The notes under the pieces are model-generated. The model saw nothing but the letters and a program-made list of their open reading frames with translations. It searched no databases and was not told the DNA's origin. Both the position numbers and the translations under genes were made by a program. A DNA stretch of 64,000 bases from Ophelia neglecta (Eukaryota): NCBI GenBank assembly GCA_965285935.1, contig OZ260664.1:46314001-46378000 (forward strand). Direction: 5' to 3'. Below, piece after piece: positions 1 to 64,000 of the stretch (positions are counted from its first letter, which is position 1; each line of letters begins with the position of its first letter).

Positions 1-366
1 CCTTTGGCACTGTTTAGCATTTTAAGTCGATCTCAAGGGCCATGTTTCTAAGGAGAGGATTCTCACAAACTCTCCCTTTGTCCACCTTTCAATCTGGTCA
101 TCAAACCAAACAGGCCCAATTCAAACTTTCCAAATAAATGCATCAACATCTGCTTACTTACTGTTTTTTTCAAATATAAACATTCACTTTAGCATATAAA
201 CTTGTTTTTCACTGCAGCAATGCGAAGATAATTTTGTTATAATACCTGGACCACTGTGTAACATGAATCTTTTTTTCTACACAGATGGAAAGGTCATTAA
301 GATGAAAAGTTTTTCCACTACAGAAACGTAGCATGACAGAGTGTTCAGGTTTCTGAGCACTGCACA

Positions 367-418
367 TATGGCTGCCAATAGAAATCCAAGTTGGTGTCTA
401 TTTCTATTGGCAGCCATA
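367..418. repeat. Perfect 19-bp inverted repeat with 14-nt spacer
   Basis: TATGGCTGCCAATAGAAAT (367-385) / ATTTCTATTGGCAGCCATA (400-418). Confidence 0.9.
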
Positions 419-456
419 AGTAATTTGTCATACACCGAACACATGTTAATACATAC

Positions 457-634
457 CTGTAAAAAAGCAAGGATCTGGCATCATATCTATGGTGTACATG
501 TTGTCATTATTGTGAGATGAGCTGGATCCCCGTCCACTGTCAGCACCATTGGAGAGATCTGTTGAACAGCCACTGTCTGAATCTTTACAGTCCAGTCTCA
601 CAGGATTTAACAGGGTGCACTCAGCATTAGGAAT
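457..634 (-). CDS. Protocadherin A, cytoplasmic exon 2 (DSDSG motif exon); terminal exon probably lies left of the window
   Basis: Acceptor TTTTTTGTCTTGTAG|, donor ACAG|GTATGT; 178 nt (59 codons + 1): IPNAECTLLNPVRLDCKDSDSGCSTDLSNGADSGRGSSSSHNNDNMYTIDMMPDPCFFT; homologous to exon 2 of genes B and C with the same phases. Not in the ORF track. Confidence 0.9.
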
Positions 635-3600
635 CTACAAGACAAAAAATAAATAATTTAAATTATATAAAAAAAAGGTTATGCATATAAATAAAATGTT
701 ACCAGAAGTCATGTGTGAAGAGAGGGGCACATAATTGTAACTGATTAATACTAACTTAAAATATAAATTAGTAGTTTACTAGGGGACCATCATTACAGGG
801 AAAATAGCATAGTAAATTGAGTGTTCTATATAAATAATAAATGTATGGTGCAGTATGTGATAACTTAAAGCTGTAATGGCTGTCAGATTTATGTACATTA
901 AAGTGTACAGTTCAGGTAAAACAGTGAATGCAATGGGACCTGCTGGGAGAGTAGTATGTGTTCCCTCTCACCCCTGCTCTCACCCCCATTACACCCAACA
1001 GGTGTATTTGACCTTTTCTACACCGAAATGAATGCTTATACTGGCCACCATTTTATTTCCCAGCCATGCGTCTTGACCGTTGATTACTGGTATAACCAAC
1101 TATTCTCAAGTTTTGCTTTGTGATCACACTAGTTAACTTTCCCCATTCACCAGCCTTTACTAAACCACCCGTCTCTTCTTTTCAAGGGCTGCCCTTGAAA
1201 TCTTTGTCTCCAAATGGATAAAATGACAGCTTGTTTACAAGTTAAAGAAAACAAACGGTAGTATTCATACTCTAAAGGCCTTTTGTGTCCCTCTGAATGT
1301 GACTATATGTAGCTTACATAGCTTTGAGAATCATGTTGATTGGTACAGTTCATTTCATTCTGCTCCATCTTCCTGACCCAAGTCCTTACTGATGATTTCC
1401 ACCTTCCTGTGTGCCGGCCATTATATAGGTTTCAACATTTAGAAAAGGCACAGACAAATAGGTGTCTAGTAATGTATTTAAAACAGCCCTAGATGACACC
1501 AGACTATATGGCTATCTGTCATCTAATCTATCAATGTCTTTATTACCCAGAGCATCTGACCAGTGGCACCTTTTTCTTTGTAAAAGGCAAAACTCTGGAG
1601 AAGACATTTTCCACTTTGACTACAGATGTCAGGTAATGTTCAGGCACACAATGACCAAAGTTTAACTTTGGACAAAATAGAGACTTATTTTCATGAATGT
1701 GACACAAGTTCAAGGATACTTGTGTATTTACTTCAAAACTCCAATTAAAATTCCCATGATAATATGACAAAGGTCACAGGCTAAAATTTATATGGCTTCT
1801 AAATATGTTCCTTGCAAGAAATTTTTTTATAGAAAACTTTCAAGAGCTTCTTACATTAAACATAAACTATGTCTGCACTTTGACTTGTAGAAAAGCAGCT
1901 TACGGCAAAACATGTTCTGTTCATCAGGTGAATGTGTGAAACAAACATGGACATACCAAGAGTCTAGGGTGCTGCCTAGATTCCCCTAGGAGCACATGCG
2001 TAGTGGCCAAGGAGGACATGTCAAGTGGAGAAGGACCCACTAAAGTCAATCAACCAAGGCTGCCATGCCCCAAACAGAGGCTGGCCCCCAAGCCCAGCCT
2101 CAAATCCTCTGAACAAACTTGCAATAGGAGTGTGAAATCGTTTCTTTGCATGAACCTGCACCTCTTGCATGACTTCTATCTCCCATTTGTTCTTCTGCCA
2201 ACACTGAACAGGAAATCAGGCAGACAACTTCAAAGAAGAAAGTGCTGAGTTATTAACTTTTGGATGAATCTGCCCACCATGTTGTCTTCTTGATCACCAA
2301 ATTAGCTCCTCAAAAGGCAATTCATATAAAAAGGACTTGAATAAAATCAACACCTCAGCCTTTTCATGAAAATTACCATGATTGAAGCAAATATTTAAAA
2401 GTCAGGAAATTGAATAATTCTAAATGTTGTAAAGCAAAATCCTGTGATCTAATAACAAAGTTGATATTAAGCTTGCCTGATTGAACAATTAGAAATTAGA
2501 TTGTCTGATAGAAAACTTAAGACATTAATTAAAGACCACCTAAAGTGGACAAATTCCTAATATCAGCCCCACAATCTCTCAATCCTCCAGGACACGTCAG
2601 CACACGCTACACAGAATCCTTTTGACCAATTACAGAGACAATACTCAGAGCAATAGCTAGTTGGGCTAATTGTGTGCGAAGTTCAGCAATCTGGGGCAAA
2701 TACCTCCACTGTATTGTTTAATACCTTAAAAGAAGGCATGAATCAGTTGAGGATTATGAAATGTTAATAAAGCAGATTAAATTTCTCTTTATAATGATTC
2801 TAATTTAAGTCTTAGACCTTCCAAGTGGCTTGTTCTTCAGCATTTTCTCCGTCTTGCTTTCTTACATAGAGGCTGGCTGTTAGTACAGAGTTAACAGGCT
2901 TACTTCTAAGTTTAATCTTTACAGAGTTCACCCATTAACAGATATGATAATAAACAATGCACATCTTTAGAAAAGTAAAATTGAATTACCTTCATTTCTC
3001 TTAAGATGAATATCATCACAATATATTTTTTTAAGTAAAACTTGGTCATATACATTTACAAGCAGAAGTACAACTCAAAAATAGTTTTGCAGAGAAGCCT
3101 GTTTTTACATATAAAAAATAGATAAAACATGAATCACAGTTGAGACATAACATGAGGAGGAAGCAATAAGGTTGCTATGTATGGCAGTATTGATATCAAT
3201 TTCTTGAATTTAAGACATTTGGATAGATAAGCCATGATCCAAAATTGTGTAGGGGGTTTGGGGGGGGGGGGGGTAAAGGAAAGGGAAGGCCTGCCTAATA
3301 ATATGTCAATTTTTTAAATGAGTAACAATCACTTCCTATTTGGCAGCCATGTTACTTGGTGTATCCTGACTATACTAACCCCCCCCCCCCCCTGGACCAC
3401 CATCCAACCATGCACAGATGGGCAGTTAATTCATTGAACATAATTGGTAGGTGTAAAATTCAATTGCACCCATTATTAATTTATGCTTAACGCCCATCAC
3501 TGACACAGAAGGCTGTGCTGGATGTTAGACCCACTCCATAGACTGATGTAACAGCTTTTAGTCTCATATCATTAATTCTGGTAATTAGCTTTATCACTAG

Positions 3601-6136
3601 CCTTCATAATTTGATTATTAAATTATATCATATGTTCAAACGTCATTTCCAATTAACATGAAAAAAAAGCCAAGCCATTTATGTTTTTCTACAGACATGT
3701 GTCTATCTGGCATAAAAAAACTGGTTCACAATGAACATTCACATCAATATGCTCAGAGAATGCTGTATTTTAAAAACAGAAATTTTGATGAAAGCTGTGA
3801 AATAATGTATCATTTAAATTTTCATTAGAGCTGTTAGAATCCAACAAATTCCTAACTTCCTTGTAATAAACACTGAATTATAGGACAAAAACCTAATAGT
3901 TGAAACAGACCTGCTTTAATGAAATACTGCTTTCATATTGCTTTCTTTGCATTACGTTGAAAGAAAAAAAAACCTACACTGTCTAGTTTGACCTAAAAAT
4001 ATGGAATATACTGACTGACTAAAATTTATTAATTGATTAAATATCTTCCTTTTCTTTCAACAGTGTAGCTATTGTATGAAGTATTTGTTATTATAATTTT
4101 ATAAATACAAATTGGCTGAGATTAGTCTATTTTGTTAAAATGCCAATGTTCATTACCTTCCCTAAAACCAAAGCTGTCCAGTGGCATACTTGTCTAATAT
4201 ATCAATTTGTTGCTTGAATAATGAGCCATGGAATTAGGAAAAACTAATCAGCAAATAATTGGGTTATGTAAAGATCAGTCCAGAACCTGATTGGGGTAGT
4301 AAAATTTGTCAATTGCCACCATTAAGCCATCAAGTTAAGTGTCATGATGATGGGTAAAATGCATTTTACATAAAATCTACATTTTACAATTCCTTATGCA
4401 GTATCCATTGAGCTGATATGTTAATGTCATTGATTTGAATATCAAAATAGTGGAAATTAAACCTATGGGATGTCCAAATTAAAGGCAGCCATGAATATCT
4501 ATAAGACATGCTATTCTTTAATTTTCTTTGATGCACCTGGCCCAGTGGTCGTCTGCTGTTTTCAATAGTACATGTCCTGACGGTGATTTAGAAACCAAGG
4601 GCTTTTGAGTTGTATAGATCACTTGAAGCACCTTGTGGTACAGAAGCAACTGTGAGGGAACAAATCTATAAAGTTCAAGCTTACTCTCAAAATCAGATCT
4701 TTACTATTAAACCATGTTAGGCCAAAGGTGGCATATTAAAATGAATGTTGATTGGGTATTGAATATGATTTGAGATGGTTACAATCCACCTCTTATCACT
4801 ATATTGGACAGGGATAACAGTTCCTCCTGTGTTATACTGGGTGTAATATGGTGTCCCCCTCTGAGATAGCTGTAATATAACATGTTGAATTCCCACATTG
4901 AGATGTCACCCAGAGCACAGGCCATCACAAAGCATTCTCTACTCTGACAGCTCCAAATCAGCCTTTATACTCTCAACAAAGCAACATCCCAGGGATAATC
5001 TCACCAGCTACTAACAAAGAATTAATATTCACTGCACGGTTCATACAACAATAAATTTCACCCATTCTGAAAATAAGCTGTTTGATTTTTCCATTGTTTA
5101 GAGCGTGCAGGGATTGAAATCATGGCTATGACGGCAGCGGGTGGTCACTTTTACTCAGTGGGGTGTGAGGATAGGTGCTAAATATAATATAACCCAAGCC
5201 TCCCTTAATGTAATTCAGGAAATTTTTATGCCCACACTGTTAAGCCCACGCGTCAATTACAATATTGGAATTTATGAATCCAGGGGCTACAGCCATGTGA
5301 AGGAATTTACCAATTTTTACCAAAAAAATTATGTATTAACTTTAATGTTTTAAGAAAGACAAGGGAACTTTATATCTCAGTGAATATTTAAGTGTTAAAA
5401 TAAATATACAAGTACATGTATGTGTATGTACATGTACATGTATATCTAAATACCTGTGCAACTAAATCAGCATTGGCTGGTACAATTAATATTTTCAAAT
5501 TTATTTTCCAAACTTTCTTTGTACCAACATATCTTTGAATACATGTTCATGTCAAAGTGCATGATATTATATTTTTTATAATCTAAGCAAAGCATCAATA
5601 GATAAAATTTCTGAAAAGCTTCAATGCACTTGGTCAAACCTGGGCAGACAGAATCGGTTGAGGGTATTGATTATCTCGCTAGGATTGATACTTAAATCTG
5701 TCAATCTGATTGTTAGCTGATAAATCACTACCAGACTAACCAGCAGGGACATTATAAAGGTTATCAATGTAATCAATACCTGCCAAATGATGACAAAGAT
5801 ATGTGTCAGCCATTAATGAGGCTATTGACTATTAATCATTGTATTGTAGCCCTTCTCACAGTCAAAGCCCACCTCAACCAGATTATTAAAGTTATAAATA
5901 CAGCTTAAAAGATTGTATAAATCTATTACTTCTACCTGTACCTATACAAATTTCAGGTACTTGAGGTCCTTTGTATTAATCACCACACCTTGTCCCAGGA
6001 GCTTTGATCTTTGCTGTCATATAAATCCCACTTTACCCCCTATAATTAATACCCAGGGATTACATACAGGTAACAAGCCATTGTTTTCTACTTGCTGTAT
6101 GACAGATAGTTTTATTTCAGCCACGTGTGGCTACAC

Positions 6137-6319
6137 GTAACATGGCAGCAGCAGGCGGCTAAGGGCAGGGCAAGCCCTGATCATGTATTGTGGCTAGTAA
6201 CACCCACAGGCCATGTCAAGTTAAGATGTAATATGGCAGCAGCAGACTGCTGAGCCTAATGACAAGCCCTGTTCATGTCATGTGTGTGGTAACACCCCCA
6301 GCCTGTGTCAAGTTAAGAT
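6137..6319. repeat. Two tandem ~91-bp diverged copies just inside gene A intron 1
   Basis: GTAA(C/T)ATGGCAGCAGCAG...CAAGCCCTG.TCATGT...GTAACACCC...TGTCAAGTTAAGAT at 6137-6227 and 6228-6319. Confidence 0.85.
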
Positions 6320-6369
6320 AGTCATTGTACTGTGATGATGGGTTTACATAAGAGAGTGAGAGTGCTCAC

Positions 6370-9093
6370 CTGTAAGAAGAGTGGCCTGCTGTTCTCCTCC
6401 AGGGAGCTCTGGCCGCTGGCCGAGTCCTCCAGGTCACTGTCGTGTTCCAGGGAGGAGCCGGGGCTGTGGCTGCTCTCCGTCTCCGCGTCCTTGGACGAGC
6501 CGCTCCCGTGGCCTGAATCTCTGCTGGAGAAGGAATCAGTCTTCTTTCCCTCCTCATCCACCAGACTGGCCACACATATCGGATTATCAGCTGAAAACTT
6601 GATGATCACTCTCTGCTGCTTTCTTTTTGTTTTGCACTGGCGGCGGATTATAAGAACAATGGCAACAATGAGAATCACTACCACAATTCCCGAAACACAA
6701 GCAATAGAAACAACAATTGTCTGATTGTTTCCCGATCCTGTCACTCCCAGAGCCTCCAGATTGTCTATGTGAATAAAGAGTGTTGTCTTTGAAGATAGAC
6801 TTGGAGAACCATTGTCTGATACAATAATATCTAACCAATACACAATCTCAGTCACCGTCAATTTCTGATTGGAAATAATGTCCCCTGTGTCTTCTCCTAT
6901 TGAGAACACGTCACTGCCATTGCCGGCTGTAATCGCAAAAGAAAACTGAGCATTGTTTCCTGAGTCAGCGTCTTCTACTGTTACTGTGGTAATGGTTTGG
7001 TTTACTTGGATGTGTCCATCTATGTACACAGTGTCATTCTCAGGTGTGGGGTAGACAAACAGAGGGCTGTTATCATTGACATCCCCCACAATGACTGTCA
7101 CTAGAGCTGTGGTGTTCTGTTCCTCAACTGTAGCAATGACAGTCATATCATACACAGGCATTACATCATGGTCCAGGTTTGTGAGGCAGTACATAGCACC
7201 AGAAAAAGAGTCGATTGAGAACAACCGATTTATCAAGTCTTGGTCTTCTTTAAAACTGTACATGATAGTATACTGGGGGGAGTCAGCATCAACGGCTTTT
7301 ACTTGGCCGATTGGCGAGGATGATTTTTCATTTTCAAGCACACTAAAGACATAATTGGTTTGTAAGAAGAGTAGAGGTTCATCGTCTACATCGATGACAT
7401 TGATATGTACTGTGGTAGTGGCAGACTGCTGAGGCTGGCCACTGTCTCTGGCTATGATTGAGACATTGACTTGAGACATCTTTTCATAGTCCAGACTGAT
7501 ATTAGTCATTAAATCACCTGAGTTAGAGTCAAGTTGGAACAAGCCATTAGTGTCATCTGCCAGGGCGTATCTAACCCTCCCATTGTCAGATAAGTCTGCA
7601 TCTGTTGCTCTCACATTGGTGATAAAACTCCCTGGCGATGATCCCTCAGAAACATTGGCATGATAAATATCTTTCTCAAACACAGGAGGATTGTCATTCT
7701 CATCCATTATATTGATAATCAAGTCCATCTCACTGTGTAGAGAGGGTGAACCCAAATCAACACAAATTATCGGTAGTATATATGTGTCATGAACCTCGCG
7801 GTTTAATTCAGTGGCAGTAACCAGCTTAAATTCAGTCTCATAAAGCTTCAGTAATTTAAAAGTTTTACTATTGACAGAGCAGTTAAACTGACCATTCTTG
7901 CCATCATCCAGATCAACAACAGATAAGTGAGCAACAAAGTCACCTGGGGTATAATTTTCTGATATTATCAAATTTGAAGCATTTTGGGGATTAACTTTGA
8001 TTTGGGGTGGGTGGTCATTCATATCCAGTATATGTATTGTCACCAGTGTCTGTGTAGACAGGGCCTGGGAACTATTATCTCTAGCAATTACACTCAATTT
8101 GTATAAGGACTTTCTTTCATAATCCAGTTTTCCAATAGCAATTATCTCCCCAGTTGTTTCATTGATTTGAAAGATATCTTGGTAGGCACTGAATGTTTTC
8201 TGTGAAAACATATAAACAACTGTTCCTTGAGGGCCAGTGTCACGATCCTCGGCAATTACTCGCAGAATAACACTGCCTTTTGGAGAATTCTCAGGGATAG
8301 AGGTTTCGTAAGTCTCCTTTTGGAAGGTGGGCGTGTTGTCATTAACGTCAATAATAGATATATTAACCATCACAGAACCCCATTGAGGGGGCTGGCCTCC
8401 ATCAAAAGCCACTAGTTGTACCATGTAGGCGTCCTGTTGCTCCCTGTCAAGGGGCTTGCGGAGAACTACATAAATATCCTCCTCCGACCCAGGCTCCTCA
8501 GCAGTTTGTAATTCAAAGGTATCAGAGCTTGAAATCAGCTTGTAATGATGAACGCCAAATTTAGGGCTGTCAGGATCGTGGGGCAAAGGAATGGACAGTG
8601 AAGTCCCCACAACAGATGCTTCACTTAGTTTTCTTATTACTGTGTCAGTGGGAAATGTGGGGATATGGTCATTAATATCCAGCAAATTAACGGTCACCTT
8701 AATGATCTCAAAATAGTCAAGGGGCATCACCTGCACGTCCAGTGAGAGGAGACAAGCCTCTGCCGATGGACACAGTTGGTCCCTGTCCAGCCGCCTCGCC
8801 ACCCTTAACACTCCCTCTGTCTCATCAATGCTGAATAATCCCTCAGCTAAAAGATCTTGTTCCAGCAGAGAGAATCGCAATGAAGCCAGAACACTTGGCG
8901 AATACTTATTTCTTAATCCTCCGTCCATGAGAATGTTGCCCACAAAAGAGCCATATGCCCTCTCCTCTGTCAAGTTGTAGGATATAGGTGTCTTCATGTC
9001 AGCAGGCTGTCCATTGCCACAAACGATTAACATCGCCAGCACAAGTACCCGGGCCATTATTAAAGTTAAATCTGTCCGTATTAAATGAGGCAT
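6370..9093 (-). CDS. Protocadherin A (7-EC, delta-like), large exon: signal peptide, EC1-EC7, TM, proximal cytoplasmic tail
   Basis: ATG in GCCATG context; hydrophobic leader; EC1 DRDQLC-x5-C; repeat ends DINDH, DVNDN, DMNDH, DENDN, DVDDE, DVNDN plus a 7th repeat; TM IVVSIACVSGIVVVILIVAIVLII followed by RRQCK; donor CAG|GTGAGC at 6370/6369, phase 0 (908 codons). Confidence 0.95.
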
Positions 9094-9488
9094 GGCTGTT
9101 GTCTTCCACCAGTGTACTTAGGTTTCATATCCTGTATGAATTACAGGATTTCACTGATTCCATGGAAATGGTTTACCAGGGTGGAAAATTCAACATGGTC
9201 AACAAGCAGGAATTGGATATCAAAGCCAGACATCCTCAATCACAGAACACTTGTGTTTCAATCCTGGATCAAGCTTGCTGCTTGTTGTTTGGTCGGTTTG
9301 ATTACTGCAGCTTCAGATAACACAGGTGATGTTAGAGCTTCCGGGAGTATCCAATAGAGTCAAACTGAATGGCGTTCTTTATCCTTTGAAATGTAAGAGT
9401 TTAGTTTGACATCTGTTCCCTCTTGTCCATAAAGTCTACATTGGTGTTCCCTTCAATGAGCATGCAAAGAGTCTCCAGTTCCAATTAT
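9094..9488 (-). other. Probable 5' UTR portion of the gene A large exon
   Basis: Strong acceptor TTGATTATTGTTTTCTATATTTACAG| at 9489/9488; no transcript evidence. Confidence 0.5.
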
Positions 9489-12400
9489 CTGTAAATATAG
9501 AAAACAATAATCAAAAATTCAATAATTCCTACTAAACATATGGGTGAGAAAACAAAACATGGGACATTCAAATGATTTTTCTTATCAGATTCCTGTATTG
9601 TATTGGCCTGAAAGGGAAGTGACATGCAGCTGAAAGGGAATAATGGCGTTCTGACAGTGTCATCATGCCAGCTGGTCATCATTCACTGCTTCTTAATTAC
9701 AGACTGATGAAGATCACCTCATTAATATACCTGTCCCGGACAAGGTGCTTAGTCCAGTCACCTACAGCCAAAAACATATCAGACTGGGGAAAGTGAAACA
9801 AGGGAATGTACTTACAAGAGAAGTCCAGACAGCAAATAACTTAAGGCACCTCACACGCTCAGGGACTTAGAGAAGTGTGGACTTTCCTGAGCCTGTCAAA
9901 GATGCATGCCCCTTCCAAAAGCCTACAACCCACTCGGTATCCCATATAGTAAGAGTGTGCAAACACTAGAGTGCCCCGACCAATTTGAACGCCAATCCTT
10001 ATGTATCACCTTACCACTATTCAATCTCCGTTATAAAGTAATTACGGCAATCCAATGGCTTCTGTGCACACTGGCACAAGTCCTCCCACAGAGACCTCAA
10101 GAGTTGGCACTAGCTCTTCACTCAAAATACCAAGGCAATTGAAGTCCAGCACAAGGTATTGTCAGATTGACGGACCTGAATAGACAATTTTCACCTGCCT
10201 AGTCTGCACTGACAGCACCCATGAATAGATACAATCATGGAAATGCATGACAACTCACTTTTGAGAAGACGCCAAATCCCTATCATCATGGCAGAAAACA
10301 GAAAAAAAAGTCGCCAATGTATTTCCTACCTCTGGGTTCTCAAGCTGGTCTAATTCTGCTGTCTGCCTGGTTTGAAGTCTCCATAAAAAGTAACAGCAAG
10401 AGATGGAGGCCAAGGCAAAGCAGATAACGCTACACAATGAGCTCATGCTTGAAAGAACTTAATAATCACTGGCAATTGGAGCTTCACAAATGTGACTGGA
10501 CACTTCCAATGGGTTATTGTTTCTTATCAGTATACATTGTTTTAGACAACAAAACAAGTGCTATGAATGGCAATTAAATAGCTTAACCCTGCTTCTACCT
10601 ATGCTTTTCACAAATTTTGCAAATGTGGTGCATGGGAGCAGTGCCCGGGCTAATGAAATGCCTCCTGCTGCCAAGAAACAATGCTGGACAGGGAAATAAT
10701 CACCATTACACAGGGGCTTAAGTGTCAAACTAGGGGAATTATAATGTCAAATATCTGAAAAACCATACACCATTTTATGACTTGATTGTATTATATCCAA
10801 TTGTATTATATGAGGATGTATATAATTGATATGTTAGATATTTAACTGATGGACTTGACATATATATAGTTACTTACTGTGGGCAGATTGCAATTCCTGC
10901 CCAAGTTGACAGCGAATACACCTGCAACTACAGGGACATCTTGGGGGGTAAATGTCAGGTGTTTGGAGCTGATCGAAAGACCCCTGAAATTCTCTTATAG
11001 GAAATGGCAAAACAGCTATGTATGTGTGCACATGTACATGGCTGTTACTTGGATACTCAGTATATTGATTTAATATTTCATATTTTATGCGGAAGTGAAA
11101 GCTTTATTTTACAAATTTAAAGTAAGACTGAATCTGTTAATCAATACCAAACTATACCAGTTTGATTCTTCTCAAGGAGGACTTACCTAATTATTATAAG
11201 TACAGGAACCAAGCGTATGTCTCTCCAAGACAAATGAGATTCATAGTAGTCAGTGAACTAACAATCAGATTTCTTGTAGATACACTTGTGATGATTTGAG
11301 TAAATATCATATATCAAAATTAAAATCTGCACAAATTAATTGGTGTCTATTTTAGGCATACATTTTGTACTGTTCAATGTGACAATGATATATATTTTTC
11401 TTGGATATTTTGTAGGACAGCATAACCTTGACAGTTGACACACACTGGACAAAACCAATGTCACGGCCATTTTGGTTTTAATGAACCTCTAATTACCCAT
11501 ACAGGAAGAAATACCCAGATAACATCTGATGACTCCATTAGTATGAAGACCTCTGATGGTGGCCAACAATACAATGAAAAACATTTGAATAGCTACATTT
11601 TAACAAAACCAACTATCTCACCACAATGTGGGTTTCTTATCTCTGGCACCAAGGCAGTCTGGACATAAAACAGTGGGAGTGTAAAACACATCAAGTTGCC
11701 AGTCACTAAACAGGGGGTAGTGAAATAGAGGTATGAAAAGTCAGATTTAAACATGAAATGAGGTAATGGCTTGGATATGAATGGAGTGCCTATAATGTGT
11801 TTTGGATCGAACCCATTTGCTGAGATTGAAAGTGATGATGGTCTATTCTCGCCACAGGATAGGGGGCAAAATTCTGATTAATGATTAGTAATGATGGCAG
11901 AATGGCGTGCATACCGCCCATATTAGACTGGACAGACAGGTGTGAGAGGGATATTAACTCGCTATGGCCCGGGATGAATAAAACCCCACAGCCATCACCA
12001 GAACAGAAACAGACCACATCTACTGCCATGGTCAAGTGTCTCAGAAATGTCTAGCAAGTCACCAACTATAACAATGTGTTAATCATCACACTCTTATGGA
12101 CACTACATTATAAATTTGGTTGATATTTCTGGTATATAAAGAAAAGTAAGAAGTAGAGGCTAAATTATGCTTCCCCGGCAAAAACATTAATAAAACCAAA
12201 GAGAATATTTGAATAGAAAATCTCTTAAGAGTGTTATTATAGACACCCAATGGCCTCATAGATAGATCTGTTATTGGTTGCTGTGGATGCTGAGTCATTT
12301 GATAGACTTGAACTCTGATAAGCACCTACTAATAAATGGGCTGAGCTGTACAGTTCTCACACCTTTTATGATAAAGCTGCAATGACATGGACATGGTCAA

Positions 12401-14353
12401 TCTTAGTAGGAGATTCTTTCATGGAATACCCCACACTCCCAAATAGACTCAAAGAGACCCTGTTGTATCTATGGAGGTGGGAGATGTGGGATGTGCAGAT
12501 GATTAAATACTTAAAGTTTATTGTTTTATCATTCACACCTGCTTAGGGTAGCCATGATAAACATGTAAAGTACTCTTGAACATGGAATTCATTTAAGTGC
12601 AGACACACCATGGAATGTACATTTACATGGGACCTAGCTGATTCAAGCAGTCTGTTTTTTTGTACACTAAAAACTGATCAAAAAAAAGTCCAACTTGTAA
12701 TCCACCATTGAATAAATTAGTACTTAACATTTTTTTTACAATAAAACTGGTCCGAATGTGCTCCATATAGCAAATCATTGATTGGCCAGGAATTGGCTGG
12801 CTGATGTCCAGTAGCGTGGACAAAGCATGTCTAGCTATTGATTGGCCATGTTAGCTTGATGAGGAGAATTATTAATCCATTGGAGAAGTAGATCAGCAGG
12901 TGTGAATATTACAGGGAGCTGTTAAGGATGAGAAGGCAAGTGCCTTGGCTCTGCAGCTAGAAGACATGATTTTTTGTTATGTTCAATAAACAGGTACTAA
13001 ATATGCATTAAAAAATAAATAATCACTGATGTGAGGCAAATAATAGTGAATATATCAGTTCAGACAAACAAACACACACATAAACACAATGAGTACACTT
13101 CTATTGCAAAATTTGGGCTGCTTTAATAAGTTATTAAAATGTGAAGAAAATGCTCACCTCAAAACTTTTAATAATAATTAGAACATGACAGAACATTCTT
13201 TTCTATCATATAGTTCTACAATAAAAAACACACTTCTACCAGAAACAAGATTCACAAATGTATTCCTTGGCTTCAATATTTTAAGAATTAAGATGCAAAA
13301 AAACATCATCCTCCCATCAAGATTCCATGTTGTACAAGTTCCTATAAACCAGATAAGGTCTAAACATATACATAAAGAAGTACATTTAAAACAGTTTAAT
13401 GACAATTTTAACCTTACCAGAATGTCTCTTTAATGTTGGACATTGCAACTTCCTATTATGTACATATGCATGTACATGTAGTTATACAACTAATTACCCT
13501 GCTCACAGTAGCAGTATGTAAGATGGATGTAGGGAGTGCAAGCAATGTAAAGCCACCCAATGGCATGGAAATTTTTTTCTCCTACAAATGTGACCTTGAA
13601 CAGTGGAGATCAAAGTCAAATTCAGGGTTATAAGTTTTACACATGAATACTTACTTGTTGTGAATGCATTCAATTTGTCCATATGGCACCATAAACTAAA
13701 ATAACAATTTTCATATTTTACAGCAAAAAAGAATGTCAGGGTCAAATTCAAGGTCACCTGTCTTTTCATTGTACGGTGTAAACATTGACTCCCTATTAAA
13801 TTGCTGAGCTAGCTTTAGCAAACTGACTTTAATATGAAATAACAAAAACCTGCTTTGTATAGTTCTCGACACAGTACCTTGACAGCCCAATTCACATCCT
13901 TTCAACTCCATAAAATATCTGAACTGTTTAACCTAAACAGCCAAAATATGGGGAAATGATTTGGATGCATGTCACCAACCACTCCCCGTTTGTTACAGCT
14001 CTGACACTTGGTAGAAAATAACTATTAAACTACGAGCTGCCAACACAAACTAGAGCTGACAACATGGAGGTGACAGTGAGGCTGACATCTCACCATTTAA
14101 CATCTCTACAATAAGTGTACTTGAAGAGAAATTAAAATGAAGTCAACCAAGGCTATAGAAAATAAAATTTAACCACCAGTAGATGTTTAAGTTCTTTCGA
14201 AGTTTGCTCTTGAAATATAATTGATTGAGCAAAAATATAATAATAATAAATGTGACATATAATTATCAATTAATTAGGCAAAATTCAGCCTGGCTTCTAC
14301 CACCTCCACTATGACTGGTGACTGCACGCAGCACAACTACTACAGGGCTGGGT

Positions 14354-14403
14354 CAGCAGTTACTATCGGTTACTATAGCAGCAGTTACTATCGGTTACTA
14401 TAG
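14354..14403. repeat. Perfect 25-bp tandem duplication
   Basis: CAGCAGTTACTATCGGTTACTATAG x2. Confidence 0.9.
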
Positions 14404-14743
14404 CGTACTCTAGCTGCTAGTAGACAATGCTTCATCAAAGAGAGATTGTATCATAATCCAGGACACTGGAACCATTAAATGATACAGATTATCATAGCAT
14501 GCGTGACTATTGTTACTTAATATCAGGAAAGCTCCAAAATGGTGTTAACATATTAAATACCATGCGCTCATCTGTTCCAATTTTACCTTTTGTTTGAGGG
14601 ACAATTAACCCTCATTAGTTAGGTAAACATAATTTGAACTGTGGCAGTGACAAGATAATTTCATAGGGTTTACTCAATGTGAGTTGGACATGTACAATTG
14701 CAAAAAGACAAATATTAATGCATGCAATTTAAACTTAATTAAA

Positions 14744-14810
14744 TGGAATTCATCAATGAAAGCATTGCTGAACAAACTGGAATTCTTCACTGAAAGCATT
14801 ACTGAACAAA
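14744..14810. repeat. 34-bp imperfect tandem duplication
   Basis: TGGAATTC.TCA.TGAAAGCATT.CTGAACAAA x2. Confidence 0.8.
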
Positions 14811-17800
14811 GGATGAAACACCCCATTTAGATTAAATGTTTACTACATGTATATGAATTGCTTGTTGAAAGTTAAAAACGTAGGACGTTTTTCATATTTT
14901 GTTGTTACACAATAGTAATTTTTACAGATACATGCATAAATATATTGTTTTGATGTAACATGTTTAAATCCTCATCCCCCTTTTTCAAAATTACATTAGG
15001 TGTTAATTTGTGAGCCAACTCAGGAAAAATCAAAAGTCAGAAAATGATGGCATATTAGTCACATTAAAACAAGCCTGATAGCCTTAAAACTGTGTACTGT
15101 ATACTACCGGTATGCATGGACTTAAGCCTGGGGTTATCATACTTAGAAAATGGATGAAACGATGCATGGCTGCCAGCAATACTGCTGGTAAGGTATTCAA
15201 TTATTAATGAAATAGCAGGTATGCACGTACACAGGATATAGGATTCATTGGAATATCAGTATCTTTCCAATGGTACTTACCTCATGGTATATTGTTAAAG
15301 ATCTCAACAAAAGAAGAAAACAACATTAAATTAACAGACACTCAAGATCAAAGTCATTTTTGTTAAGTATTCCAGCACAATGGCTGTCCAGTTTAAGGAT
15401 TGCTTGTAACCTGGGAGCCACTCACTCCACAGAAAACAATCATCTCATCACGCAAAGAACATTTAGCTTGATAGCTACTAGAGGTAGAGGGTTTCAGACG
15501 TTAGTTATCAGGTTTCAAATAGGTGGCGAACAAGTTTTGTTCTAAATTGGCTACCGACGCCACCTCCTTGCTGGGGTTTGAACAGCAGAAAGTCAATAAT
15601 TCCTAGCTCCACGGGCCATCTACCAGCCATCTATCAATCACTAGCCCATTATTATATTGGCTCTAATAGATTGCCAGGGCCGAAAATTGATAGTGTTTTC
15701 TATACAGAGACAATTCTAGGCTGTCACTGGCTTTCAGATTGATAGGCATGTCAGTGAACTTTAACTTTCAGGGTGTAGCTTCCCCCTAGACCTATGAGGA
15801 CACTGCCAACTTAGTTTTCTATCAGCAGAGAAAAATCTTAAGGTCTTGCAACCATTCTTCGAATTATATGAAAATATGTAGACAAGTATATGTTTTTTAA
15901 AGACTGTATGTCCTGTAGCAACAAAGAAGAAATATATTAGTCATTTACAAATAGTGGGTCTAGCTTTAGCCACTGATAGGCAGTGGGAACTAGCAGGGAC
16001 ATAATAACATACCTGGTATTTACACTTACACTATGGAATTTGGTCAATGTGTAGAAGGGAAATAACAGTATAGGTTCTCTGGTTGTTGATCCTAGGGCTG
16101 GAAACATAATGGACTCAATTTAAAACACTGCTTTGTCACCAGGCGTTGACACCTTTCTTGTCACTGGTTTGTAATTATGGCACATACATCACAAATATGA
16201 TCTGAAGGTCCCCCCGCTGCCTCACACCCAGCAGTGAAGGACCAGAGACAGGTCTGAACACAAATGTTACACAAATGTTGAACATTTTTCATAGAATAAA
16301 TTAATGCAAAACACTAAGAAATTAGGAGTGGTCACCTAAGCTTGTAACCTGTGATGTTGTTATTCAACCATCTGTCACAAAATAAGTGGTCAACTTTAAC
16401 CTGGATGGCATTACTCGCAACATTTTTTTACACAAAATATGTAACAGAGTGATTGTAAACATGTACTAAATTAAAGCTATGCAACATGTTTGATAGACAC
16501 AATATGTGTGATGTGTTCAATTGACACTGACCAATCTTTCAATTTAACAGACGGCAGCCAAATAAGGAGAAATGTATTCACGTATGTTCACATCTGTTCT
16601 GGGGCAATTTTAATAATTTGCTTTGAAAGGTGAAAGTAAGTGGAATGTTTCTTATGGTCTTTTGGCATTTGTCAACACATTTTCAACCCTATAAATATGT
16701 CACATACATGTACATACATTTACATGTATGCATGCCAATCAAATGACACACAACTATCTTAAGAAACAAAAAGGAATCTAATGTATGTGTACATGCACAC
16801 TGTGCATGTCCCTCGATTGTAGTATCCTGATTCCTCAGACCTTTTATTAAGTTCCTAGTATATGGCCATCTTAGATTGGTTTGGTTGTGATAACATTCGG
16901 AGAACCCTCAGTGGCAGAAGAAAATAATAATATCCACATCACTTCACCGTCATTTTTTACAGACCAACACAATTTTAAGCTTAAAAAACGCAAAACGCTA
17001 GACTGTTTGAACTGTAAACATTTTCTTGTGCTAAAATTGTTAAAAGACAAGTCTCAATGCTTCATGATTCTGACTGAATTAATTAAAATAAATAGGATAC
17101 AATCTTGGCCAGGGAGTGTTGGTTTTAATGAGTCAGAGGGAAAAGTAATATTCAATATGACTGCTTAGTGTGGAAATTACTCAGGGGAAATGCAACTTTA
17201 GAGAGATGTGTTATATTTTGTCTATCATTTTCAACATCTGCTTCCCAAGTCAGGTACCCTTGATGAAAATATTGTGAACATCAATGAAATTTATGAATAC
17301 TGGTTGCATGATAATTGTTAATATAGATGACTCACATTGTACAAGTTAGATGAGCATCTCACATGCCAAAAGCAAATACAGGCAACTTACTAACAAAACA
17401 TTCACTAGGCTTGACATATTCAATTCATTCCTGAAATCAGCCAGTAAATCATGAATCATAATAATAAAGCTGAATAAATATATGCGCATAAAAATGTATC
17501 TTTTTTCACTTTTGCAGCTGTCACAAAAATGATTACTAGATGAAATGTAAGCAACAGAACTATAGAACAACAGTTTTTTCTCTACTTTTTACCTTTTTTC
17601 TGAATAATGATGGTTATCTACCAGTTTTACCCTCTACATATATCAGTATACTGGTAGGGCCTGAGCGGCCAGCCCCCTGTGTAATCAGGTTACCCCACAG
17701 CTGCTTCCTAACTTGTACTATTTGTATGTGTCTCCTTCTGCCTTGAACAATGTCACCTTTTCTGCTGTCGGAGCTGTCAGTAGAGGCTTACGGCCCATTT

Positions 17801-20800
17801 TTCCCTAAATTATAGGTTTTCCGCTGTGTTTTTCACCAAGTTTTTGTCCTCTAGCCACAGGTTTCACTGAGATTACACACAGTAACCAGAGGCATAGAAC
17901 TTTTGGTGTTGAATATCACCATACAGGTGAATAAAAATTAGAGTCATTTGGTATCAAACATTCCAATTTAATAAGCCATATTTGGTTCGCTGTAACATTC
18001 AAACGAACACATGTAAATGTATATCAGGGGAAGGCTCATGCTGGTGTTTAAAGCTGGTGGTTTTGTAGTTTGACCACTTAATACAGGCACACTGGGAGAG
18101 CTTCATTTTCACATGCTTTCATTTATTTGCCACACTGCCCCACCATTGAGATTGTTCAAATCTCGACATTGAATTTCATGCTTCTTTCCCTTGCTAAATG
18201 ACAGTTCCCATTGGTGGTGAAAATGAGCATGAATGAGGTTTGATGGAGTATACATCATATTCACAGTTAAGAACCAGTGGTGCAGCACTGTGGCCACATG
18301 AGTTGAAAAGTTCTCCGTAAAAAAACATCAATTAAACCCGTAGAATAAATCTGTATTGTATGAGGTAGGGTCTGTTTAGTAACTTAGGGTATCTCTCCTT
18401 CTTTGCATTTTTGAAGTATGAACAGTGAAATGAACATTACATATTTATCTTTAGGAGATAGGTTGGGATGTTTTGGCATTACATGACTGAGGCAAGTATT
18501 AACGCTTTGAGACCCTCAACATGCCCGAAACCGCTCCAGTGACCCATCTGAAACCCATCTAGTGACCCACCGGCAATAACATAATATATATTTAAGTTTA
18601 TGGCCTCAGTGCATCACTCAATAACCTCAGTCTCAATCCACACACTTGTAAAGTTTACAGCTAATTCAGTATTGAAGAATCAGAGGTACTGAGTTTATCT
18701 AGAAAAATTCTACAATGTGCTGGAGACCCATCGTGCAATGAGTATAAATGTGTTTAAAATACATTTTCTTGGGGCAAATCATGAAAGCCAGCCAAGTACA
18801 TCCACTAGTCATAGTACTGGTATATTTTATACAGTGCATAAAAAACTGGCAAAGAAAAGTATATTACTGATGCATGCAACCATAATTTCACTACATATAA
18901 ATTATAACTGCCTTCTTGTCATGATGTGCTTATAGTACTTTCATTTGCACAAACAAAACCTGCCTTATAAAAATGTCCTGTAGACAAATCCTTTGATTAC
19001 ATACACATATAAACATGTACAATGTGTGCAGGCTACAATAGTCTGTTGAAGTTAATGCAGATGATGTAATTCTAATATTTCACATGAGGGTGTGGATGTT
19101 TTACTCAATTAATATGTATTAATCATAACTCACAGATGATGCACAATACATTTATGTGTCTACCTCCACCATGGAAAATTGTACATCAACTAAAATTAAC
19201 AGTTTCAGACAGACACCAGCTTGTGTGAGCACATTACACATACTTGTACATGGTGTTATACATTTCTTAGCCATGAAGCTGATATATTTGCGAATTTTTG
19301 ATCATATATAAAAAAAATTGTATAATTATATGTTCTTAATGTATATGTACATGTGCCTACTGCATTCCAGTAATGATGAAGCCTAATTAAAATAGATCTT
19401 AAGTGAAATTAATTTCTCATACATACATAATGTTGTGGCAACAGCTGCTTAAGTGATCCTAACTATCTCCATCTGTTATCCATACAAATTGTTATCCTTT
19501 AAGAGTCTAGTCAGCCTAGCTTTAGTAGGCTAATAACAACCAACATTGATGCAATCAAAACTGACAGTGTTTAAAAAACTCCTGTCCTTTTCTTAAGAGC
19601 AGAGACAGGTATAGCTAGTTCTTCTGACTGTGACTGAAAAAGCTGAAAGTATCTCATGCATGGCCTGTGAACAGTGTATACATGTTCACTGGTGATGCCT
19701 TCTGCAGCCAAACTTCATCAGATCAATGACCATGCATGGCTGTCTGCGTCTGCGGCAGAGATATTGCCGATAGCCATCATAAACATCTCCCAGCCTATAA
19801 TTTTCGAGCCCATATGTTACAGTGTAGCACATACTTGAGAATTACGCCCTTGTGCTGATCTACATGCAGCTCTGTTACATGGCCATTAAACATGTAACAT
19901 GTGGCAAAAACAATTATCTAATACAGCTTTAATTCATTGACTTATAACTAGATGTAAGTGGCTTGAGTGGGCACTGGCCACTTCAGATAGCTAGATAACT
20001 ATGATAAATGTCTATCATTTATCATGATCATATGATAAAACGTATTAAGTTAAATACAAAATACGAAGATATATGTGTGAGGATAACCAATTGATGCTTG
20101 GTATATATATATATAAATCACAAGCAGGTATCATGGCTTTTAAAAAGTTCTTTAAACTACACTGAGAAAAAGCTTTTCATTCATAGAGGGCCAACAGACC
20201 GCTGTGAACACAATTCCCCCAGTTTGTTGAGGAACAAGACAGGATTTAAAATGTTAAGCACACATGCTACAACACTTATCCTCCTTTGAAAAGGACAATA
20301 CGACTTTCAATTTCTAGTTGAGAAATCTCCTCCCATGTATTAAGCATTTGTTAAAGACTTCCTGTCCTTAATAATTAATATATGATTCCTTTTTACCAGA
20401 GTGACCATGAATATCAATTAATGGTCAAGAACTTTTAAATATTAAGGTTTCTTAATATGCTTACTGTATGTCCCATGCTTAAGATTCCAAATATGACAAA
20501 GTGTCTGCTTTCCAATCTGTTCAAATGCATTAGATATCCCACCTAGTATAGGTGTTAAACTATATGCTGAAATTATTTGCTTTCTGGCACTTCAAAGAAT
20601 GACTTACCTCACAAACATTGGTTTAAGAGTTAGAGGGATATTGCTAGCTCCTAAGGCAAACAGCAAACGTATCTTTATAATTAAAAGTAATTAGCTTTCC
20701 ATTGATATATGCACTTTTCGTCCATACTGGCAGAAGAGATATGTTGAGGAAAGATTATGTGGGATTTGATTTTGGTATTGAAAGTGAGGATAACCAATTG

Positions 20801-21649
20801 ATGCCTGGTAATTCACCTAATAATTCACTCTCACAGAGTATCAAATCATATCAATCAGCGATTAAAGTAACCAATAAAATTAAAAATTGACAATGGGACA
20901 AGTCAGAGCAAGTCTGCTCCTCCACAGCAAGGAGATCAACAAATATCAACAGTTCCACTGGTGATTAAAGTGACAACCAGGCTCTAAACATCTGAAGAGA
21001 CGGGTTATGAAAACAGGATCACACAAGGGCTAAGTTACAGTACCAGCAGTCAAAAAACCATCTCAGCTATTACATTATTGACAATCCTAACATTGGCTTT
21101 GGAATTGCAGTAAAAACATGTAAATTAAAATACTCAATGATATTTGATATTATGAAAAGTAACTATTTTGGTATGTAAAAACCATCAAGTTGTGTGCCCT
21201 CATTCACCAAGGCTTCCTGCCAAACAACAAGTTGAACTTTTTATGCCTGTCTTCAAACATTCTCGTATTAAGTGGGCTTCTCAAACTTGTGGTAATTGTT
21301 ATTGGTTAGAATTGCAAAGCTTTGCACACTGCCAGAGTAAGGGGGACAACTTAAGGTTTTTTAGTCACAAGTTCAAAATATTTGAATCACATTTTCAAAG
21401 TATGGTTTAGTAAATTATACCAATCTGCAGCACATCTGACACGGTGTGTATGCATGCAATGCCCAGCCAAAGTTCACTGCCTGAACGGTACTTAGCAAGG
21501 CAGATTTATTGAAAAAACAGGGTAATAGTACCATTTAACAATCTGTTAGAAACTACACATAATACGATCTTGTCAAGAAATTTCTTGTATCAGAATAAAA
21601 TAATAACCCCTGACAAATTTAACAAAAAATATAAAACCGACTCACTCAC

Positions 21650-22600
21650 CTTTACTGACGACACAGTCGGGCAGACGGCAGGACCTACGTGTGATCAGAT
21701 GAGGAGTGCAAATCACTGTCAGGACCTGAATTATTACTGACACCCATAATGGTAATCAGTCTGTCTATTGTGTGCAAAAGTCCATTAAGTGTCAATAAAA
21801 GATTAATAAATCACTAGACAGAGCAGTCTGTTCATACCAGAGATCCCACCAGATATGATATGCCCGTGTGCCGGTACTAGACTAATCTCGCTGTAGGCTA
21901 CGGGCTGTGTTGGCTCACCTGGACTCTAAGTGTGGGGCAATCAATGCCTTAGATCTCTATAACAGGCCTCCATCCTAATATCCTGAATATGAGATGTCCA
22001 TAAAAGAAGTGGTCAGTTATCTATCCTCAGGGAAGGATGGTCAGATCCACTGAAAGGACACATGATCCCTGGAAGGCCAAACAGCTTCCCAGAACAGGTA
22101 CCCTCAGGGTGAGCCCAGGGCAATGCCAGAAATCCTCAATCTTGATAATTGTTCTGGCTAATAATGCTGATTGTTGACTTGAAGCAATCGGGACCAGTAG
22201 ATTAACAGACATGTGTCAATTGCTGTGAAAGCCAATATAAATGTTGCAGCACACTGCAAATGAGACTGGTAAATTAGCAGAACTACTTAAGATTTCCCAT
22301 AAGTGTTGTCATATTTCAGGCGCACTTCCTTCTGCCAGTTAGAGCATTGCTAACACCTTCATAGATCACTTGGCGATCTTCACACCGCTGGCAATCTGGC
22401 TGTCAGTGCATGATTGGAGCAGTCACATGGTCTAACGCTGGGCAGCAAGGCTGGGGAGAATACAAGGGTCCGGGCCAGAGTAGTCATCAGACGTCTAACT
22501 AGTCTAATCAACTATGAAGACCTGCAGTCTCCAGGGAACCAGCTCAGTTGATAGTTAACCAACACAAGTCTAGTTGTCACTTCTGTAATAACAACCTGTA
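21650..22600 (-). promoter_or_regulatory. Candidate upstream non-coding exon / promoter region of gene A
   Basis: Consensus donor AAAG|GTGAGT at 21650/21649, at the edge of a locally GC/CpG-richer block; the upstream boundary is a guess. Confidence 0.3.
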
Positions 22601-25600
22601 CGGTGACAGTCAAGACCTGTATTTATCACTGTTTATTTTCACTTATTACCACCTTGTTAAAATATTTAAGATATTCTGGTTACTTTTATCAAGAGCCATC
22701 ACTGAGTAAAAGGATCATATAAGCTACATTACACTATTATTAAGGAGTCAGATTCCATTAAATGACAGACTTTTCATGTAACATTCTTCCAACATGTAGT
22801 TACAAAACAAGTAATCGTTTATTTATAATTATATGGACTAGAAAGCCTGAGTGTCCACATAGACCATTTACATCAGTAGGATAGAAGAAATGGCTGCAAA
22901 GTAACATCAGAATGTCACACTAAGGTCTATCACTATTGCCATATGTGTAATAAAGACCAATTACTTAACATATCATTATCCCTATCGTCAACCGCAAAAC
23001 TAGCTGAGTTACAGCTAGGTTTATGAAGCAGAGAGAAGGACTGTAGACATGCCAGTCTTTCTAGTGGTCAGATTCTTTGTCTGAAGCCTGCAGGTTTGTC
23101 CCATGGAACAAGCATTACACAACCAGTTACAAAATCTTAATGGCAGCTAAAGGCACAAGGCAAAAATAATTAGCTGAAAAATCACTAGTATGCAGCTTGA
23201 TGGGACAGGTTTGTGCAACATCTATGGGACAGGACAAATAGCTTACTCCTTGAATTAGCCTGGGTTAGGACGACGGACCAGGGGCACTGACACCCTGGCT
23301 CTGCTGGCCTGGTGATTCCTTGACCTGCACAGACCGTTGTGTGAGTCCTTTAAGGCATGACTACCTTTGCATCCATCAATGGAATAAAGCAATTGTCTTC
23401 TCAGCTGTTTCTCAGGTAAAGCTCTAGTCAGCTTATAAATTAGTTCTATTTGGAACAATACACCTTGTATGAATAAATCAATCAAAGAGAGCAGAACCAT
23501 ATAATTCCTATTTTACTAATGGCTTCCACTTTGCAATTTCTCAAGAAAACAATTTCCTACACTATAGTGACAATAGAGTTCTCATGCGAGCCAGAGCTTA
23601 TACACCAGTGCATTACGTGACAGATTGTATTAAATATCAAGACTGTGGCAGATAACATAACCACATGTCTCAGGTATTTCTTCTCAAATTTTTAATGGTG
23701 AAACCGGACATACCAGGGTATTACTTGGTATGAAAGGTGTCTGATTTGACCAATTTGATACTGCACATTAATCTTGTCTTGAAAAATTAACAAGTTTACA
23801 GAGATATAATAATGCAAGTTGGAACGAATAAAATACTACAAGGTGTCACCTTTTAATATTTTAAGTAGACAGTGACAGATTAAACGCTGACAGTTTCTTC
23901 TGATTTCCCACCTGTGTCAGATAGGATAGAAGCCAGAGATACTCTGTCTGTTATACAAACAGACCATTTCTTTTAGTCATATATTTATATAATAAGATGT
24001 CTACTTGGCAAAATTCATTCCTACATGTATCTGAAATGCCAAAATTTATTCTTACATGTACATAGAATATTACAAATGTTTAATTCTGCACGTGTACATG
24101 TGCTTACAACTATTTCAGTCTGCATGTATACATGTACATGTCCATGTAATACACATATACCAGTAAATGCACCATATTAACAGCAAATTGAAGAAAAAAA
24201 CTGTACCGGTCAAACCACTAAATACACATATTACCTTACCTACCCTAAATGATTATTGAAGTGACAAAATGAGAAAATTGAAAAGTGATTCTGGTAAATT
24301 TCAGTCAAGTACCTTGCTAATGTGAGGTTTTTAACTCTAATTGTAAGTTCTCCTATTGTGGTAGGAAAGCCTGCTGCTCAATCCTCTTCTTGAGATTAAA
24401 CCCATGAAAAGATGTGTGTATTAAGCATAAATAACTATTATTATTTCTTTTGTTCTGAATTGCATCTTTATGTTAATACCTGAATAGCTTTCCAGTAGCT
24501 CACACTAGGGCCACTGACCTCCCTTCTCCACTCATATTAACACCAGATTTGGGTTAAAAAAAGAAATACTTAACTTTGTACAGAAAATATTGATTGTGTC
24601 AAATTGCTACCGGCTATGACGAACACCTAGTATGTGGTTGTATTTTCAATGGAAATAATCATTTCTTTTATACAGGGAGTATAAAGCACTTGAGGCTTTT
24701 AAAATCTGTTTCAAACCATTTTGTGGCAGGTATTTATTTCCCAAATTTGGACAAATTGTCTTCAAAACAATATTGGTACCACAATGGTCTGGATGGTATA
24801 TTTAACAAGTACATGAATCAATTGTGAAAAGAAAAATTGATATGCATTAAAGTGTACCACTTACTTTTGTGGTTATGGTATTTATACATGTACATGTTTG
24901 TAAGGTATAGGCAGAAATCTTCAGTTTGTCATTCTTTGTTCAAAACATGACAAATTTACCTTGAACAGGGGGAGATAAAGAACAGCCCGGCTGTGATTAA
25001 CAAGGGCCTGCTAAAAGGGGTTTGCACAAAATGCTGTTAAAAGGAACGTGTCCCCACAAAAAAAACTTGTTATTTACACAGTAGTAGAAGGTTCATATGA
25101 TCGGTTGTTAAATAGATAAACATGGTCTCTATCAATCGGAGACTATGAATATTGAATTTCTAAACTCACACAAATTATTCCCTGGCATCAAATAGAACAG
25201 GAAGGCAATTTACAGCTTCAAACCAGTGTACTGCTGCTATACACGGTGGGAAATGTGCACAAAAACATCATATTACTTGTAATAAATATCAGAAAAGAAG
25301 ATAAATGATAATAATACTGCCCAAACACAAGCAGGTATATGTGTCTGAACAAAATAAAAATCAGCATTTTCATATCTATGACCGATTAAACTAGTTACAA
25401 AATGTAAATTAATATGGAGTGGAGTGGATATTAAACGTGTATACTGAACAAGGACATATGTGGGAAAACAAGTCAAACAAACATGTAGGTTTTGTACCTG
25501 GACCAGATTGATAAAACTGATTGACACTTTCAAAGATACAGATAATGTTAGATTTTTTGTAAAAGTTTTTGCACATTTTGACTTTTTCCTGATTTTTATA

Positions 25601-27249
25601 ATACAAAAATGCATGAATATACATGTACATGTACATGGAGGATTAATATCATCTCTAACCAAACAATATCAATGTCTTTTATTTACATGTTCATGCATGT
25701 TAAAGCAGGAATTAAGGGAAAGTTTGTTTCAGATACAAACATAACCTTCTAAAAACATACCAGAAATGTTTGATAAAAGCTAACGAAATGAAAACAGGTA
25801 ATAATGTCACCTAACCAGTGACTTAAGGATTACCCACACAGTGCCTGACACAAAAGTCAGCAAACCAATAATATTTAGGCAAAATAATCAGCTAAGGAAA
25901 TGGATGATTAAGACTGATTTGGTTTCTGCATACAAAAACAGTTTTTCTAATCTGCCTTGTCCAACATTACCAGGTATTATACTGGCCATGTTGGAGCGCT
26001 GATCTGTGATTCTACACTGAAATCCATGGTAGCATAATAATTTGCAAGCACAATTGTTAGTCTTGGCAAACTATTATTCTTTCTTATCTAAGACTATGAA
26101 TGTTAGTCCAACTGCTATTTAATTTAGTAGCAGGTGCTAATTCTATTGCAATTCTCAAGCATGATGTTACATTTGAGAAGCAAATTTCAACATGTTGAAA
26201 GAGTAGGACACAAAGACATGCTTGCCAACTGGTTGGTCCCTCAATTAATTTGTGCATATTTTACTTTAAATAAAGACTGAAAATAAGATTCATTAATAGT
26301 TGCCCATACACCTGTGTCCAAGACCTCATACTAGCAGCCACATGGGCACACCAGGTTTACACAATACAAGTACCTGCCCCAAACAGCTTTAGACTGTAAA
26401 TACCCCGGTACTTGTATAAAAGGAAGCTAAAAAATGACTGCCATAATGCCCTGGGCAGTGTTAAAGCCATGCTTGAATTGAAATACAATCCTTGCATAGG
26501 CATGTCTGGTTTCTCAGGTTTTCAAATTAACTATATGAAAAATAACTAAGATAATATTTGAATTTCACTCCGAGACAAACAAAATAAGTTTCCAGATCTT
26601 TATATCTGACCTATGGTTTCTGATATCTATTTCAAACATTAGATGCTCGAATATTGTATTAAGAAGCATTTAATTTAAACAAAACAGGTATGTGACCTTG
26701 AAAATAAAAGGTGATATCAAACAAGGTAAATACCAGACTCACCAACCCCCTGTGCATTTAGTGGTCACAACATTAATAATGTCATCATCTTGCTCCATCA
26801 TTTAAAATCGGCTCAGTTACCCTTTCAGACCAGTCATCACTAAATTCATGGCTACACCTCCTTCTGTGAAGATTTGGCCAAGGACAACTTTTGCTCTTAA
26901 TATCAAATATGCATTGTTCAGTGGTGTCAACTAATGACTCCTTTTTTTATTCAGTCTCTTATGTCAATTAGTTTCAAACATTCTGGGAATAATTACTCCT
27001 AGGTGTGCTATTCGACAAGTAATGCCTCGTATATGTGTCCTAGATATACCTGTATGTGAAGTTCCAAATGTGACCCAAAATGTAAAACAGCTATCCATAT
27101 CAAGGAGTTTGTTTGATCATTACTATAAAAAAATAACCTAAACACTATTATTTATTTAACTTTAACTAGTAGACCGTACATAGGAGGTATCACCCTGACA
27201 ATGATGTAGCATCCTTCTATTATTGCAGTACTATATTCCAGAGGATATA

Positions 27250-27510
27250 AAATGGTAAAAAGAGGTCAAGGTCAAGCTGAAACTGACCAGTGAATACTTG
27301 TATGTGACTTCATATACAAGGATCTTACATGTACATGTTCTTACATGGGTGTATGATGTGATAAGGCTTGCACCTTCCAGCCAACAGAAAGCATCAAATA
27401 TTTAATTATCCAAAGTTAACCTTGAAAAGAGACAAGGTCAAACAATTTCACTAGTAGATTACCTGCTCATAACTTCCTGTTAGCACCTTAATTGCCTACT
27501 TAGTACTTTG
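27250..27510. repeat. Old interspersed-repeat remnant with ACCTTGAAAA...AAGGTCA units
   Basis: Two related units (AAGGTCAA...ACTTC) about 165 bp apart; similar TGTGACCTTGAA motifs near 13590 and 26692. Confidence 0.4.
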
Positions 27511-28562
27511 TAGGCCTACACATATCTTGCAGAATTAAGCCTGCAGACTTTAAAAAGAGTTAAATTGCATGACATCATTGGAGTTTTTTAATCTCCGTTG
27601 TACATTTGACATTCCTATCTTAATGTAACTGTTAATCCATCAGAACATATGGAAGTTTTAACAAAGTTATTAAAAATTTAACTAAGCTTACATTTTAGCC
27701 AAATTGCAATTGGATACAATCAAAATTTTAAGTTGATTTACAAGTGTATTTACAAATTAGATACACAATTTTGGAGATTAATATCTTTGTACATTGAAGG
27801 GTTTTCAAGGATGGTTTATGGAATGCAGTACATGTAGGTCACAGTAACCTACTTTATTAAAAGAAAAACAGTTAACGAAAAATGCAGTACAATGGTTGAC
27901 ATGTGGCTACAGAGAAACAATTTTGAATAAGCATCAGATTTGGACTTGAATTTTTGGGTTTAGCAACATATAAACACCATTCGAGCCATTAAGTGTCTTA
28001 AAATTGGGTATAATTCATGCCAGCACCAGAACCATGTCCAGCTGCATCAACATGTAGTATTGGTAATAGTAATAGATAATTGTACCTTATTGTTTAAAAC
28101 ATTCTAGGTGTATGGATCAGAGATATTTGCTCTGATAAAAAATGAATTACTTAGGGTTCATAAAAAGTTTAATGGTCAATAAATAGATAAGAAGGGGTTT
28201 TTGAAACTCAACTTTAATAATCGCTATCACACTTTAAATCTACTACATTTTTAAGTAGAGATCTATAGCTCTCAAGTTTTGAATGGTCTGTTGTGGACAG
28301 ACACTTTCAAACAGAGTGATAAAGTTATCAACATTATGAAAACGGTTTCTAGTTTCCATGAAACCGCAGAACTTCAACAGAATATTTTGGATAGTGATCT
28401 GGCACTGACAGCCGTCACAGAATGATGGGTCCTTTCTCATCAGAAGATAAGAGGGTGTAAAATAAGAGTGGCCAATTTGCAGGCAGGATATAATTGAGTC
28501 ATCTCTCCGTGAAGCGAGAGAATGTCTAAAACATTTTGGTAAAGTGGGGCTGATCGAGTGTA

Positions 28563-29683
28563 CAGTAAAACTTGTCTAATCCGACCACCCAAGGGACCGA
28601 CCAAAAGTGGTCTACATAGACAAGTGGTCTGTTTAGACAATTTGACATCTGATGGTTTCAAAAAGCCTTATAAGTTCAATAAATGTACATGTGATTTGTG
28701 CTTGCAGTGACTTTTTTTTTCAACTTAACTATACCAGAATTTTTTTGTCGGTATAGGGCCTAAGTGGAAGTAAATAAAATCTAACCTAATCCTTAATTTA
28801 ACAATTTATTCTTATATAATATCTATTTACAAGATCATGCAATGGAAAAATGTAAGTCCGAGGCGACACCAAACATATTGGCTAGTTCTCTGCCGAACTT
28901 CTCGCTCTCGCGGGTGACCTTTAACCTTATCCTCAGGACACAGTTCTGTTAGCAGCCATGATTGTTTTCGTAGCTCTGAGATAAACGATTGTTCGGAAAG
29001 CGAAGAAATTTGTCTAAAATTATATGTAGCATGGTCAAACTCTGAGAGATTAGTGAAAAAATCCTCCAATCACCCTGATTTTTATTACAAAAAGCAGTGA
29101 CACGACAACTCATGGCTGCCTGATCAAATCATGTCAGCTGAAAGTGCGAAACTGTGTCCAATTGAAGACTAACTCTGTCTGTGGTAAATAAGGCGCAAGA
29201 GAACAATAAGTTGCCGGTTGCGATATAAACAAAAATAAAATGTTCGCCATAAAAAAAACTCTTCAAATTGCTTCAAAACCAATAGGCATACACATTTATC
29301 GTGTGATGTGCGCGCGGTACATCCAATCAAAGGCGGACGGACTGCCACAATCAAGTGTGATAGATACTGCCTGGCGAGGTGCGACCAAAATCGCACTAAA
29401 CACACAAACTGACCCATCATAAGTGCAATTATGCCGTAATAAACAAACTTTTGGGTTGTGAATTGTGCCCTTGGAAGCCTTCGGTACTAATGGACTGGTC
29501 GCGTTACACAAAGAAACCATGGTCTTGGGACCAAATTTGGCGGTCAGAATACGCATTAGACAAGTGGTCGGCTTACACAAATGGTCGCATCATGCACTGT
29601 AAATTTTGAAGGGACCGAAATTTGGTGGTCGACTTAGGCAAATGGTCGGCTTAGACAAGCGGTCGGAAGACCAAGTTTCACTG
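28563..29683. mobile_element. Non-autonomous Tc1/mariner-pogo-type DNA transposon (about 1.1 kb)
   Basis: TIRs CAGTAAAACTTG / CAAGTTTCACTG (11/12 match); TA duplicated at 28561-28562 and 29684-29685; subterminal AGACAAGTGGTC-type repeats at both ends; removing it restores the LINE frame NKL-HSISP. Confidence 0.88.
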
Positions 29684-30055
29684 TAGTTTGTTGTCTGTGG
29701 CCTGAACCGAGCATGTCTGCCTTAGTTTCCAAATATACTCCTTGATGGGGCTTATATAGTCAGAGAATGGAATTTTGACTGGGAAAATGTTCCAGGGCCT
29801 CTTTTGCACCATTGCGGGCAGCCTTGCTGGCTTTGATGCCTATATGTCTTGGCACCCAAAAGAAGGACAAAGTTTTACCTCGCTTAAGGATTTTGTTATA
29901 GTCACCCTCCTGGAGAGAATCAAAGGGTTTGACAGTATGAACCCTTCCTGAGTCTGGAGGGAGGACATAGTGTATGTAGCCATAACAAATCTTCTGTCAT
30001 GGGACTGGCTGGCCTAGTCTAGAGCCAGATCAACTGCAGTAATTTCAGCTGTATA

Positions 30056-30485
30056 GGTCCTGTTCGATATACAACTCTAGTCAATGCGAGTAGAGTTCAC
30101 AGGGGGTCACAGCGCATGCCCTGTAGTTTGTTTAAAGAAACGTGAAGAGGGATGAACGGGGAAATTGTATGTACAAATAATACGAAGAAACAGGAGATAA
30201 AATATGTGATTAGTCGGCCTAGATCACTTAAAATAAGTTTCTCAGTACTGCTAATGTTCATATGGCCACTAGGCGATGATGAAGAAGTTTTGATTGATTT
30301 AGTGTGTTCTGCAGATTTGAAAATCCTGATTTTTGATTGGTTGAGACTTGCCACTCTCCTAAGCTCCCTAAAATATGGGGAGCACGCTCTTGACCTAAAT
30401 CCAACAACACTGGTCGCAACTCTTGTCGTTTTATTTGTGTCGAGTCGGAACTCTAGTCGACTAGAGTTGTTAATCAAACGCGACC
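30056..30485. mobile_element. 430-bp MITE with GG termini and 3-bp TSD (PIF/Harbinger-like)
   Basis: 27-bp imperfect TIRs GGTCCTGTTCGATATACAACTCTAGTC vs reverse complement GGTCGCGTTTGATTAACAACTCTAGTC; ATA duplicated on both sides; removing it restores RNase H SSIYTAE. The superfamily call is inferred from TSD length and termini. Confidence 0.8.
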
Positions 30486-33400
30486 ATATATAGAACTATG
30501 CACAGGAAGGCACAACCTGAAGGTGAAGGGTGGCTTGACAGCTGGCGCTGCCACTTTCTCTTCATGGTTTAACCGATTATATAAAGATATGACCTTGGTA
30601 AATTTCATTTTTAATTTGCTTGAAACGAGTACAGTACACCAAAAGAAACATGGTATCTTTACTGCCAGTGATCATGTGCCAATCCACCAGCAATGGTGTA
30701 TTATGTCCATGGTGGGGTTTTGGAAGCTTCTAGTCAGCAATCCTTCGGAGTTGCTGGATTCAAACACCAGTCAGAGGAACGGTGCTTTTGGCAGCAAATA
30801 ATTCAGGCTTGGGAGGGTCAAAGACACTAAAGAAGGCATATTGCAGCCCTAGGCTCAATCTTTTTAGATTAAGAGAAGGCATGCATGCCTCCACCTCCAG
30901 GCAGTCCTTTGGAGATGTGCGATATGCTCTTAAGCATATGCAAAGGGCCTGATTCTGACCAGGAACTAGAATTTTTTGTTTGTTTTTTTGGCATCTCTGT
31001 CTCAAGTATTTGATATTGGGGAGAAAATTTAAGTCTGTTTTCATAGGATTTTGAAATTGTCTAAAGTGGCCTGAATAGGTCGATGTCTAAACCATCTGAG
31101 GGTCTTTTGTCTATCTTTTATGGCTTTAAGGCCAATGACTAATACAAGTAATAGGGAGAGTGAGTAGTATACTGACAGAAAGCAGCCCATAGTGTTCTAT
31201 ATTAACAACTGGAGAATAAATACATGTACATAGGTAGGTAGAAGTGGAAAACTAAGAGACAGACTGTTACCATTTCCTCTATTTGAAATTGTCTATTTAT
31301 TCACTGCTGAATCATTGCATTTATGTTCAACTACTTATCTGTTTGGATCTGTGAGTAGCAGTGGGTTTCAGACAACTTTCTGCTGACCTATTCATCACAA
31401 TTTAAATACTGTGCATGCATTTTGCACATGCACATAACCTACATGTAGTTATAAAAGCATAAATTGTGCTGAACATGTGTAAATGCATTGCAGATATTTG
31501 GGAATCATTGCAAATAATCATGTGCCTTTCTTTGCTGAATACTACTAGAATAGAGGACTCAAAATCAAAGGTACATACAGAATACCAGTAGTAAATGGCT
31601 TGTTAAAAATGTCTCCATATTCCCTGCACAGCTACACTCCTTCCATTTAATATGAATTGGAAGTTCAACTATCTACAGTTTAATAGTAAATTAATGGGTC
31701 CATCTTCCTACCTTTTAATACCATTCAAATGCAATTAGTTCAATGTAATATTCAACAAGAGGAACATTCTAATTCAGGATGCTACTCACATTAAATGGGC
31801 CTTCATTCTAGTATTAAGCTGAGGTGTTCAAGATAAAATAATTACTCTTCCTCAAAATATTGCTTAATTTTATATTGCATGGATAAAGGTTATTTCTATT
31901 TTACAGCTATGGATTTCCATCAGAGGAAGCCTGCTACTGCCAGTACAATTGAGATTATTTTACGTATAAAAAGATTAACTCAGAAATTAAAACACTGTTT
32001 CATTTACCAGTTCAGAGCAATAAAATGTTAGCAACTGTACATGCAGAATGTTATATCTAATGACAAGGAAATGTCTCCAACAATTCATCGTTATTAAAAC
32101 CTACAATTGAGATTACAATAGAGCTAGTCACTGGTAGAATGGAATGAAAAAAGTCTAACTAACCTTTCCCAAATTCTAAAATCATATCCTTTTCTGAAAA
32201 TGATAGATAATCAAGGGAAAGGTCATGTAAGGTTGTTTATCCTGCCACCAGCACCTATACAGCAAGCCACCACTCTGTGCGTTATCTCAAATTCACGATA
32301 AAAACTGGGCCTAACTTTACAACAGCACCAACAACCATCTTTTGTAGACCTGACACCTGAGCACCTCCCCTCCTAAGTATCTCTCTATGGCTGATTTTAA
32401 CCTCTGGCACTTTTATAATGATGGGGCAGCTCCCTCATAAAAATCACATCAAACCTCACAATCTTGATTTCTTTCATTGAAACCCTGACAACATGATCAG
32501 CACTGCATTTTTCCAAACCATTTCCCATAATTACATTCCAGGTGCTATCACATAATAAAATCTTTACAATTAAGTAGAAAATGTTCTTTAAGATGTTCAC
32601 CCCCCAAAAGGAAATGTTCTTCCTTCTTACACTGTATTGTAATCTCCTGAGAAGTTTCTAGTCAGTGTATTGAACTCAACTGATTTTCTTCATTTTTAAT
32701 CACCAATGGTGGATTGTGTTACACTATAATATCACCTTCATGAAAGAGGGACACATCAGAGGAAAGAAATTAAAGTCCTAGTTAACATTCAAATTAATCT
32801 ATAGGGGTGATATGTATTTCTGTGTCAATCCGACTGATTAAAGCTTGGAAGAAATTAAGCTAAAAGGGCAGTGTAAATAAACTGCCTGTGGACCTTCAGA
32901 AAATGTGCTTGTTTGATTATAATATATGTGCCTTAACCGAAAAAACTCTGGAAAAAAATGCAACCATTAGAAAACAGTCTGATGTTTTCTGGATCATAAA
33001 TTCCAAATCACTTGTGTTTTTTCCTTGGTCTAGTTTATTGCAATGCACATTTAAGTGGTTAAAGCATCACTGCTGTCATCCCAACCAATTACTCCCCAAA
33101 ACCCCCCACTGGTGGAGACAGCAGATTTTCCATGGGACATTTAACCACAATTCGCCTCTGGCAAGGCACTGACTGCTACTTGAAGAACCACACCACTTGT
33201 CTGGTCATCAAATTGTGTAAGGAGGAGGGCGTCCAAGTGGTGATAGAGGGAGGGCATAAGAATCTTTGAACCCTGCACCAGACCCCCCATCAGGCCAATT
33301 GAAAATGGTGAATGTTTGCTGACTGCCTAGGGTTTACTAACTAGTGTTATATAGCCACTAACTAGCATTATATAGGCAATGGTAGTAAAAAGAGAATAGT

Positions 33401-33889
33401 GTATGGGATAAACAGGTGTACAGGTGCACACTATGACACTTCACGTCATGATTTCAGTACATTACAGTTACTCTACTGGCCCTTCCACAATCAACACAAT
33501 TTCTCTGGTTATAACTGCTTCTCACTGTACATAATACCACTTTTCGATCCAAATAAAGTAATCCTAACATTGCTAAATTATTCAAAGAAGCATAAATCCA
33601 GTAAAAAGTCTAGACCTACACATGTGACATGCCTATCAAAACACTTTAGTCCGACTCCATCAAGGAAAGTTATACTGTTCATTTCTTTACCCATTTTGAG
33701 ACAATGAATGATTTCAGTTAATTATGTTTGCAGGTTTTCAGGTTGTAGATGTCCTATAGCCAGACCTGTAATAAAGATTCAAGCCCCAGATCCTAGACGA
33801 GATACAGTGCATACTACACTTCTGAAGGAGAAATTGCTTCTACCCGGTATTCAAACTGATGCTTTAATTGTTACAATCCATTTGTAATC

Positions 33890-34390
33890 ATTGTGTGAGA
33901 AGGTCCTTAGTGAGAGTTATTGAATGTCCCACTCCACCAGTGGACAGAGAATTTTCTAGTGAAAGGTATTTCTACTGAACAAGTGGATAGACAATTTCCT
34001 AGACTGTGGAAGACAATTAAAAGAGAATGATCCAGTTTGATAGAGCAATTAAAGTAAGAGGTGTATCTCAGTCAGTGAGAAGACATTCCAAGGGAGCGAG
34101 GAGATTATCACAGTGAGAGATAATATCTCAGTAAGAGAAGAAATAATGTCCAAAAGACAATGTCCCAATGAGAGAGAAAAATGTACCAGTGAGATAGTGT
34201 CCAAGGGGAAAAATAATAATGTTCCAGTCAGAATTTACCGGTGATAGATTATTTTCCAGGAGAAGACATCCAAGTCAGGGAAAAGAAATAATTTCCCAGT
34301 GAGAATGTTCCACTATGTGAAAAGAATGACTCAGTGAGTAATAAGAATGATCCAGCAAGTAAGTAGGATGGCCCAGTGAGAAAGTAGGGT
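33890..34390. repeat. Highly degenerate purine-rich minisatellite
   Basis: Recurring CCAGTGAGA(GA)...ATAATGT core about every 18-25 bp. Confidence 0.6.
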
Positions 34391-37300
34391 GATCGCACAC
34401 ACATGGGGGGGGGGGGTGACAAGATCCCTGCTTACCCCGCTTCCTTCTTAATACAGGCATAATGAGACTGCAAGATTCACACACAATTCACATCCAAGGC
34501 AGCTTAAAGTAGACAATCACCTAGATGTGAATGTATGTCTTTTGGAAGTCAAATATTTCTGGCCCAAACTGCAAATAATCAAAAGTTAAATGATTTACTA
34601 GCCCAGACAATATAGGTGAGATGATAACTGTCCTTCCCTGTGGTTGTTCAAATCTCTGTGTTCTTCTACTGGCTTAAATAACATTAATTTTGTTATGAGA
34701 CCAGAGAGTTTCCTAGGTCTCTGTCAGGTCAGATTTGACTACTGGGGCTCTGGCATTAAGTTTCTCGAATGCAAAGATATACATGTATGTCTTTTTGGGG
34801 GCCAGTTGTAGCAAAGTAGTAAATGAGTAGTACAGCAAGCACCCTGTGACCCCCTCCGCCCTCTGTGATCATGCTACAGTTGCCATGACCTGCTCATACA
34901 TCTCTGTTACATGAATACAGTAATTTCAAGATTGGCGTTTAGAGAGAACACCGTAGAGGCTTACAATGTCAGACTAACAAAGACATGTAATCCAGAAGGC
35001 AGACATAAAGCCTCACAAATCATATTGTTGAAAGTGGCTAAGAATGTCAAGAGTACAGGATTAATTGCTGACCAAAAATGTTCCAGTGTGTATTTACTAA
35101 GGATAAAAATATACCTAAAAGTAGTAAATATGTAGTATTTAACATAACATACATGAGATAGTAGTCTGTCCAAAATACTACTTACATAAATATAGATGCA
35201 GTTGTTAAGATGTGATAAGACAAAAACGAATTAACTTCTGAATGCATAAGCCCTGCTGGGAGGAAGGAACACAATCAATAACTATACTACTAAGATAATT
35301 CATGTATATAATAGGAACTTAAAAATCGCCTAAGAATCATAAAAATAATGTATAGTTTCCATGGCAAAACTTAACAACACATTTTACAGTTATGCTAAAT
35401 GCACATGTAATTCCCGGCATGTACAAGTACAGGTATTACTTATGAAAGTATCACAATACTTTAATCAAACTGTGTAAAATTCATGTAGTAATTTGGAAAT
35501 TTCAGACACAGGGAGTTGCTTGCACCTGTAATTATGTGATTTCATAAATATATCTCTAAGTGCCAGACTAGCAAACCATGTAATTTAATTATCAGATTTT
35601 CTGGATTAACAAGCTCACAAATTGAACTAGATTCCAGTTACCTCATATATTTAAGTACCAAACTCCAAGTCCCCCAACAGCCTTAAGGTTAATTATGGAG
35701 AATTAAGCATGACATTCTTCATCTTAGCCCTGGACAATGCTACCACATGAGGGGCAACGCCATTCAGGAGATGTGTTAAATATCTCTAATTGTGGAAAAT
35801 TGTCCCAGTGTGCTCGCATCTGTCAGACAAATCAGTTCTTGACGGTGGGAGGGTACGGTCGCACCCAGGGAGCCAAAGTAGGCTACTTCTCATCTTCCCA
35901 AGGCATAGAAACAGATTTTAATTCCAATGTGAGCTAAGAATGCCCATGAACTGTATTATGTAATTGCAATTTTCTATGTTGTAACTGACACCTTCTCTCT
36001 CTAATAGCCCTTTATGAAGGTTATAACACAGCTATAGCATGACATTGTGTAGTTGATAGGACAAGTTGCTGTGGTCTAAGTGGATCCCCTAGTGTAATTA
36101 AATGATGGTCACCTTGGCCCAAGACAGAAATTCAATCCAAACTGGCTGTCGCAAAGGGCAGAATTGTATGTATCCACTACAAGCAATCAAGTGTAAAAAA
36201 AAGTTTTGATTGATACTTTGTGACTGGGATGACAGCAAAGAGAAGATGAACAAGTAGTATGACAACAAATTTTCCACTTGATGCTTGAAATGTTTTCAAT
36301 ACAAAGAGTCAACTATTCTAAAGCCAGAAATATCAAAAAAGTTTCATCAACATGAACATCTTTAGTAAAATATGGAATGCAATGGCACGTCTAAAGTTGC
36401 TAAAAGACAGTAGACATCCATTTTGTTAAATACCCTGATATACTACTACAGCTTTATTGTGACTGTTAACATATAACTTAGGATTAAAGTGTCCGTAATA
36501 TGCCTTTTGTTTTTGGCCAGCAGGGAGCCTACACACATAACAAGAAAGTATAAATATCAACGATAAGTTTTATGTATGAAAGCCAAACTTATTAAGCCCA
36601 GGATTCCCATTCATTAGCGGGTAGTGGCTGATTGTTTATTGTAATAAAGCAGTGGTCCTGAAATGATCTTTAAGCTTCTCTTGATGCCCAGATTATACAT
36701 TAGGTATGAACAGTATATTGTCAGGCTGTTTATAGATATGAAAGGAAATACAATTGATGCACTCTTGTATTTTCACTTCATCACATTTGAAATGCCAGTT
36801 TTGTAGGCTTAAATAATGGGCTGTTCCATTTAAAGTTAGCAAGGAAAAGTTTTTTTTTTGTTTGCCTGCACTGTCAATGGGCAACAGAGAATTGTATGGA
36901 ACTTAATATGATGTGGCAAAGAAGTTGGTGAGTGGTCAACAAACCACAACATTCATTTATTAAAGGTACCAGTGTAATGCTATTTCTGCGATATCAACAT
37001 TAGTCAGTATGCATTATTCTGTTTTTGTAATCATCAGTTAACGAAAGCATTTTAAAAGTGCATTGTTCTATAATTTCCTGTTAACTTAATTAAGACAGTA
37101 ATTATTGAATGTTAGAACATACATATATCATATCTATTGCCAGAGATCAATTCCATTTTCCACCATCAATGAAGCTTTTACATGGACGAAAAAAATTATT
37201 GACTTTATTCTGAGGCATAACTCTCAAATTACATTAGAGCATTTTGGTTTCTCTTTAATCAAATTTGAATAATAAATTTACCCTAATTAGATTGTTACAT

Positions 37301-37997
37301 GAAAAAAATAATAATAATAATTGTTTAAATACAAAATAATATAATATTATAATACATATTCAGTATATACAGCCATGTTCCTGGTAGGGATAGTGTGCAC
37401 TTTCTGAAGTAACAATAAGTTAGCTGGAATAATTTAGAGGCTAAAAGAACCAAAACAAGAATGGGCTAGCTTCTCAATTGTAGCTTTGCCTAGTTTGAAT
37501 ATTTTACAAAACATTGTTTGTGATTTATAAGCTAGTCATGAACTTCATAGCCATTGTTGTGGATTTCAAGTACACCAGCTAACTGCAATGAAGACTTACC
37601 TCCAGTATAGTCTGTCTGTTTACCTCTTTTAACTCTTGTTAGGAGATAATTAAATTATTAGTTCTCCTTTCTTAATTATAAAACTCAACTGTTTAAAGTG
37701 TCAGAACAAAAGAATAAATAACACAGAAGTCTGAGTTAGTGAAACTGTTATCTTACTGTACAACATATCATTAAAGAAACAGAATAAAAATCAATATGCT
37801 TTAATGTCAACTTATCTATCATGCCTGTTTACTAAAAAAAAAGTCATTTCTTCTTGAATAAGTAATTGCTTACCAGTGTTTTTTCAGGCCGAAGGCTTAG
37901 GTTCATACGGTTAATACATACATATTTCATTGATCCAGCAATTCTAGTCTGAATTTGTGCACACCATAGCCCGTAGTTAGTTTTTGCTTGAAAAAAA

Positions 37998-38680
37998 CTA
38001 GACATGAATTTCATGAATAATTTTCTTTGGGCTTTTACTTTTTTGTTGCTGAGTTTTGGCTGGGACATCACTCAGGATTGGGTAAGTCTTGAGATGTTGC
38101 TCAGAATTGTAGAGATTATCACAGTTATAATTGTTCTGCTGATAAAATGTCTCAGTTGGAATACTGTTTGTCCTCTGGCAATGTTTATTAGTCTGGTGGG
38201 TACTATCAGATTCTGGATAGATATTATAATACTGATTGTCACCAGGAATCAAATAGTTGGTTTTAGTTTTTCCTTCATGAAAGCTATGGCTGTATTTTCT
38301 TTGCCTCCAATGCTCTAACTGTAGGCTGATATTAGGTCTTGTCTCCGACACTGACCTGAACAGTTCTTTTCGTATTTGAACCTCATCTAAATTCATGTAG
38401 TATGGATTACTGTCAGTTTTGCCATGATGGCCAGGTATGTTTTCCCCTGGGAATGAAGGGCGTTTACAGTTTTTTAAATACTCCTCTTTGGCGACTTGTT
38501 TGGCGACCTGTTTGGTGACTTTTTCGGTGATGTGTGGCTGCAGTGACAGGGCCTTCTCTGCCTGACTGTAGCTGAGGCTTCTCCTGGCTGAGACAGAGGA
38601 GGAGGGGGACTGCATACTCCTGACATATGAGTCTGTCCTCCAGTTATCACTGGGCTTGTTCTTGTCAGAGTGAGTATAAT
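37998..38680 (-). CDS. Protocadherin B, terminal cytoplasmic exon
   Basis: Acceptor TTTGTATCTTATTCAG|; the phase-1 join gives D-YTHSDKNKPSDNWRTDSYVRS, in frame with ORF 37998..38615 (MQSPSS...IIHEIHV*). Confidence 0.85.
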
Positions 38681-38914
38681 CTGAATAAGATACAAATTAA
38701 ACAAATTAATTCTCTTGTGAAATTAACATTGGAGTATCATAATTATAAACTGCAATAATAACACACATGCTAGGAAATGTAACATTTTTTCATGATGTAA
38801 AGAAAAAAATGCAAATTCATGTAAATGAACAGTACTTCACAAATAAATAAACAAACATGCATATTCATATACTGTATATTTAATTTTGTTAGTATGTATT
38901 CTATGCTTTCTTAC

Positions 38915-39110
38915 CTTCAGGGCTGTCTTCCTGCTGGAGGCCGTATGCTGTGACCCTGATACTGGACACCCACTCCTTCCTGGCTTCTGTCTTCTGCTCA
39001 GGGCGTTGAGTGGGCCCTTGACCACTGTCCATGCCAGTAGAGCCATTGGACAGGTCAGCTGAGCAGCCACTGTCTGAGTCCTTGTCCAGGTGACCAAAGC
39101 CAGTGGCAGT
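38915..39110 (-). CDS. Protocadherin B, cytoplasmic exon 2 (DSDSG motif exon)
   Basis: Acceptor TCTTTCATTTCTCCCTGCAG|, donor GAAG|GTAAGA; 196 nt (65 codons + 1): TATGFGHLDKDSDSGCSADLSNGSTGMDSGQGPTQRPEQKTEARKEWVSSIRVTAYGLQQEDSPE. The ORF track shows a different frame here. Confidence 0.9.
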
Positions 39111-42100
39111 CTGCAGGGAGAAATGAAAGATTTTTAGAAATTCACAAATAACAATGAATACTTCAAGAAATCTTTACTTTATGCTGAAAATCTAATACCA
39201 CATACAATTTTGTAAATATATGCATTCCTTTTTGTCTAAGTAAAATGTATTTCTGTCAATGGAAATTTGTCTGTATTATGAAACCTATTAAAACTGTGTG
39301 AAATATTCTTTTCTTAGGGAAGCTTCTCTTCAGTTGTTCAATGCTTGCACTGATAATGTCCACTGGACACGTACACTGTACATGTACCATTTAGAACTGG
39401 TGGGGCCATTTTATCCTTTTGTCTCATCATCAATGTGATTCAGACAGTAAAAGTTAGATCAAATGCAGCAACCATTGTCACTCAAACCATCATCTTGGGA
39501 ATTCATGCAAGTGCCAGCTTAACTATTTGCAGCTCATTTACAAGAATGAATGCGCTACAAACGAGCTGAATTTTATGGTCAGACACACGCATGTATTATG
39601 ACATTAATGGTACTAATATCTGGTCAACAGGGTAATATATATGTAATTAAAAAGCGGCCTTAATAATATTATATCATGGAATGAAAAACTTTACAATTAG
39701 AAAAAAAATCAACAATAGTCAGTTGTAAATACAAAAGATTGAAGGAAAATTTTGGCCTTTATAATCTCTGTCTTAGAAGGAAGACACTTCCATTCTAACC
39801 CATTGATAAGTGTGAGTCTTTAATTGTTAGATGGGGCTGAGTCTCTGCTTCAGCCTAATTCTGGCACAACTCCAGGCTGTCATTGCCTCATATTTATCCC
39901 CTGTTTATCACCTAATAAGGCCTGATTAGAGGGATCCCTGCATGTACGTAATACAGTCTCTAATGACCCAACTCTCACCTGTAATTAAGTAGTCAACTAA
40001 TTTGTTACCACTTTCAAAATGTAAATGTATATATACTTGTAAACATGTATGGCCCTAAGACTTGAGGTCTAAGAAAGGAACAGAGGGTGAAAAGGAACAC
40101 AGTTAGGATAATAAAATGAGGCTTAAATGGTCAAGGTTAGCACTTAGCCCCTCCATTCATTGTTGATCATGACCATCACTGAATATCTTTAAATACTTAT
40201 ATCTGTCATCTAGATCTGGCCCAAGGTTGCTGCTGGAAGGAGTTTTCATAAACATGAAAACTACAATGAAAATGTGTTAATTGACATGCTCATCTAGGCT
40301 TTAAATGTAAACTAAAATGTTTCATTGCAGTCAATTTAAAAGTAAAATTGACACCTTTTGCTAAGAGGCATGCATGTCATTGTCCGACTGAATAGGTAGT
40401 AATAGGTACAAAGAGCAATGGTCAAATGATGAAAGTGTTGGCCATTTATAAAACTGGACACAATATATGTTCAATCCTGTCTGGACAAATAGATGATTGA
40501 TGTTGTTGCATGATATTAAAGAAAAAGTCTTTTAATCATACAGCTCCAAAACATGAAAGCCTCAACACATTGGTGGCCAACCCTGGTTTTCTAGTAAAAA
40601 CCTTGTTTTCTATTAAAGACAGAGAGTTTTGTCAAAGGTCAACTTGCATGTAGGATATAGCAACATATAGGTTATTCAACTTTAACTCTTAGTATGCCTC
40701 ATAAGGCTCCCTAAACTTGGCTCACCCATCTCAATGACCCTTTATATTTTCTGAAAACCAGCTCTGACCAGAGAACTAAACGCAGGCCATATACGTACAT
40801 GAATATGATTGAAGTTTGAAAGTCACGCCAACATGAACTTAATACTGGTGTGCCAACTTCTGAACATGGCAGTCATTACTTCACGTTTGTTATCTCATGT
40901 TAAATAGTAACAAGGACTCGAGCTTGAGAAATGTTACAATTGCATGTTTTCTGTCCATGATTCTCTGTGTCGTCCTAAGACAAGACAATACGGTCAAACC
41001 ATTATGGGTACTAGTCAGGATACTGAACACTGAACTTTGGTCATTGAATAAGTACTACTATTGTTTGTCCCTTTTAAAATATTTCAACTGTTTCTGGACG
41101 TTTCAAGAGATGGCTTTTATTACATTTTGAAATTTTGAGCCCAAGCACCTGAGATATGAGGTAAGAAAATGTGGTTCTTAGTAAAATATTCATAACGCCA
41201 TGGCAAGTCTCTCCAATTGGGACATCATATATAGGACTCCACTATTCTTCTAACCAGCTAATGTTAAATTGAAAATTGTCACATACCAGTAATTATTGGT
41301 GATAAAAAATGGGATGCACACTCAATAAACAAATTATATATGCATTCCATTCTTTTTTCATTATTTTACTTAATAAATGGTCACTAGAATATCTTGAGAA
41401 GATGATTGGAGCAACAGATCAAATATCTTGCTGCTTTGTTTATTAAAGCTACATGTTCTTTCCAAGCTTCTATGACTATCACATTCTGGTACAAAAGCAT
41501 CAATTTCTAATCAGCTCCATCAAATATACACAAGTGGTCATGTCACGAAAACAAAAAGGACAAGCCCTTGTTTGGGAAACAGCATGATGTTTCTGGGGAG
41601 GTCATATCGGTTTAAAATTGAATGGAAATTGACAAAAATGAGGCCATTCTGGGTCCTTTGCTTCATGTCAGATGTATTAGTGATAATATGATAGGCTGGT
41701 GATTAAACCTGTCATACACACATGTACATGTGAATGGGATCAATTATAAATTAATAAAATGGTTGAGGAATGTCTTCAAATTATGGCTAGAAACTAAAAG
41801 GATATGTTCTTATCCACAAGAAGGCAGATCAGGCAAACCTTTCAAAGAAATAAATGAATCCCACAGATTGTTCTTTTATGTACATGCCGGGCATAATAAG
41901 CTTGTCAATGAAATAAGCTCAATAGAGATAATATATCATTATTTCTTCAAATTTTGCAATTGGATTTTCATGCAAAATGTTTGACCATTCAAGAAAAAAT
42001 ATTCCTGCTTTATAAGTGTTCACAATGATGTCCAAGGCAAGACAAAGCCCATGTCAGTAGAATACATGTATAAATCATTCATAGCCAGGCATTGAAAGAA

Positions 42101-42489
42101 AATTTAAGTTGGCACATGTACAACTGAAGCTTAAATGATTTCTATACAATTCAAATCCCAAATGAAAATGTATAGGAGTGTTTGAAGCACTTCAGGTGTA
42201 TCAACAGGAACTGTGACCAATTGTGGACTGGCTTGGAAACATTGGAGATTTTACTTTATTTCATGGTTATTTATTTAGCCCAGTAATTTACTGAGAGAAT
42301 AGTTCCTAATATTGTTGATTTTTGGTATTACAATAAGCTTCTTGACTCCAAATCTGCAGAATAATCGCAGCTCATTTTGTTTTTATAGAAGCATAATAGT
42401 AAAGTTGATCTTTGAGATAAGACAATCATTTTACTCTAAATATATGGAAAACAAGTTTCAAACTTAATTTACTCCTGAGCCTCAGCAAA

Positions 42490-43119
42490 CATGGCCAGAC
42501 TACACACAAATCCATGACTTAACAACAGCCAGACTACACAGAAAGTAATGACTAAACAACAGCTAGACTTCACCAAAAGTCATGACTAAACAATAGCCAG
42601 ACTACACAGAAAGTCATGACTAAACTGCAGCCAGACTATACACAAATTCACGACTAACAAAAGTCAGACGACACACATATATTTATGACTAAAGAACAGT
42701 CAGACTTCACAAAAAGTCGTGACTAAACAGCAGTCAGGCTACAATAAAATGTCAGAGTCATGACTAAAAACAGCAAGGCTACATACAAAATCATGACTAA
42801 ACAATGATCAGACTACACACTAAGTCATGACAGCAGCCAAACTACAAACAAAGTTAAAGTCATGACTAAACAACATAAAGACTACACACAAAATCATGAC
42901 TAAACAGTGATCAGAGTATATAGAAAGTCATGGCTAAACAACAGCCAGACTACATACAACTTAATGACTAAATAACAGTCAGACTACACACAAAGTCAAA
43001 GGCATGACTAAACAACAGCCATACTACACACAAAAGCATGATTAAACAACAGCTAGACTACACATAAAGTCATGACTAAACAACTCTCAGACTAGACTAC
43101 ACATAAAGTCATGACTAAA
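42490..43119. repeat. 34-bp minisatellite, about 18 diverged copies, in gene B intron
   Basis: Consensus CATGACTAAACAACAGCCAGACTACACAGAAAGT; unit junctions form the palindrome AGTCATGACT. Confidence 0.92.
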
Positions 43120-44049
43120 TTTACACCTTTAAAATTAAACTTAACCTCATATACCTAGGGACATTATGAACATGAACTTGGTCATGCCAGATAATAATTA
43201 TTGTTTGTCTTCTGGTCAGAGTCGAAATTTGGCTGCATCTTCAACTGCTCCCAGCAATTAAAGGATGAGACTATCAATCAATTAAATATTTATAGATATG
43301 GCAAATAAATCAGTTTCACTCCAGGTTTCAGCTCCTTACATTAAGACATTTTATATAGAGGTACTTTGAATTTTGGCTGGGCTATAAATAATCAAATATC
43401 CCACCTTTGCAAGGCCTGACTATTAGAAAAACCCTCTTCCTGTCACTTTCTGCCAGCACCATCTGTCAGATGACCCTGCTTCTTCAGAAAGGATTAATAG
43501 GCAGGGACCCCCTACCGCAAGAAGGAAACAGAAAACTGCCCCCCCCCCCTTCCCATACTTTGGCAGCCTTTGCCCAGTTGTTCAGGGCTAATGATTGTAA
43601 GCAAAAAATTTCAAAGTTATTAGGCCAGTTGCCTAACCAGTTTTGAAAGCCCCATGGCCCCTAGAATTTATGCACATTTGTGACCAGTTTTTATTTGCAC
43701 ATGTAATCCACTAGTGCCTTGTTTCAAAAACGCCCTCATATCAGCTTCTCTAAGTAGAATTTTGTACTGTTTGATAAAGTATTGTACCGTCACCCCCAGC
43801 CTTTTCTCCTGAAAGCATTTTCCCGAGTTCTATGTTCATTGGGTGCAAGGCATTGACTACAAAAGTAATTAATTATGGGCTGCTAGATTTTTCTTCAAGC
43901 TCACAATTTCAACATACTTGTAGCCAAGTAGGCATACAGAACATGTATCTCAAAATCTTAATTTCTATCCAAAGTGATGCCTGCTAGGGAGGCATTTCTT
44001 TCCCAGGTGATACCTGGTAGAGAGGGGAGGCGAGGGAGGCATTGTGTCT

Positions 44050-44245
44050 TATGTAATGTGCCCTCCATTGTTGTCACTTCTGCTGAAGAAGCAGTATTCT
44101 GGTTATTGTGCCTACACATGGTGCCTTATATATAACAATGGCTGTAATGACTACTGATAAATTAACATTGACAGGCCCGAATTAAGCAGTTATCTCAATA
44201 CAAATAGGCCACATGTTCGTCTATGTCTGGTGCCACAAATTAACC
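44050..44245 (+). repeat. About 195-bp diverged direct repeat, copy 1
   Basis: Shares TACACATGGTGCCTTA, AACAATGGCTGT, TTGACAGGCC and ATCTCAATACAA in the same order with 44817-45014. Confidence 0.85.
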
Positions 44246-44309
44246 CCATAAAATATTTTAATCTTCACAGACTATCTCAAAATCAGTGAAAGACAACTTT
44301 AATAAGAGA

Positions 44310-44800
44310 AAACCCAAGGGAGGGGGGGGGGCTAGGAGTCTGTTCCTACCTTCCCCCCACACACCTTGGGAGGGGTGATGCCCCCCCCCCCTCCCCCCCC
44401 CCCCACATACACACTGGCAGGGGCCATGGGCCCTTCCCTCCCCCCACACACCCCTAGAAAGGGCGGTGGGCTTTTACTATCCTCTCACCTGCCCTTGCTC
44501 CCCCCACAAACACACACACGCTTATAGGGGTATTGTGGGTCCCTACCCTTTCTGCCACACCCCCTGGGAGGGGTGGTATGCCCCATACCCTCACCCACCT
44601 CCCTCCACACACACAAACACACACACCCTGGGAGCAGTTACATGACCCTATCCTCCCTGCACACCCCTTAGGAGAGGTGATGGGCCCCTACCCTTCCCCC
44701 TGACCCCCTGGGAGGGGTAGTCCCTACCCTCCCCCCAGACCCCCTTGGGAGGGGTAAAGAGCCCCTTCCCTTCCCCCCACACCCCCTGGGAGAGGTAATG
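44310..44800. repeat. C-rich degenerate repeat (about 40-bp units)
   Basis: Recurring CCCTTCCCCCCACACACCCCTGGGAGGGGT-like units with C runs and CA tracts. Confidence 0.8.
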
Positions 44801-44816
44801 GGGTACTACATACATG

Positions 44817-45014
44817 TATGTAATGGCACACACCTCCCTTATCAGTTCTGATGCTAGTAGCTGTATTCTTGCTATTGTGGTTACACATGGTGCCTTACAT
44901 ACAACAATGGCTGTGATGACCTCACAGATATTACCTTTGACAGGCCTTAATTAGGCTGTAATCTCAATACAATTCGGCCATATGTTTGTCCAAGCATGGG
45001 GCAACAAGGTAACT
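44817..45014 (+). repeat. About 195-bp diverged direct repeat, copy 2
   Basis: Colinear with 44050-44245. Confidence 0.85.
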
Positions 45015-45750
45015 AGACATCTTTCCTCCGTATCTCTGTAGCTAGACATAGGGAGAGACAATAAGAGTGGTGGCCAAGCCTTATGTAACATGGCCACACT
45101 CTTCAACTTTGGCGCCTTTTAGCAAAAACATTTGGCCAGAAAAGCACACATTATTCAATGCTTAGCCAATACAGCAAGCCTGATTGGCTCTATATTATAA
45201 GAATTTGACCAGGCTTGCTATTATATCACACAACAAACTATTATTTTATTTATTTGACAACTGGAGCAATGCACAATTACTACATAGCAGAAAAGGTGCC
45301 TGCACCTGTCAGTTTTTTGACAAAATTCAAAACTTAAAAGTAGGGAATATTATATGGTAGAAATATAAACTGCTTTCATTTGGTCTTAAATACTCCATCC
45401 TGCATCATTTTCTCATTAAACTGTCACACATGAGACATCGTTTATCAATCTCCTCAGGTGTGACAACCTAATATTACGTGAGGGAAATGTCCAATTTCCC
45501 CTAGGTATGAAAATAAATTGTACATTTCAGTGCTACAACACGCAGGATGCTAATAAATTGAGGGGTTTCACTTTTGGGGGCAAGGGGGAGGGGGGGGGTA
45601 ACCATTATCGTCACTGCATTTCAAAATCAATCCAAATGAATTCAGATAAGAATGAAAGTCAGAGCATTTTCCAAAACTAAAATAATAAATTTAAATTTAT
45701 TAACACTAGTAATATAATCTAAACTCCTCAGCTTGGATAATGATACATAC

Positions 45751-48516
45751 CTTTGACGGATAAGAATCTCCAGGCCCTAATATTCTTACAGTGGCTTGGT
45801 TTGACATCTGATTACCACCTTTTTTAAAGCCTTTTGACCAGTCTTCATAGGTTGGGAGAGGACGCTTGTTATCTGCCATGTCTTCAGTTGCTGGACCTGC
45901 TGTCTTGTTTCTGGATTTTCCCATAGTAAATCCCAGGTTATGTCTCCAAGGCCATGAAAATACTTTGCGATTATTTTTTGTTTTGAGTGATTTTCTGCAG
46001 TACCTTTTGATGATTAAAGCCAGAATGATTAGTGTTACAATGGCCACTAGACTGCAGGTTGTTGCCACAGCGATGACAATGACCAGGTTATTATCCCCAG
46101 GCTCTGAAGGGTCTCCAGATCTCCAGGCCTGTGTCACTGATCCATTGATGGCTATCTTCAGGTGTGCTTCACCACTGAGAGAAGGGCTGCCACCATCAGT
46201 AACCCTGATGATTACTTCTATCAAACTCTCTTTCATCTCATCCATCTCTCTATTGAGGTAGATCACCCCAGATGTACCATCTATTGTGAAGAGATCTTCA
46301 TCAGCTGGAGTCTGCAGGGTGTAGAATAACTCAGCATTGTTACTCTCATCCCCATCACCAGCAACCACTCTGGTGACAATGTGACCAGGCTCAGCTTTGG
46401 GCGAAAGGAAAACAGTTTGGTTCAGTCTATTAGGAAAGATAATAACTGGGACATTATCATTAAGGTCCTTAATATGAACGGTGGCTGTGGCCCTGGAGAC
46501 ACTTCTATTGCTTTCTGCCAGCACTTCAAAGGAGTAGAATGATAGGTGTTCCCTGTCAAGAGTTTCCGTAGTATAAACTACGCCAGAGGTTGATTCTATT
46601 CTAAAAGGAATTTTTGCGTCAGATACAATAGAATAATTTACTGGGTTATGATTCTCCGGCAAATCATCATCCACAGCTTTTAACTGGCCCACCAGTACAT
46701 CGGAAGGCTCATTTTCTAGAATCTCAAAATCATAGTTCGTCACAAACGTTGGTACCGAATCATCTTCATCCAGTACAGATACAACAACCACTGTAGTCCC
46801 AGTCAACTGAGGCTCTCCATGGTCAACAGCAACAATAGTGGTATTGACTTCAAAGTTCTCCTCTCTGTCTAGACTTAATTTGGTGGTAAGCCTACCTGAA
46901 TCCTGATCAATATCAAAGAATTCATTGCCACCGGCTGAGATTTTATATGTAACTCTTGCATTCTCCCCACTGTCTTTATCAGATGCAGACACTTGGACCA
47001 CTAATTCCCCTATTGCATTATTTTCCATTACACTTACAAGGTATATAGGCTTACTGAATAAAGGAGGGGAGTCGTTAGTATCGGTTACTCTCACTTTAAC
47101 CCTTGCTAACGAGGACTGAACAGGTTCTCCTTTATCTTCACACATTATCTCCAGATTAAATACACCATTTTCCTCTCTGTCGAAATTACCAACAGCTTCT
47201 ATCATAAATTCTGTTGGATAAAGCTGACTTAGTCGGAAATTGAAATTATTGAGTGTGCAGGCAAATTGGCCATTAGAGCCTTCATCAGGGTCTCTTACAG
47301 ACAGGTGGACGACTGCTCTGGGGTCATTAAGCACCTCAGGAACAGACACGAAACTATCATTTCCAGTTAAAATATTTACCCGGATGTTGGGTGCATTGTC
47401 ATTCAAATCCTGTACTTGAATATTGACGGTGGCCATTGCCGTGAGGGAACTCGTACTCTGATCTCTAGCAATTACACTTAAAAGGAAGGAACTGGCCTTT
47501 TCATAGTTTAGAGTCCCAGTGATGGTTATTTCCCCACTCCTGTCATTAATTGAAAACAAATCACCAAATAATTCTCTAGTTCTTCTTGAGAATTCATACA
47601 GTACTTCTCCGTTGAGGCCATGATCTTCATCAATAGCTTGTACCCTGGTTAATACATAGCCGGCCCCAACATTCTCAGGGATGTTCACAAAATAATTTTG
47701 TCTTTCAAACACAGGAGGATTGTCATTGACATCAGACACAGTTATGTTGACCAGCACTGAGCCAGTATTACCCGGGCTACCTCCATCCACCGAGATGATG
47801 ACAAACGTATAGAAAGCCACAATCTCGCGGTCAAGGGATTCCTTTAGACCAATGGTCAAGTCCTCGGCTTCAATGCTGTTTGTAAAGCCTACTAAATCGA
47901 AAGCGGTAGAGTTGGAGACAAGTGTGTACTCCTGAATGCTGTATTTAGGGCTGTCATTATCCACGGCTAGTGGGATGGCTAAGGTTGTTCCTGGCACAGA
48001 AGACTCGGGTAGAAATAAAAACACTTGAGTATCTGGGAAGGTCGGCTTATTATCATTGAGATCATTGACTAGAACTGAAATTTTGATAATCTGAAAATAC
48101 TGCAGAGGTTGTACCTGAATGTCTAGTAAAATATAACAAGACTCTTGAAGTGGGCAAATATTTTCCCTGTCAATCTTAACTGATGTTAAAATTTCACCTG
48201 AGGCATCAATACTGAAGAAGTCATGCATTTTAGCAGGGTGTTCCAAAAATGAAAAGTACATTGTCTGAAGCTGTGTAGAATCATACTTGAGTCCTAAATT
48301 GGCATCTTGAACAATATTTCCAACTGATGTTTTCACAGGTTGTTCTTCAAATATGGAGTATTGAATAGCACTGTCCAAAATATTTTGGCCTGAACAGGCA
48401 GCAAATGTCACCCAAAGAAACAATACTAATAGTGGGACACCCATCCTCCAAAAGAGGCTACAGTTCACAACCAAATTTGATCCCTTGGCTTTAATCATAT
48501 ATCTAAACACATCCAT
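45751..48516 (-). CDS. Protocadherin B (7-EC, delta-like), large ectodomain/TM exon
   Basis: EC1 DRENIC-x5-C; seven cadherin repeats; TM LVIVIAVATTCSLVAIVTLIILALII followed by KRYCRK; donor AAG|GTATGT at 45751/45750, phase 0 (922 codons). The real start may be the ATG at 48444 (AGGATGG, MGVPLLVLFLW signal peptide). Confidence 0.95.
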
Positions 48517-49398
48517 ATCACTACTTTTTGAACAAAAAGCTTTTCAGAAAATGTCATGACAGGTATTCATTCCTCACCAGCTTTTCACAAAATGGCAATC
48601 TTCTCACACTTCAAAGTATGAAAACTATGGATTAGACCTCAGAATGAGCCTGCGAAGTAGGTTTCCCAGCAGGGAGAGCAAAATAATTCATGTAATGGCT
48701 TCAATTACATAAAACAAAATGCAATGTGACCAACCGCTTGACAATGTTATTTAGTGACACCCCTGTCAATTGTCTCATTTCTTCAAAAGTATCTCCACTT
48801 CAAAGGTGATCACACAAAACGTTTCTGTCTCATTGAGCAATACCATTTTCAAGTTTCCTTTCCAAGTATATTCACAGGACACTTCTAATGATTCTGCAGA
48901 TTTCTGAATTGTTTCTCTTCCTACTGACCACACTAATTTACCATGGATGGTTGGAAAATCTGATGTTGAACTTGAGAAGGTAGTTGAGATCAGTCCACTT
49001 GAGGTATATTTAATAGGAGCGATGTCAATACTTGGTCCCGGGGAGACTCTACAAACCTCAACATGTCCTGGGATCCTTGCCTCTATTAGCCTGCTTGGGA
49101 ACTGTGCGATCTCATGTATACCCCTCTACTGGTCATCTGGCAGTCCTATCCACTGGGGATGCTCACACATTAGCACCTGCTGCACGCAGAACTAACACCT
49201 TGACGCCCCACGGTGGCAAAGAACAATTTACACCACAGATCTCCTGCAGGGAGTTACTTCTGGTTGTTAGTCCTGTTCAGAGCATGACATGAGTGTCCTA
49301 GTCCAGCGGATGTCTCCTAAAAGCATTCATGTTGTGCTTGAATGGCCTTGAAATCCATAAATATGTTTAGAGTTAGAATCAAATAGGTTCTTTGATGC
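48517..49398 (-). other. Possible 5' UTR portion of the gene B large exon
   Basis: Candidate acceptor TTTCAATTTTTTATTTAG| at 49399/49398; other acceptors cannot be excluded. Confidence 0.35.
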
Positions 49399-52300
49399 CT
49401 AAATAAAAAATTGAAATTTCTATCAATATCTCAAAAGTTTTCTCTCAGCAATCGATGGCAGTTGCAGGGTTTTTTAATTTTTTGAAGTAGGCTTCTCCCT
49501 GAGAACAATGTCTAAAACCCTAATGAGCTGAACGTGCCATCGTGCGACTGTTATGGCCCTTTAGTCCCTGATGTTTCTGAGCCTTGACTCGGTCAACTCT
49601 GGAACGACAAGCATAGAAATGATAATTAATGGCCTGGGCCCATAGTAAAACACTCTCACCAGGCACATTTAAAAGAGGACTTGTTCATCCATCAGAGGCT
49701 GCAGGGACTATGTCATACACCATTCACATGTCTTCCGTTTACACGGCTGACTGACTACCTACGCACCGGACTACCATTTAACACATACCTGGCATTAAAG
49801 GCTAGCATTAAAGCCCTTGTAATGATGGTCTACTCTTTCATTAAATAGGGAGAACAACAAAGAAGATCACTTTTAGTACACATGAAAACTCCCCTTACTA
49901 TTTGAGACTATGCCTAATGAGATGCATGCGAAAAGATCAAGAAATGTGTGTCTGCTGCCGAGCAGCCTTCTAAAACCATATCTTTCCGATCATTCAATTG
50001 ATCACAGTCGCACTTTCCCAATAGTGTCAAATGATTGGATAAGCTCTCCGGCTGATATGATCACATGACCTGGACAAAGCTAGTTTTAAACATATTGAAT
50101 AATAAACATGGAAACGTGTGTTTGGAGTGATTTTAACTTGCTGAGGTCTAATCCCCTGGGATATCAATTACTCCAGTAAGATATATCAGTTACCACTTTC
50201 TTTGGGACTTTGTCCGTTTAAAATCACTATACTTATGGTCCATTAATCAGCAACAAACATAAGTCAACATTATCCAAGTATATCAGATGTGGGGGGAGCC
50301 CTATTTAAACATGTGAGTATTGGAGCTAGACTTCAATACACTTAAGAGTCTAAGATCTACCAATACAGGGGTGATTACTGGATATTGAAAGAAAACATTA
50401 CATGTTGATCCCTCAAATCATTCAAAAGCCCTGAACTATTCACTCTCAATCCTTCTTTTCACCAGAAATACCAAATTAACTCCGGTTGATTTGGATTCTA
50501 AGATCAGAAATTTAATTGCCCGTGGGCGTTTACCTTGTTCTTGCACATTGATTACAATTGTATAACTACATGTAGGAAGGAACAAAAAACCTTCTGAGTG
50601 AACAAGAATTAAGTTCCTAAACTATTTGCATCAACAATGATTGTTTTCACAGAAAATTCACCACTGAACTCTTTTTATCCCCAAGTATATTGTCTACATA
50701 CTTGTATAATTGTGAACAAGAAACACAAACTTGTTAATGTGTACCTTCAAAATATACTTGGAGCATATTTAAACTTCAAACGTTGGCCTTGCCAATAAAA
50801 CATCATAAAATAATATAAAATAGTCCTTACCTTTAATTAGAAAAATTCACTATGAATTGCATTTGTTTTAGGAAAAAAAACAAAAATGCAGCAGCATCTT
50901 TTAAAATTTCTCTACCAGATATATAAATGCCACTTACATATTAAATCTACCGGGTACCAATTTAAGAAACACGATACCCATCTGGTACCTGCTATTCAGT
51001 ATTGCTGTGCCTTGTTCTTGCAGAAATGATGTGACAAACATCCAGATATTAGGAGCTTACCAACCATGCAAATAAATATATAAAAGAGCAAAACTAGTGT
51101 GTCACTAAATGATGAATTCCTTGTCTAAATCTGGCCTCCCTGACAGCCTTTTGGGTGGACCTAATTACACATCTCAGGGAACCTATTCAGCTTCTCAATG
51201 GATACCTGGTGCAATGCACACATAATGTCACCATCAACTAACCCCCTGACATCAAACTCTGATGGCACGGCACTGGAAACTGTTCACCGGTTTACCAAAC
51301 TGACAAATACATTTATTTTATCTACTTCTGTCGAGGGTTATCACGTTCAGGTCATGACAGGAGATACATCCTCCGGTGAAAGCACATTGTTTATAATGGC
51401 TTTGGCCCTGGCTGAATTAACTTGAATGATCATTGGTATCATAAAAAACCTTAATTCTTAAATAAATTGCTGACAACTTTCAGAACATCATACATCTTTT
51501 TTACAACAAACGACTGCAGCTGTTAACTTGTCCATTTCCAGTGATTTATGCAGATATTTTAGAGTATATTTATCAAATAAAAGCTCACCTTTGGGTTTGA
51601 TTTGAAAATAGAATGTGCTGATGATTTCCTCTGAGAGACAAGATGGCTGTCACATAGTTAATTTATTATATAACTGTGACATATACAGGTGAGTCGATTA
51701 AAATGTCTTAAAGAATCTGATCAGGGCATGATATAAAAATACTATTGGGCTGTTCGGGAAACTGCTAGTCTATATGATGAAAGTCAGGTAGATTGAAGAC
51801 CAAAATGGTAATAGCTGCATGCATTAGCAGTATAATATGCCGGTAGACAAGACTTGAATTAACTATAAGGGCCATCAATGAGATTCAGAACAGTTACCCA
51901 ATTGTTGCTCTGATATGGAATAATAAACTATGTGGACGCTGTTTACCGGACATTCCTGAGGATCACAATAGTTACCTGCATCTGTAAAACAAAGCACTGA
52001 TTCATTAGTGGCCAATTTGGAATTCACACCATTCAATAACAGAGCTGGTGGCATGAGGCTTCATCCATTGTAGAAACAGTCTGAAACAATGTCTGTTCTT
52101 ATTGGAGCAAACACCCGTCGTCCTCCTGGTCTGACATTGATCCTCCTTCACGTTAATGTGTATCATTGTCAGCAGAGTGTGTGTTCTGATTGAACAGAGG
52201 ATTAGAGACAACTGAACAGCGGAGAACAATACCAGCACAAACTGCATTATGATCATACCAACCCCTGTAATTAAAATAGTGCTGAACATCACATCTGTAG

Positions 52301-55300
52301 TCACTAAACAACAGACACCTATAATAGACACTGTTGGGGTAAAATGTCAACTGGAAAGCACAAGATTCACACTACAAGCAATATGAGGAAAGACAAGGGT
52401 GGCACTTGGCTATCTAGATGACTTTGTAGTGTTGTGCCTTGATCAATGCAAAAGGGGACAGTTTATGTGGCATTGGTAAATTATGCACAATTTCTTATTG
52501 GTTTTTCACTGTATGAAACAGAATAGATAATAACTTATATAATAAATCTCTAAAATTTAATGTTAATTTGGTCAGCACAATATACTAAAATTCCTAACAC
52601 TCTGTTCAAATTAGAATGTATGATATGTGGATCCCAGCTGTCAAGATCTCACGAGAAAACAAAAAAACATTAAGGAATCCCAATTGGTGTGCTTCCATTA
52701 ATGATTAACAATTAGTTAATGTGTTAAGATAACACTCAATCTGTCTATAATCTGCCAGAATAAACAGTTCACTACTGTACCACCTGCATGTAATTCATTG
52801 ATGGGCGGCCTGTACAAATAGTTCAACAGAATGATTTAGTGCAGTAAAAATACAATGTCCTTTAATGGCCGGACTACAAATGTATGTCCACTCCGAATGA
52901 ATGTGACCAGTATTAATGAAAATGAAATGAAACTCACAGAAGTAGGTGCAAAGCAATTAATTAACTAAATTGAAAAGGACAGATAAGAAAACCAGCCTGG
53001 TATATAACTGCTTCACTGCTTGGTCAAGCAGCCTATATAAATAAATAAAAAAGCCCAGCCACAAGATGGAATACTTCAACCTCCATCTTCTGCAAACAGA
53101 AGAAAGCTATTTGTTCCTGATAAAATCAGTTGCTGTCCCTCTAGGCAAGTCTCAAGTATTATTTATTCATTGGGTTCATAGTGGTGGCCCTGTCTTTAAT
53201 TACAGCCTGGGTAACTGACTTTAATAGTCCGGGTGTACATTAGTTGGGCAGGACTGGGTGAACCTCAACAGCAGTAACAACAGACCCCAGGGGCTGCTAA
53301 TGAGGGAAAGAGTCCTTGGCTTTGGCATCTACAATTATCACTGTGAAATTACCACCTAGATCAAAACCCCATCTGCCCTGAAGGAAACTGGCAAGGTTGG
53401 AAAGGTTGTGCCATAAGTACTGGTAGGTTCTAGCTCCCTTTGTTAGGGTAATGTAATGAGTTATTGGCAATAACAATCGAAGCCATAGCCCACCCGCAAG
53501 AAACCACTAGATCTGATCAAAGGCTGTGCAGATACAAGACTTGCAATACCGATTTTAGTTATTTTCAGGGGCAGTTGAAGAGTAGTGCAATTGGAACAGA
53601 GAAACCGAATTTATATGTTAATTGTGCTAAATCAATTATGCAGTGTAGGAAGAAAGGGGCCGACTGCAATGATCACAAAATATCTATAACCAACTTCTGA
53701 CTCTTCTGACTCTTATATGCCTTCCTTTTTATTTCATATCTAGCCAACAAACTTATATGGTTAATTGAAATTTTTACTTTTATTAATTCTTAATTCATTT
53801 TTTTTGTAAACCGATATACAGAAAATAATGTAGTTGGGACAATCTTTTATCAAGTTCAATGTAGGTTTGCCATATGGTTTTTCCAAAAAGTTCAGGGGGT
53901 CTTCAAGTTTGTAACATTGGCCCACCAGGATTCTAACAACCCATTTCTCACCTGCATGATGTAGTCAAGTCAATCAGCATTGACACTTATTATGTAATGA
54001 AGTAAAGGACTGTACATATTTTCACAGAGATGGTAGGCTACTGGCAAAATATTGCCACTGGCACAAGTTTTCGTTAAAGGTCACAAGGGCAAGATCACAT
54101 ATTGCAAATAAACCAAGGGCTTATTATATTTTATAAGATTGTTGAAAGTTGATCCTGACCAATATGTTCAATACAGCGAGCACTTGAAACCAAAAAGAAG
54201 GATAAAGTCTTATGTATACAGGCCCTTTCAAACATTCCATGCCTGGGCAAACCCACAAGTGAAGTATCATCATCTTTGCTGGAAACAGGGACAAATTCCA
54301 TTTACCAAATAATTCAGCCTTCGCAAGCAACAGTGCTAAGTTTTAATCACAGTTTACCCATATAATACAGTCCTAGGCTGGGATCTTTTCAGAACGGGAA
54401 CCCTACTGTGGTCAGTGTCCAAGTTTACATTCAGCTGGGCCTCCAGGAGGCTTAAGTGTGCGTTGAGGGGTTCCACAGGGTGTGCACTATAGCTACCCGG
54501 TGCATGTGCGAAATTAAGCAGAACTCATCAAGAGAATAGTAATAATCTGGTCTAAAGTTTACCCCTGGGTTTAATATTTCTCTTTAGAACCTGCATTCAA
54601 TGTTAAATTACACAGCAGATATCACCTCCATTGATCAACAGACAAACACTTGGACTATAATTTTAAAGTATTCTCTTTGGAATCCGGTTTCAAAGCCATT
54701 AAATTTTGTGCTAGGCTATCACTGTCTAATGGGGAATCACAGTGGTTATTAATGCATTGTCCGGAGCTATTTGCGATCATTTGTACCATGAAAAGTACCA
54801 CAATTATTCTAATGTCTAATGTTATCTATAGCATCTAACATCTGATCAAAGTGTATTTAATAGATATCAATAATGATATTAGCCACTATGTTTATCTCTC
54901 TGGCAACTGACCACCTGAACTCCATCTTCAGTGGACATGTCACAAGTGCATTTATTTAATCAGGATTTTGTTAGTCTTCATCTCTAACAGAACACAATAT
55001 CTGATTTAGCTAGGCCTTAAATTACTCACTATGGAAATCATCCTGACTAAATATTGCAACTATTGGACAGTGTGATGACAAGCTCTTTAATCACTGCACA
55101 TACGTCAAGACAAAAAACATGTAATTTGCTGATAAAGGTTAAAATTAAAAAACTGTTATTATTTTGATCTCATCGTAGATAATTATTACTCCTAAGCAGG
55201 TGGACAAGCCTACTTCATCCTCCTAAATCGTTAATGAGCCAGCCCTATGTCATTCTCCATGACCTGTAGTAGCTGCAGCTTCTGGATGACTGCTTTCTTC

Positions 55301-57962
55301 AAAATGCTTTGTGCAAGCGATATATTAATGCCACTTCAAATTCAATACCTACACGTATATACAGACCGTGACTCACTATTTTGAAAACCCAATTTTGCTG
55401 ACCAAATTTAAGTGAAAGGTTAAAGTCTACACTAGTGCTCTATAAAAATGCCACAATTTATTTTAAAAACTGATTGGGCAATAAATACATGAAGATAACA
55501 TATCTGGCTAACTTTAATCCAACTAAATGCATGCTAAAACATAAAGGCAAAGGCAAAGTAAAATTATTCATACCGGGGACCATATTAACAGATACGGAGA
55601 GTTGGTATATGTACCTTTAATTTTGCCAGTAAAAGTTGTAAACGTACTGTTCCATTTCAGTCTGTCTGCAGAGGAAAATTGTATTTGATGGCCATGAAGC
55701 AGGACTTGACTGTCCAATCACCAATACTATTCTGAAAGAGAAGATATCAACATTAATGCTAATGGACAAGTAATTTATACATGTACATGTACATGTGCAT
55801 GTACATGCAGGTATGCAGGTATCAACCTTTTTTCTGAATTAAATATTTACAGAGCATTAAACTATTTTTACATGATTTCATTTACACACAAAAAAGCACT
55901 GAAGAAACAGAACATAAAAAAGGGGTTGTTGTGATTTCTATTTACTAATAGGCCTAGGGAGGTATTATTTGTGCCAAAGTGTCAGAGTTTTCTTCATCAT
56001 TATTTTTCAAAACCAATGATAAGATAGCATCATCAGACAGTATTTGTAGCAAGACACAACATTGAATTTAAATTTCTATGTAAAAGGAGTACAAGAAAAT
56101 GGAAAGGATGTGCACACATGTGGATTGACAACATGATTATTATTGTTGAGAGAAAATGACAAGTTTGTCACTGCCAACTATGTCTGTTTTGAAAAACATG
56201 AATAGATTTTGATCAATGTTCATTGGGTCGTTGTGGTGGCTAGAATGTTCTTTTCTGGCACTCTATATCAGCTGTGTCATCATATTGGTCAGAAAATCAA
56301 CATTAACCATGGTTCAGTGGATCCCTTGCAGCAGATAATCAAGTTTTCTAATCTTTCCATAACCCCTTTCACTATTGCAAGAATAGTTTGATAGGCCTAC
56401 AAGAAATCCCTTGGGCCATTCTTTTCTTTTCTTGGCCAAAACAAGTTCACATTCAATGCAATTATTTTGAAATGAAAAGCCAAGTCTTCATGCTTGTCAT
56501 AAGGATTAGACAGTCACTTGGAACGCCACTGACCCTACAACAACAAGGCTATACTGCTATAAACCTAGGACTTTCAGTCCGTGATCTTTACTGTGTGAAT
56601 AAGCAAACCAAGAAATATCTAAGTCTGATTTTCAATTCAGTATACCGGTATATCATATTCAAAGGACCAATGTATCACCTCTCTTCTAATCTCACTGGTG
56701 AAGATCCCTCCCCACAATGAGCATTTGGACTCTTCTACTTGAAATCTTGTGCAATCTCAATATTTCCCCTCCATTTAAAATATACTGGGCCAGTATCCCT
56801 GTAAACATAGTATTCATGCACTACTGGCTGGTTGACTGAAATGGTCCATAATTTCATACATCAGAATCATGCCTTGGACTCATGTGTGAGCTCTACATGT
56901 ACAGTTTACTAATGTGATGCACATTTTATACTTCTAGCAGGTTAGCAAAAAGTAGTAGTGCACAGAAAAATGGGACTAGTTTTTTCAGCATGTCACCAGT
57001 TCAGCAACCTATTTGAATTCTTTTTAATTCACAGTTCCTATCTCATTACATTCCATGAGATCTTACTTTGGGGCGTGGGGGGAGGGGGGCATTGTGATTT
57101 ATTTTGAGCTTTAGGCTAATTCTTGTAATTATCTAAGCCTACATGCTTTGTTAAGAAGTTTCATCTAATTTCTTAATATTTTGACAGCAGACATTATTAA
57201 GGTTAAAGTTGATGAAGGTGAGATAGGGGAGTATTATTCAGTGGTTCCTAGGGAATTTTTGGCAGTGAAACTAGTGGATCTTTCTTTTTCCTTGTTTATA
57301 TCACTTTATTTAGTTAAGATGAATGTGGGACAAGAAAAATGACATTGGGTATTGCCAACAGTTGTGAATACTTGGGTTTTACATAGGACACACATTGATA
57401 ACTTGGCAAATAAATTTATTTGGCATTGCTTTTAATTAAATCTCCAATAACATATATATAAATAATATCAATTATGACATATATGTACATAAATAATTAC
57501 AAATATGCGTGTTTGTCCTTAGTTGTATCTGTCGAGTCGGACAATAAACACTTTAAATATAAATTATTAGTAAGAAATACTCTTGCATTTACATGTATCA
57601 ACCGGTATAGGCTGCTGTCCACATATGTTTGTCATTGATTATATGAAGGACATCATATTAATTAACACCACAATAATGCTGTTAACAGTCATATATTCAT
57701 ATAATCATGAAATATACCTGTATAAACAAACAAACAAAAACAAAAGCAGTTGTAAACTATTTATTAAGAAACATTAAATTTAAATAAAATAATCACAAGG
57801 CAGTTAAGTTTCAGATTCAATAATATATTAAACTTAATTCCTACCAATGAAAGTCCATTTCATTTATTAAAAACAATGACAAACCGGTATGTGTATACAC
57901 TAAAACATTAATACAATGAAGTAGTTAACATTAAGTAATCTTTAACAAATTTCTACATGCTG

Positions 57963-58936
57963 TCAAACTGCCACCTCTAGTTCCTCTATGACATCGTCTG
58001 ATGCTAAGTTCACATAACCACCTAGCTCTATAGGTTGCTCCTCTGATACGTTGCCATGGCTACTGTATTGTCTCTGATTATTGGTGGGAACCTCATTATA
58101 ATAGATGTCACCACTAGAATACCCTCTTGACTGGTTATTGTAGTTTCTTGGAGCACCATTAAACTCCACCCCGTGGCCCCGGTGGCCATACTGGTTAGAG
58201 TTACTATTACACATACTTATACCATTTCTTTGTGGAGGGTCAGAGTCATTATTCTGACTGTTTCTGAGTTGGCTGACTCTTTCCCTCCCTGTTCTTTGTG
58301 ACAGGTTTCTATTTATTTCACCGTATTCTTTCTCATCTTGTCTATGCCTGTCGTAGCCTTGTGAGCTGGAGTACATTCTGAGAGCTGACAGGTCTGTAGA
58401 CCTGGCCAGTCTCAGCCGCTCAGGTTCTGGCAGTGTCTGAGGAGTGTTAATGTCCCCGTGGGATTGACACATCCTCTGGGATTGTCTGTCCACTTCCACA
58501 GCATCCGAGCACTGTGAAGTGCTGTCTGAGGAGGACCAGGAGTCTGTTTTTCTATGTGGTCTGTTCAGTTTGTTAGCCGTAGCATTGTGCCAGCTACGTG
58601 TGTGCCTCCTCTGATGTCCTCCTGACATTCTAGAAGCTTCCAGTTCCTGCGGAGTGGAGCACCGGCTGCCATCACTATGATACGGCCGGTAGGGCTCAGG
58701 GGCCATGCTGACTGACGGTTTGTTCCCATCATAACTCAGATTGCTGTTACGCCTGGTAGGGTAATGTCTGGCTGGGAGGACCTCATTACCCCAACTATAT
58801 CTGTCATGCAAGTCGGTGTGATGATGGCAAGGTGGCTGCCGAGGTGGCTGCCGCGGGTGACGGGACCTCCCCCTGAACCCACCACTCTCCTCTTGGCTAC
58901 TGCTCAACTGAGAAGTACTGTGATGATATAACTCAT
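57963..58936 (-). CDS. Protocadherin C, terminal cytoplasmic exon
   Basis: Acceptor TTCTTTCCTTTGCAG|; the phase-1 join G|AT gives D-ELYHHSTS..., in frame with the 347-aa S/R/N-rich ORF ending GGYVNLASDDVIEELEVAV*. Confidence 0.88.
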
Positions 58937-59318
58937 CTGCAAAGGAAAGAACGGCAAGATTAACATGCATGTTATTAAAGTATAATGCTTTTATATAATA
59001 TAACATATCATATTATAACAGACCATACTTTATTTCAAGAAATTTATTAACAGATACTAGTACAGTAAATGATCTAATAGAAGATGAATATGTAATAAAG
59101 GATGCACCTTTTTTTTTATAGTAATGTTAGGCCATGGCCTATTTATGGATTTTTATAATAAAAAGCTTAATAATGGTACTTTGTTATTTCCAAACAAGAA
59201 ATATCCTCAAGTTTGCAATAAAAAGTTTATTATTTTCTAGACCAGAAAAATGAAGAAAGCAAGAATTCTATTAGACCAAATATGGTATTAAATACTTTTA
59301 AGATATATTGTATCTTAC

Positions 59319-59481
59319 CCTCTGGTATCTGGGTTTCCCAGAGAGCTCCCAACCTGTGAGCGCCTCTACCATGTCTATGTGGGGGGTACATATTATTGCT
59401 GACCAGTCCAGAGTCTCTTGAATTGTCATGGTTAGGCATGTCACTAGACCAGCCACTATCAGAGTCATGACCCCCTGGTAC
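59319..59481 (-). CDS. Protocadherin C, cytoplasmic exon 2 (DSDSG motif exon)
   Basis: Acceptor TCTTTATGTTCTACAG|, donor GAGG|GTAAGA; 163 nt (54 codons + 1): VPGGHDSDSGWSSDMPNHDNSRDSGLVSNNMYPPHRHGRGAHRLGALWETQIPE. Confidence 0.9.
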
Positions 59482-60180
59482 CTGTAGAACATAAAGACTA
59501 GAATATAGCACGCCCTTTTACATTACTGTCATTCAATTTATCATGGTGATCAGATTTTCTATTCCAGGTTTACAAAAATGTTTTTAAAAAAGATTTGTTC
59601 AAAGCTCACTATTAAAATTACTAGTTTTTTTGTTGATTCTGTAGAGCATTGCAAATACCATTAGTTTTATAGTAATAACAGCCAACTGATACACTTTTTT
59701 TACTAATGTTTTTTCCCTAATACCAACTTACCAACCTCATGCCACAATGAGGTCTTATTCAACTTTCTTTGTCAATACGAAATAGATTTTCTTGTCTAAC
59801 TTGTAAAGTTACTAAAGCAAACAACATGTACTTGCTTACTTTACCAGTTTTTTGTAATCTGATTTATTTATTTTGAAGGAATTTCATCCCATCTTTTTAT
59901 AGTAAATGAGGTTTGGAATTAGCCAGTCTTACTCCTTACTAAGTCCCACATGACTAGTTATTAAAGCATTTAAGAATTATGGCCAAATTCCTTTCCATCC
60001 AGCTTAAACGATACTATATAGTTGTATATATGCAGATTGAATAATCTGAAGCATAATGTATGGGATTCCACAGCATGGGGCAACCAATGTCAGAATAAAT
60101 TGATATTTTAATCAGCAATCAAACAACCACAATAATACCCTAATTGATTATGCTATCAGTTAAGAATATATAATACTTAC

Positions 60181-62820
60181 CTGTGGAAATTTAAATGAAG
60201 GATCATCATAGGCAGCATAGGAGCCTTTTGATCGTCTGCTATCAGCATCTGAATCTCGGGAAATATTGGCACCACTGGCTGAGCCAGCATCAGCGTTATT
60301 ATTACCATCTTCTAACTGCTTCACTTTGTTTTCTATGTCCTTGTAATCTTTTGAATACTTCCTGAACCACCTTACAATTAATAACACAACAACCAAGATG
60401 ATAAGAGCAAGTCCTCCAACAATTCCTATGGCAAGAATAGTGGACTGGTCTAGTTTTAGGAGAGATGAATTCAATTCCCTGGGGGCAGCAAGACTGCTGT
60501 TGACTTTCACCTTCAAGCTCCCTTCAGCAGACAAAGGTGGAAAACCTTCATCCTGAATGACAATGCCAATGTCAAAAAGGTAATCACCTACTGTGAGAGC
60601 TTGTCGTAAAAATAAAGAACCAGTGTCCTTGTTCATGGCAAAAAAATTCCTTTCATTTCCTGACAGTATCATGTAGGTAAGAAGTTGGTTCCTGTCCTTG
60701 TCAATATCTGTAGCTTCAATTTGGGCCACTTGCTGGCCTTCGGCAATATTACTAGAAACTTCAACCATGTCCTTTCCTACCCTAGGAAACACCAATATGG
60801 GTGCATTGTCGTTTTCATCTTCAATCAAGACAGTTACCTCGGTGGTTGATGTCTTCTTTACCCCTGCCACTCCTGCTGACAGTAACAAGAGATAATTGTC
60901 AGTCTTCTCTCTGTCAGGCACTTTGGCTGTATAAAGTTTTCCAGTGTGCGCATCAATTGTAAACATATTCTCCTTACTCTGTGAGATAATTTGGAAAACA
61001 AATTTGATGTTAAGACCATTAAGCGAGGGCTGTAAAGCCACTTGGCCCACCTCTGTCCTTTCTGGTAAGTTTTCCATAATGTTAAACAAATACATCTTTT
61101 GCATGAATTCTGGAATTGCATCTACAATATGCACAATGTCTATAACTACATGTGCAAGAGAAAACCTGCCAGGCAAACCATGGTCTGAGGCCTTAACTGT
61201 GAAATTCACCCAGGCTTTGTCTGCAAAGCTTGCTAGGGTTTTCACAGAGATGTGCCCTGAAGTTATGTTGATTCTGAAGACTTGGTCCATGGGGGGCTGA
61301 ATGGCATAGGACACTGCCCCACTCAGCCCTTCATCCTTGTCCTGAGCCTCGACAGTAAGGAGAGAAGTTCCTACAGAACTGTCATACAACATGGATGCTC
61401 GGTACAACTGCTGAGAAAACACAGGAGCATTGTCATTTACATCCAGAACAACTATAATTAAAGTCTTATTGGAGCTCAGAGAGGGGAATCCATGATCATC
61501 ACATCTTATAGTAAGCTTGTAAGAGGAACTTTCTTCCCTGTCCAATGCAGTTGTGGACAGTATTTTAAAGTCAGATTCTGATATCTTATCCAATTTAAAC
61601 CTATTGTTGCCCAGAAAGCAGTCAAATTGTCCACCCCTGCCTGAGTCTGGGTCCGTTACGACCATGTGTGCCAATGACCTCCCGGCTGCAGCGCCCTCCT
61701 CTATAAGTACATGGGTGCTGTTACCATTGAATATATTCAGCAGCAAGCCTGGGGAGTTATCATTGAGATCAACTACCTTTATTTGAACTACTGCCTGAGC
61801 AGACAAGGTCAGGAGGCTCTCATCCCTGGCAATGACATTTAATGTGTATGAGCTTTTATTTTCATAATCAATCACTATTTTTGTTGTAATGGTTCCAGTT
61901 TCCTGGCCAATGTCAAAAATGTCACCAAAAGATTTTAGCGTCTTTTCAGAGAAGGAATACTGTATCTTGGCTCCTTGATCAGGATCAGTAGCTGCCAGAG
62001 TCAATATTGCACTGCCCACTTCCAGATTTTCTGTCACCTTAATATCGTAAGTCTCCTTATCGAATTTGGGACTATTATCGTTAATGTCCAGGACTTCGAT
62101 TTCAACGGCCAGCACTGCAGAGTTCTGAGGTGTTCCGCCATCAGTCGCAACAATCTGCAAGTTGTATTTATCTGTCACTTCTCGGTCTAATGACCCTACC
62201 AGTACAAGATAGAAAAATTCTTCATCAACTTCCACAGAGTAGCTCAACTCAAACAAGTCCACCGAGGATATCAAGTTGTATTGGGTAACACCAAACCGCG
62301 GACTGTCCTGGTCTTCTGCAGTGGAGATTGCCAGGGAGGTCCCTGGAGTAGAGCTCTCTGGCAATGAAAACTTGGCATTATCCACAGAAAACTGGGGAAT
62401 GTTATCATTAATGTCTAATACTTCCACTTGCACCTTTATAATTCTAAAATACTGATAGGGTAATAACTGGATGTTTAGTGAAATAAGACAGACATCGGCA
62501 GCAGGACACAGTTCATCTCTATCTATAGATTGAGTGGTTTGAAACAATCCTTGATTTGAAACTGAGAAGAATTCATTCCAGTTTTTATCATGTTCTAGTA
62601 TTGACCACTGAAGTTCACTTTTTACAGTTGCGTTATACACTAAAAATAATCGAGCATCATTGTAGATATTTCCTAGGAATGCGCCCGGTCCTTCCTCTTC
62701 TTTGACAGAGTATGATAACAGTGTATCGCTCTGGCACATGACATCCCTGGATTTGGCAAGAAAAACCCAGAGTATCAAAATCCAGGGGTACTTCAAGCTC
62801 TGGAGACGTTGTCCTGCCAT
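60181..62820 (-). CDS. Protocadherin C (7-EC, delta-like), large ectodomain/TM exon
   Basis: First true ATG at 62820 (MAGQRLQSLKYPWILILWVFLA; the ORF-track start at 62886 is GTG); EC1 DRDELC-x5-C; seven repeats; TM ILAIGIVGGLALIILVVVLLIV followed by RWFRK; donor CAG|GTAAGT at 60181/60180, phase 0 (880 codons). Confidence 0.95.
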
Positions 62821-62934
62821 TGTCAAGTAATATAGACTGTCTCTTTCTGAATGTTTCACATGTCTTGGCAGCCTAGTTACATACACTGTCTGGTTAATAC
62901 CTGGGTATCATTCCGGTTGATAAAACATCATCAT
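62821..62934 (-). other. Probable 5' UTR portion of the gene C large exon, starting with a uORF
   Basis: Acceptor CCTTTACTTTACAG| at 62935/62934 followed by ATG ATG ATG TTT TAT CAA CCG GAA TGA. Confidence 0.55.
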
Positions 62935-64000
62935 CTGTAAAGTAAAGGATACTTATTACTTTCATAGCATAGCCTCAAATTAACATAATCAGAATACAAA
63001 TATATATATATAGGTGTGTAAACACTGTATCATGAGGTCCCAAATAATGTGAAAGATGTATGTAACAAAGGACACAAAACTACACTAAAGCCATGATTAC
63101 CTTATGAGTGAAATTCCTAACCCTTTATATCCATGTACCACAACTAATTAGATCAAAAACAACATTTGAAACATCTGGCATCAAGTACATTTTGTTAGTA
63201 CATGTTACTTCTATGATTATATCCTTTTTCAAAACACTCCAAATTTCTTCCTGAACAATCGCAGGAACAATTGAAAGTATTCTAGTAGAGCTCACATACA
63301 GGTATTTAAAATCCCATGAGTGCCATGAAGCAGAGTCAGATAATTAACTAAATGTTCGTTCATTTAATTTCTAAGTCAATATGTTTAAAGAAATCATTGA
63401 CTTTTTAATTATTCCCATTTAAGTTGTGCAAGGCATAATCAAATTGGTAGCAAACATCTAAATACTAAGGAGATTGACAAACAGTGTCAACGGGATTCAG
63501 TGTAATTAGGCAAACTTTGTGTATTCATTGAATTACAGACTCTTGTGGAAACATGCCATTGAACAAAAGCCACATATCAAGGAAATCCTTCACATACAGA
63601 ATTAATCTCTGACCAAGCCTATCACTTTTGACTTAAAGCCCATAATTAGATGATTATTTTAATATTTAACTCATATTGGCAGTTTATTTACTCAATACAA
63701 TGAGTGCCTTTCACCTGTGCTAAGTAAACTTCACTGTTCGTAACCTCCAACTGGAAGACTATATTTTCATTTAGGGCTGAACACACTCCAACTCCCTGAT
63801 CAATCTGGTGCCTTTAACCAGTTGACCAGACATCAAAGACACCACTTTCACCTGACACTGACTGATGTGATCTGAGGCATGTCATAAACCTGCCTTTAGG
63901 CAGGTGAGAATCAAACTACAGGGGATGGTTCATTTTGTAAATAGCTAAATACCATTAAATGGTGATTCTGTTCCTTATTTAAATAGCAGTGACATGCTAG

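Follow-up and report, generated by a model that had tools for sequence, protein, structure and literature searches.

How is a protocadherin ectodomain shaped when one of its junctions has lost its Ca2+ ligands, and is such a protein still the product of a working gene? This question is raised by gene C, which lies on the minus strand (as do all features given below) of a window of 64,000 nucleotides from Ophelia neglecta (contig OZ260664.1, positions 46,314,001 to 46,378,000). Our preferred reading, to which we give a probability of roughly 0.7, is that gene C encodes a selectively constrained protocadherin of seven EC repeats, that the ligands of its EC5-EC6 junction were lost long ago and that this junction is predicted to be Ca2+-free and non-linear.

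The gene C ORF (60160-62820; single-exon translation of 886 aa) encodes one Cadherin_2 and six Cadherin domains (Pfam, E = 4.9e-89), that is, seven EC repeats, and its six linkers are spaced by about 105 residues. Coding exon 1 (60181..62820; 880 codons) carries the signal peptide, EC1-EC7, the transmembrane helix and the juxtamembrane segment, so that ectodomain and helix are placed on one large exon (uninterrupted ORF 62820-60181). The hydrophobic helix, read from the translation, is ILAIGIVGGLALIILVVVLLIV (60373..60438; 22 residues, 795-816). Exon 1 ends at a consensus donor, CAG|GTAAGT, and the exon of the ortholog found in another species (locus L001 of ENA assembly ERZ25069296, protein P0001) ends likewise ('FPQ|V'). 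Coding exon 2 (59319..59481; 163 nt, start phase 0, end phase 1) encodes ...GGHDSDSGWSSDMPNHDNSRDS...WETQIPE between the acceptor ttctacag| and the donor G|GTAAGA; the exon 1 donor and both exon 2 boundaries were read directly. Compared by eye, the L001 counterpart of exon 2 (154 nt, ~12697-12850) has identical phases. Coding exon 3 (57963..58936; acceptor cctttgcag|AT) encodes a low-complexity cytoplasmic tail ending in EELEVAV-stop, is 36% identical to the downstream ORF of L001 and has the C-terminus DDVI(E/Q)ELEV(A/T)V in common with it. Between gene C and its ortholog, the splice sites have been conserved, as has the small middle exon, and the three exons of gene C join in frame into 1258 codons plus one terminal stop. 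A Pfam scan of exons 1 and 3 detected no Cadherin_C in the exon 1 product and no family of any kind in the exon 3 ORF. With its EC repeats, a single transmembrane helix, one ectodomain exon and no catenin-binding domain found in exons 1 and 3, gene C is a protocadherin. Its repeat number is that of the delta-1 protocadherin subfamily, whose definition also needs the conserved cytoplasmic motifs CM1-CM3.

From EC1 to EC7 the linkers of gene C read DINDN, DINDN, DLNDN, DVNDN, HIVDA and DENDN, which places HIVDA between EC5 and EC6. A linker is taken as Ca2+-free when acidic or Asn ligands are absent from XEX, DRE and DXNDN of repeat n and from DXD and XDX-top of repeat n+1. At EC5-EC6 one of these ten canonical positions is left, Asp567, versus 50/50 at the other five junctions (Fisher p = 6.8e-10, or 8.6e-9 when the xDx-top position is omitted). 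The preliminary description had listed five degraded motifs here, and all five strings are present as quoted. In EC5, the xEx site is ASMLYD (61381-61398), with Tyr479 in place of the Glu of all 22 paralogs and Leu in the ortholog, and the DRE site is LASFAD (61219-61236), where paralogs have (D/N)(R/H/Y)E and the ortholog VAGFGN, with the Phe conserved. The linker HIVDA itself (61117-61131) corresponds to D.(N/D)D(E) in paralogs and to ATVDV in the ortholog. In EC6, the DxD site is ALQPS (61024-61038; ortholog SLLSAGHG), within a segment, VALQPSLNGLN, that contains zero acidic residues, and the xDx-top site SAGVAG (60862-60879; ortholog SAGVGG) has no Asp. Four of these losses turned out to be particular to gene C; the fifth, SAGVAG, did not, as the Asp of this site is also missing in 12/22 paralogs, including both paralogs inside the window.

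The motifs interleaved with these sites that serve the neighbouring linkers are intact, as had also been noted. For EC4-5 they are AQDKD (61333-61347; ortholog ATDKD) and ASDHG (61177-61191; ortholog identical). All the EC6 motifs for EC6-7 (60805..61080; ortholog VMEN, PDREE, DENDN) are preserved, namely IMEN (61069-61080), PDREK (60904-60918) and the linker DENDN (60805-60819).

A residual, non-canonical site could be imagined at EC5-EC6, for instance one ion held by Asp567, by Asp480 or Asp534 and by backbone carbonyls, giving a partial Ca2+ linker. Both species retain the Asp at position four of DxNDN (Asp567), and in gene C Asp480 and Asp534 adjoin two of the lost ligands. However, the latter two are Asn in the ortholog, neither the EC6 DxD segment nor the xDx-top site offers an acidic residue, and a single canonical position is kept. 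We regard such partial binding as quite improbable.

The loss was compared with the rest of the family by aligning gene C with 22 intact paralogs from the same genome, each with seven EC repeats. All 22 have E at EC5 xEx, D.E or N.E at EC5 DRE, a D.(N/D)D(E) linker and D.D in EC6, and gene C has none of them. Within the window, paralog A (L023; 6322..9093) and paralog B (L015; 45706..48516) are seven-EC protocadherins with canonical EC5-6 motifs (LDYEK, DVDDE and AVDAD in the former; LDREE, DEDDS and AVDDD in the latter). In 162 alignment columns, 19 or more of the 22 paralogs agree; within this set, the charge-removing departures of gene C are E479Y, D531S, E533A, D564H, D598P and D600L, every one at EC5-EC6. 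The loss of Ca2+ ligands is therefore specific to one junction and one gene. A crude regex scan, confounded by fused or giant cadherins, found an ectodomain linker missing in 0 of ~25 related seven-EC database matches and in 0/22 paralogs. One homolog of paralog L007 carries the JGI name 'protocadherin delta 1', a label only.

The EC5-6 site is weakened across the family: the linker motif is DxNDE rather than DxNDN, and those same 12 paralogs lack the EC6 site-3 Asp. It could be speculated that the EC5-EC6 joint is an evolvable 'geometry dial' of the tandem protocadherin family, of which gene C, with complete loss, would be the end point. Besides binding specificity, the paralogs would then vary in how stiff or angled their ectodomains are, and hence in the distance between membranes over which they can engage. 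We consider this extension doubtful.

Whether gene C is a working gene can be addressed through its ortholog and through polymorphism. One ortholog was found: a full-length word search of proteins returned a single match above 40% identity, P0001 (60% amino-acid identity), and the EC5-6 piece alone, used as a protein query for fragments and transcript contigs, returned none above 37%. This ortholog has each of the EC5-EC6 losses of gene C and each of the intact neighbouring motifs. Identity between the two genes by codon position is 0.68/0.80/0.39, dN is 0.31, and pS is 0.80 and saturated, so that dN/dS is given only as a bound, dN << dS. EC5 is the best-conserved region (67% amino-acid identity, versus 56% for EC6 and 60% for the rest of the gene). 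Polymorphism, as differences between haplotypes, was taken from three sequencing runs of one sample; contigs of DNA type span the introns of gene C, and SNPs were classed on the joined exons. The coding SNPs listed are 21 synonymous and 11 nonsynonymous (pN/pS ~0.15), and the indels listed, 4/4, are intronic. Thus, the EC5-EC6 loss was already present when this lineage and at least one other species diverged, and it has been under purifying selection since.

The contrary view is that gene C is a paralog that has fallen silent or is in decay, and that its motif losses mark a pseudogene at an early stage of erosion. Consistent with this, none of the three runs on record for that one sample is recorded as RNA, the dN of gene C exceeds that of the conserved paralog L012 by a factor of ~1.8, and the L001 copy of the ortholog contains five frameshifts, each within EC5-EC6. 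These frameshifts, at L001 positions 11333, 11364, 11422, 11837 and 11928, are all +1 insertions, 4/5 of them in homopolymer runs of a contig labelled 3x, and high similarity resumes after each, which points to assembly error. Since another protocadherin ORF of 2.6 kb in the same assembly is intact, the ortholog may nevertheless have been recently inactivated in its own species. Against erosion of gene C itself stand the intact 1258-codon frame with its three exons and consensus splice sites, a dN far under the saturated dS with EC5 as the best-conserved region, losses confined to one junction while the ligands elsewhere are complete, a pN/pS of 0.15 and indels restricted to introns. On the grounds of intact frame, low dN, single-junction loss and pN/pS we reject the pseudogene reading, which we consider highly improbable.

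The preliminary description had proposed a targeted loss rather than random decay, and had called for a check in orthologs for the same loss at low dN/dS. Both points are borne out: the one ortholog retains the pattern across saturated synonymous divergence, at a dN far below dS, and the EC5 identity, the intact exons and the pN/pS agree. We infer that gene C is functional and under selective constraint, and its expression is presumed from this constraint.

Already before it parted from at least one other species, the gene C lineage exchanged the EC5-EC6 ligands for residues that carry no charge and are in part aromatic or aliphatic (E to Y, DRE to ASF, D.ND. to H.VD., D.D to Q.S), while the other five junctions kept their Ca2+ sites. 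As for the consequences, we propose that the EC5-EC6 junction would no longer bind Ca2+ and, without the three stiffening ions, would be non-linear, either as a fixed kink or as a flexible hinge. Compared with its position in the straight paralogs, the adhesive EC1-4/5 arm would in this case project from the membrane at another angle and to another height.

AlphaFold2 models of EC4-7 are in line with this proposal. Gene C and a canonical paralog as control were modelled from one identical alignment of 26 rows, with no ions. The control (pTM 0.63) superposes on straight four-EC crystal structures with TM 0.77-0.82 and rmsd 4-5 Å; the gene C model (pTM 0.49) fits the same chains with TM 0.44-0.46 and rmsd 17-21 Å. 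Parts of the gene C model locate the break: EC6-7 fits two-EC structures at 2.3-2.5 Å, versus 11-12 Å for EC5-7. The four degraded sites of gene C are marked by dips in pLDDT to 67-78. Of the four matching control sites, three score 91-94, and a single dip, to 73, falls close to EC6 DxD; at the EC5-EC6 linker the values are 67 and 93, respectively. By prediction, then, the gene C model is broken at EC5-6 and the control is straight, with confidence lowest at that joint. The kinked or hinged junction of the preliminary description thus finds support in structure prediction only.

These models also bear on a second possibility, that the junction is Ca2+-free yet roughly straight and rigid, with the hydrophobic replacements Tyr479, Phe532, Val566 and Ile569 forming a small interdomain core in place of the ions. 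What would then set gene C apart from its paralogs is stiffness or dependence on Ca2+, and not shape. The linker is of exactly canonical length, with zero indels relative to the paralogs, and the residues brought in are aromatic or aliphatic, some of them being conserved in the ortholog (Phe, Val-Asp and Ile-Pro-x-Phe); the low AlphaFold2 confidence at EC5-EC6 leaves room for such an arrangement as well. However, the same alignment that yielded a straight control yielded a gene C model that is not straight, and the solved, fully Ca2+-free linkers considered here are bent or flexible (PMC5120219, PMC8427231). A straight junction therefore seems unlikely to us. Because the junction lost its ligands and kept that state under purifying selection, the gene C protein is probably bent or hinged at EC5-EC6.

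Cadherin linkers free of Ca2+ are already known from DN-cadherin, PCDH15 EC9-10, LI-cadherin, CELSR and Fat. They bend or loosen cadherin ectodomains, and their function is unknown in most proteins (PMC5120219). In PCDH15 EC9-10 and DN-cadherin EC2-3 all five motifs are replaced and the junctions are Ca2+-free and bent, by ~90 and ~80 degrees, respectively (PMC5120219), so that both precedents invoked in the preliminary description are apt; in LI-cadherin, the EC2-3 junction with such a replacement is flexible (PMC8427231).

PCDH15 EC9-EC10 resembles gene C in that the five motifs of one junction are replaced, the neighbours are canonical and the loss is conserved across species (PMC5120219); the junction, whose bend is stable, is also found in the half of the ectodomain next to the membrane, as is EC5-6 of gene C. 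PCDH15 differs in being a tip-link filament of 11 EC repeats plus MAD12, its sequence relationship to gene C is limited to the cadherin fold, and its EC9-10 junction contains an extra 3-10 helix and an FG-alpha loop, whereas the canonical-length linker of gene C has no helix in the model (DSSP). DN-cadherin EC2-EC3 (PDB 3UBH, PMC5120219) offers another likeness, as its ligands gave way to uncharged residues that there form an interdomain interface, and its kink falls between repeats two and three of a four-EC fragment, comparable to EC4-7 of gene C. DN-cadherin is, however, a type III classical cadherin of at least 15 EC repeats.

LI-cadherin (CDH17; PMC8427231, PDB 7CYM) also has seven EC repeats and exactly one Ca2+-free junction, but this is EC2-3, in the adhesive N-terminal half, whereas that of gene C is membrane-proximal; LI-cadherin moreover originated through internal duplication of a classical cadherin and has an extra alpha-helix in EC2. 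The gene C model matched neither of these two known structures, with an rmsd of 24 Å over 378 residues to EC1-4 of DN-cadherin (3UBH) and of 18 Å to EC1-4 of LI-cadherin (7CYM). Its failure to superpose on 3UBH indicates that the predicted angle or direction differs from that of DN-cadherin.

The best sequence and fold matches of gene C are the vertebrate clustered and delta protocadherins (PcdhγB7 EC3-6, 5V5X; PCDH1, PCDH10, PCDH19), which likewise have ectodomain, transmembrane helix and juxtamembrane segment on one large exon and are arranged in tandem arrays. They differ in that their solved fragments are straight and fit the control paralog at 4-5 Å and not the gene C EC4-7 model, and in their shared constant exons, as against the own downstream exons of gene C (for which gene C and its ortholog were examined). 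No description of a Ca2+-free joint in short seven-EC protocadherins was found in the searchable literature. Set beside these systems, gene C provides a clean natural comparison, since a single genome contains, within one family, 22 canonical paralogs next to one member in which the fifth joint alone lost its ion sites and the loss was then conserved. Gene C and a neighbouring paralog could thus be used as a direct test of how a Ca2+-free joint affects shape, stiffness and adhesion.

Gene C has lost its Ca2+ ligands selectively at one junction only, and this loss is ancient and conserved in an otherwise canonical, constrained gene. Three large ORFs, 900-940 codons in length, lie on the minus strand of the window, and each scores as one Cadherin_2 and six Cadherin domains, which makes seven EC repeats. 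Read from its first ATG at 62820, the gene C ORF (60160-62886, minus strand) specifies a signal peptide followed by EC1-EC7, then a transmembrane helix of 22 residues and a juxtamembrane stretch. Its linker motifs are, in order, DINDN, DINDN, DLNDN, DVNDN, HIVDA and DENDN (residues 136, 245, 351, 460, 564 and 668). The deviant HIVDA is the fifth of the series, and therefore EC5-EC6 is the affected joint, as the preliminary description had proposed; the ten motif strings it quoted were all found at their coordinates.

We searched the source genome (762 Mb, the window being C7:46314001-46378000) with the EC5-6 piece and, from 116 matches, took 22 further intact seven-EC paralogs, mostly on contig C7. 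In the MAFFT alignment of these 23 proteins, all 22 paralogs have Glu at EC5 xEx, (D/N)xE at EC5 DRE, Dx(N/D)D(E) in the linker and DxD in EC6, and gene C is the sole member with Y, ASF, HIVDA and QPS at these sites. Of the ten ligand positions counted at each linker, gene C retains 1/10 at EC5-6 vs 50/50 at the other linkers (Fisher p = 6.8e-10), where it is canonical throughout, including the neighbouring motifs described earlier as intact. An unbiased scan covered the 162 alignment columns that at least 19 of the 22 paralogs conserve; gene C deviates at 28 of them, and the charge-removing changes E479Y, D531S, E533A, D564H, D598P and D600L all lie at the EC5-6 junction. Four of the five motifs originally reported as degraded are specific to gene C, but the fifth, SAGVAG at EC6 xDx-top, is not: 12 of the 22 paralogs also lack this Asp, a site-3 ligand. 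Because of this absence, and because the EC5-6 linker is family-wide DxNDE and not DxNDN, the joint may be part-weakened throughout the paralog family.

The best BLASTP match to gene C (57% identity) is P0001, its ortholog on contig ctg21914_3x of ENA assembly ERZ25069296, here L001; frameshift-aware protein-to-DNA alignment found the whole gene there. At the five degraded sites the ortholog reads ASMLLN, VAGFGN, ATVDV, SLLSAGHG and SAGVGG, and it retains the neighbouring motifs as in gene C (ATDKD, ASDHG, VMEN, PDREE, DENDN). For this pair dN is 0.31, with saturated synonymous sites (pS 0.80) and a third-position identity of 0.39; EC5 is the most conserved region (67% amino-acid identity) and EC6 is average (56%). 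The canonical paralog L012, paired with its own ortholog (P0103) from that foreign assembly, gives pS 0.73, dN 0.17 and 74% identity. Gene C, at dN 0.31 vs 0.17, thus evolves about 1.8 times as fast as this most conserved family member, yet these sequence comparisons place it clearly under constraint. The locus is covered by contigs from three runs of DNA type, all of one sample; among the coding differences listed, 21 are synonymous and 11 are nonsynonymous (pN/pS 0.15), and all four listed indels are intronic (p about 0.002 by length share). Random decay, which had been disputed from the outset, was rejected on the ortholog's shared losses, the low dN, the intact three-exon structure and this polymorphism.

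In the L001 copy there are five insertions of a single base (11333, 11364, 11422, 11837 and 11928), all within EC5-EC6. The remaining roughly 2 kb of the gene are free of them, and this clustering is unexplained. The ortholog could conceivably have been inactivated very recently in that species, since another protocadherin ORF, of 2.6 kb, is intact in the same assembly. However, all insertions are +1, four of them fall within homopolymer runs, the frame continues stop-free and highly similar past each of them, and the contig is labelled 3x, so we think that they are probably low-coverage assembly errors from a single-read stretch. Long-term constraint on gene C stands whether the insertions are real or errors.

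Exon 1 of gene C terminates in a consensus donor (CAG/GTAAGT). Exon 2 (59481-59319, minus strand, 163 nt) and the terminal exon (58936-57963, minus strand) have good acceptors and matching phase, and both exons can be recognised in L001 together with their splice sites. Concatenated by script, the three exons give 1258 codons with one stop, which is terminal. Exon 2 encodes a conserved peptide, DSDSG(W/C)S(S/T)D...LW(E/Q)TQIPE, which by sequence may be a counterpart of a conserved cytoplasmic motif of non-clustered protocadherins. The C-terminus DDVI(E/Q)ELEV(A/T)V (57963-57990, minus strand; L001 about 13960-13997) is common to gene C and its ortholog although the tail is only 36% identical, and looks like a hydrophobic PDZ-ligand-type terminus. 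In intron 2 (59084-59266), contigs from all three runs include alternative joints that leave out 137 or 181 nt, and the word depth is twice as high (about 70 vs 30), which points to a short repeat or indel polymorphism.

The genome holds at least 22 further intact seven-EC genes (loci L003-L030), in each of which one exon encodes the ectodomain and identity to gene C across the EC5-6 piece is 29-39%. They form several tandem clusters on chromosome-scale contig C7 (for example at 15.15-15.20, 31.8, 46.27-46.38, 47.86-48.46, 54.53-54.81, 63.6, 66.09-66.97 and 69.60-69.70 Mb) and, with one more gene on C2, make up a protocadherin expansion of considerable size that is neither vertebrate nor cephalopod. 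A giant cadherin gene with many repeats, unrelated to the seven-EC array, occupies C7:19167716-19173280, where the frame stays open for at least 1812 codons.

EC4-EC7 was folded for gene C and for the canonical paralog L003, a control that likewise lacks the EC6 xDx-top Asp, with the same 26-row alignment and the first row alone swapped. Both models were confident overall, with a mean pLDDT of 91.2 for gene C and 92.9 for the control; pTM was 0.49 and 0.63. In 10-residue blocks, gene C falls to 74, 67, 69 and 78 at the EC5 DRE loop, linker, EC6 DxD and EC6 xDx-top, vs 94, 93, 88/73 and 91 in the control, whose sole dip (73) adjoins its EC6 DxD site. By Foldseek, the control matches straight four-EC crystal structures such as PcdhγB7 EC3-6 and CELSR1 EC1-4 (TM 0.77-0.82, rmsd 4-5 Å), and gene C fits the same chains at TM 0.44-0.46 and rmsd 17-21 Å. 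In VIA-align, its EC6-7 (residues 216-427) superposes on two-EC structures at 2.3-2.5 Å, and EC5-7 (residues 112-427) on three-EC structures at only 11-12 Å. Gene C is thus predicted not to be straight and the control to be straight; the gene C model, ion-free and least certain at the EC5-6 joint, is compatible with either a hinge or an ill-determined kink.

EC pairs are stiffened by three Ca2+ ions per linker (PMC8427231), and a cadherin junction in which all five motifs are replaced is free of Ca2+ (PMC5120219). We hypothesize that the replacement residues of gene C (Tyr/Leu, Phe, Val and Ile-Pro-x-Phe), partly conserved in its ortholog, could create a small interface lacking charge, or else leave a hinge, and that the distal adhesive arm would stand at another angle or height than in straight paralogs.

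As a principle, a Ca2+-free joint is already known: such linkers form a described class that is widespread among large cadherins, with members in DN- and DE-cadherin, PCDH15, LI-cadherin, CELSR and CDHR2. The bent precedents cited in the preliminary description are borne out: with all five motifs replaced in both, PCDH15 EC9-10 is bent about 90 degrees and DN-cadherin EC2-3 about 80 degrees (PMC5120219). LI-cadherin EC2-3 is Ca2+-free and flexible (PMC8427231). The gene C model is unlike both DN-cadherin EC1-4 (rmsd 24 Å) and LI-cadherin EC1-4 (18 Å). Within the limited literature searched, which is no proof of absence, no joint free of Ca2+ was described for 6-7-EC protocadherins. The novelty lies in the carrier, a short seven-EC protocadherin of an invertebrate family expanded in tandem, among whose 23 members gene C alone shows the loss. 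Its interest is mainly that of a clean natural experiment, with gene C standing beside canonical paralogs.
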